From: an uncultured Bacilli bacterium | GTDB taxonomy: Bacteria > Bacillota_I > Bacilli_A > RF39 > UBA660 | DNA length: 64,000 nt | Assembly (NCBI GenBank): GCA_944371905.1 | Contig: CALVYA010000001.1 | Location: forward strand, 5,627 to 69,626 | Reading direction: 5' to 3' | In this document: positions 1-64,000 of the stretch, piece by piece | Layout of the letters: each line of letters starts with the position of its first letter | Position numbering within the stretch: the stretch's first letter is position 1 | The notes under the pieces: generated by a model | Database searches by the model: none | The model's input: only the letters and a program-made list of their open reading frames with translations | Told to the model about the DNA's origin: nothing | Made by a program: the position numbers and the translations under genes

Positions 1-1117
1 TGACAATCCATTTCAGTTATTAGAGGAACAAGGAATAATAAAAGGCGAATATGTTCTTAAAGATAAATCTACTATAGATCGTGCGATAATGTTGGATCAA
101 AATTTAAGAAAAATAATTACTCCTCAATTAGTAAGAGAATATCCTATTTTAAATTTAATATATGCTAATGGAAGAATGAAAAACTACGATGAAATTATGC
201 AGGAGAAAGAACAATTATTGCAGCAAGTTGGTAATGAAGAAATAAAAGTAGTAGAAAGTCCTAATTATGTTCCTGAAATAAGAACAAAACAACAACAAGT
301 AAAGGCTTTGTATGGGGTTATTATAAAAACTGATCCTATGTTATATTTTGAAGATTTATTATCTCAAGAAGAAATAAATTTTCAAGATATAGTACAGTTA
401 TTTACAGATCATCCTAAATTATCTATATATTATGAAAGTCAGATTAATGATATATTATCTAGAAAGTATCCAAAGATTTCAGAAGAACAAAGAGAAACTA
501 TGAAAGAGGTTTTTGAAAAATTGAATTTTAAATTACCTGTAATTGATAGTAATGTTTCTTCTAAAGAAACAAAATCTGAACCATCAAAACCTGTTTTACC
601 TAGTATTGATGAATTGATTAGTAGGAGATCTTTACTAGAAGAACAACTACAGCAGTTTCGAAGTATGAGTCAAAATATGAATGCTGAAACATTTTCTCAA
701 ATGGTTAGTATAGAAAATGAAATAAAAGCATTATCTAATAGGATAGGGGTTATTCAGTCCAATCAAAAAATAAAAGATTTAAATAATATTAAAGATACAT
801 TAGGGTTTAATTTTGATGATCATATTTATACAATAGCAGAAGATCAAACAAGTGTGAGAAAAATTCCTAAAACTTCATCACAAATTCAAAGAGAATATAT
901 GGCTTTTACTAGATTGTTAGATAAAAAATTAGATAGTAACTCCATTAGTGAACAAAGATATCAGGAAGTTTCTAATTCATTATCTAATCTTTATTATCGC
1001 TATAAAAGTGATGCTGTAAAAAGGGAACACATTAGTACACATACGAACGTTAGTGTGGAAAGTAATATTATTAGTGAAATAAATAATACTCAAATATCTA
1101 ATGGTAGAAAATTGTAA
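1..1117 (+). CDS. hypothetical protein, 3' portion (ORF is open to the window start)
   Basis: Frame 2 is open from nt 2 to the stop at 1117. The product is Gln/Glu/Lys-rich and coiled-coil-like. No recognisable motif. Confidence 0.45.
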   Translation, partial: DNPFQLLEEQGIIKGEYVLKDKSTIDRAIMLDQNLRKIITPQLVREYPILNLIYANGRMKNYDEIMQEKEQLLQQVGNEEIKVVESPNYVPEIRTKQQQVKALYGVIIKTDPMLYFEDLLSQEEINFQDIVQLFTDHPKLSIYYESQINDILSRKYPKISEEQRETMKEVFEKLNFKLPVIDSNVSSKETKSEPSKPVLPSIDELISRRSLLEEQLQQFRSMSQNMNAETFSQMVSIENEIKALSNRIGVIQSNQKIKDLNNIKDTLGFNFDDHIYTIAEDQTSVRKIPKTSSQIQREYMAFTRLLDKKLDSNSISEQRYQEVSNSLSNLYYRYKSDAVKREHISTHTNVSVESNIISEINNTQISNGRKL

Positions 1118-1203
1118 GAAATTAAAAGCATTTAGTTTTTAATTTCTTTATTTTTATTCTTGATAATAGAGTTATGCTATAATAAATAAAGGAAGTGGTT
1201 GGT

Positions 1204-1827
1204 TTGAAAAGAAATATATATATTATACGACATAGTAGTCCTTTTGTTGAAATAGATCAAAGTGATAAAATACCTTTTGAGGAACAAAATAGAAATATGA
1301 TTTTATCTGTTAGTGCAGAAAAAAAAGCAGAAAAAGTTTCTGGGATGAGTAAATTTAAAAATATTCGTTCAGTTTATTCTAGTAATTCGCCAAGAGCCAT
1401 CGCAACGGCCAAATATTTTGCTGATATTAATCACAGTAAAATTAAAGTTAATAATTTGTTAAACGAAAGACATTTTGGCATTATTTATTTGGAAGAATTA
1501 CCTAATGATTTTGTGATTAAACAATTCGAAGACAAAAATTATAAATTAAAAAATGGTGAATCTTTAAACGAGGTAAAGATTCGTCTTAAACAATTTATAA
1601 ACAATGTTTTAGTACAAGAGAAGGAAGAGAATATTGTTATTATATTACATGGTATTTGTTTTATGTGTTTTTTGGACTTGTATTGTAATGTAAGTTATGA
1701 TGGTAAGAATTTTAAAGTAATACATGATGGTAAAATGATTTTTAATAAAATGATAAAACCACTAGAAATGTTTAAATTAGAATTAGACGACGATAAACTT
1801 TTAAAGATTAGTAATATAATATACTAA
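1204..1827 (+). CDS. histidine phosphatase superfamily protein (phosphoglycerate-mutase-like)
   Basis: N-terminal IYIIRHSSP (RHG-type catalytic motif), downstream NSPRAIATA and ILHG motifs. The track start is GTG 1195, which abuts the SD AAGGAAG; an in-frame TTG at 1204 has better spacing. Confidence 0.55.
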   Translation: MKRNIYIIRHSSPFVEIDQSDKIPFEEQNRNMILSVSAEKKAEKVSGMSKFKNIRSVYSSNSPRAIATAKYFADINHSKIKVNNLLNERHFGIIYLEELPNDFVIKQFEDKNYKLKNGESLNEVKIRLKQFINNVLVQEKEENIVIILHGICFMCFLDLYCNVSYDGKNFKVIHDGKMIFNKMIKPLEMFKLELDDDKLLKISNIIY

Positions 1828-1907
1828 AAATTAATGTAAAGATTAGTAAATATATAAGTTATTTCAATTGAGTTATTACTATTAGTATCTTATAATTAAT
1901 ATAGGAG

Positions 1908-2792
1908 TTGAGAGTTATGTCAAAAAGTTTGTATGAATTATTAATTATGATAGAAAGTAGTAGGGAGATGTATGATCGTTCAATTACAGTAACAGGGAAT
2001 GAAAGAATTCATTTATTAGAATTAACGAATGCTACTTATGAGTTAATTTCACAATTATCTGATATTATTTCTCCTAATATTTCTTCCATTTATTCGGGTG
2101 ATATAGATTCTTTTTATAGTGATATGGAAAATTTTATTACGGGTAGTCACTATTCTATTCCAGAAGATAAAAAAGATGAATTATTGGCCATTAGTCGCGA
2201 AGCAGAAGTTATAGATGAGCAAATAGGATCTGATGAGGTTGTAAGAGAATATGATAATTTAAAATCTAATCCCTTATATATTAGAATTATGGGACAAAAT
2301 GCAATGAAGCAAATTTCAGATTTAGAAAAAATTGCAGGTGGAAATACAAGATTTTCTTTAGAATCGGCTGGGTATGATGAGGAAGAGATTAATGAAAGTT
2401 ATGATAAATGGAATGAAATTTTATCATCTAAATTAAAAAGCGGATCTTTGAATGAAAGAGAATATGATTACTATTCTAGGCAATTAGGGTATTTAAAAGA
2501 TTATTACGTTAGTACTAGAAAAGGTGAGCAGGAAAAATATAATAATGTCTCTAGAGTTAGTTTATCTTTCGAAGATCATCAAAAAGAACAAACACAAACT
2601 TCTTTTGCATCTAATTCATCTTTACCTAATTCTCCTCAAAATAATGAGGATAAATTTTGGGATGAATTAAGTGCAAGATATAATTTAGATGAATTTCCTG
2701 AAACAGTAAGAGAGCGTTTTATGAGAAGTTATATGGGAGAACAAGAGCCAGTAGAAGAAGTAGAACCTGTAGAAAGACATAGAGTCCGTTAA
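1908..2792 (+). CDS. hypothetical protein
   Basis: 294-aa ORF with good coding texture and an acidic C-terminus. No recognisable motif. Confidence 0.4.
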   Translation: MRVMSKSLYELLIMIESSREMYDRSITVTGNERIHLLELTNATYELISQLSDIISPNISSIYSGDIDSFYSDMENFITGSHYSIPEDKKDELLAISREAEVIDEQIGSDEVVREYDNLKSNPLYIRIMGQNAMKQISDLEKIAGGNTRFSLESAGYDEEEINESYDKWNEILSSKLKSGSLNEREYDYYSRQLGYLKDYYVSTRKGEQEKYNNVSRVSLSFEDHQKEQTQTSFASNSSLPNSPQNNEDKFWDELSARYNLDEFPETVRERFMRSYMGEQEPVEEVEPVERHRVR

Positions 2793-2943
2793 AAAATTGA
2801 ATGTTTAAGTTTAACTTCGTTTCTTAAAGATGAGAAACGATTTTTTATATGAAATTTAAATGAAAAAAAGGCGTTATTATGGATAAAAAAAATAAACTAT
2901 AGTATAATATTTTTGAATTAAAAATAGCAAAGAAGATGATTGT

Positions 2944-4482
2944 ATGAATAGAACAAAAAAATGGTTTAGAGATTTATTTAAAAGAAGGATGTTTGTTGCG
3001 TTTTTAATATTAATACAGCTTTTTTTAATTATTTATTTTATAATGAGTGGGAGTAGTTCTCTATTAATTAATATTTTGTTAAAATTAATAAGTATATTAG
3101 TAGCTCTTCATATAGTAGCCAAAAAAGATAAAAGTGCATATAAATTAACGTGGGTATTTTTGATATTATTGTTTCCAGTATTTGGAGGATTATTTTATTT
3201 ATTATTTAAATTTCAATCATCTACTAGAATATTTTCTAAAAAAATAGATGTAGTTGATGAACAGTCAAAGGAATTGTTTTTACTTCCTAATAATAATTAT
3301 GAAAAGGCTAGTAAAGCTCTTAAAGATTTTGTTCCTTTAATTAGTTATTTGCAAAATTTTTCTAATTTTCCAGTATATGAACATACTAAACCTACTTTTC
3401 TTGCCTCTGGTGAAAAGATGTTTGAAGAATTATTAAAAGAATTATCTAAGGCAGAAAAGTATATATTTTTAGAATATTTTATTATTCAAGAAGGATTAAT
3501 GTGGAATAGTATTTTAGAAATATTGAAAGAAAAGGTAAAACAAGGAGTCGAAGTTAGAATTATTTATGATGATATGGGATGTTTTCTATTACTCCCTAAT
3601 AATTACAATAAACGACTAGAGAGTTATGGTATAAAATGTGTAGTATTTAATAAATTTAGACCATTTTTAGCGTCTATTCAAAATAATAGAGATCACCGTA
3701 AAATAGCTATTATTGATGGAAAAGTGGCTTTTACTGGAGGAATAAATTTATCAGATGAATATATCAATGTTTATGAAAGATTTGGACATTGGAAAGATGC
3801 AGGAGTGATGATAAAAGGAGAAGCCGCATGGAGTTTTACTATGATGTTTTTACAACAATGGGCTATATGTAAAAGTTCTTATGAAAATTATCTTGATTAT
3901 TATCCTTGGCAAGATAAAAAATGTACTATTCATAGTGATGGATATGTTCAACCATATGCGGATAGTCCTATGGATAAGGAAAATATAGGAGAACATGTTT
4001 ATTTACATATAATTAATAATGCTAAGAAATATATTTATATAAATACTCCTTATTTAATAATAGATGATAGTATGGTTTCTTCCTTAGTGTTAGCAGCTAA
4101 AAGCGGAATAGATGTTAGAATTACAGTACCGTATCGAGCAGATAAAAAGTTAATTCATTTTACAACAAGATCATACTATAGAGATCTAATAAAAGCAGGA
4201 GTTAAAATTTATGAATATTCCAAAGGATTCATTCATTCAAAAAGTTTTATATCTGATGATAAAATAGCGACGATGGGCACTACTAATTTAGATTTTAGAA
4301 GTTTGTATTTACATTTTGAATGTGGTAGTTGTTTATACAATAATGATTGTATTCTTGAAATGAAAGAAGATTTTCTTAAAACGATTGAAGTTTGTAAAGA
4401 AATTACTATCGAAGATTGTAAAGGTAATTTTATTACAAGAATTCTTCAAGATATATGTAGATTATTCGCACCGTTGATGTAA
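2944..4482 (+). CDS. cls: cardiolipin synthase (phospholipase D family)
   Basis: Two N-terminal TM helices and two HKD motifs (HRKIAIIDGKVAFTGGINL and HSKSFISDDKIATMGTTNLD). Length 512 aa, typical of bacterial Cls. Confidence 0.85.
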   Translation: MNRTKKWFRDLFKRRMFVAFLILIQLFLIIYFIMSGSSSLLINILLKLISILVALHIVAKKDKSAYKLTWVFLILLFPVFGGLFYLLFKFQSSTRIFSKKIDVVDEQSKELFLLPNNNYEKASKALKDFVPLISYLQNFSNFPVYEHTKPTFLASGEKMFEELLKELSKAEKYIFLEYFIIQEGLMWNSILEILKEKVKQGVEVRIIYDDMGCFLLLPNNYNKRLESYGIKCVVFNKFRPFLASIQNNRDHRKIAIIDGKVAFTGGINLSDEYINVYERFGHWKDAGVMIKGEAAWSFTMMFLQQWAICKSSYENYLDYYPWQDKKCTIHSDGYVQPYADSPMDKENIGEHVYLHIINNAKKYIYINTPYLIIDDSMVSSLVLAAKSGIDVRITVPYRADKKLIHFTTRSYYRDLIKAGVKIYEYSKGFIHSKSFISDDKIATMGTTNLDFRSLYLHFECGSCLYNNDCILEMKEDFLKTIEVCKEITIEDCKGNFITRILQDICRLFAPLM

Positions 4483-4503
4483 GAAAATAAAAGGAGGACT
4501 GTT

Positions 4504-6216
4504 ATGTTTAATGTAAACAAAGAAGAAAAAGAAATAATGGAGGAAAAATTTAATAAACCATGGCTCAAATATTATCAAGGAGATTTTGAACATGTAGATT
4601 ATTTTGATGGATCTTTATATGAAAAGATTTTAGATGTTTCAAGTAGGTTTCCTAATAATTATGCTTTAGAGTATTTTGGTAAAAAATATACTTATAAGCA
4701 AATGATAAATGAAATAGATAGAGTATCAATATCTCTTAATAATCTGGGAATTAAAGAAAATGATTATGTAACTATTTGTATGGTAAATTGTCCAGAAGCA
4801 ATTTTTACTTTTTATGCAATTAATAAAATAGGTGCTATTGCTAATATTATTCATCCTCTATCTAGTGAGAATGAAATAAAGCAATATTTAAAAGGGACAA
4901 AATCAACATGCATTTTCATTAGTGATTTTGTATATTATAAGTTAAAAAATATTAAAGTTAAGCAAGTAATTGTGGTTCCTATTGCTAATAGTATGAATAT
5001 GGTAATGAAAACACTTTATAATATTACAACGAAAAAGAAAAATAAAATACATGATTTACAGTCAAATACTATAGTGTGGAAAAAGTTTTTAACTAAAGGT
5101 AATGATAAAAATATTGATACTTTTAAGAAAAGAGAAAAAGATGATGATGCTGTTATTTTATATAGCGGAGGAACAACGGGTAAACCTAAAGGTGTAATTC
5201 TTACTAATCTTTGTTTTAATGCTGTTAGTAAACATTGCGATTTAATGGTTGATAACACTGATCCTGGAAATAGTATTTTATCCTATTTACCTATTTTTCA
5301 TGGATTTGGGTTAGCTATTTGTATTCATACTCCTTTATCTATTGGTATGAAATGTATTTTAATTCCTAAGTTAAATGTAAAGAAAATTAATAAAATTGTG
5401 GAAAAGACTAAACCAAATTTTTTGCCAGTAATTCCTTCTTTATTAGAAGTGATGGTAAAGGATAAAAAGGCTAGTAAAAAAGCTTTAAAAAGTGTTTTAT
5501 GTGTTTTGTCAGGTGGAGATTTTTTAAATATTGATTTAAAAACTAGAGCAGAAAAGTATTTAAAAGAACATGGTGCTAAGGCAGTAATTAGGATTGGATA
5601 TGGATTAACAGAAGTCACGGCTGCAACTTGTGTTAGTTTAGTAGAGAATTATCAAAAAGGTAGTATAGGAATTCCTTTTCCAGATACTTTATATAAAATT
5701 GTAAAAACTAATACTAATATTACGGCAGATATAAATGAAATAGGAGAGATTTGTATATGTGGTCCTACAGTAATGAAGGGGTATTTAAATGATCAAAATG
5801 AGACTTATAAAGCGATAAGAGTGCATGAAGATGGAAAGAAATGGCTTCATACTGGAGATTTGGGTAGAATGGATGAAAATGGAATTTTCTATTTTGAAAC
5901 AAGACTGAAAAGAATGATTATCTCTAATGGATGTAATATTTATCCAAATTACTTAGAAGAAATTTATAACAAGCATCCTCTGATAGAAACTTCAATTGTA
6001 GTGGGAATTCAGGATGATATCAAACAACAAGTGGCAAAAGCAATTATTGTTTTAAAAAAGAATATTAAATTAACCGAAGAAGTAAAAAATAATATTATTG
6101 AATATGCCAAAAAAAATATTGTAAAATATGCTTTACCTAAAGAATATGAATATGTTGATAGTTTACCGAAAACTCCAATCGGAAAAGTAGATTATAAAAA
6201 ATTTGAAAAAAAATAA
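4504..6216 (+). CDS. AMP-dependent synthetase/ligase (acyl-CoA synthetase-like)
   Basis: AMP-binding signature YSGGTTGKPKGV. GYGLTE and DLGRMDENG motifs match the adenylate-forming enzyme family. Confidence 0.8.
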   Translation: MFNVNKEEKEIMEEKFNKPWLKYYQGDFEHVDYFDGSLYEKILDVSSRFPNNYALEYFGKKYTYKQMINEIDRVSISLNNLGIKENDYVTICMVNCPEAIFTFYAINKIGAIANIIHPLSSENEIKQYLKGTKSTCIFISDFVYYKLKNIKVKQVIVVPIANSMNMVMKTLYNITTKKKNKIHDLQSNTIVWKKFLTKGNDKNIDTFKKREKDDDAVILYSGGTTGKPKGVILTNLCFNAVSKHCDLMVDNTDPGNSILSYLPIFHGFGLAICIHTPLSIGMKCILIPKLNVKKINKIVEKTKPNFLPVIPSLLEVMVKDKKASKKALKSVLCVLSGGDFLNIDLKTRAEKYLKEHGAKAVIRIGYGLTEVTAATCVSLVENYQKGSIGIPFPDTLYKIVKTNTNITADINEIGEICICGPTVMKGYLNDQNETYKAIRVHEDGKKWLHTGDLGRMDENGIFYFETRLKRMIISNGCNIYPNYLEEIYNKHPLIETSIVVGIQDDIKQQVAKAIIVLKKNIKLTEEVKNNIIEYAKKNIVKYALPKEYEYVDSLPKTPIGKVDYKKFEKK

Positions 6217-6242
6217 TGATTTATAAGTCATTATTTTTTTTG
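6215..6242 (+). terminator. rho-independent terminator
   Basis: Palindrome aatgatttataagtcatt followed by a T-run. Confidence 0.5.
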
Positions 6243-6282
6243 TTTATATAGTCTATTATTATAGTTAATAATTTTTAATGCT

Positions 6283-7185
<903 letters not shown>

Positions 7186-7200
7186 AAGGATTTATTAAAA

Positions 7201-7232
7201 TAAACTACTGGATTTTCCGGTAGTTTATTATT
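7201..7232 (+). terminator. rho-independent terminator
   Basis: 11-bp stem taaactactgg / ccggtagttta with a weak T-run. Confidence 0.45.
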
Positions 7233-7270
7233 GTATTAATTTTATTGGTGTACATATTCGATTAATACTA

Positions 7271-7279
7271 CATAAATTA
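7271..7279 (+). promoter_or_regulatory. candidate sigma-K-type promoter (AC -35 at 7252..7253, -10 CATAAATTA)
   Basis: AC-N17-CATAAATTA arrangement 24 nt upstream of the ATG. Confidence 0.4.
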
Positions 7280-7302
7280 ATTTTGAAAGGATATGTTATG
7301 AA

Positions 7303-8094
7303 ATGAAAAGTGAAGATTTTAATAATTATTTGAAAAAATATCCAAGATTTTGTTACTTTATACTTCCTCATTTAACGGGTCCAACGGGAGCAATCGGACC
7401 AACAGGACCAACAGGACCAACGGGACCAACCGGAGCAACGGGAGCAATCGGACCAACCGGAGCAACGGGAGCAATTGGACCAACAGGACCAACCGGAGCA
7501 ACGGGAGCAACGGGAGCAATTGGACCAACAGGACCAACCGGAGCAATCGGACCAACAGGACCAATAGGAGCAACAGGACCAACCGGAGCAATTGGACCAA
7601 CAGGACCAACCGGAGCAACGGGAGCAACGGGAGCAATCGGACCAACCGGAGCAACAGGACCAATGGGAACTAGTGCAGTTCCTGAGTCGTTATCAACAGT
7701 AGATATTGCACCACAACCTGGTATTGCTAGTCAGCCATTATCTTTTAATATTAATACTGTAACATCAGGTCAATTGATTACACATGCTACGAATTCTCCT
7801 AATATTATAATTTCAGGTAATGGGATTTATCAAGTATTATTTAATGGAAGCATAGCCCCTTTCTCTAGTACTACTTTACCTGCTTCCATTGTTATTTATT
7901 TAACTACCAATGGTTCTATTAGTAATATAGGAGCTACACAAACGTTTACTTCTATAGAAACAGATACTATTTCTTTTCAGGGGTTAATTAAAATAACAAA
8001 TGCACCAGTTACTTTAAATGTTTTAGTAGAAAATTCTGGTTTTTTATTTAGCAATATTACTCTAACAGTTATTAGATTAGGAAATATTAGTTAA
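7303..8094 (+). CDS. BclA-like collagen-like exosporium glycoprotein, paralogue 2
   Basis: About 33 G-P/A-T and G-A-I triplets (9-bp tandem repeats 7378..7670), then a Thr/Ser/Asn-rich C-terminal beta domain. Tandem with 6313..7185. Confidence 0.75.
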
Positions 8095-8146
8095 TTAGTT
8101 TAGATGAAATAGTAGTTTTTTGTTATGATAATTCTTTTTTGATTAT

Positions 8147-8155
8147 CATAAATTA
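8147..8155 (+). promoter_or_regulatory. candidate sigma-K-type -10 element CATAAATTA
   Basis: CATAnnnTA match 20 nt upstream of the glycosyltransferase ATG. Confidence 0.3.
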
Positions 8156-8175
8156 AATTAGGAGTTGTTATAAAA

Positions 8176-9267
8176 ATGAGTAAAAAATATAAAATATGTG
8201 TTTATGCTATTTCTAAAAATGAAGAAAAGTTTGTAGATCGTTGGGTTGCTTCTATGAAGGAAGCAGATGCTATTTATGTATTGGATACTGGTTCAACAGA
8301 TAATACTGTCCAAAAGTTAAGAGAAAAAGGAGTTAATGTTAAAGTAGATTTTATCGTACCATGGCGATTTGATGTAGCAAGAAATAAATCTTTAGAATGG
8401 ATACCAGAAGATTTTGATATTTGTGTTTGTACAGATTTAGATGAAGTATTTAAAGAAGGATGGAGGGAAGAATTGGAGTCTAAATGGGATAAAGGTACTA
8501 CTAGAGCTTCTTATAATTATAATTGGAGTTTTGATGAATATGATCGTCCAAAGGTGAACTTTTATATTGAAAAAATTCATTCTAGAAATAATTATAGATG
8601 GGTTCATCCAGTTCATGAAGTATTAGAATATACTGGTCAAAAAAGTGAAACTAAAGTAGTAATAGATAAAATTACTTTAAATCATTATCCTGATCATCAA
8701 AAATCACGTAGTTCTTATTTGCCTTTATTGGAATTATCGGTAAAGGAAGATCCTACAGATGATAGAAATATGCATTATTTAGGAAGAGAATATATGTATT
8801 ATGGAAAATGGAATGAAGCGATTGATACTTTAATTCGTCATTTATCTCTACCTAAAGCTACATGGAAAGATGAACGAAGCGCATCTATGCGTTTTATTTC
8901 TAGATGCTATATTGAATTAGAAAGATATGAAGAGGCTCGAATGTGGTTATCTAAAGCTATTGTAGAAACTCCATATTTAAGGGATCCCTATGTAGAAATG
9001 GCTTTATTAGAGTACAGACTAAATCGTTGGGATAAAGTAGAATTTTATTGTAAAGAAGCCTTAAAAATAACTAAACATGAAAAGACATATATTAATGAAC
9101 CGTTTAGTTGGGATTATACCATTTATGATTTATTATCTTTAAGTTGCTTTTATCAACAAAAATTTGTGGATTCATTGGAATATATAAATAAAGCAATAAA
9201 AATGGATCCGAATAATCAAAGATTATTAAAAAATAAAGAGTTAATATTAAAACATTTAAATAATTAA
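8176..9267 (+). CDS. family 2 glycosyltransferase with C-terminal TPR-like repeats
   Basis: GT-A N-terminus (ICVYAISKNEEKFV, DTGSTDNT, DxD-like TDLDE). C-terminal helical repeats. Position directly after the collagen-like genes parallels bclA-associated glycosyltransferases. Confidence 0.7.
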   Translation: MSKKYKICVYAISKNEEKFVDRWVASMKEADAIYVLDTGSTDNTVQKLREKGVNVKVDFIVPWRFDVARNKSLEWIPEDFDICVCTDLDEVFKEGWREELESKWDKGTTRASYNYNWSFDEYDRPKVNFYIEKIHSRNNYRWVHPVHEVLEYTGQKSETKVVIDKITLNHYPDHQKSRSSYLPLLELSVKEDPTDDRNMHYLGREYMYYGKWNEAIDTLIRHLSLPKATWKDERSASMRFISRCYIELERYEEARMWLSKAIVETPYLRDPYVEMALLEYRLNRWDKVEFYCKEALKITKHEKTYINEPFSWDYTIYDLLSLSCFYQQKFVDSLEYINKAIKMDPNNQRLLKNKELILKHLNN

Positions 9268-9288
9268 TCAACATAACCGAACACTATT

Positions 9289-9297
9289 CATAAGTTA
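9289..9297 (+). promoter_or_regulatory. candidate sigma-K-type promoter (AC at 9271..9272, -10 CATAAGTTA)
   Basis: AC-N16-CATAAGTTA arrangement 14 nt upstream of the sod ATG. Confidence 0.3.
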
Positions 9298-9311
9298 TAT
9301 TAGGTGATAAA

Positions 9312-9923
9312 ATGTATAATCCGATTAATTTAAACTATTCTGTTAATGAATTAGAACCATATATTGATGGCGAAACTGTAATGATACATTATGAAAAACA
9401 TTATATGAATTATTTAAATAAATTAAACCAGATATTAAATAAATATAATTTTAATTTTGATATTGATAAAGAATTTATATTTGATAACATAGATAAATTT
9501 AATGAAGAAGATCGAGAAGACGTATTATATAATTTAGGCGGAGTAGTCAATCATGAACTTTATTTTTCGAATATGGATCCGTCATTAAATAACATTCCTA
9601 TGGGAAGTATAAAAAAAGCTATTGATACTAAATATGGAAATTATGAAAATTTTAAGAACGAATTTATCAAAAAAGCAATGGCATTTAGGGGTTCTGGGTA
9701 CGTATTTTTAGTTTTAACCCCAAATGGCGATATAGATATCGTTGCTCTTGACAATCAAGATAGCCCCTATAAGTATGGTTTAATTCCTATTATGGCTATG
9801 GATATATGGGAGCATTCTTATTACTTGAAACATCAAAATAGAAAAGAAGACTATTTTAATGATTTTTTCAAAGTAGTTAATTATTCTTATATTAATAATT
9901 TGTATGAAGATGAAAAAATATAA
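9312..9923 (+). CDS. sodA: Fe/Mn superoxide dismutase
   Basis: N-terminal HYEKHY metal-ligand region and C-terminal DIWEHSYYL motif of Fe/Mn SODs. 203 aa. Confidence 0.8.
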   Translation: MYNPINLNYSVNELEPYIDGETVMIHYEKHYMNYLNKLNQILNKYNFNFDIDKEFIFDNIDKFNEEDREDVLYNLGGVVNHELYFSNMDPSLNNIPMGSIKKAIDTKYGNYENFKNEFIKKAMAFRGSGYVFLVLTPNGDIDIVALDNQDSPYKYGLIPIMAMDIWEHSYYLKHQNRKEDYFNDFFKVVNYSYINNLYEDEKI

Positions 9924-10024
9924 TAAATATTAAAAAAACTATGTTCATATTTGCGTTTTCCTGTTATAATTATAATAGGGTATCGTAGAGGATACATTTT
10001 AAGAATGGTAAAGGGGCGCGCATT

Positions 10025-11461
10025 ATGAAGAATTTAATAGGAAATGATTGGAGAGATTCCTCTAATCTTAATGTAATAGAAGTATTTAATCCTGCTACTA
10101 AGAGTTTAATTGATACTATTCCAAATTCGACAGTGGATGATGTAGTATTAGCAGTTAATATTGCGAAAGATGCTCAACCTAGTTGGGAAGTAACACCAAT
10201 TTATGAACGAGGAGAAATATTAATTAAGTTTGCTAAAATCTTATGGGAAGAAAAAGATGACTTGGCTACTGTTTTATCAGAAGAGAGTGGTAAAGCTTTC
10301 AAAGAATCTTTAAAGGAATTAGAAAATTTACATGAAACCGTTTCAGCTTGCGTAGAACGTGCTAAACATTTATACGGAACAGCGATATCTTCTAGTTTAG
10401 AAATGTCTGGTGATAAATCTTTCCAGTTTACTAAAAGAGAGGCAATAGGAATAGTAGGAGTTATACTACCATATAATTTTAAATTTGATATATTGTCCCA
10501 AAAAATAGCTAGTGCTTTAATTATGGGAAATGCGGTAGTAGTAAAACCAAGTAAAAAAGTACCACTAACCATTACTAAAATTGTTTACATGTTAAGACAG
10601 GCTGGTGTATATGAAGGCGTTATTCAAGTTATTCATGGTGACGGTAAAACAGTAGGGCAAGCATTAGCTATGCATCCTGATGTTAATGTAGTAACATTTA
10701 ATGGTTCTACGGCCAATGGTATTAGAGTTATGGGATCAGCTTCTAAAAATTTAAGCAAAACAGTATTGAGTTTAGGCGGAAATAATGCTTTTATTCTTTG
10801 TAAAGATGGAAATGTTGATTTAGCTGTAGAAGAAGCTGCTAAAGGTAGATTTTACAATGCTGGACAATTAAGTTCTTGTAATAAAAGATTTTTAATTCAT
10901 AAGACGTTAAAAGAAGAATTTATTAATAAATTAATTAGAAAAATAGGATCCATAAAATTGGGAATTCCTACCGATAAAGATACTGATTTGGGTTGTTTGA
11001 TTAGCGAGAAGAATGCTCAAAAAGTAGAAAAACAAGTTAATGATATGGTTGCTATGGGTGCTAAATTAGTAATTGGTGGCGGTAGAAGTGGAGCTTTTTA
11101 TGAACCTACAATTATTTCTGATGTTCATAGAAATATGCCAGTAGCTTCTAATTTGGATATTTTAGGACCAGTAGTATCTATTATTGAATTTGAAAATATA
11201 AATGATGCTATTGATATTGTAAATCAGTCTGCCTATGGATGTGGAACTAGTATTTTTACTAATAATACTAATGTAGCTTTTCAAGTTGCAGATCTTATAA
11301 AGAACGGTAATATTGTAATTAATGGTTCAACTTTAAATGATATGGTTGAAATCAGTAGTGAAGGATGGAAATATTCTGGATTAGGGAAAGAAGGAATTAC
11401 CGCTTCTCTAGAAGAAATGTCCAAAAATAAAGTAATTATTTTAAATAATGTGTTAGAGTAA
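10025..11461 (+). CDS. NAD(P)-dependent aldehyde dehydrogenase family protein
   Basis: ALDH motifs LSLGGNNAFI (ELGG-like) and GQLSSC (catalytic Cys region). 478 aa. Confidence 0.8.
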   Translation: MKNLIGNDWRDSSNLNVIEVFNPATKSLIDTIPNSTVDDVVLAVNIAKDAQPSWEVTPIYERGEILIKFAKILWEEKDDLATVLSEESGKAFKESLKELENLHETVSACVERAKHLYGTAISSSLEMSGDKSFQFTKREAIGIVGVILPYNFKFDILSQKIASALIMGNAVVVKPSKKVPLTITKIVYMLRQAGVYEGVIQVIHGDGKTVGQALAMHPDVNVVTFNGSTANGIRVMGSASKNLSKTVLSLGGNNAFILCKDGNVDLAVEEAAKGRFYNAGQLSSCNKRFLIHKTLKEEFINKLIRKIGSIKLGIPTDKDTDLGCLISEKNAQKVEKQVNDMVAMGAKLVIGGGRSGAFYEPTIISDVHRNMPVASNLDILGPVVSIIEFENINDAIDIVNQSAYGCGTSIFTNNTNVAFQVADLIKNGNIVINGSTLNDMVEISSEGWKYSGLGKEGITASLEEMSKNKVIILNNVLE

Positions 11462-12017
11462 TATTATTGCCTAAACTTATGAAAGTAGCAATAATATCTA
11501 CAATAAATAATAGTACTAAAATATAAGTAATAAATTTTGGTACTTTTTTTATGAATTTATCCAGAAAAGGTTTTAACAGATATACGACTAAAATACTAGC
11601 TCCTCCCCAAAGCAGACACATTTTTAATGAAGTATATTTACCAATATGAAATTCTTCATAGGAGTAATCCCAAAATACTCTACCAAATAGAGATTCAATA
11701 ATAGTGCCACCTATATATTCTAAAGTGGATAAAAAAATAGCGCTAAAGACAAATAAAACTAATGGGAAAATATATTTATTTACTTTTAGTTTTCTTAAAA
11801 CATAATCAATGATTAAAATCAAAACCACTCCAAATCCATAAATAGGAGTCCAAAATCCGAAAAGAATGCCACTATCTACGTGAACATAAACAAAATTCTC
11901 AATGAAATGTCCAAGAATAGAGAATAAAAAGAAAATATTTAAATAGTAGTACATAATACTCACCATTATTAATATGTAAAATATATTTATAAATATACAA
12001 ATGTATTTGAATTTCAT
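11436..12017 (-). CDS. hypothetical polytopic membrane protein
   Basis: 193 aa, 5-6 predicted TM helices. Convergent with the ALDH gene; their 3' ends overlap. Confidence 0.45.
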   Translation of the reverse strand: MKFKYICIFINIFYILIMVSIMYYYLNIFFLFSILGHFIENFVYVHVDSGILFGFWTPIYGFGVVLILIIDYVLRKLKVNKYIFPLVLFVFSAIFLSTLEYIGGTIIESLFGRVFWDYSYEEFHIGKYTSLKMCLLWGGASILVVYLLKPFLDKFIKKVPKFITYILVLLFIVDIIATFISLGNNITLTHYLK

Positions 12018-12061
12018 TTTTATGTTTAGTATAATACTATTTATAGAAACGAGGAATTAGT

Positions 12062-12673
12062 ATGAGTAATTTAGAAATAATGGATAGAGCAACTTCATTT
12101 ACTACGGGTGCATATATGAGAGCATATTATCATGAAGTGCAAGAATCTAAAATAACTTATCAAGAGTTAGAACAATTAGCATTGGATTATTCAGCGGGAG
12201 CTTTGCAAAAAGTAATGTATGCTAGTGATGGAATGTGTAATGATTATACAAGGCAAGGAAATTTGAGATATGATATGGCTGCTGTTGGTACGGATGGAAT
12301 TAAAAATGAATTATTAAAAAATATAGTAAATGTTGCTACTTACAATAGAGAGAATGACACACGTGCTAGTAATGAGTTAGGATGTGTTTTTAGAGAAGGC
12401 ATGTCGGATGATCAAAGAGCGGTAGTAATATTTAATAATTTGGTTAATCATGGAATAGAGAGTGGATATACATTATTAAATGATCCAGAAATTTTAAATA
12501 GTGCTTGTAGGACGTTTGCTTATTATCGAAGAGAAGGAAAGAAAGAAATATTAGATAATATTGCTAGAACAAATAATGTTGCCATATATGTGAATAATGA
12601 ACTGGATACTTATTATGCTAGGTATGGAAAAAATACTTCTTTAGAAAGTAACAATTCCTATGGATTAAAATAG
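12062..12673 (+). CDS. hypothetical protein
   Basis: 203-aa ORF with SD GAGGAA upstream. No recognisable motif. Confidence 0.4.
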   Translation: MSNLEIMDRATSFTTGAYMRAYYHEVQESKITYQELEQLALDYSAGALQKVMYASDGMCNDYTRQGNLRYDMAAVGTDGIKNELLKNIVNVATYNRENDTRASNELGCVFREGMSDDQRAVVIFNNLVNHGIESGYTLLNDPEILNSACRTFAYYRREGKKEILDNIARTNNVAIYVNNELDTYYARYGKNTSLESNNSYGLK

Positions 12674-12699
12674 TTGAAAAAGAAAAGAAACTATGATAT

Positions 12700-12928
12700 A
12701 TTAAAAATCGTTAAAGCAAGTGCGAAAGACGTAGTTAAGGTTACAGTCTTATAAGAGAGTCTTTGTTGGTGAAAAAAGACAGACTAGTATTTAACTAAGA
12801 TCACTTTCAAGATGCGATTTATGGATAAGATAAATACGGTTACGCGTTATAGTAGTTAAGATAGAATATTCTATGAATTAAGGTGGTACCACGAAAATTT
12901 CGTCCTTATAGTATTCTATCTTTTTTAT
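12700..12928 (+). promoter_or_regulatory. T-box riboswitch leader with intrinsic terminator, upstream of ileS
   Basis: T-box sequence AATTAAGGTGGTACCACG (12876..12893) versus consensus AATTAGGGTGGNACCGCG. Overlapping terminator stem agatagaatattctat / atagtattctatc plus TTTTTT (12921..12926). Sigma-A-like TTGAAA-17-TATATT promoter at 12677..12705. Confidence 0.8.
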
Positions 12929-12944
12929 TTTAAGGAGGGATAAT

Positions 12945-15900
12945 ATGAAATTTAAAGAATTATCTAAAGATAATGTACATGTATTTGAAAATAATATTAG
13001 TAAGGATTGGAAAAGAAATCATATTTTAGATAAAAGTATTGAACAAGGAAAAGACTATTTTGTTTTCTATGATGGGCCTGCTACTGCTAATGGAATGCCA
13101 GGAGTACATCATATTTTAGCTAAGTTATTAAAAGATACTTTTTGTAAGTACAAGTCTATGAAGGGTTATAAAGTATTACGAAAAGTAGGATGGGATACTC
13201 ATGGTTTACCAGTAGAAGTGCAAGTGGAAAAAGAATTAGGATTTTCTGGTAAATTAGATATTGAAAAGTATGGAATTAAAGAGTTCAATGAGAAGTGTCG
13301 CGAATCTGTTTGGAAAAATGAAGAAGCTTTTAGAAAATTTACAGAAGAAATAGGTCAATTTATTGATCTAGAGCATCCTTATGTTACTTATGATAATGAT
13401 TATATTGAGACTGAATGGTGGATTTTAAAAAAGTTTTTTGATGAAGGATTTATTTATGATGGTTTAAAAATTTTACCATATTGTCCAAGATGTGGTACTG
13501 GGCTTGCTAGTCATGAAGTAGCACAAGGATATAAAGAAGTTAGTGTCAATACAGTTACTGTTCCTTTTAAATTGAAGAATGAAGAAAATACTTATCTATT
13601 AGTGTGGACAACAACTCCTTGGACTTTAATGGCAAATGTAGCTGCCTGTGTAAATCCAAAAGAGAAATATGTAAAGTGTTTGTCTAAAGGTTATTATTTT
13701 ATTGTTGCTGAAAAATTAGCTCATAAAGTATTAGGAGATGAGTTTGAAGTAGTAGAAGAGTATATAGGTAAAGATTTAGAGTATAAAGAATATGAACAAT
13801 TGTTACCAATTCTAAAAGTAAATAAAAAAGCATTTTATATTACTTGTGCTGATTATGTAACTATGGAAGATGGTACTGGTATTGTTCATATTGCCCCTGC
13901 TTTTGGTCAAGATGACTATGAAGTGGGATTAAAATACAATTTACCAATATTAAATCCTGTAGATGAGCAAGGATGTTATACTGAAGGTCCATGGAAGGGA
14001 AGATTAGTAGTAGATTCTGATCTAGAAATAGAAATTATTAAATATTTGGCTAAAGAAGATAAATTATTTAAAAAGCAAAAAATGGAACACAATTATCCAC
14101 ATTGTTGGAGATGCAAAACACCACTCGTTTATTATTCAAAGCCTAGTTTATATATTAAAACTACAGCATTTAAAGATAAAATTATCGAAGAAAATAAAAA
14201 GGTTCATTGGTATCCTGAATATGTTGGCGAAAAAAGATTTGGTAATTGGTTAGAAAATATGAATGATTGGGCGATTTCTAGAAATAGATATTGGGGAACA
14301 CCGATTCCTTTGTGGAGATGTAGCTGTGGCCATGATGAAATGATAGGTTCTAGAAAAGAATTAGTAGAAAAATCGATCGAAAAAATTGATGAATCGATCG
14401 AATTACATCGTCCTTATGTAGATGATATTCATATTAAATGTCCAATTTGTGGAAAGAAAATGACTAGAGTAAAAGATGTAATTGATTGTTGGTTTGATTC
14501 TGGTTCTATGCCTTTTGCTCAATATCATTATCCTTTTGAGAATGAAGAATTATTCCATAATCAATTTCCAGCAGATTTTATTTCTGAAGGAATTGATCAA
14601 ACTAGGGGATGGTTCTATTCCTTATTAGTAATTTCAACTTTTGTCAAGGGATGTTCTCCTTATAAAAATGTTTTAGTGAATGATTTAATATTAGATAAAT
14701 ATGGACAAAAAATGCACAAGAGTAAAGGAAATGCTGTGGAACCATTTGGTATATTAGAAAAATATGGTGCAGATGCTACTAGATTTTATATGTTACATGC
14801 ATCTCCTGTTTGGACACCTTTAAAATTTGATGAAGATGGAATTAAAGAAATTCAATCTAAATTTTTTGGAACATTAAAAAATACTTATACATTTTTCCAA
14901 TTGTATGCTAATACCGATAATTTAGATCCTAGAGAATTTAAAGTAGAATATAAGAAGTTAGAAGAGATTGATAAATGGTTATTATCAAAATATAATAAGT
15001 TAATTGATTATGTGACTGTCGCTATGGAAGAATACGACTTAAACAAAGCATGTAAGGCTATTAATTCTTTTGTTAATGAAGATTTATCTAATTGGTATAT
15101 AAGACGTAATAGAAGAAGATTCTGGGCTAGTAAGTTAGACGATAACAAAAAAGCTGTTTATCAAACTACTTATGAAGTATTAGTTGGTTTATGCAAATTG
15201 ATAGCACCTATCGCACCATTTACAGTGGAAGAGATATATCGCAATTTGACTGGGGAAGAAAGTGTACACTTAGCAAGCTATCCTGTTTGCAATAAAAAAA
15301 TGTTTAATGATGTAATTGAGACTAGAATGGATTTAGTAAGAGATTTGATATCTTTAGGTAGAAATGCTCGAGAAGAAGTAAAAATTAAAGTAAGACAACC
15401 GATCAGTGAAGTTATATTAGACGGTAAAAATAAGGATACCATTAGCGATTTGGTTGATTTAATCAAAGAAGAATTGAATGTGAAAGATGTAGTATTTGAA
15501 AATGATTTAGGTAAATATATGAATTTTAATGTTAAACCTAATTTTAAAGAAGTAGGAAAAATATTAGGAGCTAAAATTAAGCTATTCCAAGAAGAACTAA
15601 CTAAATTATCTTTGAATGATATTAATAAATTAAAAAATGAAGAAGATATTACACTTGTATTAGAAGGTGAAGATTTTGTTGTTAGTCCTAATATGGTAGA
15701 TATCAGAGTAGAATCTAAAGAGGGATTTAATGCTTCTTCTCTTGGAAATAATTTTATTATTTTGAATACAACATTAACCAAAGATTTGATAAATGAAGGA
15801 ATTGCTAGAGAATTGATTAGTAAAGTACAACAATTAAGAAAAAATTATGATTTTGATATATTGGATCGCATCGATATTTTGTACGAGGAAAATAAAGAGT

Positions 15901-16037
15901 TTGAAGAAGCAATTCATGATTATGTTGATTTCGTTAAAAAAGAAACTTTATGTGATAATTTAGTAAAAGTAGATAATTTATCAGAAGTTACTAATTTAAA
16001 TGGAATAGAAGTTAAATTTGACGTATTAAAAAAATAA
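12945..16037 (+). CDS. ileS: isoleucyl-tRNA synthetase (long type-2 form)
   Basis: Class I signatures PGVHHIL (HIGH) and KMHKSKGN (KMSKS). CW/C editing-domain and anticodon-binding regions. 1030 aa. Preceded by the T-box leader. Confidence 0.95.
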   Translation: MKFKELSKDNVHVFENNISKDWKRNHILDKSIEQGKDYFVFYDGPATANGMPGVHHILAKLLKDTFCKYKSMKGYKVLRKVGWDTHGLPVEVQVEKELGFSGKLDIEKYGIKEFNEKCRESVWKNEEAFRKFTEEIGQFIDLEHPYVTYDNDYIETEWWILKKFFDEGFIYDGLKILPYCPRCGTGLASHEVAQGYKEVSVNTVTVPFKLKNEENTYLLVWTTTPWTLMANVAACVNPKEKYVKCLSKGYYFIVAEKLAHKVLGDEFEVVEEYIGKDLEYKEYEQLLPILKVNKKAFYITCADYVTMEDGTGIVHIAPAFGQDDYEVGLKYNLPILNPVDEQGCYTEGPWKGRLVVDSDLEIEIIKYLAKEDKLFKKQKMEHNYPHCWRCKTPLVYYSKPSLYIKTTAFKDKIIEENKKVHWYPEYVGEKRFGNWLENMNDWAISRNRYWGTPIPLWRCSCGHDEMIGSRKELVEKSIEKIDESIELHRPYVDDIHIKCPICGKKMTRVKDVIDCWFDSGSMPFAQYHYPFENEELFHNQFPADFISEGIDQTRGWFYSLLVISTFVKGCSPYKNVLVNDLILDKYGQKMHKSKGNAVEPFGILEKYGADATRFYMLHASPVWTPLKFDEDGIKEIQSKFFGTLKNTYTFFQLYANTDNLDPREFKVEYKKLEEIDKWLLSKYNKLIDYVTVAMEEYDLNKACKAINSFVNEDLSNWYIRRNRRRFWASKLDDNKKAVYQTTYEVLVGLCKLIAPIAPFTVEEIYRNLTGEESVHLASYPVCNKKMFNDVIETRMDLVRDLISLGRNAREEVKIKVRQPISEVILDGKNKDTISDLVDLIKEELNVKDVVFENDLGKYMNFNVKPNFKEVGKILGAKIKLFQEELTKLSLNDINKLKNEEDITLVLEGEDFVVSPNMVDIRVESKEGFNASSLGNNFIILNTTLTKDLINEGIARELISKVQQLRKNYDFDILDRIDILYEENKEFEEAIHDYVDFVKKETLCDNLVKVDNLSEVTNLNGIEVKFDVLKK

Positions 16038-16044
16038 AACTAAA

Positions 16045-16085
16045 AGTAAAATAGCTAAGTGGTAAAGTTATTTTGCTTTTTTTTA
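16045..16085 (+). terminator. rho-independent terminator of ileS
   Basis: Stem agtaaaata / tattttgct followed by an 8-T run. Confidence 0.6.
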
Positions 16086-16119
16086 TATTTAAATGATATA
16101 CTGGTAGTAGGAGGTAACA

Positions 16120-16779
16120 ATGAAGAAGTATGTTTGTAAAATTTGTGGATATATTTATGATGAAGCAAATGAAAAAGTAAAGTTTGATGATTTACCAGAC
16201 GATTGGAAATGTCCATTATGTGGTGCACCTAAGAGTATGTTTCAATTATTAGAAGAAGAAAGTGAAAATATTAAGGAAAAAAATATCGAAAATAATCCAG
16301 TAGTAGAAGAAGATATGAGAGAAATGACTTATGGAGAATTAAGTGCTTTATGTTCTAATCTTAGTCGTGGATGTGAGAAACAATATCTATCAAGAGAATC
16401 CGAATTATTTAAAAAGTTAAGCGATTATTATGATAAAAAGAGTAAAGAAAAAAACGAGGATAATTATAATATCGATGCTTTAATAGATAAGATCAATAAC
16501 GATCTAGAGACTAATTATAAAAAAGCAAGGGAAATCAGTGAAAAAGAAAAAGATCGTGGGGCATTAAGAATTATTACTTGGGGAGAAAAAGTTACACTGA
16601 TTTTAAAATCATTATTAACATCATATCAAAGTAAAGGAGAGGATTCCTTTAAGGATAAGAAAATATATGTTTGTGATATTTGTGGTTTTATTTATGTAGG
16701 TAATGAAGTTCCTAGTATTTGTCCGATTTGTAAAGTGCCTAGTTTTAAAATATTAGAAATAGGTAAGGAGGTAAGATAA
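16120..16779 (+). CDS. rubredoxin-domain protein (N-terminal canonical rubredoxin, C-terminal rubrerythrin-type CxxC-x12-CxxC)
   Basis: [10 protein letters not shown]...[10 protein letters not shown] rubredoxin signature, a second CDICGF...CPICKVP zinc/iron ribbon at the C-terminus, and a roughly 130-aa charged linker. Confidence 0.6.
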
Positions 16780-17286
16780 ATGAAGACTCAAAAAATACGT
16801 GCAGTAAGAAATTTAAGGTTATGTAGTAAAGATTGCTTATGTTTATATGTTTGTCCTACGGGTGCTACAGATACAGAAACAGGGCAGATAGATTTTCAAA
16901 AATGTATAGGTTGTGGTAAGTGTGCAATGGCGTGTCCTGCTGGTGCTATTTCTATGGTTCCTTATCAATATCCAAAGCAACAGGAAAAAAGCAATAGAGT
17001 TGTTCAACGATTAAATACTGTTTTAAAAAGTAAAGTAGAACAAGAGCATATAGCGTATCAATTATATCAAAATAGTTCTTCTCAAGTAGAAAAACAATTT
17101 TTAAAAGCTATCATTCGTTCTAATCGTTTACTAGCAGAAGATACTGTAAGAGAAGCAGGGTATATGCTTCCTCAAAGTAGAAATACTCATGAGTTTTTAA
17201 AGCCTTTATTAGATAGTAAAGAAGAAGATTTTCCAAAAGATATCGTGAATGAGTTATTAGAAATTCTAGAATGTAATGAATCATAG
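16780..17286 (+). CDS. 4Fe-4S dicluster ferredoxin-domain protein
   Basis: Two CxxCxxCxxxCP-type cluster motifs (CPTGA...; CIGCGKCAMACPAGA). Start codon abuts the stop of the rubredoxin gene, suggesting an operon. Confidence 0.6.
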   Translation: MKTQKIRAVRNLRLCSKDCLCLYVCPTGATDTETGQIDFQKCIGCGKCAMACPAGAISMVPYQYPKQQEKSNRVVQRLNTVLKSKVEQEHIAYQLYQNSSSQVEKQFLKAIIRSNRLLAEDTVREAGYMLPQSRNTHEFLKPLLDSKEEDFPKDIVNELLEILECNES

Positions 17287-17350
17287 TAAGAAATGATTGT
17301 GAATTGTTTTTGAATAGATTATAATAAATTTAGTTTGAGGTGGTGATATC

Positions 17351-18652
17351 ATGAATACTATTTTACCAGCAGATACTTATATTGTAGTTAATAAGACGAT
17401 TACAGATGATATAGATCGCAAAATAGTTACCATGTTATATCAGCCAATTATTGGGCATACTGCTACTAATTTATATTTTACATTGTTTGATGATTTGTTA
17501 AAAAAAGATGTTATGAGTGAAGAATTAACCCATCATCATTTAATGGCTACTATGCAATTAAAATTAGAAGACATATTGATTGCAAGAGAAAAATTAGAAG
17601 CAGTAGGACTTTTAAAAACTTATGTAAAGAAAGATCATGTTAATAATTTTGTTTATTTATTATATGCACCTTTATCAGCCAGCGAATTTTTAAACCATCC
17701 TATTTTAAATATTGTTCTTTATAATAATCTAGGAAAAAAAGAGTACGATAAAATAGTTAATTATTTTCGAATTCCTAAAATTAATCTGAAAGATTATGAA
17801 GATATTACTAAATCATTTAATCATGTTTTTACTAGTGTTAGTGGTAATTCTTTTCTTGGAAACGATAATATTGTTAAGAAAAATAAAGGAAAAATTGAAC
17901 TTACTAGTGGAATTGATTTTAATTTATTAATTTCTTCTATACCTCGTAGTATGGTTAATGAAAAATGTTTTAATGAGGAAGTGAAAGATCTAATTAATTC
18001 GCTAGCATTTGTGTATAATATAGATGATTTAAATATGCAAGGTTTAGTTAGAAATAGTTTAAATGAAAAAGGATTAATAGATAAAACTGAATTACGTCGC
18101 AGTGCTAGAAATTTCTATCAATTTGAACAAGGAGGAAAATTACCAACTTTGATATACAGTAAACAACCGGATTATTTAAAAACTCCTAGTGGTGACACTT
18201 CTAATTGGGCTAAGCAAGTTTATACTTTTGAGAATATTACACCTTATGATTATTTGAGAAGTAAATATAAAAATGGGGAGCCAACGTTAAGAGAGTTACA
18301 AATCATTGAAGATTTAATGGTAAAACAAAAGATGAAACCAGGAGTAGTTAATGTGTTAATTGATTATGTATTAAAAGTAAATAATCAAAAATTTACAAGA
18401 AGTTATGTTGAGACAGTGGCAAGTCAGTGGAGTAGATTGAATATTGAAACCGTAGAAGGAGCTATGCGAACTGCTGAAAAGGAGCATAAAAAATTAAAGA
18501 AAATGTTAAGTAAAGATAAAATAGTTACTAACAATAAATATAAACAAAAAGAAGAAGTACTACCTTCCTGGTTCGATAAAGAGATAGAAAATAAAGAAAT
18601 GAGTAAAGAAGAAGAAGAAGAACTAGATAATTTATTAAAGGAATTTAGTTAG
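17351..18652 (+). CDS. DnaD/DnaB-family replication initiation / membrane attachment protein
   Basis: 433 aa. C-terminal DnaD-like (DDBH2) region DYVLKVNNQKFTRSYVETVASQW. Size and layout resemble the Firmicutes primosomal DnaB/DnaD. Confidence 0.55.
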   Translation: MNTILPADTYIVVNKTITDDIDRKIVTMLYQPIIGHTATNLYFTLFDDLLKKDVMSEELTHHHLMATMQLKLEDILIAREKLEAVGLLKTYVKKDHVNNFVYLLYAPLSASEFLNHPILNIVLYNNLGKKEYDKIVNYFRIPKINLKDYEDITKSFNHVFTSVSGNSFLGNDNIVKKNKGKIELTSGIDFNLLISSIPRSMVNEKCFNEEVKDLINSLAFVYNIDDLNMQGLVRNSLNEKGLIDKTELRRSARNFYQFEQGGKLPTLIYSKQPDYLKTPSGDTSNWAKQVYTFENITPYDYLRSKYKNGEPTLRELQIIEDLMVKQKMKPGVVNVLIDYVLKVNNQKFTRSYVETVASQWSRLNIETVEGAMRTAEKEHKKLKKMLSKDKIVTNNKYKQKEEVLPSWFDKEIENKEMSKEEEEELDNLLKEFS

Positions 18653-18668
18653 ATCGAGGGATATATTT

Positions 18669-18980
18669 ATGGATAATATAAAAGTAGTAACCATTTGTGG
18701 AAGTATGAAATTTAAAGAAAAAATGCTACAAATAGCAGAGGAGTTAGAATTAAAAAATGGATATGCTGTACTTCAAGTTGTTTTCATAAATGAAAATAAC
18801 AATTATAGTGAAAAAGAATTAGAAAGAATAGGAAGCCTTCATTTAAAAAGAATAGAAATTAGTGATGCTATTTACGTAGTCAATGTAGGAGGATATATAG
18901 GAGAATCAACTAGAAGAGAAATAGAATATGCTAAAAAGTTACATAAAGAGATTTTATCACTGGAACCTTTGAATTATTAA
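18669..18980 (+). CDS. hypothetical protein (possible nucleoside 2-deoxyribosyltransferase-like / SLOG-type Rossmann fold)
   Basis: 103 aa. Pattern SDAIYVVNVGGYIGESTRREIEYA resembles the deoxyribosyltransferase/LOG-like motif. Weak assignment. Confidence 0.35.
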   Translation: MDNIKVVTICGSMKFKEKMLQIAEELELKNGYAVLQVVFINENNNYSEKELERIGSLHLKRIEISDAIYVVNVGGYIGESTRREIEYAKKLHKEILSLEPLNY

Positions 18981-19006
18981 TAGAGAATTGCTTTCTCTAT
19001 TTTTAT
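18981..19006 (+). terminator. rho-independent terminator
   Basis: Hairpin tagagaattgctttctcta followed by a T-run. Confidence 0.55.
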
Positions 19007-19027
19007 TTGCTATAATAGAGCTTACTT

Positions 19028-19396
19028 TTGAAAGGAGTAGTTATGAAATCAATTATTTTTGTAACACCTATAGATATGAAACTGGTAGAAAAATTATCTT
19101 ATATGGATTATACTGTTATCTATTACGATAAAGAAAACAACTTAATTAAAAGAGCAATTCCAGATTATAATGAGTATTTTATTTCTGATGCTAATATAAA
19201 TGATGCTATCCGTTCTAATAGAGTAGCATGTTTTAAAAATGTGAGTTATCGTAATATAGATAAAGTAGATAATTTAATTACTTTAACAATTGATGATGGT
19301 ATAGTAGTCGATATGGCTAGTAATAATTATAATGATATACAATTTGTTAGTTTATTATCTAATCGTGGTAAAAAATTAGTGAAAAGATTGAAATAA
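19028..19396 (+). CDS. hypothetical protein
   Basis: 122-aa ORF. The true start is more likely the internal ATG at 19043 (MKSIIFV). Confidence 0.4.
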   Translation: MKGVVMKSIIFVTPIDMKLVEKLSYMDYTVIYYDKENNLIKRAIPDYNEYFISDANINDAIRSNRVACFKNVSYRNIDKVDNLITLTIDDGIVVDMASNNYNDIQFVSLLSNRGKKLVKRLK

Positions 19397-19419
19397 TAAT
19401 TAATTTATGTTAGTATAAT

Positions 19420-19630
19420 TTTATAAATCGTTGATTGAGACTAGTAGGTATTTGTTTATTAGAAAGAGACTTAGTGGAAGGTGTAAACTAAGAATAAGAA
19501 TACGCGAATCAACTCATGAGTGAAATAGGGAAATATAGTATCTATTTCCGGGTAACCGTTATCTAAAGTAAGACTAAAGTAGGATGGCACCGCAATTATT
19601 TTGCTCCTATTGTTAGTCTTTTTATTTTTA
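19420..19630 (+). promoter_or_regulatory. T-box riboswitch leader with terminator, upstream of a small ORF and serS
   Basis: T-box-like AGGATGGCACCGC (19580..19592). Terminator stem aagactaa (19570..19577) / ttagtctt (19613..19620) plus T-run. -10 TATAAT at 19416..19421. It shares the 5' motif AAATCGTT with the ileS leader. Confidence 0.65.
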
Positions 19631-19639
19631 GGAGGAGCT

Positions 19640-19927
19640 ATGGTAAAAGATATTTTAAATGAATATTATGATTGCGTTTTAAACGAAGTAGACCTTTATC
19701 AAAAAAGTAAAATATTAATTAATTTTTTATTCAAAGATATAAAGGATAAAGAGAAAGAACTTTATATTGGACATTTAGAAAGAGTTAGTAATAAAATGTC
19801 TAGTGAAGAGACTAAAATAGCCTTGGAAGATTTAAAAGAAATGGGTTATACTGATAATATCACAGTAGCAACAGATGTCGTCTCGATGCGTCATGAGAAA
19901 GACTATGATACTTATATAGATAAGTAA
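19640..19927 (+). CDS. small hypothetical protein (95 aa) between the T-box leader and serS
   Basis: ATG 19640 lies 4 nt after a perfect SD GGAGGAG. The track ORF (19601) starts inside the terminator hairpin and is unlikely. Confidence 0.5.
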   Translation: MVKDILNEYYDCVLNEVDLYQKSKILINFLFKDIKDKEKELYIGHLERVSNKMSSEETKIALEDLKEMGYTDNITVATDVVSMRHEKDYDTYIDK

Positions 19928-20026
19928 TAAGTAGTGGAAATGCGATAGCATTAGAGCTAAAAAAATTAGAGAAAAAATATAAAAAAGCTTATGAAAAAAT
20001 TATGAATGGTTTAAAGGAGAAATAAT

Positions 20027-21316
20027 ATGATAGATATTAAATTAATAAGAGAAAATAAAGAATTAGTAAAAGAAAATATTAAGAAGAAATTTCAAGATGA
20101 GAAATTACCTATCGTGGATGAAATCTATGAGATGGATAAAAGAGTTCGTGAAGTACAAACTAAAGTAGATGGATTAAAAGCAGATAAAAATAAAAAAAGT
20201 AGCGAAATAGGTAAATTAATGAAAGATAAAAAAATAGATGAAGCTAATAAAATTAAGGAAGAAATAGCTAATATGGCTTCTTCAATTACAGAGTTAGAAG
20301 AAGAGTTTACTTCTCTTTCAAAAGAGATTCACGATCGTATGATGGTAATACCAAATATTATGGATAAATCTGTACCAATAGGTAAGGATGACTCTGAAAA
20401 TGTAGAAATTGAAAGATTTGGGGAGCCCTTTGTTCCAGATTATGAAATACCATATCATTCTGATATATGTGAATCATTTAATGGCTTAGATAAAGAAAGT
20501 GCAGGAAGAACTAGTGGTAATGGTTTTTATTATTTAGTAGGGGATATTGCAAGACTTCATGAAGCAACGATTGCTTATGCAAGAGATTTTATGATTAATA
20601 AAGGTTTTACTTATTGCATTCCACCATTTATGATTAGAAGTGATGTAGTTACCGGTGTTATGTCTTTTGCTGAAATGGAAAACATGATGTATAAAATAGA
20701 AAATGAAGATTTATATTTAATTGGTACAAGCGAACACTCTATGATAGGTAAATTTAAGGGACAATTAATTAATGAAAAAGAATTACCAATAGCAATGACT
20801 TCTTATTCTCCATGTTTCAGAAAAGAAGTAGGAGCTCATGGATTAGAAGAAAGGGGACTTTATCGAGTTCATCAATTTGAGAAACAAGAGATGGTTGTTC
20901 TTTGTAAACCGGAAGAGGCAATGGATTGGTATAACAAAATGTGGAGTTATACAGTTGAATTTTTTAGAAGTTTAGACGTGCCTGTTAGAACTCTTGAATG
21001 TTGTAGTGGAGATTTAGCTGATTTAAAAGTGAAATCTTGTGATGTTGAGGCTTGGAGTCCAAGACAACAAAAGTATTTTGAGGTGGGATCTTGTTCTACT
21101 TTAGGAGATGCACAAGCAAGAAGATTAGGAATTAGAATGAAAACTGAAAACGGAAATCAATTCCTAGCGACTTTAAATAATACAGTAATTGCTAGTCCGA
21201 GATCACTTATTGCAATTCTAGAATGTGGTTATCAAAAGGACGGTAGTGTAAAAATACCAAAAGTTTTACAGCCTTATATGGGTGGTTTAGAAATCATAAA
21301 ACCAAAACAAAAATAA
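20027..21316 (+). CDS. serS: seryl-tRNA synthetase
   Basis: N-terminal coiled-coil arm and class II motifs (FRKEVGAHGLEERGLYRVHQFEKQE). 429 aa. Confidence 0.95.
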   Translation: MIDIKLIRENKELVKENIKKKFQDEKLPIVDEIYEMDKRVREVQTKVDGLKADKNKKSSEIGKLMKDKKIDEANKIKEEIANMASSITELEEEFTSLSKEIHDRMMVIPNIMDKSVPIGKDDSENVEIERFGEPFVPDYEIPYHSDICESFNGLDKESAGRTSGNGFYYLVGDIARLHEATIAYARDFMINKGFTYCIPPFMIRSDVVTGVMSFAEMENMMYKIENEDLYLIGTSEHSMIGKFKGQLINEKELPIAMTSYSPCFRKEVGAHGLEERGLYRVHQFEKQEMVVLCKPEEAMDWYNKMWSYTVEFFRSLDVPVRTLECCSGDLADLKVKSCDVEAWSPRQQKYFEVGSCSTLGDAQARRLGIRMKTENGNQFLATLNNTVIASPRSLIAILECGYQKDGSVKIPKVLQPYMGGLEIIKPKQK

Positions 21317-21325
21317 TAATTTTAC

Positions 21326-21352
21326 GAGTATGATTACCATACTCTTTTTTTT
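21326..21352 (+). terminator. rho-independent terminator of serS
   Basis: Stem gagtatg / catactc followed by an 8-T run. Confidence 0.65.
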
Positions 21353-21509
21353 AAATATTAGAGATATAAAATAAATATCTTTATAGTTTTAGGGGTACTT
21401 TTTTAGTTAATAAAATTTTTACTTTAAGTTGTATTTTTTATGAACATTTATGTACAATTATGATAAAATAAAGTTGTTAATATAAGGAATTGTTCATGGA
21501 GTAACTTAA

Positions 21510-24500
21510 ATGAAAGGGAGTAGGGGTATGTTTAAGAAGAGATATTTTTTTGTATTTATTATAATTGTAGGTGTTTTAATAGGAGGAAAGCTATTATATC
21601 AAAGTACTATTAGTAAAAATTTATCTATAAATAGTATATTGTCAAGTTCCTCTTATTCTTATTTACCGAATGAAGCGAAAGAATATGTAATGGATGTTTA
21701 TAATGAGACAGGAGAGTTGATTTTAACAGAGAAGAATAAGAAAGCAAATACTCCCTATTTAAATCCACAGTATGTAGAATATTTGAAATTAAGTAAGCAA
21801 GAAAGAGCAGAACTTGATTTAATTCCTAATGTTTATAGCATAGATTATTTTGCTAGTTCTTCATCTGAGGTGTCAGAGTTACCAGAATCATATGATTTAA
21901 GAAATGTTGATGGTAATAATTACGTCGGTCCTTTAGAAAATCAAGCTAGTTCAGGATTGTGTTGGGCTTTTGCTACTTTAGGACAAGCAGAAAGTTATCT
22001 TATGATTCAAAATAATCAACCATATAATGATGCTACACAGACTTTTTCAGAAAGACAATTAGATTATGCAACTAGTAATAATGGAATATTAGATTATAAT
22101 AATAAATTTGGTAGTAGAGAGTTATTAGATGATGGAGCTAATTTTTCTGATGCCATAGAAATAATGGCGTATGGTTTGTCTTTAGTGGATGAAAGTTTAA
22201 TGCCGTTTGATGAGAATTCGGAACCTAAAAAATTAAGTGATGTTTTAAATTTCAACAATTCTTTATATGAGGTGGAACAAACAATTGAATTAGGTACTGC
22301 TGCTGGAAAAACAAGTTTGGAATATCAATATGGTAATATATGTTCAGAATATGATGCCGTTGATGAGTATGAAGAATTTGAGAACTGTATCAATGAGTAT
22401 CAAAACTCATTACAAGAGAGAATTTTATATGAGGCTAAGGATAATATCATGAAATACGGAGGCGCTTATGCTGGAACGATAAGTCCAAATTCTAGTTGTG
22501 CTTTTCAAAATAGTGATGGAAGTTATGTTATCAATGTTTCTTCGTCATGCTATTCCATTCAGGAAGGACATGCTATGCATGTTATTGGTTGGGATGATAA
22601 TTATGAGTATGAGTATTGTGATGCAGGTAAACATAATACATCTTTAGTAAATGGTGGTTGTGAAGAAGGGGAATTAACGAAAGGAAAAGGCGCTTTTATT
22701 TTAAAAAACTCTTGGGGTAATACAACAGACTATGGATATGTGTATTTAACGTATAATTCCTTTGATACTAGTGCATCAGCACCTCAATTTTCATATATTA
22801 CCTCTATGTCTAGTAACGAATTAAAAAATTGGGATAATTTTTATCCGATGGAACAAGATTATGGTAGTTATGTAGGATATAGCAAGAACGTTTCCGAAAC
22901 TTTTGAAAACAAACTAGGTGGAACAGAAAAACTAGAAAAAATAAAGTTTATTATTGGCTCATATGATTCTTCTTTTACTTTAACTATAACTTCTGGTGAA
23001 ACTGTTTATAGTGAAGAGATAACAAAAGAACATCCAGGAATTTATACAGTAGATTTATCTGATAAAGATATTTATATAGATAGTTTAGAAACTTTTACCG
23101 TAAGTATAAGTAGTGATGTTTCATATTTAACTAATGATTCTATTTCTGCCTATACTTCAAATGTGGATGAGATTCCAATTATACAAACAGAGGAGATCGT
23201 AACAGACGATTTGTCTTTTGTTGTTTATTCTGATACGAAAAATATAGATTCAGATGAATTAATTACGTATAAACTATATGATGGCAAGACAGAACTTGAA
23301 AATTATTTGGTAGTTAAAAATAATGAGGTAGCCGCTAACAATGTTAATGCCTCTATAGAAATTGTTGGAAAAATTGAAAAGGGCGAATATACATTAGTAC
23401 AAAGTTATCATGATTATTCATATCAAACAAAGTTAACATTGACAAAATCATATAATTTGGAGGGGGATGGCACCATTGATAGTCCTTATATTATAAACAA
23501 TCAAGATGAATTAAAATTAATGTCAGATAATTTGTCAGCTTATTATAAACTGAATAGCGATATTGTATTAACGGAAGATTGGACACCGGTAGGGACAATG
23601 GAAGAACCATTTACAGGTGGATTTGATGGTAATGGGCACACCATATCTAATTTAACATCAAATAGTACTAATTTAGATTATGTCGGCTTATTTGGATATG
23701 TTAATGCTTTAGAAAATAGACCTATATATTTTAAAAATATAACTATAAAAGATGCCAATATCAGTGGAACTAATGAAGCAGGAATATTGATAGGACATCT
23801 ACAAATTCAAAACAACTCTAATATTTTAATAGATTCTATTTATATGATTGATGGTTTTCTATCCGGTAATGATGCTGGTTCTCTCATTGGTTATATTCTT
23901 AATGAGGGATATAGTGAAATACCTGAATCATTCGTAGTAAATAATGTATTTTCTTCTGTTAACATATATAATTCTACTAATTCTGGAGTAATTGGGGTTA
24001 ATTATGCAGTTGATTGTAATATTGATTTTTCAAATATTCAAAATATAGGTATTACTTCAAGTAATATTGTTGGATTACCCGCAATGAATAAAAATAATGC
24101 ATTTATAGGGCAATTTGCTAAAAATTCTTATCATATTAATAGTTTTATATTTAGTGGTTTTACTAAAACGAATGATAGTATTTTCAATCACTTAATTCAA
24201 AGTTCAGATTTTAATGGTTCTAATGGATATTATCTAAAAATGAAAAATAATTCTTGGGATAGTAGTAATAGTAGTGTATATGCAGTAGATTCGGTATTAA
24301 ATTTAAAGAATAAGGACAACTATCAATCTTGGGAAAATTTTGATAAATATTGGAAAATAGAAGTTATTGATGGAATAACTAGGATACCAATATTAAAAGG
24401 TGTTAATATTCCATATACTACAATATCTGATATTAGTATTAATATTGGTGATACAGTATCACTTCTTGAATATATTACTCCAACAACTGATGCCAATAGA

Positions 24501-26276
24501 ATTTCTTATCAAATAAAAGATAATGATAATATAATCGAATTTAAGAATGTATATCAAGACGATAGTACTATTCCTACAGATATAACAATGAAAGGATTAG
24601 AATATGGAGAAGCAACAATACATATTGTAAGTAATTATGATGGATATGAAAAGGATATAAAAATTACTGTTGCTGACCCAGAAAAGACAACTATTATTTA
24701 TCATTCAAATGATAATAATGATGAAACATATATCCAAAAAGTTGAATTAAATACCAATTATCAGTTAATTGAAAATCCATTTGTAAATAACGGATATAAA
24801 TTTAAAAATTGGAATACTTCTGCTGATGGTAGTGGGGATGAGTATCACCCTTATAAAGAAATGAATGGAACAGAAGGTACTGTTCATTTATATGCCCAAT
24901 GGGAACCTATTACATATAAAGTGATTTTTCACTCAAATTATGATACTGATGAATTTATAGAACAAACCTTTACCTATAATAAAGAAGAGAAATTAATGAA
25001 AAACCCATTTACCAATGATGGAAGTGTATTTCTTGGATGGAATACAAAACCTGATGGTACAGGCGATTCTTATTCGGATAATCAATTGGTTAGTAATTTA
25101 GTATCCATAAATAATGGTGAAATTCATTTATATGCTAAGTGGTCTAAAAAAACATATGATGTAAATTATTTTTATAACTTAAAAGATAAGAGAGAATTGA
25201 TTGATTATGACACTTATGAGTACGATGAAGAATTTAAATTACTAGATATAGAAGATGAAACTGGTTATAAATTTATTGGTTGGGGAACAAATCCGGATGG
25301 AACAGGAACAAATTATTTAGTAAATGAAACTGTAAAAAACCTTACAACAAATTCCGAGATTAATTTATATACTATTTTTGAACCTATAACATATAAAGTA
25401 GTGTTTCATTCTAATCATAGTCTAGAAGAGGTAAAAGAACAAATATTTACTTACGATAACGAAGAAGAGTTATCTTCGAATACATTTGAAAGAATTGGTT
25501 ATAAATTTGTTGGATGGAATACCAAAAAAGATGGAAGTGGAACAACCTATAGCGATGAGCAAATTATAAAGAACTTAACTAACAATGATAATGAAACAAT
25601 AACTTTATATGCAATGTGGGAGAAAGAAATAAGAAAGATTATATATAACGCTAATAATGAAACAGACGAGTCAATAACAAAAGAATATCATTACGATGAG
25701 AAAATCACATTAGAAAAGAATCCGTTTACAAAAGAAGGTTATACCTTTAAAGAGTGGAATACTAAACAAGATGGAAGTGGAACGGCATATCAAAGCGAAG
25801 AAATTATTACAATAACCAAAGATATTACTTTATATGCCATATGGGAAGAAGAATTTGATTATATAATTAATAATTATCATGTAGATTATACTAATAATTA
25901 TATAAGTAAAGTGATTGTTAATACTACTGTTGATAAATTTAAAAACAATATTATTTTAGGTAGCGGATATAGCATAGATATTGAATATAGAGAAATAAAT
26001 AATAATAGAATAATATATACGGGAAGTAAAACTCAAATATATAAAGGAGATAAAATATATAAGGAATTTACTAATGTTGTAATAGGTGATATTAATGGTG
26101 ATGGTATGATTAATTCAGCAGATTTGCTTAGAGTAAGACAACATTTATTAGGTAGTATTTCATTAACTGGAATATATTTCTTATCTTCAGATATTAATTA
26201 TGATAATTCTATTAATTCAGCAGATTTGCTTAGAATAAGACAACATTTATTAGGTAGTAAGCCTATATCAGAATAA
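21510..26276 (+). CDS. large secreted multidomain protein: papain-like (C1) cysteine peptidase domain, middle beta-rich region, five Listeria-Bacteroides (Flg_new) repeats, and a C-terminal type-I dockerin
   Basis: N-terminal TM/signal helix. QASSGLCWAFATLGQ (papain Cys site) and NSWGNTTDYGYVYL (Asn-Ser-Trp). Repeats of the form YK(V/I)xFHSN...GYKFxGWNT...DGSG...LYAxW, x5. Terminal DINGDGMINSADLLRVRQHLLG and DINYDNSINSADLLRIRQHLLG, which are the two Ca-binding dockerin segments. Confidence 0.8.
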   Translation: MKGSRGMFKKRYFFVFIIIVGVLIGGKLLYQSTISKNLSINSILSSSSYSYLPNEAKEYVMDVYNETGELILTEKNKKANTPYLNPQYVEYLKLSKQERAELDLIPNVYSIDYFASSSSEVSELPESYDLRNVDGNNYVGPLENQASSGLCWAFATLGQAESYLMIQNNQPYNDATQTFSERQLDYATSNNGILDYNNKFGSRELLDDGANFSDAIEIMAYGLSLVDESLMPFDENSEPKKLSDVLNFNNSLYEVEQTIELGTAAGKTSLEYQYGNICSEYDAVDEYEEFENCINEYQNSLQERILYEAKDNIMKYGGAYAGTISPNSSCAFQNSDGSYVINVSSSCYSIQEGHAMHVIGWDDNYEYEYCDAGKHNTSLVNGGCEEGELTKGKGAFILKNSWGNTTDYGYVYLTYNSFDTSASAPQFSYITSMSSNELKNWDNFYPMEQDYGSYVGYSKNVSETFENKLGGTEKLEKIKFIIGSYDSSFTLTITSGETVYSEEITKEHPGIYTVDLSDKDIYIDSLETFTVSISSDVSYLTNDSISAYTSNVDEIPIIQTEEIVTDDLSFVVYSDTKNIDSDELITYKLYDGKTELENYLVVKNNEVAANNVNASIEIVGKIEKGEYTLVQSYHDYSYQTKLTLTKSYNLEGDGTIDSPYIINNQDELKLMSDNLSAYYKLNSDIVLTEDWTPVGTMEEPFTGGFDGNGHTISNLTSNSTNLDYVGLFGYVNALENRPIYFKNITIKDANISGTNEAGILIGHLQIQNNSNILIDSIYMIDGFLSGNDAGSLIGYILNEGYSEIPESFVVNNVFSSVNIYNSTNSGVIGVNYAVDCNIDFSNIQNIGITSSNIVGLPAMNKNNAFIGQFAKNSYHINSFIFSGFTKTNDSIFNHLIQSSDFNGSNGYYLKMKNNSWDSSNSSVYAVDSVLNLKNKDNYQSWENFDKYWKIEVIDGITRIPILKGVNIPYTTISDISINIGDTVSLLEYITPTTDANRISYQIKDNDNIIEFKNVYQDDSTIPTDITMKGLEYGEATIHIVSNYDGYEKDIKITVADPEKTTIIYHSNDNNDETYIQKVELNTNYQLIENPFVNNGYKFKNWNTSADGSGDEYHPYKEMNGTEGTVHLYAQWEPITYKVIFHSNYDTDEFIEQTFTYNKEEKLMKNPFTNDGSVFLGWNTKPDGTGDSYSDNQLVSNLVSINNGEIHLYAKWSKKTYDVNYFYNLKDKRELIDYDTYEYDEEFKLLDIEDETGYKFIGWGTNPDGTGTNYLVNETVKNLTTNSEINLYTIFEPITYKVVFHSNHSLEEVKEQIFTYDNEEELSSNTFERIGYKFVGWNTKKDGSGTTYSDEQIIKNLTNNDNETITLYAMWEKEIRKIIYNANNETDESITKEYHYDEKITLEKNPFTKEGYTFKEWNTKQDGSGTAYQSEEIITITKDITLYAIWEEEFDYIINNYHVDYTNNYISKVIVNTTVDKFKNNIILGSGYSIDIEYREINNNRIIYTGSKTQIYKGDKIYKEFTNVVIGDINGDGMINSADLLRVRQHLLGSISLTGIYFLSSDINYDNSINSADLLRIRQHLLGSKPISE

Positions 26277-26292
26277 TTAGGAGGAGTTAGAA

Positions 26293-27645
26293 GTGAAGAA
26301 AATAAAAATTCTATTCATGGGAATAGTTACAATAATTACCTTATTTATCTTAAATACAGATGTGTTTGCTGCATCAGCTAGTTTATCCGCTAGTACTAGT
26401 AGTGTGTATGTTGGAGATCGATTTACGGTATCTGTTCATGTGAATGCGGCTGCTTGGAATGTGCATACCTCTGTTAGTGGGCCTGTAAGTGGTTGTATCA
26501 TTAATCAAGCAGATGCATCTATGGATGCAATGAATACTAATAAAACATTTACAGCTACTTGTACAGCAACAGGGGAAGGTACAATTACTGTTACTTTATA
26601 TGGTGATGTAACGGGTGATACAGATATTTATGCTACGCAGGTATCAGGTACTAGGAAGGTAACTGTATCTAAAAGACCTACTTCATCTGGTAATAATAAC
26701 AATAATAACCATAATACAAATACAACTGGAGGCAATAATTATAATAATAATACGCCTTCAAAATCTACTAATAACAAAATAAAAGAAATTTCTGTAGAAG
26801 GTTATGATTTAGTTAAAAAAGATGCTAATCATTATACATTAACTGTACCTACGGATGTAACAAGTATTAATGTTAAAGTAACTGCAGAAGATGCTAAAGC
26901 TAAAGTAACAGGAGTAGGGAATCATAATTTAAATATAGGAGATAATAATATTGAAGTTATTATTACTTCCGAGTCTGGTAGCCAAAACAAAATAAATATT
27001 AAAGTTATAAGAAAAGATGGATATTATTTGGAAGACTTAGAAGATGTATTAAATAATGATACTATTGATGAAGTTAATGTTAATATTTTATCAGATACTA
27101 TCATCAGTTCTGAAGAATTAAATAAAATAAAGAGTAGTAAAAAAATAGTTCATTTCAATTATAATAATAATGGTCGGTTACTGTATTCTTGGATTATAGA
27201 TGGTTCCTTAATAGATAATACTGTTGATATATTAACTACTATTTCTTATGATAGTGATAATAAGGCTACTATGTTAAGATTATCTAATTATGCAGATGGT
27301 TTATTTATAAGTGCTAGTGGTTCTAATAATATGCCTAAGGAAACGAAAATCAAATTATATGTTGGTGATAAATATAGTGATGGAGAATTAGTTAATGTTT
27401 ATTCTTATTCTAAGGATAATGAAAAATTAATTTTAGGACAAAGTGATTTAAAAGTGAAGGATGGTTATATAGTATTTGATGCTAGCGAAGCAGACGATTA
27501 TCTAGTTACTATGTCTAATATTTCTTCTGTTGATGACACTACTTCATCTAGTAATTTAGTTTATATAATAATTATTAGTTTGCTATTGTTAGTAATAGCG
27601 GTGCTTTCCTTCTTTCTAATTAAAAAGATGAAAAATAAGAAATAA
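26293..27645 (+). CDS. C-tail-anchored surface protein with cadherin-like beta-sandwich domain(s) and possible N-terminal cohesin-like domain
   Basis: Signal peptide, Asn-rich linker, cadherin-like repeat (KEISVEGYDL...TAEDAKAKVTGVG...NNIEVIITSESGSQNKINIKVIRKD). C-terminal TM helix followed by KKMKNKK. Starts 17 nt after the dockerin protein's stop. Confidence 0.55.
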   Translation: MKKIKILFMGIVTIITLFILNTDVFAASASLSASTSSVYVGDRFTVSVHVNAAAWNVHTSVSGPVSGCIINQADASMDAMNTNKTFTATCTATGEGTITVTLYGDVTGDTDIYATQVSGTRKVTVSKRPTSSGNNNNNNHNTNTTGGNNYNNNTPSKSTNNKIKEISVEGYDLVKKDANHYTLTVPTDVTSINVKVTAEDAKAKVTGVGNHNLNIGDNNIEVIITSESGSQNKINIKVIRKDGYYLEDLEDVLNNDTIDEVNVNILSDTIISSEELNKIKSSKKIVHFNYNNNGRLLYSWIIDGSLIDNTVDILTTISYDSDNKATMLRLSNYADGLFISASGSNNMPKETKIKLYVGDKYSDGELVNVYSYSKDNEKLILGQSDLKVKDGYIVFDASEADDYLVTMSNISSVDDTTSSSNLVYIIIISLLLLVIAVLSFFLIKKMKNKK

Positions 27646-27838
27646 CTGTTTATCATTTAGAAAAGTTATGAAGTAAGTAATAAAAAAACTGATATTTTAT
27701 ATGTCGGTTTTTTATATTTAGATTACCATAAAGATATAGTGCATTTATTTTTTTAGTGTAAAGTTTTAAGTTATTTTTCTAATAAATAATTAATTATTAG
27801 TATTTCTATGCTACAATTAAATAAAGATAGGAGGATAT

Positions 27839-28711
27839 ATGAAGGATTATTTTGGTTATAAAGATAAGGTATGTGTAGTAACAGGTGCAGCTAGTGGAAT
27901 GGGAAAAGCTACCACGGAAATGTTAGTCGATTTAGGAGCAGTAGTATATGCTTTGGATTGCAATCCAGTGGAGGTAGATGGCATTACTAAGTTTATCCAA
28001 GTAGATTTAGGTAATAAGGAATCTATTGATTCTGCTTTTAAAGAAATTCCGGATAAAATAAATTCTTTCTTTGGAATTGCAGGTGTGTCAGGAATAAAAA
28101 CGGATTTTAATACTACAGTAACTATTGATTTTATTGCTAATAAATATATTTGTGAAGAATATTTAATAAATCGTATGGATAGTGGTTCTTCTATTGCGTT
28201 TATTACTTCTACGGGAGGAAATTATTGGGAGAAGGATGCTAATAGAGGCGAATATATGCCATTAATTCAGACTAGTGGTTGGGATAATTCAGTAACAGTT
28301 TTAACTTCTTTGAATTTAAATCATTTACCAGGTCCATTAGGATATATGTTTGCTAAAATGGCGATGAATTATTATACAGCTTATTTGCAAACAATATTTG
28401 CTAGCAAACACATAAGGGTAAATGCAGTATTACCAGGTTCCACAGAAACAGGAATGAAAAGCGAATTTTCTATAGCAGCAGGTGGAGATGATAATCTATT
28501 AAAAGCTACAGGTTTTGCAGGTAGATTAGCTACTTCTAAAGAAATGGCAGAGCCAGTTGTATTTTTGAATAGTGATATGGCAAGTTTTATTTCTGGAGAG
28601 TTATTAATTGTTGATTATGGATGTTCTATTATGTCACAAGCTAAACTTCAAGAAGATCCTATGGGAGCAGTTACTTTTGATGTGATAAAGAATAACTTTA
28701 GTAAAAAATAA
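27839..28711 (+). CDS. short-chain dehydrogenase/reductase (SDR) family oxidoreductase
   Basis: N-terminal VCVVTGAASGMGKA (TGxxxGxG) Rossmann motif. 290 aa. Confidence 0.7.
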   Translation: MKDYFGYKDKVCVVTGAASGMGKATTEMLVDLGAVVYALDCNPVEVDGITKFIQVDLGNKESIDSAFKEIPDKINSFFGIAGVSGIKTDFNTTVTIDFIANKYICEEYLINRMDSGSSIAFITSTGGNYWEKDANRGEYMPLIQTSGWDNSVTVLTSLNLNHLPGPLGYMFAKMAMNYYTAYLQTIFASKHIRVNAVLPGSTETGMKSEFSIAAGGDDNLLKATGFAGRLATSKEMAEPVVFLNSDMASFISGELLIVDYGCSIMSQAKLQEDPMGAVTFDVIKNNFSKK

Positions 28712-28771
28712 GAGTTAGATTTTCTAATTCTTTTTTTTAATTTATATCTATGTTATAATTAGATTATCGAG

Positions 28772-29188
28772 GTGAATCGAATGAATGAAGAAGCTTTAAC
28801 AGAACAGGAAATTGCAAAAAAACTAGATGTAATGCGTGAGAAAGCGATACTAGAGTTACATGAGTGGGATTCTACAAAAGGACAAGGTTTTATTATTAAT
28901 CCAGATGGTTCTATTTACGATTATAGTTGGTTTTTAGGATTTAATTCTAAGGAAAATAGATTTGGTATGTGCACTTCTTTTGAGAAAAGAGATAAAGTTA
29001 TTGATTGTGATTTAGTTAAGTCTTATTTAGAAAATGATTTAATGATTTTTACCATGGAGTACGATACTAATTTTAGAAGTGATGGAGGTTGTGATATCGT
29101 AGTAAAATTTGATGAGAAGAATAAATATTCTAATAATATAAAATTATATAAAAAGATTAATGCCAAAATAAAAGAAATGGTTAAATAA
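28772..29188 (+). CDS. hypothetical protein
   Basis: 138-aa ORF ending 9 nt upstream of galE, so probably co-transcribed. Confidence 0.4.
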   Translation: MNRMNEEALTEQEIAKKLDVMREKAILELHEWDSTKGQGFIINPDGSIYDYSWFLGFNSKENRFGMCTSFEKRDKVIDCDLVKSYLENDLMIFTMEYDTNFRSDGGCDIVVKFDEKNKYSNNIKLYKKINAKIKEMVK

Positions 29189-29197
29189 GGAGGAAAT

Positions 29198-30196
29198 ATG
29201 AAAATATTAGTAACTGGTGGTTGTGGTTATATTGGAAGCCATACATGTGTTGAATTATTAGAGGGAGGATATGAGATTGTTGTTGTTGATAATTTTTCTA
29301 ATTCTAAACCTGAAGTAATTGATAAAATTAAGGAAATTACGAAAAAAGATTTTAAATTTTATGAAGGTAATGTCTGTGATAAAACGTTGATGAACAAAAT
29401 TTTTGATGAAGAAAACATAGACGCAGTAATTCATTTTGCTGGATATAAGGCGGTAGGAGAATCCGTAAAATATCCATTAATGTATTATCGTAATAACATA
29501 GATTCTACTCTTACTTTATGCGAAGTTATGAATAGTCATAATGTCAAAAAGTTAGTTTTTTCATCTAGTGCTACAGTATATGGTAAACCTAAGGTTCTAC
29601 CAATTAAGGAAGACTTTCCACTATCTACAACTAATCCATACGGATCCACTAAATTGATGATCGAGGGAATATTAAAAGATATATATATATCAGATAATAG
29701 TTGGAGTATAGCTATTTTAAGATATTTTAATCCTATTGGGGCACATGAGTCTGGTCTTATTGGAGAAAATCCTAATGATATTCCCAATAATTTAATGCCA
29801 TATATTATGAAGGTAGCAACAGGGAAATTAGAGTGTTTAAGTGTTTTTGGTAATGATTATGATACTAAAGATGGAACTGGTGTTAGAGATTATATTCACG
29901 TAGTTGATTTAAGTAAAGGACATTTAAAAGCAATTGAAAAAATTAAAGATACTACGGGGATAGATTATTATAATCTAGGTACTGGTAAAGGTTATAGTGT
30001 ATTAGAAATAGTAGATAATTTTTCTAAAGTAAATAATGTAAAAATAAATTATAAAATAGCACCACGCCGTCCTGGAGATATTGATGCTTGTTATGCTGAT
30101 CCTAGTTATGCTAAAGAACAATTAGGATGGACCGCTGAAAAAGGAATTGAAGAGATGTGTAGAGATTCATATCGCTTTGTAATGAAAAATAAATAA
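29198..30196 (+). CDS. galE: UDP-glucose 4-epimerase
   Basis: MKILVTGGCGYIGSH NAD-binding motif and YxxxK region. 332 aa typical of GalE. Confidence 0.9.
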   Translation: MKILVTGGCGYIGSHTCVELLEGGYEIVVVDNFSNSKPEVIDKIKEITKKDFKFYEGNVCDKTLMNKIFDEENIDAVIHFAGYKAVGESVKYPLMYYRNNIDSTLTLCEVMNSHNVKKLVFSSSATVYGKPKVLPIKEDFPLSTTNPYGSTKLMIEGILKDIYISDNSWSIAILRYFNPIGAHESGLIGENPNDIPNNLMPYIMKVATGKLECLSVFGNDYDTKDGTGVRDYIHVVDLSKGHLKAIEKIKDTTGIDYYNLGTGKGYSVLEIVDNFSKVNNVKINYKIAPRRPGDIDACYADPSYAKEQLGWTAEKGIEEMCRDSYRFVMKNK

Positions 30197-31221
30197 TGAG
30201 CAAGATAAAGTTTCAAAGAAAAAACGGATGGATTGAACTTGATTCATGGATAGAGGAAAGATTAGGGCGTCCACTTACTAGTGAAGAATATCATAGTGAC
30301 TCTTTGATGATAGAGGGATTAATAGAACCTAATATTTCTGGAAATCATGATAATTACATTATAACTACAGAAGAAGGGCAACTCTTTTATAAAAGTGAAC
30401 AATTTAATTCTGATGAAGCCTATGCTGAACTATTAGCAGAAGAGATATCTAAACTTTTGGACATACCGACCGCTCATTATGATTTAGCTATTTTTAGAGG
30501 GAAAAAAGGAGTTATTAGTTATAGTTTTATAAAAGAATATGATACTTATTATCCTGGGACTGATATATTGCTAGATTTTTGTGAACAAAATTTAGACAAT
30601 AATTCTGAAAAGAGAAAACTTTATAATATTAGTAATCGTGATTCTATAGAAAGAACTTTAGATAAATTAAATAATTTAGAAGATATATGGAGTATTTTAG
30701 AGGATAGATTTAAAAATAATTATAATAAAGATATTATTATTCCTAGAATTATTCATGGATTAGTAAATAAACTTATTTTTGACATTTTAACAATAAATAT
30801 TGATGATCACACAGAAAATTGGGGAATCTTAGATGATAATGAATTAGGAAAAATATTAGCTCCACAATTTGATAATGCTAGAATTCTTAATCTTCATCGA
30901 AATATTTTAGTAGAAAGATTTGCTTCTAAAGAGACTTTACAAGATAAAAAGTTGGATCTTACGGTAGATAATTCTACTGCTAGAAAGCCGCTTGAGGTTT
31001 TAAAACGTTTTTTAGATATCTCTAGTAGTGAGTATCGGGATTTAGTAATTGATAAGGTGAATAAATTACAAGAGGGAATTCATGATATTCCCGAAATAAT
31101 AGAACAAAGAACAGAACATCCTATGCCTAGTTATTTAAAAGATTACTTTATAACAACAATGAAGGATCATTTACAAAAAGTAAATGAAGTGATTTATGAC
31201 ACAAAAGGTAAGAAAAAATAA
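30196..31221 (+). CDS. HipA-like Ser/Thr kinase-fold protein
   Basis: C-terminal LTINIDDHTENWGIL resembles the HipA catalytic loop (NxDDHxKN). Start ATG overlaps the galE stop (TAATG), indicating translational coupling. Confidence 0.45.
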   Translation: MSKIKFQRKNGWIELDSWIEERLGRPLTSEEYHSDSLMIEGLIEPNISGNHDNYIITTEEGQLFYKSEQFNSDEAYAELLAEEISKLLDIPTAHYDLAIFRGKKGVISYSFIKEYDTYYPGTDILLDFCEQNLDNNSEKRKLYNISNRDSIERTLDKLNNLEDIWSILEDRFKNNYNKDIIIPRIIHGLVNKLIFDILTINIDDHTENWGILDDNELGKILAPQFDNARILNLHRNILVERFASKETLQDKKLDLTVDNSTARKPLEVLKRFLDISSSEYRDLVIDKVNKLQEGIHDIPEIIEQRTEHPMPSYLKDYFITTMKDHLQKVNEVIYDTKGKKK

Positions 31222-31250
31222 AAGATCTTAAAATTAAGATCTTTTTATAT
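31221..31250. terminator. bidirectional terminator shared by the convergent HipA-like and Fic genes
   Basis: Palindrome aaaagatcttaaaattaagatctttt flanked by A- and T-runs. Confidence 0.6.
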
Positions 31251-32393
31251 AAACTTTTCTAGTTTTAATCGTTTTATTTTTTTAGGATTATTATCTATCA
31301 TAGTAGAATTTAGAGAATATTCATAATTAGTTAATTGTGGGGGTGCAATTCCTTTGGAAGTTTTACGTTTTATTTCAATGATTCCTAGATCTGTTAAAGG
31401 AACCATCATTTCTTCTTCAAATGATTTTGCTTTCTTTTTGGGGTTAAATCTGTTATATAGTGTGACTAAATCAAGTAGAGTATTTCCAGCATTATTGCTT
31501 AAAATGTATTGTAATGTTTGTCTATTAATTGGCGATAATTCTCCATGAATAGAAGAATTAATAGAGTTTATAATATATTCTTTTTCTAATTCTGTTTTAG
31601 TTTGTTCTAACATATATAATAAAAAAGGAGTAAGATCTGTATATTTTTTTACAGTTCTTATTATTTCGTAATATTTTCCTTTTTTTAAATTAATACCTCG
31701 GTTAAAAAGAGTGTAAGGATAAGCTTTGTTATTATTTAAATACCATATTCCTGTAGTTCTTGAGGTTCTACCATTAATATCAAAATAAGGATGGATATAA
31801 ACAAAATAGAAGTGAATGATTTGCGATTTTATAAATTTATCTGTGGTAGATAAATTTTCGTTGTCAGTGTTGATATATTCAAATAACATTTGCATATAAG
31901 TAGGTATTTTTGTGTAATCAGCACCATGATCTGGCTTTACATCTAGATTACTAGAAAAAAAGATAAAAACTTCATCTCTACGATAATGACATCCTTTTTG
32001 TAATCTATCTGTCCCTTCTAATAAATTTTTAGATAAAATACGATAAAGGTTATAAAGATTTTCTTCTGTTAGATTGGGCTTTCTTAAAATATATTGATAT
32101 CCCTTGTATAAATTAGCTATTCTTTGATATTCTGAATTCATATCGTCCTTTTTTAGATTAGGTTCGTCCATAACACTGATGATAGAAGCGATATCTTCAT
32201 GATATCCTTCAATAGCATTGTTACTTTTTACTTCATATGGAAATAATACTTGATTAGTAAAAGCCTCATGATTTACAAAATCAGTATTTTCTACAAAATA
32301 TTCTAATTCTTCCTTAATTGCTTTTAATTTTTCGATTTTATATCTAAAAAATAAATTATTTTCAGATGGTAAAGGAGTATAAATTGTCTTCAT
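31245..32393 (-). CDS. Fic/DOC family protein (probable AMPylase)
   Basis: Fic motif HPYFDINGRTSR (HPFx[DE]GNGR). 382 aa. SD is a G7 tract (AAGGGGGGG) 5 nt upstream of the ATG. Confidence 0.8.
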   Translation of the reverse strand: MKTIYTPLPSENNLFFRYKIEKLKAIKEELEYFVENTDFVNHEAFTNQVLFPYEVKSNNAIEGYHEDIASIISVMDEPNLKKDDMNSEYQRIANLYKGYQYILRKPNLTEENLYNLYRILSKNLLEGTDRLQKGCHYRRDEVFIFFSSNLDVKPDHGADYTKIPTYMQMLFEYINTDNENLSTTDKFIKSQIIHFYFVYIHPYFDINGRTSRTTGIWYLNNNKAYPYTLFNRGINLKKGKYYEIIRTVKKYTDLTPFLLYMLEQTKTELEKEYIINSINSSIHGELSPINRQTLQYILSNNAGNTLLDLVTLYNRFNPKKKAKSFEEEMMVPLTDLGIIEIKRKTSKGIAPPQLTNYEYSLNSTMIDNNPKKIKRLKLEKFI

Positions 32394-32491
32394 ATTTTCC
32401 CCCCCTTAGTAAGGTCTTATTATAACAAAATAGAGTATTTTCGTCAATTTGTATAAAAGATGCCTATTTTTATCAATATAAAATAGGAGGG

Positions 32492-33277
32492 ATGAGAGAA
32501 GTGGCACGTCACAAAGTGGAAATCAGTGGCGTGAATACAGCAAATATCAAAGTATTAACGAGCGAAGAAATGGAAGAACTATTCAAAAAAATGCAAAATG
32601 GTGATCTGGCAGCTCGTGATGAATTAGTTAGCGGTAATTTGAAATTAGTTTTGTCTATATTAAAAAAATTCTCAAGGAAAGATGAAAATATGGATGATTT
32701 ATTTCAAATAGGATGTATTGGGCTTTTAAAGGCAATCGATAATTTTGATTTATCTTATGGTGTAAAATTTTCTACTTATTGTGTTCCTATGATTCAAGGA
32801 GAAGTAAGAAGATATTTAAGAGATAATAATAGTATTAGAGTAAGTAGATCTTTAAAAGATCTAGCTTATAAAGCGATGAAGACAAAAGATGAATGGATCT
32901 TAGAAAAAGGAGTAGAACCGTCGATAGAAGAATTAGCTAAAGTATTAGAAGTATCTACTTTTGATCTTATCAATGCATTGGATTCAATGAGAGATCCGAT
33001 TAGTATATTTGAACCTATTTATTCTGATGGAGGAGATACTATCTACTTATTTGATCAAATAGAAGATAAACATGTAAAAAATGATGATTTAGATATAAAA
33101 TTATCGGTAAATGAAGCTATTGATAATTTAAGTGAACGCGAGAAGTTCATTTTGGATCAACGATTTGTCATTGGAAAAACACAAATGGAAATAGCTAGTG
33201 AATTAGGAATAAGTCAAGCCCAAATATCTAGAATTGAAAAAAATGCTATAGATAATTTGAAATCTACTTTAAAATGA
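32492..33277 (+). CDS. sigG: sporulation sigma factor SigG-like (forespore sigma-70 family)
   Basis: Recalled from memory, near-colinear with B. subtilis SigG (ISGVNTANIKVLTSEEMEELFKKMQNGD, DLFQIGCIGLLKAIDNFDLSYGVKFSTYCVPMIQGEVRRYLRDNNSIRVSRS, SQAQISRIEKNA). 261 aa. Confidence 0.85.
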   Translation: MREVARHKVEISGVNTANIKVLTSEEMEELFKKMQNGDLAARDELVSGNLKLVLSILKKFSRKDENMDDLFQIGCIGLLKAIDNFDLSYGVKFSTYCVPMIQGEVRRYLRDNNSIRVSRSLKDLAYKAMKTKDEWILEKGVEPSIEELAKVLEVSTFDLINALDSMRDPISIFEPIYSDGGDTIYLFDQIEDKHVKNDDLDIKLSVNEAIDNLSEREKFILDQRFVIGKTQMEIASELGISQAQISRIEKNAIDNLKSTLK

Positions 33278-33298
33278 CGCATTGTGCGTTATTTTTTC
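33276..33298 (+). terminator. rho-independent terminator of sigG
   Basis: Hairpin acgcattgtgcgt followed by a T-run. Confidence 0.6.
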
Positions 33299-33392
33299 TT
33301 TGTATGTCTATTACAATAATGTAATATAAATGAATTTTGTGGACTTTTTTGTATCCTGTGTATATAATTAATATATAAATATGAGGTGAATC

Positions 33393-34490
33393 ATGAAAGT
33401 ATTATTATATACAGAAGGAATAGAACAAATAGGGAAAAGTGGATTAGGAAAAGCGATAAAACATCAAATGAAAGCTTTAGATTACGCTAAAGTAGAGTAC
33501 ACTTTAGATGTAGATGATGATTATGATATTGTTCATATTAATACTTATGGACCAAAATCATATGCTTTAGCAAAAACAGCCAAAAAAAATGGTAAAAAAG
33601 TTATTTATCATGCTCATTCCACAGAAGAAGATTTTAGAAATAGTTTTGTTCTATCTAACCAAATAGCACCTATTTTTAAAAAATGGATTGTAACTTGTTA
33701 TAAATTAGGTGATCATATTATTACTCCAACTCCTTACTCTAAAAGATTATTAGAAGGATACCATATGCATCGAGATATTACAGCCATTTCTAATGGAATT
33801 GAAATAGATAAGTTTACCGTATCTAAAAAGTTAGGGGATGAGTTTAGAAAAACTTATGGTTATAGTAAAAAAGATAAAATCGTAATGGGAATCGGTTTAT
33901 ATTTGGAGCGAAAAGGGATTCTTGACTTTGTCGAATTAGCAAAAAGGTTACCAGAATATCAATTTATCTGGTTTGGATATACTCCTTTATATGCAATTCC
34001 TGAAAAAATAAGAAAAGCAGTAAAAACAGAATTACCTAATTTAAAGTTTGCAGGATATGTAGAACCGGAAATGATTATTAGTGCTATGAATGGGGCAGAT
34101 TTATATATTTTCCCAACATTAGAAGAAACAGAAGGGATTCCTATCTTAGAAGCATGTGCATGTAAACAAAAAGCATTAATTAGAGATATACCTGTTTTTG
34201 AAGGATGGCTAGAAGATGGAGTTAATGTTTACAAAGCAAAGGATATTGATGAATTCGAAGAAAAAATAAAATTAATCTTGAATAATAAATTGCCTGATTT
34301 AACTGAAGAAGGATATAAAGTAGCATGTGCTAGAGATTTAAAAGTAATAGGTCAACAATTAAAAGAAGTTTATGAAAAAGTATTAAATAGTCCTTCTATT
34401 GATAAAAAAGAAAGTAGAAAAAGAGATAAAGAATTTAAAAAAAGTGAAAAAGATAGGAAAACACAAGCAAAAGATCGTAGTTTAAAATAA
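33393..34490 (+). CDS. GT4-family glycosyltransferase (glycolipid-synthase-like) with basic C-terminal tail
   Basis: GT-B fold signature EETEGIPILEA (EX7E). 365 aa. Confidence 0.65.
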   Translation: MKVLLYTEGIEQIGKSGLGKAIKHQMKALDYAKVEYTLDVDDDYDIVHINTYGPKSYALAKTAKKNGKKVIYHAHSTEEDFRNSFVLSNQIAPIFKKWIVTCYKLGDHIITPTPYSKRLLEGYHMHRDITAISNGIEIDKFTVSKKLGDEFRKTYGYSKKDKIVMGIGLYLERKGILDFVELAKRLPEYQFIWFGYTPLYAIPEKIRKAVKTELPNLKFAGYVEPEMIISAMNGADLYIFPTLEETEGIPILEACACKQKALIRDIPVFEGWLEDGVNVYKAKDIDEFEEKIKLILNNKLPDLTEEGYKVACARDLKVIGQQLKEVYEKVLNSPSIDKKESRKRDKEFKKSEKDRKTQAKDRSLK

Positions 34491-34522
34491 CTAAGATCTT
34501 TTTTTATTATTCGTAATTTATA

Positions 34523-35650
34523 TTAATATTTTATTCTTTTTTCTTTTGTATTGTTTATATTGAGCACTAAACCAATCAATATCATATAAGATAGAAGACT
34601 ACTACCTCCATAACTAATAAATGGTAAAGTAATTCCTGTAATGGGTAATAATCCAATTGTCATCCCAATATTTTGAACTTGTTGATATAAGAAGATACCA
34701 ATAATACCAGCGATAGTATATTTATCGATCTTGTTAATAGTAGATCTACCTATTTGAATAATGTGTAGATCAAAAAGCAACAAAAATATTACTAAAAAAA
34801 TGGATCCTATTAAACCAAAGTTAGAGGCAAAGACAGAGAAAATAAAATCGGTTCCTGATTCTGGAAAATAAATAGGAGTATTTTTAAACCCATGTCCTAA
34901 GATAAAACTAGAACCAATAGCAGCTAAAGAATTTTCCAGTTGCATCCCACTGCCACTACGCCAATTGATAATTCGATCCATTCGATAGAAAAAACTACTG
35001 CCAAATATTTCAATAAATAAATCTTGTTGTAGAAAATATAAGTATAAAAATCCACTTATTAAACTAATTCCTATGATCCCTAATAATATATACCAAAATG
35101 GTTTGATTCCGCTAATAAAAAGCATAGTAAATGTAATAATCAAATAGATAATAACAGCTCCAGTATCAGGTTCTAAAAAAGTTAATACACTAGGAATTAC
35201 TACTATGATAAATACTTGAACTAAGAGTAAAAATTCATCTTTTAAAGTAGGATTTTTATGTTTTTTATGAAAAGAATCGATACATCTTGCAAGCATTAGA
35301 ATAAGACTTATTTTCATAAATTCACTAGGTTGAATACTACCAATTCCTTTAATAATATACCAACATTTACTACCATTGATATCAGGAGCCAAAAACAATA
35401 ATCCTAAAAGTAATATTACATTAGCTAAATAAATATACCAAGCATATTTATAAAAAAAAGGATTGTCTAGTTTGATAACAAGAAAAATAATAATAAAGCC
35501 GATAGCATACCATAGTGCTTGTTTTAAAGCAAGATTTCCTAAAGTAGGAGATAGATAAGTTAAGGCTGAATAAATAGAAGTAGTACTTATTATAAAAAAT
35601 ATAAATAAAGAAAAAATCATAAATTTGTCAAATTTATATTTTTTAAACAT
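34523..35650 (-). CDS. SEDS-family peptidoglycan polymerase (FtsW/RodA/SpoVE)
   Basis: About 10 TM helices and conserved SEDS segments (SEFMKISLILMLA, PFISYGGSSLL). The ATG at 35650 (MFKKYKF) has SD GGTGA; the track start 35662 is less likely. Confidence 0.8.
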   Translation of the reverse strand: MFKKYKFDKFMIFSLFIFFIISTTSIYSALTYLSPTLGNLALKQALWYAIGFIIIFLVIKLDNPFFYKYAWYIYLANVILLLGLLFLAPDINGSKCWYIIKGIGSIQPSEFMKISLILMLARCIDSFHKKHKNPTLKDEFLLLVQVFIIVVIPSVLTFLEPDTGAVIIYLIITFTMLFISGIKPFWYILLGIIGISLISGFLYLYFLQQDLFIEIFGSSFFYRMDRIINWRSGSGMQLENSLAAIGSSFILGHGFKNTPIYFPESGTDFIFSVFASNFGLIGSIFLVIFLLLFDLHIIQIGRSTINKIDKYTIAGIIGIFLYQQVQNIGMTIGLLPITGITLPFISYGGSSLLSYMILIGLVLNINNTKEKRIKY

Positions 35651-35731
35651 AAATATCACCATTATTATTATGATTTATTTGGTAATTTTTATTTACTAAA
35701 TACATAAAATATTGGTAGGAAGAGTGATATT

Positions 35732-36082
35732 ATGAGTAAACAACTACCATCTATTTTTAAAAATTCATCTGATAAAAGAATTAATAATAATAAGCGTGTT
35801 TTTTATTCCAAATATGAAAGTATAGGAAATGTAGTAGAAAAAAGTGATAATCGTAGCAATAATAATATAAATAACTTGGATTCTCCTAGTAGTTTTACTA
35901 ATTCTATAGATAATTTATTCAAAAGAAAACAATTTATATTTAATGTTCCTGTAGAAATAGTAACGAAGGAGAATACGTTTAATACTAAAATAGTAAGTAA
36001 GGTAGATGATCATATATTAACTAGTAATGGAAAAATAATTCAATTAGAAGATATTTTATCAATAAAAATAAATGGTGAATAA
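35732..36082 (+). CDS. hypothetical protein
   Basis: 116 aa, Asn/Ser-rich N-terminus, small C-terminal beta domain. Confidence 0.4.
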   Translation: MSKQLPSIFKNSSDKRINNNKRVFYSKYESIGNVVEKSDNRSNNNINNLDSPSSFTNSIDNLFKRKQFIFNVPVEIVTKENTFNTKIVSKVDDHILTSNGKIIQLEDILSIKINGE

Positions 36083-36110
36083 TAACAATCTTTGAATTGT
36101 TATTTTTTTT
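36083..36110 (+). terminator. rho-independent terminator
   Basis: Hairpin taacaatctttgaattgtta followed by an 8-T run. Confidence 0.6.
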
Positions 36111-36112
36111 AA

Positions 36113-36140
36113 TAAAAAAACCGTAATGATTACGGTTTTA
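36113..36140 (-). terminator. terminator for the minus-strand cotZ-like operon (bidirectional hairpin)
   Basis: ccgtaat-gat-tacgg stem flanked by an A7 run (T-run on the minus strand). Confidence 0.55.
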
Positions 36141-36143
36141 ATT

Positions 36144-36560
36144 TTATATTCCACTAACGAATGTATCTGTTAAACATCTTAATGCTCCAACACAGTTTAA
36201 GTTAATTGTAAAGAAATCATTGGTTGAAATATATGGAAAACTAGTTGCTTCGTTAGTATCTGGATTAGGTGCTAATACTCTAAATGTTGCACAATTGTCA
36301 TCTAAGTTTTCAATTCTAAATACGGTACTTGTACCAGTAGTTCCATTTAATGTGTATGGTAATGACCAAAGTTCATTATTAGAACAATTATATAGAGTAA
36401 TAGGTCTAGTATTTAGGCATATACCACTTGGAGTAGGCCCTAGAAATGGTTTGGTACATCCTGTTGGACAATCGCAATCTTCTCCTTTTTGTTGTAATGT
36501 CAGAATTAATTCTAAAGTTTTAATAAAAGAACAAGAACATTCATTATTATTTCCACACAT
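36144..36560 (-). CDS. CotZ/CotY/ExsY-family cysteine-rich spore coat / exosporium protein
   Basis: Cys-rich 138 aa. EDCDCPTGC, NTRPIT..Y.C.NN, STVFRIENLDDNCATFRVL and INLNCVGALRCL align with recalled B. subtilis CotZ (EDCPTGC...NTVFFRVERV...C...DCFCAINCL). Confidence 0.7.
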   Translation of the reverse strand: MCGNNNECSCSFIKTLELILTLQQKGEDCDCPTGCTKPFLGPTPSGICLNTRPITLYNCSNNELWSLPYTLNGTTGTSTVFRIENLDDNCATFRVLAPNPDTNEATSFPYISTNDFFTINLNCVGALRCLTDTFVSGI

Positions 36561-36575
36561 AATTATCCCCCTTTC

Positions 36576-36989
36576 TTATAAATCTACAATAGTATCAGCT
36601 AAACATTTTAATACACATACGCACCCTAAATTAATAGTTGCAGTATTTCTTGTTGTAATATATGGTCTTATAGTATCTGTGGTATCAGGATTAGGGATTA
36701 AGATAGATACTACTAAACATCCATCCTCTACACTTTCTACTCTAAAAATACTACTGGTTCCTGTTAATCTTTCTCCATTAATTACTGTATCATAATTAAG
36801 GGAAATTAAGTTATTGTTACATCCATAAAATGTGATGGGTCTTGTATTAAAACAAAGACTAGGCATATCTACACCTAAAAATGGTCTGCTACAAGTATTA
36901 TCAAAACATTCTTCTTTTTCTGAACTATGTTGTAAAATATCAATTACTTTTAAAATTTTAGTAAAGCAACAACAATTACTACTCATCAA
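36576..36989 (-). CDS. CotZ/CotY/ExsY-family cysteine-rich spore coat / exosporium protein, tandem paralogue
   Basis: 137 aa, same motif series (CSRPFLG, NTRPITFYGC, SSIFRVESVEDGC, INLGCVCVLKCL). 15 nt upstream of its paralogue, so an operon. Confidence 0.7.
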   Translation of the reverse strand: MMSSNCCCFTKILKVIDILQHSSEKEECFDNTCSRPFLGVDMPSLCFNTRPITFYGCNNNLISLNYDTVINGERLTGTSSIFRVESVEDGCLVVSILIPNPDTTDTIRPYITTRNTATINLGCVCVLKCLADTIVDL

Positions 36990-37187
36990 ATCAACTCCTT
37001 TTTATGTTTTTCTATTATAGGATATTCTATATATTGTATCTGGTGTCGTATTAACACCTATAATTTATCATATTCTTTTACTTTTCTAATAATGAAATCG
37101 TTTATAAATTTAGTTTAAATAATTTACATTTATCTTATTTTTTGATATTATTTTTATAGAATAGGATAAGAAGGTAAGGAAAGCAGT

Positions 37188-38780
37188 ATGAAAAGATTTT
37201 ATATAAGTTTTTTATTGATGTTTTTACTAGTGATTCCTCTTAATGTAGAGGCAGAGTCAAAATTAACTTTGGAATGCGATAATAATAATGTTGCAGGAGA
37301 GACTTTAAGTTGTATAGTAAAGTCTAGTAGTGATATAGCTTATAATAAATTAGAAAGTAATATAGAATTGCCTAATAGTGCTAGTGTTACATTTAAAGCT
37401 ACTAGTGGTATTACAGGTGCTATTTCTAATAATAAATTAATTGTTACTAGTACTAGTAATATTTCTAATGGTAATTTAGGAACACTTCAAATAAAATTTT
37501 CCAGTGATACGACAGGAAATAATGTAATTAAATTATCTAATATAAAAATTTTTAATAATCAAGAGGAAGTAGATATTACTAGTGATGTAAGTGCTACTGT
37601 CAAAGTAAAATCTACGGTGAATACTTTATCTTCTCTTACATTAGAAGATTGTGGATCTTGTAGTTTAAGTCCAGCTTTTAAAGAAAATTTAACAATTTAT
37701 ATTGTTAATACAGAATCTAATAAAATTACTTTTAATGCTAAAGCAAATGGAAATGCCAAAATAGTTGGAGCGGGTACTAAAACTTTAACTAAAGATAGTG
37801 AAACGTTTAGAATTATTGTTACGTCTGAAGTAGGAGAGTCTAGAGAATATAGTATTACAGTGAAAAGAAATATAAAAAAATCTAATGATAATGCTTTAAA
37901 AGAATTATCTATTGATAAGGGAGAATTAAAATTAAAAGAGTCGAATGGTATTAGTAGTTATAATGCTGTTGTAGATAGCGATGAAGTAACTATTATAGCT
38001 GTTGCTAATGATAGTAAAGCAACAATTACAGGAGTTGGTAAGAAAACTCTTGATTATGGAAAGAATGAATTTACTATTATTGTTACTGCAGAAGATGGAA
38101 CTTCCAGAAGCTATTTGATTGTGATTAATCGTACGGATACTAGGAATGCAAATGCATATCTTAAAGATTTAACTATTGATGGTGAAGATATTGATTTTGA
38201 AAAAGATATTATTGAATATGAGTATTATGTTAGTGATGATATTACTGAAATAGAGATCGATGCTATTCCAGAGTTAGAAAGTTCTACTGTTGAAATAGAA
38301 GGAAATAAAGATTTCAAAGAAGGAGAGAATATTGTTACTATTACTGTGAAAGCAGAAGATGGTAGTGAAAAAATTTATACCATTGTAGTTATTAAAGGTA
38401 AAATTATTAATGATGATATTTATTTAGATGATTTAACAATTCATGGATATGATATTGACTTTAAACAAGATAAATTTGGTTATACTCTTACGATCGGAAA
38501 AGAAGATCATCTAGATATTAATACTATATTTGATACGGATAAATATACAGTTGAAATCGTAGGAAATGAAGAATTGCAGGATGGTAGTATTATAAAAATA
38601 ATAATTACGGACGAAGATGGTAATAGTAATATTTATAAAATAAAGATTGAAAAAAGCCAAGAAAAAGAAGGTATAAAAAAAGAAGATATCAATTATATTC
38701 CTATCATTATGAGTGGTATATTGGGATTATTAGTAATTTTAAATATTATGCAAATTGTAAAAAAAGTTCGTAATAAATAA
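37188..38780 (+). CDS. C-tail-anchored surface protein: N-terminal cohesin-like domain plus about 4 cadherin-like beta-sandwich repeats
   Basis: Signal peptide. About 80-aa repeats ending ...TxxxxTGxGxKTL..G.N.FTIxVTAEDGxSxxYxIxI. C-terminal TM helix followed by KKVRNK. Divergent from the cotZ-like operon. Confidence 0.6.
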   Translation: MKRFYISFLLMFLLVIPLNVEAESKLTLECDNNNVAGETLSCIVKSSSDIAYNKLESNIELPNSASVTFKATSGITGAISNNKLIVTSTSNISNGNLGTLQIKFSSDTTGNNVIKLSNIKIFNNQEEVDITSDVSATVKVKSTVNTLSSLTLEDCGSCSLSPAFKENLTIYIVNTESNKITFNAKANGNAKIVGAGTKTLTKDSETFRIIVTSEVGESREYSITVKRNIKKSNDNALKELSIDKGELKLKESNGISSYNAVVDSDEVTIIAVANDSKATITGVGKKTLDYGKNEFTIIVTAEDGTSRSYLIVINRTDTRNANAYLKDLTIDGEDIDFEKDIIEYEYYVSDDITEIEIDAIPELESSTVEIEGNKDFKEGENIVTITVKAEDGSEKIYTIVVIKGKIINDDIYLDDLTIHGYDIDFKQDKFGYTLTIGKEDHLDINTIFDTDKYTVEIVGNEELQDGSIIKIIITDEDGNSNIYKIKIEKSQEKEGIKKEDINYIPIIMSGILGLLVILNIMQIVKKVRNK

Positions 38781-38826
38781 TTTGGTATTTTTAATATATT
38801 ATAGTATAATGTTAGTGGTGAATGAA

Positions 38827-39138
38827 ATGAAATTAGAATACATAATTATTTTAGTTATAATTTTTATTATACTGTTAGCTATTTTAAAAGCAGGGAGAAA
38901 GGATGCACATCTACAATTAAATAAATTGGTAGACTATCTAGGTGGTAAAGATAATATTATCTCTACAGAAACCAATTTATCTCGTTTTAAAGTAACATTA
39001 AAGGATGTCTCTTTGGTTGATAAAGAAGCAATTCAAAAATTAGGAGCTAAAGGTATTGTAGAAATTGATAATCAATTAAAAATAATTTTAGGTGCTAATT
39101 CTAAGCAGTTGAAAAAATATATTGATGATCTAAAATAA
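38827..39138 (+). CDS. membrane-anchored PTS EIIB(Glc)-like domain protein lacking the phospho-Cys
   Basis: One TM helix, then LVDYLGGKDNIISTETNLSRFKVTLKD...GIVEIDNQLKIILG, which follows the glucose-family EIIB fold (LGGKENI..CITRLR) with Cys replaced by Asn. The track start 38782 overlaps the upstream gene; ATG 38827 has SD GTGGTGA. Confidence 0.45.
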   Translation: MKLEYIIILVIIFIILLAILKAGRKDAHLQLNKLVDYLGGKDNIISTETNLSRFKVTLKDVSLVDKEAIQKLGAKGIVEIDNQLKIILGANSKQLKKYIDDLK

Positions 39139-39160
39139 AAATCGAGATATTTAGACATAA

Positions 39161-39177
39161 TTCGACAAAATTCGACA
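39161..39177 (+). promoter_or_regulatory. tandem Spo0A-box-like repeats (TTCGACAAAA x2, reverse complement of the 0A box TGTCGAA)
   Basis: Perfect 10-bp direct repeat aattcgacaa/aattcgacaa centred about 45-55 nt upstream of the kinase start, overlapping the -35 region. -10 TATAAT at 39189..39194. Confidence 0.45.
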
Positions 39178-39216
39178 AATTAATCTCATATAATGTTAAT
39201 AGAAAGAAGGCATTAT

Positions 39217-40476
39217 ATGAGATTTTTTGATGGTTTTTTATTAAATACAATTTTACTTTTATTTCCATTATTTTTATATCTTATTTATGTAGCATACCAA
39301 AAAACAACAAATCGTGAAACGACGAATCAATTTTTTGAAATTGCATTATTTTTATCTATATTTTTAATTAGTCGTTATGGATATTTTAAAGATAATTGTT
39401 ATATATCAATTTTAATTAACATTCCTTTATTGTTTGCTTATTTGAAAGGAAGAAAATTAATTGCGATCATTATTTCTATTATTTTGATTTTTCACTATAT
39501 TATTGTATTTAATTATAGTCCTAGTATTGTTATTTTTGAATACTGTACTTATTTTATATTGTATATTCTATCAAGAAAAAAGAATATTACTTCTAATTAT
39601 ATTATTAATAGTTTTACAATTATTAAAGCTTTTATTTTATCTTTTTTTACGTTTTACTTTATTGCTCCTACTAATGTAGTATGGTTAAATCTTTTGAATA
39701 TTATTTTATCCATTGGCGTTTTTTATGTAGCCGCTATCTTTTATTATAAATTAATCGGAAAAATAGAAGATATGGTAACGATTAATAATACTTTGAAAGA
39801 ATTAGAAAAGGAAAAAACAATTAGAAATTCGTTATTTAAAATCACTCACGAAATAAAAAATCCAATCGCAGTATGTAAAGGATATCTAGATATGATGGAT
39901 CTAGATAATAAAAAGAAAGTAAATAAATATATTCCTATTATTAAAAGTGAAATTAATAGGACTTTATCTCTGATGGATGATTATTTAGATTTTTCAAGGG
40001 TAAAAATAGAGAAAGATATTATAGATATCATTATGTTAATAGAAGATACTGCTAGATCGATGGATTTATTATTAAAAGATAAAAATATCAATACTTGTTT
40101 TGATATTATAGATGATGAAGTATATATGATGGCTGATTATAATAGATTAAAGCAGGTTTTAGTTAACATCTTAAAAAATAGTATGGAAGCAAAAATAGAA
40201 AATCAATTATTAACAATAAATATAAAAACTGAATTGACTAAAGATAAAATAAAAATAATAATTAGCGACGATGGCATTGGTATGACTAGAGAAGAATTAG
40301 AACATTTAGGAGAAGTTTTCTATACTACGAAATACAACGGAACTGGAATAGGAGTCAATTTATCTAAAGAGATTATTGAAAGACATAATGGAACACTTAC
40401 TTATGAGTCAGAGAAGTATATTGGTACTAATGTAATTATCGAGTTACCTATCGATCCAGAACTAAATAGTTGTTAG
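39217..40476 (+). CDS. orphan membrane sensor histidine kinase
   Basis: Polytopic N-terminal domain. H-box ITHEIKNPIAVCKGYLDMM. HATPase_c N, G1 and G2 boxes (IISDDGIGM, GTGIGVNL). ATG 39217 has SD GAAGG; the track start 39193 overlaps the -10 element. No cognate response regulator adjacent. Confidence 0.8.
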   Translation: MRFFDGFLLNTILLLFPLFLYLIYVAYQKTTNRETTNQFFEIALFLSIFLISRYGYFKDNCYISILINIPLLFAYLKGRKLIAIIISIILIFHYIIVFNYSPSIVIFEYCTYFILYILSRKKNITSNYIINSFTIIKAFILSFFTFYFIAPTNVVWLNLLNIILSIGVFYVAAIFYYKLIGKIEDMVTINNTLKELEKEKTIRNSLFKITHEIKNPIAVCKGYLDMMDLDNKKKVNKYIPIIKSEINRTLSLMDDYLDFSRVKIEKDIIDIIMLIEDTARSMDLLLKDKNINTCFDIIDDEVYMMADYNRLKQVLVNILKNSMEAKIENQLLTINIKTELTKDKIKIIISDDGIGMTREELEHLGEVFYTTKYNGTGIGVNLSKEIIERHNGTLTYESEKYIGTNVIIELPIDPELNSC

Positions 40477-40478
40477 TA

Positions 40479-40507
40479 TTGACAAAATCGACAAAATGGT
40501 GTATAAT
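40479..40507 (+). promoter_or_regulatory. sigma-A-type promoter TTGACA-17-TATAAT with an embedded 0A-box-like TCGACAA
   Basis: Canonical -35/-10 with exactly 17-nt spacing, 28 nt upstream of the 40535 start. Confidence 0.55.
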
Positions 40508-40534
40508 AACAACTATCTTTAAGGGGGAGTTTTA

Positions 40535-40894
40535 ATGAACGTAAAAAGATTAAAAGCTAACGTTTCAAAAATAGCAAGAGAAAAATATCATCTTAGTGAA
40601 AAAGGTATTGAAGGATATTGGGATAATAAAGTTAAAGAGGAAAATTATCAAAACAAAAAGAATGCTATTACATATTTAGGTGCTGGAGGTATAGTTGGCA
40701 CAGCTATATTTAGTTGTTATGATGCGTTTGCAGCTGGTTTTGATTGCTTAATTCCTATTGCTATTGCAGGAGGAGTATCTGTTTTAACTACAGCTATCTC
40801 TTTAGCTAAGAAAAATCCTTATACTAAAGCTAAATATGAAGAAATAGACGAAGTTTATGAAGAAGAAAAAGCAAAATTAAAAAGAAGAAAATAA
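40535..40894 (+). CDS. hypothetical small membrane protein
   Basis: 119 aa with a central Gly/Ala-rich TM hairpin and charged termini. Confidence 0.4.
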   Translation: MNVKRLKANVSKIAREKYHLSEKGIEGYWDNKVKEENYQNKKNAITYLGAGGIVGTAIFSCYDAFAAGFDCLIPIAIAGGVSVLTTAISLAKKNPYTKAKYEEIDEVYEEEKAKLKRRK

Positions 40895-40899
40895 AGTAT

Positions 40900-40934
40900 A
40901 GAAGTGAATTCTTGATGGAATTCACTTTTTTATA
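40900..40934 (+). terminator. rho-independent terminator
   Basis: Stem aagtgaattc / gaattcactt followed by a T-run. Confidence 0.6.
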
Positions 40935-41001
40935 TATGTTTTGATCTTTCATATAAAAAATAGTATAATATTAATGAATATATAATAAGGGATAGATACT
41001 T

Positions 41002-42108
41002 ATGGAAAAAGAAAAAAAAGGAAAGAAAATTTGGAAATATTTAATTATAATATTATTAATATTATTGGTAATTTCTTTAATAATAGGAGGTTATTTTTTA
41101 AAATTATATTTATATCCTACAGTATCATTTTCATTAAAGGGAGAAGAGAAGTATCTATTATCTTATGGTGATAAATATGAAGAAGCAGGAGCAGAAGCTA
41201 AAGTTAATGGGAAGGATTATAATAATAAAATAAAAATAGATGATAGCAAAGTTAAAATAGATGAATTAGGCGAATATAAAATTAATTATAGTATTACTTT
41301 ACCAAATGGGAAACAAGAAAATTTAGAGAGAATTATAAAAGTAGTGGATGATATTAAACCAGAAATTAAATTAAAAGGAGATAATCCTATAAAAATAAGT
41401 TATGGATCTACTTTTACTGAACCTGGATATGAAGTATCAGATAACTATGATGAAAGTGATACTCTAAAAGTAGAAGTTACTTATGACAGGACAATTAATA
41501 CTAAAGAGTCAGGGACTTATCAAATTACTTATACAGTTACAGATAGTAATCATAATTCTAATAGTATAGTGCGTGAGGTTATTGTAAGCCCTAGAATTGT
41601 AGTAATAAATGGAATTACTTATGTAGAAGGAATATTAATTGTAAACAAGAAGTATTCTCTTCCTGCTAATTATAATCCAGGTGAGAATAAGGAAGCAGCA
41701 AACCAATTATATTTAATGAGGATGGAAGCTGCTAAATATGGATATGATTTAAGATATTGTTCAGGATTTAGATCTTATAATTATCAAACTAATTTATATA
41801 ACAATTATGTAAAAAAATATGGTCAAGCTATGACGGATACTTTCTCAGCAAAACCAGGTCACTCTGAACATCAAACAGGACTTGCCTTTGATATTGGTGC
41901 AATTGATGATAATTTTGGTGATACAGAAACTGGTAAATGGTTAGCGATTAATGCTCATAAATATGGTTTTATTATTCGCTATCCAAAAGGAAAACAGGAT
42001 GTAACAGGATATAAATATGAACCTTGGCATGTAAGATATTTAGGAGTAGAACTAGCTACTAAAGTATACAAAAGTGGATTAACCTTGGAAGAATATTTAA
42101 ATATTTAG
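41002..42108 (+). CDS. membrane-anchored D-Ala-D-Ala carboxypeptidase (peptidase M15B / VanY-like) with Ig-like (DUF5011-type) domains
   Basis: N-terminal TM helix, two Ig-like repeats (KPEIKLKGDNPIKISYGSTFTEPGYEVSDNYD...). C-terminal M15 motifs SGFRSYNYQ, HSEHQTGLAFDI and EPWHVRY. Confidence 0.75.
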   Translation: MEKEKKGKKIWKYLIIILLILLVISLIIGGYFLKLYLYPTVSFSLKGEEKYLLSYGDKYEEAGAEAKVNGKDYNNKIKIDDSKVKIDELGEYKINYSITLPNGKQENLERIIKVVDDIKPEIKLKGDNPIKISYGSTFTEPGYEVSDNYDESDTLKVEVTYDRTINTKESGTYQITYTVTDSNHNSNSIVREVIVSPRIVVINGITYVEGILIVNKKYSLPANYNPGENKEAANQLYLMRMEAAKYGYDLRYCSGFRSYNYQTNLYNNYVKKYGQAMTDTFSAKPGHSEHQTGLAFDIGAIDDNFGDTETGKWLAINAHKYGFIIRYPKGKQDVTGYKYEPWHVRYLGVELATKVYKSGLTLEEYLNI

Positions 42109-42136
42109 AATTGATGAATATCAATTCTTTTTTTAT
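42107..42136 (+). terminator. rho-independent terminator
   Basis: Hairpin agaattgatgaatatcaattct followed by a T7 run. Confidence 0.6.
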
Positions 42137-42256
42137 TCAATTTTATAATATGATGAGTATTGAAAAAGTTATTTTTGGTTAAAAATATTATTCTCTGTCA
42201 AGCAAGATGTAAAGAGAGAGATCCTTTAAAAATTATATTGAAAATTATCTGGTTGA

Positions 42257-42268
42257 GGGGGGGGGGGG
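42257..42268 (+). repeat. G12 homopolymeric tract immediately 5' of a TATAAT -10 hexamer
   Basis: ggttgaGGGGGGGGGGGGtataatg. An extreme outlier in a genome this AT-rich. Classic contingency-locus architecture. Confidence 0.8.
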
Positions 42269-42342
42269 TATAATGTATATGAGATAAACTAAAGCGGAGT
42301 GATAAAGATGTATAGAAGTAAGAAAATATAAACATAGGAGTT

Positions 42343-43797
42343 ATGTGTGCCTTGGTGCTAGTAATGGTAGTAGTGTATGCTGCATTTATGACCAGATTAA
42401 CAATTAATGGAACAGGTAATATAACAAGTACTTGGAGTATAGAAATAACTTCTATCACTAGTAGTATTACAGGAACAGCTTATAACATAAGTGAACCAAG
42501 TTATAATAGTACCAGTGCTACTTTTAATGCAGGATTAAGAAAGCCAGGAGATAAGATAGAATATAGTATAACCATAAAGAACAGTGGAAGTGTAGATGCC
42601 ATCATCAATGAAGTAAATATTAAAACCACAGGAAGTTATGTAATCATATACACAATAGAAGAAATACAGAATCAAGAAAGATTAACGTCAGGTGCTAGTA
42701 AGACATTTAAAATCATAGTAGAATTTGATAGAGAGGCAACTTCTATACCAAGTGATACAACAAAAGAATTAATCATGGATATTGAGTGTATTCAAGATGA
42801 TGGTCAACAATTAACTCCAAGTGATCCTAATATAGATAATGAAGATACGGGAAAACCAACATTAGTAAATGCAATATTAAAGAATAATCAAGCCCAAAGT
42901 GATGAGAATATAAATTTTATTTATACAAGTGAACAAGATGGAACGAAAGGATTATATTATACAAATACTAATACAGAAGACAACAAAACAACATATTACT
43001 TTAGAGGAGCAGTAGAGAATAACTATGTGAGCTTTGCAGGATTTTATTGGAGAATCATAAGAATCAATGAAGATGGAACAGTCAGATTAATCTATCAAGG
43101 AACAACACCAACAGCAACTGGAAACGAAGCAACAATAGGTAGTAGTGAATTTAACACTAACTCTCATGACAATGCGTATGTGGGATATATGTATGGAACA
43201 CCAGGAAGTAGCACATACGAAGAAACACACTCCAATATTAATAATAGTACCGTAAAAGGAGTAGTAGATACGTGGTATAAAAATAATTTGTTGAATAATT
43301 ATTCAGCTTATATAGCAGACTCAGGGGTTTGTGGAGATCGAAGTTTATTTACAGGAACAGGAGTTGGTGCTACTAATGAAACATCATATGGCCCATATAA
43401 GAGATTAAATGCAGGTACGGGTGATCGGGAGCCACAATTTTCCTGTCCACAAAGTAATGATTTATATACAACTTCTAGTAGCAATAAAGGAAATAAAGCA
43501 TTAGATTATCCAATAGGATTAATAACAGCGGATGAAGTAGCATATGCTGGTGGAAGTGCAAATTCTGAAAACAATAGCAATTATTTAAATTCCAGTGTTG
43601 GTTGGACCATGTCACCATATGAACTTCATTGGGTTCCAGATGAGTATATTGCTGTTAATTTTACGGAATTAACTACTAATAATGTGCATAACAGTGCTGG
43701 AATTAGGCCAGTCATCAATCTGAAATCAACTGTAGAAATAACTAGCGGAGACGGAACCAGTTCTAATCTATACGTAATTAAAACCGCAAATTTTTAG
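42343..43797 (+). CDS. TasA/camelysin (peptidase M73)-like N-terminal domain protein with large C-terminal extension; N-terminal signal peptide apparently disrupted by a frameshift
   Basis: VYA|AF junction and FNAGLRKPGDKIEYSITIKNSGSVDAIINEV resemble the TasA/CalY mature N-terminus (TWA|AF ...NLKPGDKLTKDFQFENNGSLAIKEV). The 6-aa ORF MYRSKKI at 42308..42331 in another frame would complete a SipW-type signal peptide. Confidence 0.5.
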   Translation: MCALVLVMVVVYAAFMTRLTINGTGNITSTWSIEITSITSSITGTAYNISEPSYNSTSATFNAGLRKPGDKIEYSITIKNSGSVDAIINEVNIKTTGSYVIIYTIEEIQNQERLTSGASKTFKIIVEFDREATSIPSDTTKELIMDIECIQDDGQQLTPSDPNIDNEDTGKPTLVNAILKNNQAQSDENINFIYTSEQDGTKGLYYTNTNTEDNKTTYYFRGAVENNYVSFAGFYWRIIRINEDGTVRLIYQGTTPTATGNEATIGSSEFNTNSHDNAYVGYMYGTPGSSTYEETHSNINNSTVKGVVDTWYKNNLLNNYSAYIADSGVCGDRSLFTGTGVGATNETSYGPYKRLNAGTGDREPQFSCPQSNDLYTTSSSNKGNKALDYPIGLITADEVAYAGGSANSENNSNYLNSSVGWTMSPYELHWVPDEYIAVNFTELTTNNVHNSAGIRPVINLKSTVEITSGDGTSSNLYVIKTANF

Positions 43798-44262
43798 ACT
43801 AAATTCCGTTTTTTAACGAAATTTTTTCTTTTTCATATTAATTACCGTTTTTATAACGATAAACGGAAATAAACTTGATAAAAATTCTAATTTTAACGAA
43901 TAATTATATAAATTATTCCACGACAAAAATACGGAGGTTATTTCCGTTTTTCAAACTTATTGCCGTTTTTTAAATATTACTAGAATAGTAAAGAGTTTAA
44001 AAACTGCATTTATCTATTGATAACAAACAAAGATGGACTTTGTTTGTGTTACTTATTATAATCAATGAAATTTAAAAATCAAGGGTTTTATAAACTCATT
44101 TCATTCGCCCTTGATTTTACATTTCATTATACTATAATCAGACTTATTGCCGTTTTTTTAATAAAGCGGAATTCCAAATGAAAATTAACGATACGTAATT
44201 AAAACTAATTAAAAGAGTAGTAATTACTCTTTTTTTTTGTTATAATTTTAAAAGGTGGTATT
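43798..44262. repeat. 465-bp non-coding region with at least five direct copies of ATTNCCGTTTTT and two strong hairpins
   Basis: Motif copies at about 43802, 43841, 43940, 43961 and 44146, plus an inverted copy at 43857. Hairpin acaaacaaag-atgga-ctttgtttgt near 44021..44050. Stem aatcaaggg / cccttgatt with a 24-nt loop at about 44077. Confidence 0.5.
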
Positions 44263-45390
44263 ATGATATATTTAGATTATTCTGCAACAACTCCTGTGAA
44301 TGAAGAAGTATTAGATACATTTGTAAAAGTATCACGTGATTTTCCAGGAAATCCTAATTCTCTACATAGTCTAGGAGTATCTTCAAGAGAGTTAATAGAT
44401 GCTTCTACTAAACAAATAGCAGATATCCTAAAAGTAAAACCTAGTGAAATTATTTATACTAGTGGAGCTAGCGAATCTAATAATACAGCAATCAAAGGAA
44501 TTTGCTTACAATATCAAAATAGAGGTAAACATATCATTACAACTAATTTTGAACATTCTTCTATTTATGGACCAATTAGTTATTTGCAAACATTAGGTTT
44601 TGAAGTAGATTTTGTAAAAACAGATGCTAATGGAATTGTTGATTTAGATGATCTAAAAAGTCTTTTAAGAGATGATACTATTTTAGTATCAATTACAGCT
44701 GTAAATAGTGAAATAGGAATTGTAGAACCTATTGAAGAGATAGGGAAAATATTAAAAGATTATCCTAAGTGTTTTTTTCATTCTGATTTAACTCAAATAA
44801 TAGGGAAAAAAGAAATTAATTTAGAAAATGTTGATTTAGCTAGTTTTTCTGCTCATAAATTCTTTGGATTAAAAGGAATAGGAGGACTTATAAAAAAAGA
44901 CAAGATAAATTTAGTACCGTTAATTCACGGGGGAAAGAGTACGACTATTTATAGAAGTGGAACCCCAGCAGTAGCACTTATTGCATCTTTTGCTAAAGCT
45001 TTAAGATTGGCTTATGTTGATATAGAGAAACATTATAATTATGTTACCAAACTAAATAATATGGTGAAAGAAGAACTTGAAAAATATTCAAACATCCATA
45101 TTAATAGTAATAATAAATGCTCACCATATATATTAAATCTTAGTGTGATGGGAATAAAACCGGAGACCATGCTTCATGCTTTGGAAGAAGAAGAGATATT
45201 TATATCAACACAGACAGCATGTTCTAGTGGTAATTCTTATTCGAAAGCAGTATATAGTTTAACTAATGATAAAGAATTAGCATCTAGCAGTATTCGTATA
45301 AGTTTATCTTATGTTACTAAAGAAGAAGAAATAAAAATATTTTTAGATAAATTTATCAAGATAGTCGATAAATTATCATTAAGGAGTTAA
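44263..45390 (+). CDS. cysteine desulfurase (class V aminotransferase, NifS/IscS-like)
   Basis: LDYSATTPV N-terminus, PLP-lysine motif SFSAHKFFG, active-Cys loop QTACSSGNS. 375 aa. Confidence 0.8.
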   Translation: MIYLDYSATTPVNEEVLDTFVKVSRDFPGNPNSLHSLGVSSRELIDASTKQIADILKVKPSEIIYTSGASESNNTAIKGICLQYQNRGKHIITTNFEHSSIYGPISYLQTLGFEVDFVKTDANGIVDLDDLKSLLRDDTILVSITAVNSEIGIVEPIEEIGKILKDYPKCFFHSDLTQIIGKKEINLENVDLASFSAHKFFGLKGIGGLIKKDKINLVPLIHGGKSTTIYRSGTPAVALIASFAKALRLAYVDIEKHYNYVTKLNNMVKEELEKYSNIHINSNNKCSPYILNLSVMGIKPETMLHALEEEEIFISTQTACSSGNSYSKAVYSLTNDKELASSSIRISLSYVTKEEEIKIFLDKFIKIVDKLSLRS

Positions 45391-45391
45391 T

Positions 45392-45655
45392 ATGAAAATA
45401 ATAAAAATAAATGCTATGTGGTGCAGTGGTTGTTTATCTATGCATAAAATATGGAAAAAAATTGAGGAAGAATATCAAGATATAGAAATTATTACTTATG
45501 ATTATGATATGGATGAAGATATTGTGAAAACATATAATGTGGGAAATATTTTGCCGGTTGCTATATTTTATGATAACAATGAAGAAGTAGCTAGATTAAA
45601 TGGTGAGAAGAGTAAAGAAGAAATAGAAGAAGTAATTAATAAATACAGTAGGTGA
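45392..45655 (+). CDS. small thioredoxin-fold protein (CSGC active site)
   Basis: 87 aa with WCSGC redox motif. Start is 1 nt after the desulfurase stop. Confidence 0.6.
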   Translation: MKIIKINAMWCSGCLSMHKIWKKIEEEYQDIEIITYDYDMDEDIVKTYNVGNILPVAIFYDNNEEVARLNGEKSKEEIEEVINKYSR

Positions 45656-45660
45656 TGTTT

Positions 45661-46863
45661 GTGAAGAAATTTTTAATTTTATTAATTGCATTATTACTAG
45701 TAATACCAACAAGTGTAAATGCTAGCGAGACAGTAATTGATATTTATTTATTTTATTCTAATACCTGTCCTCATTGTGCTAGAGAAAAAGAATATTTAAG
45801 TGATTTGCAAGAGAATGATCCTAATATTAATGTCTATATGTATGAAGTAAGTGAGAATCAAGATAATAGTGATCTTTTGGATAAAGTACAAACATTAATT
45901 GATGGAGAGACTCCTTATATACCATATACAGTTATAGGTAGCCAGTATCGAGTTGGTTTTAATAATTCAACTAAATTAGAAATAGAGAATATTATAAAGA
46001 CATATCGTGAAGGTGGGTATGTTAATGTTGTTGGAGGAATCATTGATGGCAGTATAACCGAAGATAATATAAATACTTATTTGGAAGAAAGTGAAGTAGA
46101 GGTGGATGATACTGTAGATATTCCACTTTTAGGTAAGGTAGATCCAAAAAGTGTTAGCCTACCAATTCTTTCTATAGTAATGGGGCTTGTTGATGGATTT
46201 AATCCATGTGCTATGTGGGTATTAATATTTTTAATTAGTATGTTACTTAATATGAAAGATAAGAAAAGAATGTGGTTTTTAGGGGTATCTTTCTTACTAA
46301 CTTCATCGATGGTATATCTTTTATTTATGTTAGCATGGTTAAATATTGTTATGAGTATATCAGAAATAAGATGGGTTCAAATATTAATTGCTTTAGTTGC
46401 AGTAATAGGGGGATTAATCAATTTACGAAGTTATTATCGTGAACGTAAGAAAGACGCTGGATGTGTTGTAGTAAATGATGAGAAAAGAAAGAAAATATTT
46501 GATAGAATAAAGAAGTTTACGCATGAGAAAAGTATTATTTTAGCAACCATTGGTGTAATTGCTTTAGCGGTATCAGTAAATATTGTAGAACTTGCTTGTT
46601 CAGCAGGATTACCCGTGTTATTTACTAATATTTTAGCAATTAATAATTTAGATCAAACAGTCTCAATCATTTATATTTTAATTTATGTGTTCTTCTTTAT
46701 GTTAGATGACTTAATTGTTTTTGCTGTTGCTATGTTTACACTACAAGTTACAGGAGTAACTACGAAATATACAAAATATACTCACTTAATAGGTGGAATA
46801 ATCATGTTATTAATAGGATTATTACTAATTATTAAACCGGAGTGGATTATGTTTAATTTTTAG
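45661..46863 (+). CDS. extracytoplasmic thioredoxin-like domain fused to a CcdA/DsbD-type transmembrane electron-transfer domain
   Basis: Signal peptide. CPHC thioredoxin motif. Membrane domain with the two conserved CcdA cysteines (FNPCAMWVL and ELACSAGLP). The most plausible start is GTG 45661 (MKKFLILL...), 6 nt after SD AGGTGA. The track start at 45652 overlaps the upstream stop. Confidence 0.7.
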   Translation: MKKFLILLIALLLVIPTSVNASETVIDIYLFYSNTCPHCAREKEYLSDLQENDPNINVYMYEVSENQDNSDLLDKVQTLIDGETPYIPYTVIGSQYRVGFNNSTKLEIENIIKTYREGGYVNVVGGIIDGSITEDNINTYLEESEVEVDDTVDIPLLGKVDPKSVSLPILSIVMGLVDGFNPCAMWVLIFLISMLLNMKDKKRMWFLGVSFLLTSSMVYLLFMLAWLNIVMSISEIRWVQILIALVAVIGGLINLRSYYRERKKDAGCVVVNDEKRKKIFDRIKKFTHEKSIILATIGVIALAVSVNIVELACSAGLPVLFTNILAINNLDQTVSIIYILIYVFFFMLDDLIVFAVAMFTLQVTGVTTKYTKYTHLIGGIIMLLIGLLLIIKPEWIMFNF

Positions 46864-46912
46864 TTTACAAAAACAAAATTTCATGTTAAAATACGTATGA
46901 ATTTTAATTAAG

Positions 46913-46957
46913 AAAAGCGCTAGTACAGGCTTTAATAGGGTACTTGCGCTTTTTTGT
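46913..46957 (+). terminator. rho-independent terminator
   Basis: Stem aaagcgctagtac / gtacttgcgcttt followed by a T-run. Confidence 0.55.
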
Positions 46958-46975
46958 GTTGTAATAGGGGGATAT

Positions 46976-47956
46976 ATGAATATTTTAGCAAAGGAACAAA
47001 AGATGATTTTTGAAGAAGGAATCACTAGTGAAGAAAGAGAAAAACGTAAAGAAGAATTTTTAAAATTATATTATCAATTAAGAGAACAAAATGATGATAA
47101 GTTTTATAGTAAATTGACTTTGGCCCAAAGAGAGAAGATCCACAAATATATTCTTTTAGTATATAAAACAAAAAATAGATTTGGTGGTTTTTCCTATGAT
47201 TTAATCAAAGATGAAAGAGAAAAAACGGATAGACCAATTATTTTTGCTATAACTCATGTTGGAAAGTTTGATATAGAAGTTGTAAGTGAACCAATAAAAG
47301 AACATTATTACTTATTATCTGGAGATTTTGAACATATTCAGGGAATCATTGATGCACCTTTTTTGGGATTAAATGGGGTTATATATTTTAATGAAATAGT
47401 AAAAGAAGATCGCGTCAATGCAACAAATAAAATGATCGAACTTTTAAAAGAAAATGGGAATCTAATGTATTTTCCAGAAGGAACATGGAATCTTTCTCCT
47501 AATTTACCAGTTCTTCCATGTTATTGGGGAATTGTTGATGTAGCAAGAAAGGGGAATGCCATAATAGTCCCTGTTGCGGCTGAACAATATGGTAAGCATT
47601 TTAAAGTTAATATAGGTAAAAATATTGATATGAATTTGTATGGGGAAGGAACTCTTGAAAAAACAAGGGCAATTAATGATTTGAGAGATACTTTAGCTAC
47701 TTTAAAATGGGAAATATGGGAAAGTATGCCTATTCAAAAAAGAAATGAATTACCAGAAGATACTTGGACACAATACATTGAAAACAGATTTAGCGAATGG
47801 CCATATTTCAATACAGAGTACATTAATAGGTTAATTTACAAACCTAAAGATGTTGTAGAAAGAGAAGAAGTTTATGGTCCAGTAAAAAAACTAATACCGA
47901 ATAGAAATAATGCATTTTTATATAATAAAAGATTAAAAGATAATATTTTTGATTAG
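46976..47956 (+). CDS. lysophospholipid acyltransferase (LPLAT/PlsC-like) family protein
   Basis: HxxxxD motif (ITHVGKFD) and FPEGT motif (MYFPEGTWN) of glycerolipid acyltransferases. 326 aa. Confidence 0.55.
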   Translation: MNILAKEQKMIFEEGITSEEREKRKEEFLKLYYQLREQNDDKFYSKLTLAQREKIHKYILLVYKTKNRFGGFSYDLIKDEREKTDRPIIFAITHVGKFDIEVVSEPIKEHYYLLSGDFEHIQGIIDAPFLGLNGVIYFNEIVKEDRVNATNKMIELLKENGNLMYFPEGTWNLSPNLPVLPCYWGIVDVARKGNAIIVPVAAEQYGKHFKVNIGKNIDMNLYGEGTLEKTRAINDLRDTLATLKWEIWESMPIQKRNELPEDTWTQYIENRFSEWPYFNTEYINRLIYKPKDVVEREEVYGPVKKLIPNRNNAFLYNKRLKDNIFD

Positions 47957-47973
47957 TAGTAGGAGGAAGTAAA

Positions 47974-49731
47974 ATGGGGAATGGTTTTTTAACATGGTGT
48001 GCACTGGCTATAGCAATATTAATAAGTGTGGTTTTCTTTTCTAGAAAAGGAGTAAAAAACAATGAAACTACAATTTTTAAGTATATGTTGATAACCAATA
48101 TTATTGAATCTACCCTAACTAACCTAATTGTTTTAGTAGCACTTACTATAAATAGTAATGAGATATTAGTTTTATTAAATAGATTTGATGTAATTACTGT
48201 TATAACTTGGTGTAGTTTAATGTTTTTTTATATTTATAATGTTTCAAAAAAGAATAAAAACAAAAAATTAATATTAACATTTGTTCTCATTAATATTATT
48301 ATGTATTTATTAGCTTTAATCCTTGATGTTAATATTATTAATTCTAATGGAATTATGGATTCACAAGGGACATTAACTATTCTTGGACTAGTAGGAGCCA
48401 TATTCTATATAATAGCTATGGTTATAACAGTACTATTAAAAAATAATAATCAAAATAAATCTAAATATACGCCACTATATTTTCTTATAATATTAATTAT
48501 AGCGGTAGCAATATTAAGAGCGGTTATTCCAGAAATTAATTTTATTTCTTTAATGATTAGTTTTATTAATTTAATCATGATTTTTACTATTGAAAATCCT
48601 GATATCAAATTAGTGGAAGAACTAATAGAAAATAGAAAAATAATCGAAAGAAGTAGTGAAGAAAAATCTGCGTTTCTATTTAAGATATCTCAAGGAATAA
48701 GAGAACCAGTTCATAATATAGATAGAGAAATAGAAAGATATAAAAACAGTAGTAAAACTAAAAAGGATACAAATATAATTATAAATAACATATACAATAA
48801 TAATCGAAAAATTGATTATTTGATAAATGATGTTTTAGGTATTACTTCTTTTGATCGAAGTAATATTAAAAAGAGTGAAAGCACTTATAATATATATTCT
48901 TTATTGGAAGATATTAAAAGAAGAGGTAAGACTTATATAGAGGGAAAAATAGATTATAATTTTTCTGTAGTAGATAATATACCGACAGAATTATATGGAG
49001 ATAAAATAAAGATCAAACAAGTATTAATGTCGGTGATTATAAATGCAATAAAAAATACGAAAGAAGGATATGTTCATGTAGATGTAAGTTCATTTACCAA
49101 ATATGATGTGTGCCGTCTTGTAATAACTGTTGAAGATTCCGGATGTGGAATGGATATAGTGAAAATAAATAATATACTAGAGCAAGATCTAGAAATAACA
49201 GAAAAGGAGTATTTAAAAATACAAAGATTAGATGTAGATTTACCACTTTCCTATAAAATTATAAAATCTTTAGGTGGTACTATGTATATAAAAAGTGATA
49301 TAAATAAAGGAACAGAATTAATAATAACATTAGATCAATATATTGCTAATTATCTGAACAATAAAAATAGTGAATATTTACTAAATATAAAAAGAGTATT
49401 AATAGTGGATGATAACGATAGTGAAATAAGAAAAATAAAGACTAGCTTAGAGCATAAAGGATATGATGTGTCAGTATCTATGTATGGAGATGACTGTATA
49501 GAAAAAATATCTAATAGAGAATATTACGATATTATTTTAATCAATGATGAAATGTCTATTATGAATGGAATAGAAATAGTGGACAAACTAAATGCATTGA
49601 ATAACCAAAGTAAGAAAATAGTGTTATTAAACAAAGATAAATTATTTATAGCAGATCATTATTTAGAAGATGGTTTTGATGATTTTATAGATAAAACCAA
49701 TTTGCTTGAAGAATTGAATAACAAATTATAG
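47974..49731 (+). CDS. hybrid sensor kinase-like protein (polytopic membrane domain, degenerate HisKA, HATPase_c, C-terminal receiver domain)
   Basis: H-box-like FLFKISQGIREPVHNI in which the phospho-His is replaced by Gln. ATP-binding boxes (NAIKNT, DSGCGMD, GGTMYI). Receiver-like VLIVDDND...DIILINDEMSIMNG. Confidence 0.6.
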   Translation: MGNGFLTWCALAIAILISVVFFSRKGVKNNETTIFKYMLITNIIESTLTNLIVLVALTINSNEILVLLNRFDVITVITWCSLMFFYIYNVSKKNKNKKLILTFVLINIIMYLLALILDVNIINSNGIMDSQGTLTILGLVGAIFYIIAMVITVLLKNNNQNKSKYTPLYFLIILIIAVAILRAVIPEINFISLMISFINLIMIFTIENPDIKLVEELIENRKIIERSSEEKSAFLFKISQGIREPVHNIDREIERYKNSSKTKKDTNIIINNIYNNNRKIDYLINDVLGITSFDRSNIKKSESTYNIYSLLEDIKRRGKTYIEGKIDYNFSVVDNIPTELYGDKIKIKQVLMSVIINAIKNTKEGYVHVDVSSFTKYDVCRLVITVEDSGCGMDIVKINNILEQDLEITEKEYLKIQRLDVDLPLSYKIIKSLGGTMYIKSDINKGTELIITLDQYIANYLNNKNSEYLLNIKRVLIVDDNDSEIRKIKTSLEHKGYDVSVSMYGDDCIEKISNREYYDIILINDEMSIMNGIEIVDKLNALNNQSKKIVLLNKDKLFIADHYLEDGFDDFIDKTNLLEELNNKL

Positions 49732-49903
49732 ATTAACATGTAATTAAATCTAATCTCTTGCATATTTTATAGTAGTGTGCTACACTTAACTAGTGATTAG
49801 TTCACTGAACTTGTATTTTGGCTATATTCTCTCTTAATTTAAAAAAAAGATAAGAAAATGTCTAAAAGAACGTTCTAATTAGTTTGATTAAGGAGGGAAG
49901 AAG

Positions 49904-50083
49904 ATGGCTGAGTATAAAGATAAGACTATCAAATGTGTAGACTGCGGTACTGAATTTATATTTTCTGCAAGAGATCAAGAGTTCTATGCTGAAAAAGGTT
50001 TTACTAATGAACCAAAAAGATGTAAAGCTTGCCGTGATAAAAGAAAAGCAGAAAAAAGAAATTTAAATACTAATGCTAATTAA
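49904..50083 (+). CDS. small zinc-ribbon protein (59 aa, CxxC...CxxC), absent from the ORF track
   Basis: ATG preceded by SD AAGGAGGGAAG. Product MAEYKDKTIKCVDCGTEFIFSARDQEFYAEKGFTNEPKRCKACRDKRKAEKRNLNTNAN. Followed by a strong terminator. Confidence 0.6.
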   Translation: MAEYKDKTIKCVDCGTEFIFSARDQEFYAEKGFTNEPKRCKACRDKRKAEKRNLNTNAN

Positions 50084-50084
50084 G

Positions 50085-50110
50085 AAAGACTTTTAAGTCT
50101 TTTTTTTTCT
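50085..50110 (+). terminator. rho-independent terminator
   Basis: Stem aagact-ttta-agtctt followed by a T9 run. Confidence 0.7.
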
Positions 50111-50153
50111 TCATTTATAGCGTATAATATAAAAGAAACAGGTGGAAGGGAAG

Positions 50154-51587
50154 ATGTATATGAATGATAAGCAAGTAAAAGAGATTACAAGTCGTGATGA
50201 AGATTTTGGTAAATGGTATACAGATGTTTGCAGAAAGGCGGATTTAGTTGATTATTCTAACGTTAAAGGAAGTATGATCATAAGACCTTATGGATATGCT
50301 ATTTGGGAAAATATTCAAAAAGTATTAGATAAAAAGTTTAAAGATACCGGACACGAGAATATTCAAATGCCTATGTTTATACCAGAGAGTCTTTTAAATG
50401 TTGAAAAAGAACATGTGGAAGGATTTGCTCCAGAAGTAGCGTGGGTTACTTATGGTGGTAGTGAAAAACTAGATGAAAGAATGTGCGTGAGACCTACTAG
50501 TGAAGTTTTGTTTTGCGAACATTATAGTAAAATTATAAAGTCTTATCGTGATTTACCTAAATTGTATAATCAATGGTGTACTATTGTGAGATGGGAAAAA
50601 GAAACTAGGCCATTCTTAAGAAGTAGAGAAATATTGTGGCAAGAAGGTCATACTATGCATGCTACTAGTGAAGAAGCTAGGAAAGAGACTCTAAGAATGT
50701 TAGGTGTTTATGAAGATTTACAAAGAAATTATTTGGCCCTTCCAGTAATAGTGGGTAGAAAAACAGATAAAGAAAAATTTGCAGGAGCAGAAGAAACTTA
50801 TTCACTAGAGGCTATGATGTATAATGGAGTAGCATTACAAAATGGTACTAGTCATTATTTTGGCAATCACTTTGCTAAGGCTTTCAATATTACTTTTTTA
50901 AATAAAGAAAATAAGTTAGAAACCCCTTATCAAACTTCGTGGGGAGTCTCTACTAGAATGATAGGTTCTATTATTATGACTCATGGTGATGATAGAGGAT
51001 TAGTATTACCTCCTAAAATTGCTCCTATTCAAGTAATTATTATTCCTATAGGTAATAGTGATGAAATTATTAATTTGTCTAATGATATAAAAGAGAAATT
51101 AAATAATCAAAATATTTCTAATAAAATAGATAATAGTGATAAAACACCAGGATTTAGATTTGCTGAAGCAGAGGTCAAAGGATATCCGATTAGAATAGAA
51201 ATTGGTAAAAGGGACTTAGAAAACAAAGTTGTCACTCTAGTAAGACGTGATACTTTAGAAAAGATTCAAGTTGGAATCGATGAAGTAACTACAAGTGTTA
51301 TTAAGTTATTAGAACAAATTCAAGAGGATATGTATAATCGAGCTCTAAATAGACGTAATAGTATGATTTATGAAGCTAAGAATTATAAAGACATGACAGA
51401 AATTGCTAATAATAAACCGGGATTTATTAAGGTTAATTGGTGTGGTAATGTTTCTTGTGAAGATAAAATTAAAGAAGATTTAGGATTAAAATCTCGTTGT
51501 ATTATTGAAGAAGAAGAAGTAGATGGACCATGTGTATGTTGTGGAGAAAAGGCAACTACTAGAATTTATTTTGGAAAGCAGTATTAG
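50154..51587 (+). CDS. proS: prolyl-tRNA synthetase, archaeal/eukaryote-like (type II, no insertion/editing domain)
   Basis: About 480 aa. N-terminus DFGKWYTDVC...IIRPYGYAIWENIQ and a C-terminal zinc-binding CxxC..CxxC, typical of the archaeal-type ProRS common in Clostridia. The ATG at 50154 has better SD spacing than the track GTG at 50142. Confidence 0.9.
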   Translation: MYMNDKQVKEITSRDEDFGKWYTDVCRKADLVDYSNVKGSMIIRPYGYAIWENIQKVLDKKFKDTGHENIQMPMFIPESLLNVEKEHVEGFAPEVAWVTYGGSEKLDERMCVRPTSEVLFCEHYSKIIKSYRDLPKLYNQWCTIVRWEKETRPFLRSREILWQEGHTMHATSEEARKETLRMLGVYEDLQRNYLALPVIVGRKTDKEKFAGAEETYSLEAMMYNGVALQNGTSHYFGNHFAKAFNITFLNKENKLETPYQTSWGVSTRMIGSIIMTHGDDRGLVLPPKIAPIQVIIIPIGNSDEIINLSNDIKEKLNNQNISNKIDNSDKTPGFRFAEAEVKGYPIRIEIGKRDLENKVVTLVRRDTLEKIQVGIDEVTTSVIKLLEQIQEDMYNRALNRRNSMIYEAKNYKDMTEIANNKPGFIKVNWCGNVSCEDKIKEDLGLKSRCIIEEEEVDGPCVCCGEKATTRIYFGKQY

Positions 51588-51589
51588 AA

Positions 51590-51618
51590 AATAACCGAAA
51601 GGTTATTTTTTTTAATTA
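51590..51618 (+). terminator. rho-independent terminator of proS
   Basis: Stem aataacc-gaaa-ggttatt followed by a T8 run. Confidence 0.65.
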
Positions 51619-51646
51619 GTATGAAATTTATCTTTTTTCGACAAAA

Positions 51647-51662
51647 GTCGATTATCAATTTT
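51647..51662 (+). promoter_or_regulatory. Spo0A-box-like inverted pair TTCGACA-aaa-GTCGAT
   Basis: TTCGACA (51647..51653) and a partial inverted copy, about 30 nt upstream of the 51686 ATG. Confidence 0.35.
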
Positions 51663-51685
51663 TGTATGATCATACTGGTGATAAT

Positions 51686-52135
51686 ATGAATAAAAAATTT
51701 CTAGTATGGATTGGTATTGCTATTTTATCTGGATTAATTATGGGAAATATTTTTTATAGACAATATGAAAAAGAACAACATTTAGATAATGATTATAATT
51801 CATATTTATTACAACTAGGAGTATATGATTCTAAAGAGGAAATGGATATAGCACTAAAAAAAGTGGAAAACTATATGGTAGTAGAAAAAGATAATAAATT
51901 TTATGTTTATTTAGGAATTAGTACCAAAAAGAATAATGCGGAAAAAGTAGCAGATGTTTTTAGTAAAGAAGATATTGATGTTTCAATAAAAAAAACAGTG
52001 ATAGATGATATAGAGTTTATTAGCAACTTAGAACAATTTGATATATTACTAGATAATGCTTCTAGTAGTGAAGATATTAAATCTATCAATGAAGTAATAT
52101 TATCTAGTTATGAAGAAATGGTTTTAACTAATTAG
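51686..52135 (+). CDS. membrane-anchored SPOR-like domain protein
   Basis: MNKKF plus a TM helix. The C-terminal segment LQLGVYDSKEEMDIALKKV...KFYVYLGISTKKNNAEKV fits the SPOR repeat pattern. The track start is a TTG at 51662; the ATG at 51686 has SD GGTGA. Confidence 0.45.
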   Translation: MNKKFLVWIGIAILSGLIMGNIFYRQYEKEQHLDNDYNSYLLQLGVYDSKEEMDIALKKVENYMVVEKDNKFYVYLGISTKKNNAEKVADVFSKEDIDVSIKKTVIDDIEFISNLEQFDILLDNASSSEDIKSINEVILSSYEEMVLTN

Positions 52136-52177
52136 GAAATAGGTAGAAAAGAGATAATTATTTATTAGGTGGTTTAT

Positions 52178-52858
52178 ATGAACTATTTAATAAAAGATAT
52201 AAAAAAGGAAGAACGTCCAAGAGAACGATTCATTAGAGATGGTGTTGAATCATTATCTAATGAAGAACTATTGTCAATTATCCTAAAAACTGGTACTAAA
52301 GATAGATCTGTGAAAACTTTAGCAATGGATCTTTTAAATTCTATTGATAATATTAGTGAGTTAAAAAATATTACGGTTAATAAATTATTATCTATCAAAG
52401 GAATAGGAATGGTAAAAGCAATTGAAATTATTTCATCTATTGAACTTGGAAGAAGAATTTATATTGAGAAAAAAGTAATGAAGAAGAAGTTTACTAATTC
52501 CTATGACATATATTTAGAAAATAAATATTTATTTTTAGACAAAAAACAGGAATATTTTTATTGCTTATATTTAAATAATAAAAATGAACTTATAGAAAGG
52601 AGATTATTATTTATGGGAACAGTTAATAAAAGTGTAGTTCACCCGAGAGAAGTTTTTAAACATGCATATTTAACATCAGCATCTAGTATTGTATGCATGC
52701 ATAATCATCCCAGTGGTGATGTAACACCATCTAAAGATGATATTATGTTTACTAAAGCTTTAGTAGAAGTAGGAAGGATTCAAAGTATTCCAATAATAGA
52801 TCATATTATTGCAGGAAGCGATAATTATTACAGTTTTTCTGATAATGGAATAATATAG
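52178..52858 (+). CDS. radC: RadC-like JAB-domain protein (UPF0758)
   Basis: Helix-hairpin-helix N-terminus and JAMM-like MHNHPSGDVTPSKDD motif. ATG 52178 follows SD TAGGTGG. Confidence 0.85.
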   Translation: MNYLIKDIKKEERPRERFIRDGVESLSNEELLSIILKTGTKDRSVKTLAMDLLNSIDNISELKNITVNKLLSIKGIGMVKAIEIISSIELGRRIYIEKKVMKKKFTNSYDIYLENKYLFLDKKQEYFYCLYLNNKNELIERRLLFMGTVNKSVVHPREVFKHAYLTSASSIVCMHNHPSGDVTPSKDDIMFTKALVEVGRIQSIPIIDHIIAGSDNYYSFSDNGII

Positions 52859-52869
52859 GAGAAATAAAC

Positions 52870-53610
52870 ATGAAAAAAATAGATTTCAAATATCAATTTA
52901 TAATATTTATTATAAGTGGAGGAATACTTTTTTCCTTACTATTTTTTTCTATTAAATACAATTGGAATTACTCTTTTATTTTAAGAGATATTTTATATTT
53001 TCCTATTAATGTCATAGTTCCTGATAATGAACAAGATATAGTTTTAGAAGGAAGAGAGCTAGAACTTCAAAAAGAAGTGAATGAATTAAAAGAATTATTA
53101 GAAATAAATAATAGTTTAACCGACTTTACTTCTGTAAATGCCACGGTTGTTAATAGAAATACAGCTTATTGGAATAGCCAGATTACTATCAATAAAGGTA
53201 GTAATTCAAAAATAAAAGAAGGAATGGCAGTAATAGATGGTAATGGATTAGTTGGAAGAGTTGAAAAAGTTGGTTTTAATACATCGGTTGTTAAATTAAT
53301 TACTAATAATTCTAGTAATAATAAAATTTCAGTAAAAATATGGGCAAACGGGGAAGAAATTAATAAAGTACTTACTATTGATGAAGATAATAATATGATT
53401 ATTTCTGGAATTGATAATAGTTTTAAATTAGAAGAGGGAGCTTTAGTTACTACTAGTGGTTTAAGTGATATTTATCCTAGTGGAATTATTATTGGTTATG
53501 TAGATAAAGTAGAAAATGATAAATTTGGTATTAGTAAAAGAGCTTATATTAAACATAAAAGTAATTTAGACAACATCAGATTTGTATCTGTATTAATAAG
53601 GAGTTCCTAA
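52870..53610 (+). CDS. mreC: rod shape-determining protein MreC
   Basis: N-terminal TM, coiled coil (ELQKEVNELKELLE), beta-domain motifs (GMAVIDGNGLVGRVEKV). Position after radC as in Firmicutes. Confidence 0.8.
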   Translation: MKKIDFKYQFIIFIISGGILFSLLFFSIKYNWNYSFILRDILYFPINVIVPDNEQDIVLEGRELELQKEVNELKELLEINNSLTDFTSVNATVVNRNTAYWNSQITINKGSNSKIKEGMAVIDGNGLVGRVEKVGFNTSVVKLITNNSSNNKISVKIWANGEEINKVLTIDEDNNMIISGIDNSFKLEEGALVTTSGLSDIYPSGIIIGYVDKVENDKFGISKRAYIKHKSNLDNIRFVSVLIRSS

Positions 53611-54092
53611 TGAAAAAGTATATAATGTTTATAATTTCTATAATGATTGACGGACTGATACCAAATGTTACTTTATTTAATTATAATAATATTACTTATT
53701 TTAATCCGTTATGTACGGTTGTTAGCTTAGTTTTTTTATATAATGATAAAAAAGATTTTGTAAAATTGTGGCTCATGTCTAGTATTATATATGGTGCCTT
53801 ATATATTAATAATTTGTTTTTAAGTTTTATTATTTTCTTCATTGTTCTAATGACTATAAAGGGATTAAAAAAATTATTTAGCGATAATCTTATTATTAAT
53901 TTAATTCAAGTTATGTTAGTTATTTGTATATATGATTTTATATTTTTTAGCATTAATTCTTTAATTATTACTAATAAATTTATTTGGGAAGATTATTTTT
54001 ACAAAGTTTTTCATTCTATTATTTTAAATTTTATTTATGGAATCATCCTTTTCTTTGTTTTTCCTAAAAAAAGTTCTAAATTAAATTATTAG
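53610..54092 (+). CDS. mreD: rod shape-determining protein MreD (polytopic membrane)
   Basis: 160 aa, 4-5 TM helices. ATG overlaps the mreC stop (TAATG). Confidence 0.6.
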   Translation: MKKYIMFIISIMIDGLIPNVTLFNYNNITYFNPLCTVVSLVFLYNDKKDFVKLWLMSSIIYGALYINNLFLSFIIFFIVLMTIKGLKKLFSDNLIINLIQVMLVICIYDFIFFSINSLIITNKFIWEDYFYKVFHSIILNFIYGIILFFVFPKKSSKLNY

Positions 54093-54109
54093 TTAATAAT
54101 GTTTAATGG

Positions 54110-54721
54110 GTGATATTAGTGGAGGAATATAAAAGTTTAAGTAAATTTTATAATAAGAAAAATAATAGTAGTAATAAAAAGAATTATAAGTTTTTATATA
54201 AAGTTATTACTAAGATACTAATATGTTTGATTATTTTTGTTACTTTGTTAATTGTGGTAAAAGTAAAACCGGAATTAAAAGACAAAATATATGATTTTGT
54301 GTATGAAGATCAGTTTTCTTTCTCATATGTGAATAATTTATATAAAAAATACTTTGGAGATATTTTACCTTTTGAAAATATAGCACCAGAGGATGAAAAA
54401 GTTTTTAATGAGAAATTAGAGTACGATAATGCAAGTTTATATAAGGATGGAGTTGCTTTGGAAGTTAATAATAATTACTTAGTTCCAATTATTGAAAGTG
54501 GTATTGTGGTATTCATAGGTGAAAAAGAAAATTATGGTAATACTGTTATTGTACAACAAATAGATGGTATTGATGTTTGGTATGGTAATGTTAATATTTC
54601 TGATATAAAAATATATGATTATGTTCAAAAAGGCACTTTATTAGGTGAAGTATTAGATAATAATTTATATCTTGTATTTCAAAAAGAAGGGAAGTATTTA
54701 GATTATAAAGACTATATCTAA
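54110..54721 (+). CDS. SpoIVFA-like membrane protein with degenerate LytM/M23-like C-terminal domain
   Basis: Cytoplasmic N-terminus, one TM helix, C-terminal beta domain (VPIIESGIVVFIGEKENYGNTVIVQQIDGIDVWYGN) lacking catalytic His residues. Immediately upstream of the S2P protease. Confidence 0.5.
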   Translation: MILVEEYKSLSKFYNKKNNSSNKKNYKFLYKVITKILICLIIFVTLLIVVKVKPELKDKIYDFVYEDQFSFSYVNNLYKKYFGDILPFENIAPEDEKVFNEKLEYDNASLYKDGVALEVNNNYLVPIIESGIVVFIGEKENYGNTVIVQQIDGIDVWYGNVNISDIKIYDYVQKGTLLGEVLDNNLYLVFQKEGKYLDYKDYI

Positions 54722-55463
54722 AAATATTTATATTCATCCACTTTTTTGGACAATAATAATTATTAGTTTAGCGTCTGGTTTATTTAAAAATATTATTTTT
54801 TTTACTAGTATTATTTTCATTCATGAATTAGGCCATTTTTTAATGGCAAAAGTTTTAAATTGGAAGGTCGATAAAATATATTTTTATCCCTATGGAGGAT
54901 ATACTAAATTCAATGATGATTTAAATAGACCTAAGAAAGAAGAGTTACTAATAATGATAATGGGGCCCATTTTTCAAACTGTTTATTATTTATTAATATC
55001 TAATTTTTTAACAATAAATGAATTATCTTTGTTTAAGAATTATCATTATTCAATTCTTTTTTTTAATTTATTACCAATTTATCCACTAGATGGTGGTAAA
55101 CTTTTAAATATTATTATTAATTATTTTGTATCATTTAGAAAAAGTTTTCGCCTAACTATTTTGATTTCCTATATGTGTATTGTGGTAATTAGTTATTTTT
55201 TTATTTTCAAAAATATTAATGTTTCTTTAAGTTTATTTTTGATTGTTATTTTAATAATTTGTAAATTGACAAATGAGTTAAAAAAAGAACGATTTTATTT
55301 TAATAAATTTTTATTAGAACGACATTTAAATGATTATAAATTCCCGAAAATAAAGGTAATAAGTGATTTACAGTATATGTCAAGAGATTATAAACATGTT
55401 ATCTTTAGAAAAGGAAAAACAAGAAGTGAAAAAGAAGAATTATCCAATTACTTTCGACATTAA
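54702..55463 (+). CDS. spoIVFB: SpoIVFB-like site-2 (M50) intramembrane metalloprotease; N-terminal TM1 and HELGH motif lie upstream of the first ATG (non-canonical start or ATG-to-ATA change)
   Basis: The frame is open from the stop at 54699. The segment ..KNIYIHPLFWTIIIISLASGLF...FIHELGHFLMAKVL...YPYGGYTKFNDDLNRPKKEELLIMIMGP is colinear with recalled B. subtilis SpoIVFB (IHVHPFLW...HELGH...LPFGG...RPLKEEF..IAGP). The track ORF starts at ATG 54843, after HELGH. Candidate starts are ATT 54702 or ATA 54705, 11-14 nt after GAAGGGAAG. Confidence 0.65.
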   Translation: MIKTISKNIYIHPLFWTIIIISLASGLFKNIIFFTSIIFIHELGHFLMAKVLNWKVDKIYFYPYGGYTKFNDDLNRPKKEELLIMIMGPIFQTVYYLLISNFLTINELSLFKNYHYSILFFNLLPIYPLDGGKLLNIIINYFVSFRKSFRLTILISYMCIVVISYFFIFKNINVSLSLFLIVILIICKLTNELKKERFYFNKFLLERHLNDYKFPKIKVISDLQYMSRDYKHVIFRKGKTRSEKEELSNYFRH

Positions 55464-55563
55464 AATACATTTTTTGTAAAGTTTGTGTAAAGTGTATTGA
55501 CTTATAAATAAGACGTTGCTAGAATGAAATTACAGTAATGATAATAGTCGAGGGGGAAGTACT

Positions 55564-57570
55564 ATGGATAAAGATGATAAAAAGAAAAAAAATAATGAAC
55601 CAAAAAAGAAACAGCAAGTAATCAAAGAGGAGGATATGATTAAAGATAGTGACTACGAAGATTCTGGTGAAGGTAAGAAAATAGTTATAGTTGCTTTGAT
55701 TTTGGCACTTTTAATTGGTGGTTTTGCTTATGTTAGAAGTCTGGAAAAAAAGAAAGATGATAGTCTAAATATAGAAGAACCACAGGATGAAGAAAATGAT
55801 AACGATGATGAAGAAGAAGAATTGCCAAACGAAGAAGAAACAACTAGTGATACAACTACTAATTATCAACCAACACCTGTACCTAATAATACTGAAGAGA
55901 ATCCTGTTGATATTTGGAAGAGTTTAAAAGATGTTCCTACTTTAGTAGAAGCAGGTACAGTTATGTCTTTACCTACAGTAACGGTAGATGATAATGGGAC
56001 TAAAGTAGAAGCGCTTATTACTTATAAATTTAGAAGTAATATAGAAGAGGAATATGTAACTGTTAGTAGTTTTGATACAACTAAAATTGGTGAATATTTA
56101 ATTACTTATACAATAAGTTTTAAAGATGGTAAGGTAGAGACTAAAGATTTAGTTATCACAGTTAATGATACTGTAGAACCAATTATTAATAATGTTGTAG
56201 ATGGAGAATACTATAATAGTGATATATTGTTAGATATTACTGAGTATAGTCCATATATTGTTGAGTTGAATGGTGTTATTTATGATGCTAGTAAACCAAT
56301 AACTGAAGATGGTGAGTATACTTTAGTAGTGACTGAGGATAAAACAAATGGTAAGAGTATTACTGTGTCATTTGTACTTGATAAAAGTGTTCCTACTATT
56401 TTAGGAGTAGAAGATAAAGCATATTATAATAGTGGAGTAGTAATTGAAGTAGGTGATGATAATCTTTTAGACATTTTATTAACTAAAGATGGTGTAGAAT
56501 ATAGTTTTGTTAATGGAGTTACTAATATAACAGAAGATGGAACTTATCAAATAGTTGCATCAGATAAAGCAGGAAATATTAATTCATATACTTTTGTAAT
56601 AGATAATGTTGCTCCAACAGTAGAAGTGACTTATACACCTAATAGTGAGGAATTAACTAGTGAAGATGTATTAGTAACAATTACTTCTAATGAAGCATTG
56701 CAAGAATTAGAAGGATGGACATTATTAGAAGATAAATTAACATTAACAAAAGAATTTAGTGAAAATATTACAACTACATTTGAAGTAAAAGATTTAGCTG
56801 GAAATCCAGTTGACGTTACTATCGTTATTGATTTTATTGATCATAATGTTAGTTATTCACCAAAATTAACAATTGAAAATCTAGTAGCAAATAAAGTAAA
56901 AGCTACTATCACATCATTAAAACAATTGATAATTAATGATGATAGTTGGATAGAAATAGTAGAAGATGGACTATATAAATATGAAAAAATTTATAGTGAA
57001 TCTGTAACTGAAATAGTTCAATATGAAGATCTAGAAGGAAATGCTGGAACAATAGAAGTTAAAATTGATATGGAATTAAATGATTTATTTGTAACTTATC
57101 AAGAAGATCCAGATACTCAAAACGTAACAGCATATGTTACAACAGAAGAAGAAGTATTAGAAGTTCCAGAAGGATGGGCACTAGATACTGAATATCAAGA
57201 AGATTATAGATATTATAAGGTTTATACAGAAAATGTAGATTATGAATTAGTTGAATTTGTAACTAATAGTAAATATTATGTTGCAACTATAATTATTGAT
57301 TCAATAGATAGAGATGCACCTGTGGCAACTGCTAGTGTTACTTATATAACTGAAGAAGAAGAGAAGAAACAAGTAGTTATTACAGTTTCTGCTAATGAAG
57401 TTATTAATGGTATGGACGGATGGAGTTTATCAGAAGATAAAAAAACATTAGTGAAAATAATTGATAAACCAACTGTTGATATTCCAACAGATGAACTAAA
57501 TGAGAGCATTACTATAACGGATTTAAAAGGTAATGAGACTATAATAAGTTATACATATAATTGGAATTAA
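55564..57570 (+). CDS. membrane-anchored surface protein with acidic linker and repeated Ig-like/beta domains
   Basis: Lys-rich cytoplasmic N-terminus, one TM helix, DEEND acidic stretch, then several about 90-aa beta-rich repeats (..TDxVxPxI..). No catalytic motif. Confidence 0.5.
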   Translation: MDKDDKKKKNNEPKKKQQVIKEEDMIKDSDYEDSGEGKKIVIVALILALLIGGFAYVRSLEKKKDDSLNIEEPQDEENDNDDEEEELPNEEETTSDTTTNYQPTPVPNNTEENPVDIWKSLKDVPTLVEAGTVMSLPTVTVDDNGTKVEALITYKFRSNIEEEYVTVSSFDTTKIGEYLITYTISFKDGKVETKDLVITVNDTVEPIINNVVDGEYYNSDILLDITEYSPYIVELNGVIYDASKPITEDGEYTLVVTEDKTNGKSITVSFVLDKSVPTILGVEDKAYYNSGVVIEVGDDNLLDILLTKDGVEYSFVNGVTNITEDGTYQIVASDKAGNINSYTFVIDNVAPTVEVTYTPNSEELTSEDVLVTITSNEALQELEGWTLLEDKLTLTKEFSENITTTFEVKDLAGNPVDVTIVIDFIDHNVSYSPKLTIENLVANKVKATITSLKQLIINDDSWIEIVEDGLYKYEKIYSESVTEIVQYEDLEGNAGTIEVKIDMELNDLFVTYQEDPDTQNVTAYVTTEEEVLEVPEGWALDTEYQEDYRYYKVYTENVDYELVEFVTNSKYYVATIIIDSIDRDAPVATASVTYITEEEEKKQVVITVSANEVINGMDGWSLSEDKKTLVKIIDKPTVDIPTDELNESITITDLKGNETIISYTYNWN

Positions 57571-57576
57571 AAATTT

Positions 57577-57602
57577 AGACATCGAAAGATGTCTTTTTTT
57601 AT
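57577..57602 (+). terminator. rho-independent terminator
   Basis: Stem agacatc-gaaa-gatgtct followed by a T8 run. Confidence 0.7.
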
Positions 57603-57667
57603 GCAATATTGCTTTCATTTAAGCACACTCTAATAAATTTAACCTTATAATATAGTGGTGATATATA

Positions 57668-59074
57668 ATGAAGAAAATTAATGATATATACAATTGTCCA
57701 TATGATATTGAAATAAATGATATAAAAATAAATTCTAAAGAAATAAAGCCAGGAGATTTATTTGTATGTACGAAAGGTGTTAATACCGATCGTCACGATT
57801 TTATAGATGAAGCAATAGATAATGGAGCTTCTTTCTTAATTGTAAAAAAAGATGGAAATTATAGAGTTCCATATATTAAAGTTGATGATCCTAACAAAGA
57901 ATTGTATTCTTTGTCAGCTAAATTTTATAATTATCCTGATCAAAAATTAAAGTTAATCGGCATAACTGGTACTGATGGTAAAACTACAACAGCAACTATT
58001 ATTAGAGATTTATTAGGTAGTGATATTTGTGGTTACATTGGTACTAATGGTATAGAAGGTAAAAAAATTAGTGATACATCTTCTAATACTACACCGGAAT
58101 GTCATTTAATATATAAATATTTATATTTATTTTCTTGTGAGGATTTAAAATATGTTAGTATGGAAACTTCCAGTGAAGCGTTTTATCGTAAAAGACTAGA
58201 ACCATTTAAATTTGATATAGGAATATTAACTAATGTTACTGAAGATCATTTAAATATTCATAAGACAATAGATAACTATATTAATAGTAAAAAACAATTA
58301 TTTAGACAACTAAAAGATAGAGGGACCGCTGTTTTAAATAGGGATGACAAATATTACAAAGATTTTAAAGATTTATCTCGAAATGTTTTAACCTACGGGA
58401 AGAGTAAAAAAGCTGATTTAATAATTGAAAATTTTTATGAAGATAGTGATTATACTAAAATAATTTTTAAATATAAAAATAGAGAGTATGAAGTTTTAAG
58501 TCCTCTTTTAGGAGAATTTAATGTTTATAATTTGAGTGCGGCTATTTTATGTCTTATTGTTTTAGGTTTTTCTTTTGAGGATATTATTAGTAGAATTAGT
58601 AATATTAGTACTCCTTCTGGTAGATGTGAATTTTTAAATTTTAATCAGAAGTATAAAGTAGTATTAGATTATGCTCATACTCCTAATGGCCTTAATAACA
58701 TTTTAAATTATTTAAATAAGATTAAAAGAAACCGTATTATTACGGTAGTTGGTAGTGCTGGTGGAAGAGAAAAAGAAAAGCGTAGTAAAATGGGAGAAGT
58801 GGTTTTAGAGAAATCAGATATTGTTATTTTCACTATGGATGATCCAAGAAATGAGGATCCAAAGGATATAATTAAAGAAATGATTAATGATAGAGAAGGG
58901 TGTTATGAAATTATTGTTGATAGAGAAGAAGCTATAAAGTATGCTTTGGAACATGCTAAAAAAGAAGACATTATTTTAATTGCGGGTAAAGGAAGAGATA
59001 ATTATATGGCAATAGGTGACAAATATATTCCTTATTGTGACTATGACGTTATAAAAAAATATTTTAATCAATAA
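57668..59074 (+). CDS. Mur ligase family protein, MurE-like (UDP-MurNAc-tripeptide synthetase)
   Basis: ATP-binding P-loop GITGTDGKTTTA, central Mur ligase domain, C-terminal DDPR(N) motif region. 468 aa. Confidence 0.75.
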   Translation: MKKINDIYNCPYDIEINDIKINSKEIKPGDLFVCTKGVNTDRHDFIDEAIDNGASFLIVKKDGNYRVPYIKVDDPNKELYSLSAKFYNYPDQKLKLIGITGTDGKTTTATIIRDLLGSDICGYIGTNGIEGKKISDTSSNTTPECHLIYKYLYLFSCEDLKYVSMETSSEAFYRKRLEPFKFDIGILTNVTEDHLNIHKTIDNYINSKKQLFRQLKDRGTAVLNRDDKYYKDFKDLSRNVLTYGKSKKADLIIENFYEDSDYTKIIFKYKNREYEVLSPLLGEFNVYNLSAAILCLIVLGFSFEDIISRISNISTPSGRCEFLNFNQKYKVVLDYAHTPNGLNNILNYLNKIKRNRIITVVGSAGGREKEKRSKMGEVVLEKSDIVIFTMDDPRNEDPKDIIKEMINDREGCYEIIVDREEAIKYALEHAKKEDIILIAGKGRDNYMAIGDKYIPYCDYDVIKKYFNQ

Positions 59075-59115
59075 AAGAATTTAAAGAAACATATATTTAA
59101 GTAGGAGTTGAGTAT

Positions 59116-59814
59116 ATGTTTTTTTCATTAATAGAATTAATTAAAAGCCTTATGTTTTTTACTGCGTCATATTCTAATAATATTTTTCCCGATCCACTAA
59201 CAAAAGAAGAAGAAGATAAATATATAGAATTATCAAGATTAGGTGATAAAGATGCTAGGAATAAATTAATTGAACATAATTTGAGATTGGTTGCGCATAT
59301 TGTTAAAAAATTTGATTATAAGAATGTTGATCAAGATGATCTTATTAGTATAGGGACGATTGGACTCATTAAGGGAGTAGATTCTTATTCTTATAAGCAT
59401 GGCACTAAAATAACTACATATTGTGCAAAATGTATTGAAAATGAAATCTTAATGTTTTTTAGAACAAATAATAAAAATAATAAGAATATCTCAATTAATG
59501 AACCGATAGGATTTGATAAAGAAGGTAATGAAATAACTATTTTAGATGTATTAAAAATGCCAAAACCAGATTTTGCTGAAGAATTGCAAATAAAAGATAA
59601 TATTGAGTTATTAAAAAAATATATTAAATGTTTAAATGCACGTGAAAAAGAGATATTAATAAGACGATATGGACTTAATAATACTTCTGAACAAACCCAA
59701 AAGGAAATTGCAAAAGATTTAAAAATTTCAAGGAGTTATGTTTCGAGGATAGAAAAAAGAGCTTTAACTAAAATTTTTAGAGAATTTATGAGGAATAAAA
59801 AATGTGACAATTAA
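59116..59814 (+). CDS. sigK: pro-sigma-K (late mother-cell sporulation sigma factor), uninterrupted
   Basis: Recalled from memory, near-colinear with B. subtilis pro-SigK (S|YSNNIFPDPLTKEEEDKYIELSRLGDKDARNKLIEHNLRLVAHIVKKF, TKITTYCAKCIENEILM, ISRSYVSRIEKRAL). About 20-aa pro-sequence retained. No intervening element. Confidence 0.85.
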   Translation: MFFSLIELIKSLMFFTASYSNNIFPDPLTKEEEDKYIELSRLGDKDARNKLIEHNLRLVAHIVKKFDYKNVDQDDLISIGTIGLIKGVDSYSYKHGTKITTYCAKCIENEILMFFRTNNKNNKNISINEPIGFDKEGNEITILDVLKMPKPDFAEELQIKDNIELLKKYIKCLNAREKEILIRRYGLNNTSEQTQKEIAKDLKISRSYVSRIEKRALTKIFREFMRNKKCDN

Positions 59815-59909
59815 GGTAGTGTTTACTATCTTTTTTTGACTTTTATTAGAATAGAGATTATAATATGATATATAAAATATAGAATGGACATAATAAAAAT
59901 GGTGGTACT

Positions 59910-61361
59910 ATGGAGAAAGATACAATAAGAAAGGTAAAAAGAGTCAAAAAAAGGATCAAAATTCATAAAAAAGCAGTTGCTATGACCGCTATTTCATTAA
60001 TTTTAATTGCGGTGATTATTGCTGTTTGTTTTATATTTTTTGTTCCTAATATTAAATTATTAGGAGATAAAGTAATAACGTTGAAATTAGATGACACTTA
60101 TAAAGATAGTGGAATAGTTGCAACTTATCGCGGTAAAGATGTAACTGATGAAGTAAAAATAGAAGATAATATTGAATATGGTAAAGTAGGTACTTATAAA
60201 ATAACTTACAGTATTAAAAAAGGAATTTTTGAAACTGTGAAAAAACGAACAATTAAAATAATTGATGATATAAAACCAGAAATTATTTTAGAAGGTGAAG
60301 AAGAAGTTACTATTTGCCCAGGCAAAGAATTTGAGGAAATAGGTTATAAAGCTACAGATAATTATGATGGGGATATTACCAAAAAAGTGGAAGTTAAAGA
60401 GTCTGATGATAAAATCACTTATACAGTAGAAGATAGTAGTGGTAATAAGGCAACTGTTACTAGAAAAATTGTACGAAACGATAAGGAAGGTCCAAAAATA
60501 ACTTTAAAAGGTGATGAAACAATATACATCAAGAAAGGAGAAACTTTTAAAGATCCTGGATATACTGCTATGGATAATTGTGATGGAGATGTATCTAAAA
60601 ATATCGAAGTAGAAGGTGAAGTAGATACTAGTCAAATAGGGACACAGATTATTACTTATAAAGTTAAAGATAAAAAAGGAAATGAAACTAAAACAACTAG
60701 GGAAATTTATGTTACTAGTCCGAATGGTCAAGGTGGAATGATTTATTTAACCTTTGATGATGGACCTAGCAATGTCACAGGACCAATATTAGATGTACTG
60801 AAAAAAAGAGGAGTAAAAGCTACGTTCTTTGTTATTAATCAATCAGATAATCTTAATTATTTAATTAAAAGAGCTTATGATGAAGGACATACGATAGGAC
60901 TTCATTCTTATAGTCATCAATATAATTTGGTATATAAATCTACAAATGCTTATTTTGATGATTTAAATGCTATTAGTGAAAAAGTAGAAAAAATAACTGG
61001 TGAGAAATCTAAGATTATTCGATTCCCTGGTGGAGGTTCTAATACTATTAGTAAAAAGTATTCTCAAGGGATCATGACAGTGTTAACTAATGAAGTGTTA
61101 TCACGGGGATATCATTATTTCGATTGGAATGTTGATTGTAATGATGCAGGTGGAGCTAAAACCAAAGAGCAAGTATATAGTAATGTAGTTAATAATTTAA
61201 GACATAATCAAGCCAATGTGGTTTTAATGCATGATTTTCAAAATAATTACAAGACATTAGAAGCATTAGATGATATAATAAGTTATGGATTAGCAAAAGG
61301 TTATACATTTGCAGCAATAGATATGAGCACGCCGTTAGTTAGGCATAGAGTAAATAATTAA
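59910..61361 (+). CDS. membrane-anchored polysaccharide deacetylase (NodB/CE4) with two Ig-like (DUF5011-type) domains
   Basis: N-terminal TM. Ig-like repeats (KPEIILEGEEEVTICPGKEFEEIGYKATDNYDGD). CE4 motifs TFDDGP and HSYSHQ. Confidence 0.8.
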   Translation: MEKDTIRKVKRVKKRIKIHKKAVAMTAISLILIAVIIAVCFIFFVPNIKLLGDKVITLKLDDTYKDSGIVATYRGKDVTDEVKIEDNIEYGKVGTYKITYSIKKGIFETVKKRTIKIIDDIKPEIILEGEEEVTICPGKEFEEIGYKATDNYDGDITKKVEVKESDDKITYTVEDSSGNKATVTRKIVRNDKEGPKITLKGDETIYIKKGETFKDPGYTAMDNCDGDVSKNIEVEGEVDTSQIGTQIITYKVKDKKGNETKTTREIYVTSPNGQGGMIYLTFDDGPSNVTGPILDVLKKRGVKATFFVINQSDNLNYLIKRAYDEGHTIGLHSYSHQYNLVYKSTNAYFDDLNAISEKVEKITGEKSKIIRFPGGGSNTISKKYSQGIMTVLTNEVLSRGYHYFDWNVDCNDAGGAKTKEQVYSNVVNNLRHNQANVVLMHDFQNNYKTLEALDDIISYGLAKGYTFAAIDMSTPLVRHRVNN

Positions 61362-61364
61362 GGA

Positions 61365-62912
61365 GTGAGTTATATGAAAAGGAAAAAGGGGATTTTATTA
61401 TTAGTAGTAGGATTACTTATATTAATTCCATCTATTGTTTTAGCAGCGCAACCGACAGTTGAATTATCAGGAGTTTTAAATGCTAAACCTGGTGATACTG
61501 TAGCGTATGATATTAAGATTAATTCTTCAGGGGATACACGTGCTTCTAAATATGAAGCTAATTTAGAGTATGATCAGAATATTCTTGAATTAAAAAGTAT
61601 AACCGCTAAATCTTGGACGAAAGAAAGCGGTTCTAGTGATTTAAATTTCTCATATCAAGATGGAATTTCTGGAAGTTCTACTATTGCTACTATCACTTTT
61701 AAAGTTAAGGATAACGTTCCAAAACAAACAACTAATATTGCTTTAAAAGATATTAAGATTACAACTTTAGATGAAGAAGATAGTTCAAGTATTGTCACTA
61801 TTTCGGAAAATGCTTCTCATAAGGTATCTTTATCTGTTAAGTCAACAGATAATACTTTAAAAGATTTAAAAGTCGATGGTAAAACAATAGAAGATTTTAA
61901 AAAAGATAATTATGAGTATGAATTATCGGTTTCTTCTGATACTGATGAAGTAGAAATAAAAGCAACACCAACAAACGCTAATGCAACATTTGAAGAGGGA
62001 TTTGGTAATAGAGATGTTAAATTAGACTATGGAGAAAATGAAGTTTTAATAAAAGTGAAAGCAGAATCTGGTGAAATTCAGGTATATAAATTACTAATTA
62101 CTCGTGAAGATGATCGTAATACTAATAATGATTTAAAAGAAATTATTATTAATTCTGGTAGAATAAAATTAGAACTATCTAAAAATAAAGTTAATTATAC
62201 AATTAAAACTTACAAATTAAAAGAGTTAGAAATCGATGCTGTGCCAGTGGATGAAAAAGCAAAAGTAGAAATAGAAATACCTGATGAAATAATAGTTGGA
62301 GATAATGTAGTTACTATAACAGTAACTAGTGAAACTGGTGAGGAAAAAGTTTATACTTTAACATTTGAAAATAGTGATAAAGAATTAGATACTAAATTAA
62401 AAAATTTATATATCAAAGGTTATAATATTGATTTTGATAAAAATACGATGGTTTACCAAATTGTGTACAATAAAAAATATAAAAATGGATTAGATTTTAG
62501 TATTGTTACAGCTGATGATGAAGAGTTAGTTGGATATACTATTTTCTATAATGGAGAAGAAGTAACAGATGATACTAATATTTCTTTAAAACCTGGAGAT
62601 AAGTATGAAATTCGAGTATATCCACTAGGTTTGGAAGAAGGAGATAGTAGTGAGACTACTACTTATACAATTGAAATAGTAAAAGATAAACGTGTTAGCT
62701 TTTTCTTAATTTTAGAAATTTTAATTGCTTTAGTATTGTTTGTATTAATAATTGTTCAAGTTGTAAAAAGAAATAAAAAACGTAAAAACAACGCTAATCA
62801 AGAGAACAATAATAATGTAGTATCTAATGAAAAATTGCAAGAAGAAGTAAATAAAACAAAAGTAATTGATACAGATGAATTAAATAAAATAAATGAATTA
62901 GATAAAGAATAG
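61365..62912 (+). CDS. C-tail-anchored surface protein: N-terminal cohesin domain plus cadherin-like beta-sandwich repeats
   Basis: Signal peptide. The segment TVELSGVLNAKPGDTVAYDIKIN...LEYDQNILEL...IATITFKVKDN matches the type-I cohesin pattern (compare recalled CipA NAKPGDTVRIPV...YDPNVLEI...FATIVAKVK). Then about 4 cadherin-like repeats. C-terminal TM followed by KRNKKRKNN. Confidence 0.65.
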   Translation: MSYMKRKKGILLLVVGLLILIPSIVLAAQPTVELSGVLNAKPGDTVAYDIKINSSGDTRASKYEANLEYDQNILELKSITAKSWTKESGSSDLNFSYQDGISGSSTIATITFKVKDNVPKQTTNIALKDIKITTLDEEDSSSIVTISENASHKVSLSVKSTDNTLKDLKVDGKTIEDFKKDNYEYELSVSSDTDEVEIKATPTNANATFEEGFGNRDVKLDYGENEVLIKVKAESGEIQVYKLLITREDDRNTNNDLKEIIINSGRIKLELSKNKVNYTIKTYKLKELEIDAVPVDEKAKVEIEIPDEIIVGDNVVTITVTSETGEEKVYTLTFENSDKELDTKLKNLYIKGYNIDFDKNTMVYQIVYNKKYKNGLDFSIVTADDEELVGYTIFYNGEEVTDDTNISLKPGDKYEIRVYPLGLEEGDSSETTTYTIEIVKDKRVSFFLILEILIALVLFVLIIVQVVKRNKKRKNNANQENNNNVVSNEKLQEEVNKTKVIDTDELNKINELDKE

Positions 62913-62950
62913 ACTTATAGTTTATTCTTTACTTTTCTAGGAGGGATAAT

Positions 62951-63475
62951 ATGACTTTAAACAAATTTGCTCCTAGTATGTACAAAAAGAGTATTTTTGA
63001 TGTTAATTATGATTTATTAAAGAAAAAAGGAATCAAATGTTTAATATTTGATTTTGATAACACTGTATCTAGTGTTAATACTAAAAGTACTCCAAAGGAA
63101 AATTTACAATTATTAAAAAAATTAAAAGAAAATTTTAAAATAATAATAGTATCTAATAATTTTAAAAGAAAGATTAAACCAATTTGTGATAAAATAGAAA
63201 TTGAATTTATTTCTTTTGCTTTAAAACCATTAGCTCGAAGTTTTAAGAAAGTAATTAAAAAATATAAGTTTTCAAAAGATGAAATTTGTATCATAGGGGA
63301 TCAATTAGTATCTGATATTTTAGGTGGAAATAAGTTTGGTATTATGACAATATTAATAGAACCTTTAAGTACAAAGGATTTAAAAATTACTAAATTCAAC
63401 CGTTTTATAGAAAAGAAAATTTTAGCAAGGCTTGAAGAAAGTAATATTTTAGAAAGAGGTAAATATTATGAGTAA
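62951..63475 (+). CDS. yqeG: HAD-superfamily phosphatase, YqeG family (subfamily IIIA)
   Basis: IKCLIFDFDNTV catalytic motif I. 174 aa. Followed by yqeH, as in the B. subtilis yqeG-yqeH operon. Confidence 0.75.
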   Translation: MTLNKFAPSMYKKSIFDVNYDLLKKKGIKCLIFDFDNTVSSVNTKSTPKENLQLLKKLKENFKIIIVSNNFKRKIKPICDKIEIEFISFALKPLARSFKKVIKKYKFSKDEICIIGDQLVSDILGGNKFGIMTILIEPLSTKDLKITKFNRFIEKKILARLEESNILERGKYYE

Positions 63476-64000
63476 TGAGAAAAAATACTGTATTGGATGT
63501 GGAGTATTGCTGCAGGATGAAAATATGACGATGGAAGGTTATACTACTAGTATTGAAAATGATATATGTAGTAGATGTTTCAGAATGAAAAATTATGGTG
63601 AATATCAAATTGTTACAAAATCTAATGAAGATTATATTGATATTTTAAAAACTGTTAATAAAACTAATGATTTAGTATTATATATTGTTGATTTATTAAA
63701 TTTAGAACGTGATTTAAAATATATAAGAAATTATATTAATAATAAAGTAATACTAGTTTTAAGCAAAAGAGATGTTTTACCTAAAAGTGTTAAAGATGAT
63801 AAGTTGATAGATTATTTTAAAAAGATGGATTTAGATTATCAAGATATGATTGTAGTGAGTCCTAATAAAAATTATAATATAGATGCATTATTACTTATGA
63901 TTAAAAAATATAAAACAAGTAAGAATGTATATGTAGTAGGGCATACTAATGTTGGTAAATCCACTCTTATTAATAAATTAATGAAAAATTATTCAGATAA
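63468..64000 (+). CDS. yqeH: ribosome biogenesis GTPase YqeH (circularly permuted), 5' portion truncated by the window end
   Basis: N-terminal zinc ribbon CIGCG...CSRC, then GTPase motifs VGHTNVGKSTLIN. Overlaps the yqeG stop. Confidence 0.8.
   Translation, partial: MSNEKKYCIGCGVLLQDENMTMEGYTTSIENDICSRCFRMKNYGEYQIVTKSNEDYIDILKTVNKTNDLVLYIVDLLNLERDLKYIRNYINNKVILVLSKRDVLPKSVKDDKLIDYFKKMDLDYQDMIVVSPNKNYNIDALLLMIKKYKTSKNVYVVGHTNVGKSTLINKLMKNYSD

Follow-up and report, generated by a model that had tools for sequence, protein, structure and literature searches.

A conserved three-gene operon of uncultured gut Bacilli with the layout of a putative transmembrane thiol-disulfide relay

Inspection of a 64,000-nt stretch of DNA from an uncultured Bacilli bacterium (hereafter the window) revealed a tightly packed operon that encodes a NifS/IscS-type cysteine desulfurase, a mini-thioredoxin, and a fusion of a glutaredoxin (Grx)-like CPHC domain to a six-transmembrane (TM) domain. 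We tentatively read it as a DsbD-like transmembrane thiol-disulfide relay built on an undescribed membrane family, with putative cargo and purpose, and rate the chance of this reading as a little short of even. The literature searched contained nothing relevant on such an arrangement or family.

All three open reading frames (ORFs) lie on the forward strand, in the order desulfurase (44263–45390; 375 aa), mini-thioredoxin (45392–45655; 87 aa, active site WCSGC), and fusion (45652–46863; 403 aa from GTG 45652, 400 aa from GTG 45661). Upstream of them, a hairpin on the same strand (44211–44238; 9-bp stem AAAAGAGTA / TACTCTTTT, loop GTAAT) runs into a T9 tract and looks like an intrinsic terminator that would shield the operon from upstream transcription. 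It is followed by a predicted extended –10 promoter, TGtTATAAT (44238–44246, forward strand; TATAAT at 44241–44246), a Shine–Dalgarno (SD) sequence, AGGTGG (44253–44258), and the ATG at 44263, leaving a very short leader. Terminator followed by promoter is a recurring arrangement upstream of NifS in many relatives; most related loci share the layout TGnTATAAT, ~10 nt, AGGTGAT, ATG, and the final ~50 nt 5′ of NifS are 90.6% conserved in locus L001. In the window as in its relatives, the operon promoter looks like the housekeeping TGnTATAAT type. A riboswitch, T-box or attenuator in the NifS leader was considered and rejected: an Rfam search of the leader returned no riboswitch or T-box match, and comparison across loci resolved the presumed attenuator into the upstream terminator hairpin and the conserved promoter behind it.

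At the first junction, the NifS stop codon (TAA, 45388–45390) is separated by 1 nt from the thioredoxin ATG (45392), whose SD sequence (AAGGAG, 45381–45386) is located within the 3′ end of NifS. At the second, the thioredoxin ends with TGA (45653–45655) and the fusion has three in-frame start codons, namely GTG 45652 (4-nt overlap), ATG 45655 (as part of TGATG), and GTG 45661, about 5 nt beyond the stop. The last appears to be the likeliest start, because AGGTGA (45650–45655) lies 5 nt upstream of it, homologues begin with MKK, and a gene caller chose it for its 400-aa product (P0003). Downstream, a terminator-like hairpin on the forward strand (46916–46955; AGCGCTAGTAC ... GTACTTGCGCT, 10 of 11 positions paired, followed by T6), whose 13-nt loop lay outside the range of an inverted-repeat scan limited to 8-nt loops, probably closes the three-gene unit; the gene that follows begins at 46976 with an SD of its own. 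With gaps of 1 and ~5 nt, a predicted terminator and promoter in front and a predicted terminator behind, the tight coupling proposed at the outset holds.

Gene order was compared across 80 related species-level genomes and is kept in dozens of uncultured gut Bacilli: the mini-thioredoxin directly precedes the fusion in 75 of the 80, often overlapping it, and of the 71 loci that offer sufficient sequence, 60 have NifS upstream (directly adjacent in 54). When ORFs were clustered, the three genes gave groups of 81, 76, and 63 members against 14 for the next largest cluster, and the median gaps between the three are 0 and –4 nt. Given these large clusters and short gaps across 80 genomes, the packing is not due to chance. 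At least five loci carry a dCMP deaminase or a pentapeptide-repeat protein between NifS and the thioredoxin. Genes flanking the operon are unrelated; recurring neighbors upstream of NifS (ABC transporter, FtsX, TruB, YqeY, MutL, hydrolase) were set aside as unrelated housekeeping genes. Cystine uptake via an SDF symporter, found downstream in at least five loci, was likewise dismissed, the matches being generic (DctA/GltP/SstT), far under their cut-offs, and devoid of any TcyP-specific signal.

The thioredoxin–fusion pair is also abundant in genomes labeled Patescibacteria, there without a nearby NifS and with a cytoplasmic-loop cysteine (C271) retained. Its neighbors in these genomes are mostly metal transporters and regulators (ZIP, FeoAB, ZnuABC-Fur, ArsR/ArsP). 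A ZIP gene adjoins the pair or the membrane domain in seven loci (L021, L023, L041, L042, L089, L099, L102), FeoAB is found in L098 and, at a distance of ~1.5 kb on the downstream side, in three loci of Erysipelotrichaceae, and other neighbors of metal type comprise CDF, ZnuABC-Fur, ArsR-ArsP_1, and DUF134/DUF5320. L102 encodes a stand-alone membrane domain, without thioredoxin partners, beside two ZIP genes. In one relative (L101), a glutaredoxin and a thioredoxin-reductase (TrxB)-like flavoprotein lie directly upstream of the fusion, replacing the mini-thioredoxin.

The desulfurase matched Aminotran_5 in Pfam (PF00266; 4.4e-67, 227 bits) and solved cysteine desulfurases (3e-69). IscS/NifS models of NCBIfam matched at 3e-90, every one under its equivalog cut-off (~300 bits vs. 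480–643 for IscS, NifS, and DndA), leaving none assignable. Catalytic K199 and C320 are invariant in 62 operon-linked homologues and are conserved together with H98, D175, Q178, and R345. Its fold, PLP lysine, and cysteine loop thus mark the product as a class-I (IscS/NifS-type) PLP-dependent cysteine desulfurase; the earlier designation as NifS-like is upheld, and the conserved catalytic residues suggest an active enzyme.

The 87-aa protein, originally described as a tiny cytoplasmic CxxC protein, carries no signal sequence and matched the Thioredoxin family (PF00085; 8.3e-12, 45.5 bits vs. a cut-off of 23.5) over profile positions 22–102 of 103. Against the equivalog TIGR01068 it scored 42.8, under the cut-off of 96.8. 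WCxxC is retained in 76 of 76 homologues (as GCxxC in three) with a variable middle pair, and the cis-Pro loop LPV is conserved. Profile match, active site, and cis-Pro loop all identify it as a thioredoxin, to which PDB thioredoxins align from about residue 20 and which lacks approximately the first 19 residues of the canonical protein (N-terminal β1-α1). The earlier description is therefore confirmed and refined to an N-terminally truncated thioredoxin.

The fusion protein starts with a predicted signal peptide (residues 1–24; hydrophobic N-terminus, cleavage between VNA and SE) and continues on the forward strand with the CPHC domain (residues 29–120; 45736–46011), a linker and β-hairpin (to residue 167), and the six-TM domain (residues 168–403; 46153–46860). 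Predicted topology puts the CPHC domain outside and C271 inside, because the signal peptide and the acidic nature of the domain are complemented by K/R-rich loops on the opposite side (199–207, 263–294, and 367–377). An extracytoplasmic CxxC domain joined to a two-cysteine membrane domain, as first suggested, is borne out by sequence and predicted topology, neither of which places a thioredoxin-type domain of the fusion in the cytoplasm. In the AF2 model of the fusion (pLDDT 84.3), the CPHC domain adopts a short glutaredoxin fold of ~92 residues (β1α1β2α2β3β4α3), and C39, H41, C42, and P91 are invariant across fusion homologues. It best matches A. fulgidus Grx-1 (3ic4), the MJ0307 family, and a Grx-like model of the YruB family. 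Among 59 members, 40 matched Glutaredoxin and the YruB family (2.6e-12) and just 2–3 matched ResA and DsbE models (E>0.01), and the top 50 Foldseek hits were Trx/Grx matches only. Resemblance extends to the secreted disulfide isomerases TrbB, TraF, and PedC. The domain does not fit the TlpA/ResA/StoA type (~140-aa thioredoxin fold, TlpA insertion, best match to Redoxin/ResA/DsbE), and fold and best matches replace its initial labeling as "TlpA/StoA-like" by glutaredoxin/YruB-like.

In the membrane domain, C186 lies in TM1 (DGFNPC), C271 in a cytoplasmic loop, and C316 in TM4 (NxxELACSAGLP, with an alanine rather than a proline preceding the cysteine and a proline at +5). C186 and C316 are invariant in 59–133 diverse sequences; D181, C186, C271, N310, E313, C316, and D352 are invariant among fusion homologues, and N184 in two of the homologue comparisons. 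The AF2 model predicts a six-TM bundle with TM1 broken at residues 182–184 and TM4 at 318, placing the cysteines at the breaks. Family membership was probed extensively. Pfam, NCBIfam, PDB sequence search, and hhalign gave no DsbD/CcdA match for the membrane domain of the window. Member scans at E-value limits of 1 and 0.1 yielded DsbD (PF02683) in 0 of 79 and 0 of 59 members and DsbD_2 (PF13386) in 1 of 59, at 3.9e-4 and under any curated cut-off. The strongest of these weak profile matches, above DsbD, was to SfLAP (PF11139; 5 of 79 and 1 of 59 members, best 8.6e-7), which left the window protein unmatched and did not reach the gathering threshold for Gap/Sap membership. By hhalign, the membrane domain aligned with E. 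coli DsbD, a 7-sequence DsbD/ScsB profile, and an Erwinia DsbD-like protein at <1% probability each, and with a whole-protein profile only the thioredoxin domains aligned with DsbD (4.9%). A low-stringency, statistically non-significant hhalign alignment paired C186 with the cysteine in TM1 of E. coli DsbD, and C316 with the CSPC motif in TM4. A PDB hmmsearch with a membrane-only profile returned nothing at E≤10, and hhalign detected no internal 3+3 repeat. Sequence membership in DsbD/CcdA was accordingly rejected, and since no profile method found a match, the CcdA likeness is one of layout. Of the "CcdA/DsbD membrane domain" in the initial annotation, the shared logic stands—TM1 and TM4 cysteines, an outside CxxC, and a cytoplasmic thioredoxin—while the family itself is not recognized by profiles. 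One fusion homologue is labeled "CcdA/glutaredoxin" in IMG; a true CcdA gene was absent from ~100 loci examined outside proteobacterial plasmid control loci.

For the proposed thiol-disulfide relay, we infer direction of flow, electron donor, and targets as follows. The mini-thioredoxin (WCxxC), presumably reduced by thioredoxin reductase, would reduce a C186–C316 disulfide in the membrane, for which C271 may serve as a docking or relay thiol; the C186/C316 pair would then reduce the CPHC domain, which would act on cell-surface targets. The core module is the thioredoxin–fusion pair, also present in Patescibacteria; ahead of it, gut Bacilli co-transcribe the class-I desulfurase from a housekeeping-type promoter. 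NifS has no necessary role in this model, and its link to the pair—a guess—could reflect a cysteine/thiol economy common to both, or a second task of the mini-thioredoxin in resolving the persulfide on NifS. We favor the relay because cis-proline CxxC thioredoxin folds sit on each side of the membrane (P91 and LPV), because invariant C186 and C316 lie at the TM1 and TM4 helix breaks, because the mini-thioredoxin precedes the fusion both in Bacilli and in Patescibacteria loci, because L101 carries a Grx and a TrxB-like flavoprotein in its place, because the CPHC domain is predicted outside and C271 inside, and because the CPHC domain resembles Grx-like reductases as well as TrbB, TraF, and PedC; the IMG label, the single DsbD_2 match, and the non-significant alignment of C186 and C316 with DsbD point the same way. 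It is disfavored by the lack of significant DsbD/CcdA similarity, by a Foldseek top 50 confined to Trx/Grx, by the missing 3+3 repeat, by the extra carboxylates and amides, by the mostly metal-related neighbors in Patescibacteria, and by L102, whose membrane domain has ZIP neighbors but no thioredoxin partners.

The main rival is a relay of thiophilic metal or sulfur. For metal, which we consider unlikely, a membrane domain of LysE-superfamily type would move Fe2+, Zn2+ or another soft metal through a Cys/Asp/Glu/Asn site, with the CPHC domain and WCxxC protein passing the ion on through an exchange of ligands, in the manner of MerP, MerT, and NmerA with Hg2+; a metal supply of this sort would, in Bacilli, adjoin the sulfur donor NifS, e.g. 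for Fe-S assembly. Metal genes adjoin the pair or membrane domain, D181, E313, D352, D353, and the invariant CxHC histidine would suit metal ligation, and SfLAP outscores DsbD. SfLAP is part of the LysE clan, and metal transporters with acidic TM1/TM4 motifs are numerous in the LysE superfamily. However, each soluble partner has an ordinary thioredoxin fold of redox type, with cis-proline and W/CxxC, the L101 TrxB-like and Grx pair points to electron flow, and we know of no precedent for a thioredoxin as metallochaperone of such a relay. Metal neighbors are moreover compatible with a reductant conduit, since dsbD genes also adjoin copper genes (cutA-dsbD in E. coli; a copper-binding protein gene adjoining dsbD on plasmids). 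Equally unlikely in our estimation is the broader proposal that the fusion founds an unrecognized family of cysteine-lined transporters—numbering hundreds of clusters at 50% identity across gut Bacilli and Patescibacteria—moving thiophilic cargo (Fe/Zn or sulfane sulfur) and not electrons alone. If true, thioredoxin-fold CxxC proteins on each side would hand the cargo over, and together with NifS they would form a minimal membrane-coupled route of sulfur/metal supply that feeds the assembly of Fe-S or thio-cofactors in anaerobes with reduced genomes.

In the case of sulfane sulfur, an option raised in the initial annotation and quite improbable in our estimation, persulfide would pass from NifS via the mini-thioredoxin, C271, and the membrane cysteines to the CPHC domain, for export or import. 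Co-transcription of NifS with the pair in most Bacilli loci and a continuous chain of single and paired cysteines, including C271, speak for this route, and a precedent exists in thiosulfate uptake of YeeE/YeeD type, where a membrane protein lined with cysteines has a small cysteine-bearing partner in the cytoplasm. Yet the pair is conserved, C271 included, in Patescibacteria without NifS nearby, unrelated genes separate NifS from the thioredoxin in at least five loci, and known persulfide carriers (TusA, rhodanese, SufE/SufU, DsrE) are missing from the annotated neighbors. Flow could also run in reverse in quinone-less anaerobes, from surface thiols via CPHC as oxidase or isomerase to the mini-thioredoxin, kept oxidized by a cytoplasmic acceptor, e.g. 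NifS persulfide releasing H2S. This very improbable scheme would give NifS a role as electron sink and would be in line with the invariant CPHC histidine and the likeness to TrbB, TraF, and PedC; DsbA and PDI have CPHC and CGHC in their active sites. MJ0307-type Grx-like proteins, however, are low-potential reductases, and since CPHC occurs in their Grx-like fold as well, the motif leaves the direction of flow unfixed; the TrxB-like neighbor in L101 fits reduction. Least credible is the initially suggested sporulation-specific pathway of StoA/CcdA type, serving the spore cortex in the forespore intermembrane space. The host may sporulate, as CotZ-like genes and two collagen-repeat proteins of exosporium kind are located within the window and a BclA_C protein is encoded nearby in one relative. 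Still, neither the M23 and M50 peptidases nor the CotZ-like ORFs matched a sporulation equivalog in NCBIfam, none of the 80 loci shows a sporulation gene linked to the operon, the promoter is of the conserved housekeeping-like kind, and the outer domain is Grx-like rather than TlpA/ResA/StoA-like. Patescibacteria are not known to sporulate, and since the pair is widespread there without NifS and near ZIP, FeoAB, ZnuABC-Fur, and ArsR/ArsP, a sporulation-specific role is unsupported.

As a thiol-disulfide relay, the system would share its layout with CcdA, DsbD-β, and ScsB-β, which likewise combine TM1 and TM4 cysteines ~120–130 residues apart with a cytoplasmic thioredoxin donor and an extracytoplasmic CxxC acceptor; as in DsbD, TM1 would run out-to-in after an external N-terminal domain. 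The CcdA/DsbD family folds into a six-TM core of 3+3 inverted-repeat type in which TM1 and TM4 are discontinuous (PDB 5VKV). The TM1 motifs are similar (NPC vs. [ST]PC in aligned DsbD sequences). The TM4 motifs differ (ELACSAGLP vs. PCxxP in CcdA/DsbD), and the window family has in addition a cytoplasmic-loop cysteine and conserved carboxylates and amides (D181, N184, N310, E313, D352, D353), the latter missing from aligned DsbD/ScsB sequences. Its donor is a truncated thioredoxin of its own, specified by the neighboring gene, the N-terminal domain is a small Grx fold, and a C-terminal γ domain is absent. In Firmicutes (B. subtilis CcdA-ResA/StoA, S. pneumoniae CcdA-Etrx-MsrAB2), acceptors are separate, membrane-anchored proteins of TlpA/ResA type (Redoxin/AhpC-TSA) and the donor is the general TrxA. 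Gram-positive envelope, cytoplasm-to-outside thiol pathway, and outside CxxC acceptor are alike, whereas here the acceptor is Grx-like and fused, the donor dedicated and co-transcribed, and cytochrome c, Msr or cortex genes are not linked. Gap/Sap-LysE proteins resemble the fusion in their six-TM layout, in the discontinuity of TM1/TM4, and in the acidic residues conserved where these helices break, but SfLAP matches are sporadic, and paired TM cysteines and thioredoxin partners are not known in the Gap/Sap family. The MerP-MerT-NmerA series likewise strings together an outside CxxC protein, cysteines within the membrane and in a cytoplasmic loop, and a CxxC acceptor in the cytoplasm; its folds, a ferredoxin-like HMA domain in MerP and three TM helices in MerT, are unrelated to those described here, and no mer genes are linked to the operon.

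If the relay reading is correct, the fusion, whose membrane domain is covered by neither Pfam, NCBIfam nor any solved structure, would add a fourth architecture to the transmembrane thiol conduits DsbD, ScsB, and CcdA. Such a dedicated-thioredoxin conduit would be widespread in Patescibacteria and uncultured gut Bacilli, both poorly understood, and would reveal how these organisms, mostly anaerobic and with reduced genomes, handle the thiols of their envelope. The desulfurase link in Bacilli and the Fe/Zn transporter link in Patescibacteria suggest that envelope thiols are tied to metal/sulfur supply, a connection for which the literature searched held no description. With three genes and five key cysteines, the system is small and therefore directly testable by reconstitution. 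Thioredoxin-fold domain and conduit also share one polypeptide in M. tuberculosis DipZ and proteobacterial DsbD/ScsB, which differ in having a true DsbD-type membrane domain with C-terminal Trx or N-terminal Ig-like domains; here, a Grx-like domain precedes a membrane domain of another family. Plasmid examples of Trx-conduit proteins among the loci examined are a "thioredoxin family protein" (L094) and DsbD-domain proteins (L093, L095, L096).

The three same-strand ORFs of the initial annotation are present exactly at 44263–46863 (+), in a window that is AT-rich (~27% GC). The NifS stop codon (TAA, 45388–45390) is followed by the mini-thioredoxin start (ATG, 45392), whose AAGGAG is located within the 3′ end of NifS; the mini-thioredoxin stops at TGA 45653–45655. 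Among three in-frame candidate starts of the fusion protein (GTG 45652, ATG 45655 and GTG 45661), we favour GTG 45661 as the probable one, since AGGTGA lies 5 nt upstream, homologues begin with MKK, and the public 400-aa gene call uses this codon. As read from the sequence, a hairpin with a perfectly paired stem of 9 bp and a T9 tract (44211–44238, +) is directly followed by TGtTATAAT (44238–44246, +) and then by AGGTGG (44253–44258, +) and the NifS ATG, while a second hairpin (10/11 bp, with T6; 46916–46955, +) precedes the next gene's own SD. Rfam detected no riboswitch or T-box in the operon leader. Many relatives carry the same order of elements 5′ of NifS, namely a terminator, TGnTATAAT, a short spacer, AGGTGAT and ATG. 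The three genes thus appear to form a stand-alone unit whose promoter is of housekeeping type.

The 466-nt spacer 5′ of the operon contains, at 43798–44210, five direct copies and one inverted copy of TTATTKCCGTTTTT. All four exact matches of TTNCCGTTTTT in the window (0.2 expected) fall inside this spacer, which harbors further hairpins (e.g. 44023–44047) and promoter-like sites and whose conservation is limited to contigs of the same species (L086, L087). It may represent a small RNA, an array for protein binding or a decayed element.

A genome scan returned at least 597 loci; we analysed the 80 best of these, one per species. Their fusion proteins share 42–74% identity with the window protein and stem mostly from MAGs labelled Bacilli, Tenericutes, Mollicutes, 'Mycoplasma sp. 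CAG' or Erysipelotrichaceae, with Patescibacteria-type labels on some. Clustering of the ORFs yielded 81 fusion, 76 mini-thioredoxin and 63 NifS members, the next largest cluster having 14. Mini-thioredoxin was encoded immediately 5′ of the fusion in 75 of the 80 loci, and NifS upstream in 60 of the 71 with enough sequence (directly adjoining mini-thioredoxin in 54), so the neighbourhood is clearly conserved. Median ORF gaps in the triad were 0 and –4 nt. Its flanks vary by locus (ABC transporter, TruB, YqeY, MutL, SDF symporter, QueH-like proteins), and at least five loci contain an unrelated gene, for a dCMP deaminase or pentapeptide-repeat protein, between NifS and mini-thioredoxin. The triad was also found on independent metagenome contigs; no description of it and its links to metal genes was found in the literature searched.

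The first two proteins, desulfurase and thioredoxin, are unremarkable members of their families. By profile matching, the first is a class-I cysteine desulfurase, matching Aminotran_5 (4e-67), the IscS/NifS/DndA models (~1e-90, every one under its equivalog cut-off) and solved desulfurases (3e-69). In 62 operon-linked homologues there is no variation at H98, D175, Q178, the PLP lysine (K199), the catalytic cysteine (C320) or R345. The second is an 87-aa thioredoxin (PF00085, 8e-12) in which no signal sequence was found and whose alignment covers thioredoxin positions ~20–103 only, i.e. it is without the first strand and helix. W/GCxxC is retained in 76/76 homologues, with a variable middle pair (SG, SS, PA, SA, PG and others); the canonical GP is absent from all 76.

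The fusion protein starts with a hydrophobic N-terminus ending VNA|SE, followed by an acidic 145-residue region with CPHC and six hydrophobic segments. Together with this N-terminus, the clustering of K/R in loops 199–207, 263–294 and 367–377 predicts the CPHC domain to lie outside and C271 inside, in agreement with the extracytoplasmic CxxC domain proposed initially. The AlphaFold model, computed from 133 homologues (mean pLDDT 84.3), has a classical glutaredoxin fold at residues 29–120, then a linker with a β-hairpin and six long helices, of which TM1 breaks at 182–184, immediately before C186, and TM4 at 318, immediately after C316. The earlier designation of the outer domain as TlpA/StoA-like proved wrong, because its best matches are of Grx/YruB type: the top PDB matches were A. 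fulgidus Grx-1 (3ic4, also CPHC) and an MJ0307-type thioredoxin, and a YruB-family Grx-like model matched 40 of 59 diverse fusion members (best E-value 2.6e-12). In the same 59 members, the disulfide isomerases TrbB, TraF and PedC matched more weakly, and the ResA and DsbE models scarcely at all. By these comparisons, the outer domain is glutaredoxin-like.

In two loci (L032, 6004–6468; L045, 4975–5487), a separate secreted CPHC Grx-like protein, with a C-terminal membrane anchor in L045, adjoins the fusion gene. It represents either a second copy of the outer domain or one split off from the fusion, which suggests that this domain can act in trans. Longer fusion variants of 530–574 aa (P0124, P0144, P0179, P0188, P0191, P0196–P0198 and P0235) carry an extra N-terminal thioredoxin-fold domain (Glutaredoxin and Redoxin Pfam matches), and these two external redox domains in series recall multi-domain DsbD.

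As for the 'CcdA/DsbD' membrane domain of the initial annotation, the likeness in layout is real, but membership of that family is not supported by curated models, hhalign or a PDB search. The window protein's membrane domain had no match in Pfam or NCBIfam. In scans of 79 and 59 family members, PF02683 (DsbD) matched none, PF13386 (DsbD_2) one (3.9e-4) and PF11139 (SfLAP) six (best 8.6e-7). For the membrane domain, hhalign probabilities were <1% against E. coli DsbD, an Erwinia DsbD-like protein and a DsbD/ScsB profile made from seven plasmid-encoded sequences; with a whole-protein profile the thioredoxin domains alone aligned (4.9%), and a PDB search with the membrane-only profile had no match at E≤10. 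As to layout, C186 (DGFNPC) and C316 (NxxELACSAGLP), invariant in all alignments, sit ~130 residues apart at the TM1 and TM4 helix breaks, an external domain comes before TM1, as it does in DsbD, and in a low-stringency, non-significant alignment both cysteines coincide with the cysteine motifs of DsbD TM1 and TM4. One homologue is named 'CcdA/glutaredoxin' in IMG. Compared with aligned DsbD sequences, the fusion family adds conserved membrane residues (D181, N184, N310, E313, D352, D353) and a conserved cytoplasmic-loop cysteine, C271.

The membrane domain forms an unannotated, sizeable family. Seeding a second search with a Shapirobacteria-labelled locus recovered thousands of relatives, whose source labels are Patescibacteria, Pacebacteria, Minisyncoccales or Peribacteraceae, or else just 'hypothetical' or 'thioredoxin family protein'. 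Searching exhaustively with only the membrane domain gave 476, 1270 and 2690 clusters (50% identity) at 1e-30, 1e-10 and 1e-3, respectively; nearly all relatives possess a ~160-residue N-terminal region, a few stand alone at ~245 aa and some reach 530–570 aa.

Patescibacteria-type loci retain the core pair of mini-thioredoxin and fusion, with NifS not adjacent. Their neighbours include ZIP transporters, FeoAB, a CDF exporter, ZnuABC with a Fur-family regulator, DUF134/DUF5320, YibE/F membrane proteins and ArsR–ArsP_1–Thioredoxin_3 modules. Two Bacilli loci have ZIP upstream of NifS, three Erysipelotrichaceae loci FeoAB ~1.5 kb downstream, and one stand-alone membrane domain (L102) two ZIP genes beside it and no thioredoxins nearby. 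The place of mini-thioredoxin directly 5′ of the fusion is taken in L101 by a glutaredoxin and a thioredoxin-reductase-like flavoprotein. A super-cluster with the order ZIP/FeoAB/CDF, DUF5320, DUF134, YibE/F, mini-thioredoxin, fusion recurs in loci that are Patescibacteria-labelled or of unstated taxonomy (L098, L099, L066, L080, L041, L042, L089 and L102), in L099 opposite ZnuABC–Fur. It looks like a metal-homeostasis island with uncharacterised regulators (DUF134/DUF5320) and an uncharacterised YibE/F component. Modules of ArsR (HTH_5), Thioredoxin_3 and an ArsP_1 permease adjoin the fusion gene in L101 (1023–5221), L088 (7194–9600) and L072 (1001–1888).

We tentatively favour a DsbD-like transmembrane thiol-disulfide relay, at somewhat under an even chance, because CxxC thioredoxin folds with cis-proline lie on either side of a membrane domain whose two invariant cysteines are buried, and because the cytoplasmic one has its own gene as a dedicated partner. 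Our strongest prior expectation is that such folds perform thiol-disulfide exchange. Electrons would pass from thioredoxin reductase to mini-thioredoxin, on to the C186/C316 membrane pair, perhaps via C271, then to the external CPHC domain and finally to surface targets. This direction is what we infer; CPHC is common to oxidising DsbA and low-potential MJ0307-type proteins, so the motif does not fix it. Such a relay would extend the known principle of transmembrane thiol relays rather than overturn it. The main competing explanation, a Mer-like transfer in which ligand exchange hands on a thiophilic metal as cargo, draws on the metal-gene neighbourhoods, the membrane carboxylates, an invariant His and a weak kinship to LysE-clan families, and we consider it rather unlikely. 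A sulfane-sulfur relay starting at NifS seems improbable, and an oxidative flow directed inward, for which the NifS persulfide would be the sink, marginally more so. The link of NifS to the core pair, seen in gut Bacilli and not in Patescibacteria, may reflect a housekeeping sulfur donor co-expressed with an envelope thiol system; alternatively, mini-thioredoxin may also serve NifS.

The forespore role suggested initially is very improbable, as sporulation genes do not accompany the operon, its promoter is not of sporulation type and the core pair thrives in Patescibacteria. The host itself may be a spore former with an exosporium-like layer, given a CotZ-like spore-coat gene pair (36144–36989, –) and two collagen triple-helix repeat proteins (6313–7185 and 7303–8094, both +), the latter explaining a local GC bump (0.38).

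Elsewhere in the window, a T-box leader (RF00230; 19422–19611, +; 94.8 bits vs. a gathering score of 93) lies just 5′ of the seryl-tRNA synthetase gene (20027–21316). Listeria–Bacteroides repeats, a type I dockerin and a papain-like C1 peptidase occur together in a surface protein of 1588 aa, and cadherin-like and cohesin-bearing proteins are encoded near it (surface-protein genes at 21510–26276, 26293–27645 and 61365–62912, all +). Together, these look like a cohesin–dockerin surface assembly in a gut Bacillus-class MAG.

Follow-up and report, generated by a model that had tools for sequence, protein, structure and literature searches.

A SpoIVFB-like protease gene of gut Bacilli with a probable near-cognate AUU or AUA start inside the preceding spoIVFA-like gene

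SpoIVFB acts as the protease of the late-sporulation checkpoint. The deposited Bacillus subtilis protein presumably starts MNKWLDLILK with a normal Met, and we take the B. subtilis gene order to have mreB and minCD between mreD and spoIVFA. The B. subtilis enzyme has six TM helices and a cytosolic C-terminal CBS domain, with zinc bound by H43 and H47 and with E44 serving as the catalytic Glu (PMC11486902). Near-cognate start codons are known from other bacterial genes. In Staphylococcus aureus, cvfC1 (AUU), ccpN (AUA), and infC (AUA) have conserved starts with extended Shine-Dalgarno (SD) sequences and reach about 10% of AUG output (PMC13009471). Streptomyces sigR (GTC) is reported to be held low through IF3 discrimination (PMC5472188). 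A literature search for a described non-canonical start of spoIVFB found none. The locus considered here lies in a stretch of 64,000 nucleotides (the window) and is set out below, beginning with the reading frame itself.

54699..54701, + strand: in-frame stop TAG closing the SpoIVFB frame upstream (sequence read directly)
54702..55463, + strand: full-length coding sequence of a SpoIVFB-like S2P/M50 intramembrane metalloprotease, 253 aa plus stop
54843..54845, + strand: first ATG (Met48), an internal codon wrongly taken as the start by gene callers

After TAG 54699-54701 the SpoIVFB frame reads ATT(54702) ATA(54705) AAG ACT ATA TCT AAA AAT ATT TAT ATT CAT CCA, and the codons from ATT 54702 onward translate to IIKTISKNIYIHPLFWTIIIISLASGLFKNIIFFTSIIFIHELGHFL. 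A sequence-only reading of this DNA had described the frame as open from 54699 without ATG, GTG or TTG before ATG 54843, and direct reading confirmed it: none of the three occurs among the 47 codons of 54702-54842, which encode TM1 and HELGH. This is the longest open stretch without a canonical start of any real gene in the window, and the chance that 47 codons would stay stop-free in non-coding DNA of the window's base composition (24 to 27% GC) is estimated at about 0.015. A canonical start is available in all 50 other window genes examined, most (not all) of which have a good SD at or near it, and a comparable start-less open stretch is found in none; a genome-wide relaxation of start usage is accordingly unsupported. 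The SD at ATG 54843 amounts to only -3.2 kcal/mol. In the overlapping SpoIVFA-like gene the letters of TAG 54699 belong to TTA GAT, read there as Leu-Asp; 67% of the window's Leu codons are TTA. Readthrough of this stop was considered and rejected: ahead of it the frame offers nothing but 9 codons from TTG 54672, where no SD is visible, and the ATG five codons upstream, which no more than 29 of the 70 stop-bearing species possess, does not occur in the window.

The product of the full frame is SpoIVFB-like from its first transmembrane segment to its C-terminal domain. The features that bear on this are the following.

54726..54782, + strand: TM1, about residues 9-27, IYIHPLFWTIIIISLASGL (AF2 helix 13-24, pLDDT about 93)
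54822..54836, + strand: HELGH zinc-binding/catalytic motif, residues 41-45, in TM2, aligning to B. subtilis H43/E44/H47
55083..55097, + strand: PLDGG motif, residues 128-132, which shows no variation in alignments A1 and A2; its Asp130 supplies the third zinc ligand and is equivalent to B. subtilis D137 (PMC11486902)
59116..59814, + strand: sigK, encoding pro-sigma-K, the presumed substrate (NCBIfam NF004471, 312.8 bits; TIGR02846, 301 bits against a cutoff of 298.65)

A phmmer search against the B. subtilis SpoIVFB structure (PDB 8vjl) gave E=4.9e-33, with query residues 8-211 matched to 10-217 of the chain. In that alignment the stretch before the ATG is homologous to B. subtilis residues 10-49, in agreement with the colinearity that the earlier reading had claimed for these codons, and TM1 IYIHPLFWTIIIISLASGL is aligned with B. 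subtilis IHVHPFLWIIAALGLLTG. Pfam Peptidase_M50 matched from residue 31 (E=1.2e-19). An NCBIfam search returned no match to a SpoIVFB-specific model, only a weak one to RseP, so the protein is identified through the PDB, Pfam, and structure comparisons. The AF2 model of the 253-aa product has a pLDDT of 94.4 and a pTM of 0.86, with residues 1-47 modeled confidently, and Foldseek matched it to 8vjl_A with E=1.8e-16 and TMq 0.85 over 268 columns. It shows a six-TM core and a short cytosolic C-terminal domain, with strands 56-62 and 65-70 between TM2 and TM3 forming a re-entrant beta-hairpin. H41, E42, G44, and H45 are invariant among 38 homologues. P128, L129, D130, and G131 are invariant within LLPIYPLDGG, which aligns to B. 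subtilis LLPIWPLDGG. The intact pro-sigma-K with an S|Y cleavage context that had been noticed at 59116 is borne out by the TIGR02846 and NF004471 matches and by its N-terminal pro-sequence, MFFSLIELIKSLMFFTAS|YSNNIFPDPL, which ends ...FFTAS|YSNN. Since the sigK product carries a pro-sequence, an active protease is needed, and the SpoIVFB-like protein is the presumed enzyme for its cleavage.

Upstream, the frame runs into the end of a gene on the same strand, and it is there that the candidate signals for initiation are found.

54119..54721, + strand: SpoIVFA-like gene (Pfam Peptidase_M23, E=1.6e-10), stop TAA at 54719-54721
54686..54694, + strand: Shine-Dalgarno sequence GAAGGGAAG, inside the SpoIVFA coding sequence, codons K-E-G-K
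54702..54704, + strand: ATT, favored initiation codon, 7-nt spacer from the SD, ATT here in 53 of the 70 species with a stop directly before it
54705..54707, + strand: ATA, alternative initiation codon, 10-nt spacer from the SD, codon 2 being ATA/ATC/ATT in 69 of those 70 species

The SpoIVFA-like product has a short cytoplasmic N-terminus, one TM segment, and a degenerate M23/LytM domain. Its start is placed at GTG 54119, where the SD is -9.7, versus +0.8 at GTG 54110, and the gene callers on contigs L001-L009 likewise give 200 aa. The C-terminus of the protein, ...LYLVFQKEGKYLDYKDYI followed by the stop, is kept in 80 species, and the last 20 nt of the gene are shared with the SpoIVFB frame. 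Against a standard Bacillota 16S 3' tail, which was assumed as anti-SD rather than taken from the host genome, the GAAGGGAAG duplex measures -10.8 kcal/mol, compared with a median of -9.3 for 34 ATG genes in the window, falls within the top 0.85% of 2000 random positions, and has a median counterpart of -8.0 kcal/mol across 80 species. The Gly codon within the SD is GGG in 37 of 77 species, a rare codon at 7% in window genes. An SD 11 to 14 nt ahead of ATT or ATA, as first reported, holds roughly when counted from the middle of the motif (10 to 12 nt from GGG to ATT), but from the motif's end the spacers are the 7 and 10 nt given above. A fold of 54660-54770 was no better than shuffles (z=0.13), so no RNA structure was found to gate the start, and no internal promoter or terminator at the spoIVFA/spoIVFB junction rose above shuffled expectation.

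The arrangement was surveyed in 80 species of related gut Bacilli, comprising 79 GTDB representatives and the window; these are uncultured organisms represented by MAGs. In 52 of them the stop is followed by ATT, and in another 13 by a non-ATH codon and then ATA, ATC or ATT, in both cases with no canonical start that would retain TM1; the non-canonical layout thus totals 65 of 80. A canonical start is present in the other 15, as an ATG five codons upstream, a TTG directly after the stop, an ATG at codon 3, or one of a few others, and most of these fall within -5 to +3 codons of the window's site. In L065, L071, and L090 the TTG directly after the stop is itself followed by ATT. A stop stands directly before codon 1 in 70 species (TAG in 42, TAA in 27, TGA in 1). 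Where codon 1 is ACT, GTT, AAT, CTT, AGT or AAG, as it is in 13 species, codon 2 is the sole AUH codon available, and for that reason no single universal start codon can be named. The overlap itself measures 20 nt in 49 species and 23 nt in 30. At the start site the overlapping frame reads Asp or Asn (GAT/AAT) and then an almost invariant Tyr (TAT). An ATT at codon 1 and an ATA, ATC or ATT at codon 2 are therefore also forced by the SpoIVFA frame, and their conservation is not independent proof of a start function. At the protein level, dN/dS over codons 8-47 is 0.03 to 0.27 against four orthologues, and the next 55 codons lie in the same range. Judged by these ratios, the stretch before the ATG is translated and under purifying selection.

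We assign a probability of about 0.78 to the reading that 54702-55463 is an intact, functional SpoIVFB orthologue translated from a near-cognate AUH codon right after the TAG. The rare ATT or ATA start that had been proposed from the sequence is supported by the strong, well-spaced SD and by the canonical starts found at the equivalent position in relatives. The start would most likely be AUU 54702, with AUA 54705 a possible alternative. The initiator tRNA would read either codon as Met, and the ribosome would be positioned by the strong SD at 54686-54694, within about the last ten codons of the spoIVFA-like gene, whose stop at 54719-54721 comes 17 nt past the first base of AUU 54702. SpoIVFB would probably be made at a low level and tied to SpoIVFA translation, given that AUU and AUA are much poorer initiation codons than AUG and that the site falls within another translated gene. 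Such a low, coupled output would hold the protease sub-stoichiometric to its inhibitor partner SpoIVFA, and one may speculate that this brings a regulatory benefit, the weak start tuning pro-sigma-K processing.

In a stronger version, the AUH start would be actively kept weak to control dosage and not merely tolerated, with SpoIVFB coming only from ribosomes that leave or are queued on spoIVFA. If so, the SpoIVFB:SpoIVFA ratio would be hard-wired to a low value, and the sigma-K checkpoint could not fire early. Two details hint that canonical starts are avoided. In L067 the rare Tyr codon TAC occurs exactly where TAT would create an ATG at codon 2, and xxT-ATx is fixed by a Tyr standing in place of the Pro usual in the M23 'DP' motif. 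The overlap with SpoIVFA limits the start codons reachable by mutation, however, and the weak start could reflect constraint instead of adaptation; it may persist only because dual coding blocks a change to ATG. We regard active maintenance as possible but doubtful.

Reinitiation is a mechanistic variant of near-cognate initiation, with the same start codon reached by another route. Ribosomes finishing at TAA 54719-54721 would remain on the mRNA, move back about 17 to 20 nt and restart at AUU or AUA with relaxed scrutiny, and all SpoIVFB would then depend on SpoIVFA translation and be produced at a constant ratio to it. The variant accords with an overlap that is either 20 or 23 nt long in 79 of the 80 species, with the position of the start site inside a translated open reading frame, with the complex that SpoIVFA and SpoIVFB form in B. 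subtilis (PMC9042235), and with the lack of any RNA structure otherwise gating the site. However, the strong, correctly spaced SD and its rare-codon enrichment suggest that ordinary 30S recruitment is sufficient, and overlaps of 20 to 23 nt exceed the -1 and -4 nt overlaps for which termination-reinitiation is reported to be best documented (PMC6728339, PMC10666635). We consider this route unlikely.

In a programmed +1 frameshift like that of prfB, an SD precedes a slippery codon in the P site by about 3 nt, and the next codon is a stop or a hungry one. Here, a shift between 54702 and 54719 would give a SpoIVFA-SpoIVFB fusion with no separate start. The frames do overlap by 20 nt with +1 as the required shift, an SD-like element lies upstream, and the conserved TAT AAA G could in principle allow a tRNA-Lys to slip from AAA to AAG. 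Yet nowhere in 54702-54719 does a plausible slip site have a stop or rare codon in the A site, the SD lies 8 nt or more upstream where prfB has about 3 nt, and canonical ATG and TTG starts at the same position in relatives show independent initiation. The topology also conflicts. Six TM helices and a cytosolic C-terminal domain place the SpoIVFB N-terminus in the cytosol (PMC11486902), while the C-terminal domain of SpoIVFA faces the intermembrane space, where it is cleaved by SpoIVB and CtpB (PMC9042235). A fusion of this kind is very unlikely.

The gene might instead be degraded, or yield only the 206-aa product from ATG 54843, which lacks TM1 and HELGH and would be catalytically dead, with sigma-K activated independently of SpoIVFB. 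Gene callers and public databases do annotate the 206-aa form, and loss of sporulation would not be surprising in an uncultured, reduced, low-GC gut bacterium. Against this stand the low dN/dS before the ATG (0.03 to 0.27) and the invariant HExxH, a frame that opens at the identical codon in 70 of the 80 species, the poor SD (-3.2) at ATG 54843, a pro-sigma-K that keeps a pro-sequence needing removal, and the confident full-length model over residues 1-47. The sequence-only reading had also allowed for a pseudogene, which purifying selection, the layout in 65 of 80 species, the SpoIVFB fold, and a frame intact over 253 codons exclude; we hold the whole proposal to be highly improbable. The other suggestion of that reading, a sequencing error or an ATG-to-ATA substitution, taken here to cover assembly errors and strain-specific changes of ATG to ATA or ATT as well, has nothing in its favor beyond the missing canonical start in this one window and is dismissed as next to impossible, since ten independent metagenome contigs from several projects are identical over 54640-54860 except for one base in one of them, downstream of HELGH, and the non-canonical layout recurs in the nearest species (L011, at 88% identity) and in 64 others.

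Initiation at a near-cognate codon also has a consequence for annotation. The database entries P0001, P0018, P0021, and P0024, each of 206 aa, begin at ATG 54843 and are without HExxH. Clade-wide, the public entries for SpoIVFB are fragments of 169 to 240 aa, many of them without the HExxH active site, so that the gene will be scored as defective or only 'faint' when sporulation capacity or M50 proteases are surveyed. A weak start found throughout the clade, inside the gene of the inhibitor partner, would offer a simple means of setting the protease-to-inhibitor ratio.

Compared with B. subtilis SpoIVFB, the protein is colinear from TM1 to the C-terminal domain and shares HELGH and PLDGG, six TM helices, the re-entrant beta-hairpin, and a TM-score of 0.85. 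It differs in length (253 versus 288 aa), in its about 28% identity, in an N-terminus 2 residues shorter in the alignment, and in having no ATG, GTG or TTG available where the B. subtilis protein has a normal Met. As in B. subtilis, spoIVFB is directly downstream of a SpoIVFA-like M23-domain gene and pro-sigma-K is encoded nearby, whereas mreB and minCD are missing between mreD and spoIVFA in our gene lists. The two genes resemble translationally coupled pairs in being co-directional and overlapping, in belonging to one complex, and in having the downstream SD inside the upstream open reading frame, but the usual overlap of such pairs is 1 or 4 nt and not 20 to 23 nt, and the downstream start here is non-canonical. 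With Escherichia coli infC (AUU) and pcnB (AUU) and with S. aureus infC, cvfC1, and ccpN, the locus shares a probable AUU or AUA start, a strong or extended SD, and a dosage that is plausibly important, and the spoIVFB start is best explained as a fresh case of this already known kind of start site. The short list of genes with conserved AUU/AUA starts would thereby gain a developmental membrane protease. Unlike infC, pcnB, cvfC1, ccpN, and sigR, spoIVFB is a sporulation gene for a membrane protease. Unlike those cases, too, the AUH codon occupies one or the other of two neighboring positions depending on the species, and the probable start is embedded 20 nt within the upstream gene, where dual coding constrains the start codon. 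The 20-nt overlap is a clear case of dual coding that both preserves and constrains a start codon.

The SpoIVFB-like gene (54702-55463, 253 aa) encodes its HELGH motif upstream of any canonical start codon in the frame. The earliest ATG is at 54843, and the 47 codons before it (54702-54842), which translate as IIKTISKNIYIHPLFWTIIIISLASGLFKNIIFFTSIIFIHELGHFL, contain no ATG, GTG, or TTG when every codon is checked, just as the sequence-only reading had described. This is the longest such stretch of any genuine gene in the window. A canonical start was available in all 50 of the other window genes examined (50/50), none of which had a comparable open stretch without one, and the feature is thus specific to the SpoIVFB gene; most of those 50 genes have a good Shine-Dalgarno (SD) sequence at or near the canonical start, and a few do not. 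The upstream open reading frame (54119/54110-54721), in a different frame, encodes a Peptidase_M23 protein (Pfam), the SpoIVFA-like protein, and overlaps the open SpoIVFB frame by 20 nt. Its start is most likely GTG 54119 (SD, -9.7 kcal/mol) and not the first GTG at 54110 (+0.8); the resulting 200-aa form is also picked by gene callers on the identical contigs.

Features at the start junction
54686-54694, + strand: SD sequence GAAGGGAAG, duplex with the standard Bacillota anti-SD tail of -10.8 kcal/mol
54699-54701, + strand: in-frame stop TAG, upstream limit of the SpoIVFB frame (direct reading of 54400-55900 and translation of 54699-55466)
54822-54836, + strand: HELGH motif (translation)

The conceptual 253-aa product matches Pfam Peptidase_M50 (E = 1.2e-19), and its residues 8-211 align with residues 10-217 of the B. 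subtilis SpoIVFB cryo-EM chain 8vjl_A (E = 4.9e-33). This alignment makes the pre-ATG segment a homologue of the B. subtilis IHVHPFLW...HELGH region, which bears out the colinearity proposed earlier. An AlphaFold2 model built from 38 homologues (pLDDT 94.4) has TM1 at residues 13-24 and TM2, bearing HELGH, at residues 28-51, and its top Foldseek match is 8vjl_A (E = 1.8e-16, TM 0.85). In B. subtilis SpoIVFB, the zinc ligands are H43, H47, and D137, and the catalytic residue is E44 (PMC11486902). A product initiated at Met48 would be without three of these four residues. The sigK gene at 59116, previously read as intact with an S|Y cleavage context, was verified by an NCBIfam match, and because its product retains the pro-sequence, MFFSLIELIKSLMFFTAS|YSNN, an active protease is needed. 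The gene order across 52169-55463 is radC-mreC-mreD-spoIVFA-spoIVFB; mreB, minC, and minD, which belong to this cluster in B. subtilis, are absent from that interval. Adjoining spoIVFB downstream is a 668-aa open reading frame (55564-57570) without a Pfam or NCBIfam match, having an acidic low-complexity N terminus, a single TM segment, and a long repetitive stretch that looks extracellular; this reading frame occupies the same position in all of the identical contigs L001-L009.

The SD sequence lies 7 nt from ATT 54702 and 10 nt from ATA 54705, and its pairing energy was attained by just 0.85% of 2000 random positions. For the Gly encoded within it, 37 of 77 species use GGG, versus 7% GGG among the Gly codons of window genes, an excess that suggests selection for an SD inside the SpoIVFA coding sequence. 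No RNA structure, promoter, or terminator stands out at the junction.

SD-anti-SD energies (standard Bacillota anti-SD tail)
ATT 54702: -10.8 kcal/mol
34 ATG genes in the window: median, -9.3 kcal/mol
Same junction across 80 species: median, -8.0 kcal/mol
ATG 54843: -3.2 kcal/mol
2000 random positions: median, -3.1 kcal/mol

A scan of GTDB species representatives gave 80 loci, of which one, partial, was left out; the remaining 79 and the window make 80 species. All scanned loci are from uncultured low-GC gut Bacilli, labeled Bacilli, Tenericutes, Mycoplasmatota, Clostridium sp. CAG:417, or Ca. Faecimonas (Bacilli incertae sedis). Measured from codon 1, the triplet right after the in-frame stop, the stop codon of the upstream gene ends at 20 nt in 49 species and at 23 nt in 30 species.

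Start layouts and canonical start types
52/80 species: stop, then directly ATT, without a canonical start that keeps TM1
13/80 species: stop plus ACT/GTT/AAT/CTT/AGT/AAG, then ATA/ATC/ATT
15/80 species: canonical start available
Canonical type: ATG 5 codons upstream (MEKFKIIK...)
Canonical type: TTG directly after the stop, then ATT (loci L065, L071, and L090)
Canonical type: ATG at codon 3 (L025)
Canonical type: a few other positions, some farther upstream (e.g., L050)

Most orthologues do not restore an ATG: 65 of the 80 species likewise lack a canonical start that keeps TM1. The canonical starts of the other 15 fall mostly near the site equivalent to 54702, and the N-terminal boundaries of full-length database homologues agree with those of the species loci, so that for most species the family N terminus maps between codons -5 and +3 relative to 54702. 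At that site, AUU, AUA, or AUC (AUH) codons are the only options in most species, and codon 2 is the sole AUH codon available in 13. A 4-codon mini-ORF, ATG-NNN-NNN-NNN-stop, ends exactly at the AUU in 29 of the 70 loci having the stop (L025, L028, L032, L034, L037-L042, and others); its ATG, 15 nt upstream of codon 1, arises where SpoIVFA has Asp/Asn-Gly (GAT/AAT GGN) in the overlapping frame. The window, with GAA GGG there, lacks it. A few lineages have lost the stop, and their annotated start is this ATG (MEKFKIIK...).

Translation of SpoIVFB most likely starts at AUU 54702, with AUA 54705 as an alternative or additional site, and with the strong SD guiding the ribosome to the AUH codon, probably at low efficiency. 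Given that the start lies 20 nt inside spoIVFA and that SpoIVFA and SpoIVFB of B. subtilis associate in a complex (PMC9042235), coupling of initiation to SpoIVFA translation is plausible. The triplets themselves do not carry this case. In the SpoIVFA frame (...KYLDYKDYI*), the ATT-ATA bases are positions 2 and 3 of Asp/Asn (GAT/AAT), a near-invariant Tyr (TAT), and the first base of Lys/Gln; because window genes use GAT and TAT at 93% each, ATT and ATA would stay conserved even as non-start codons. The in-frame stop is equally a by-product of a Leu TTA codon with G/A as the next base. The case is built instead on the need for a start upstream of TM1, the lack of alternative start codons, the strong, correctly spaced SD, and relatives' canonical starts at the same site. 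On these grounds the rare-start alternative of the sequence-only reading stands, with the exact codon one that we infer.

The overlap also hinders mutation to ATG, as the conserved Tyr would be replaced, so that the weak start may reflect a frozen constraint rather than adaptation. At locus L067 the junction is ATT ACG AAA, the overlapping frame reads Tyr-Glu, unique to this locus, and the rare TAC is used where TAT would give ATG at codon 2; this would fit selection against a strong start, although a single case may be chance. Tyr stands at this site of the SpoIVFA-like tail (LDYK, 54707-54721) in 79 of 80 loci, a place usually taken by Pro in canonical M23/LytM domains (the "DP" motif). The near-invariant TAT supplies the T-AT bases common to both candidate start codons, and possibly the overlapping start shaped the SpoIVFA-like protein, with Tyr for the usual Pro.

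A +1 frameshift yielding a SpoIVFA-SpoIVFB fusion would dispense with a separate start; however, the junction lacks a slip site having an A-site stop and closely spaced SD, and the SpoIVFA C-terminal domain lies in the intermembrane space whereas the SpoIVFB N terminus is cytosolic. Readthrough of the stop from the upstream ATG cannot be general, that ATG being present in only 29 of 70 species with the stop and absent from the window. The pseudogene alternative raised earlier fails on purifying selection: against four orthologues (64-88% identity), codons 8-47, which lie outside the overlap, gave dN/dS of 0.03-0.27, indistinguishable from the following 55 codons. An ATG-to-ATA substitution or sequencing error is ruled out, as at least 23 contigs, originating in several projects, encode an identical 206-aa ATG-initiated protein, and the 10 retrieved (L001-L010) match the window across 54640-54860, including 54702-54707, except for one base in one contig, 3' of HELGH.

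The non-canonical start has caused systematic truncation of SpoIVFB in public databases. In clusters P0001, P0018, P0021, P0022, P0024, and P0046, entries from this clade are truncated at an internal Met, Leu, or Val (169, 206, 230, and 240 aa); the 206- and 169-aa entries lack HExxH, and their precomputed Pfam matches are absent or "faint."

A search of the full-text literature found no report of a non-canonical spoIVFB start. The kind of feature, a conserved near-cognate start limiting expression, is known: in S. aureus, AUU/AUA starts that are conserved and paired with extended SDs (cvfC1, ccpN, and infC) give ~10% of AUG output (PMC13009471). What is new here is that the affected gene encodes the sigma-K checkpoint protease, that 65 of 80 species share the feature, and that it sits inside the partner gene.
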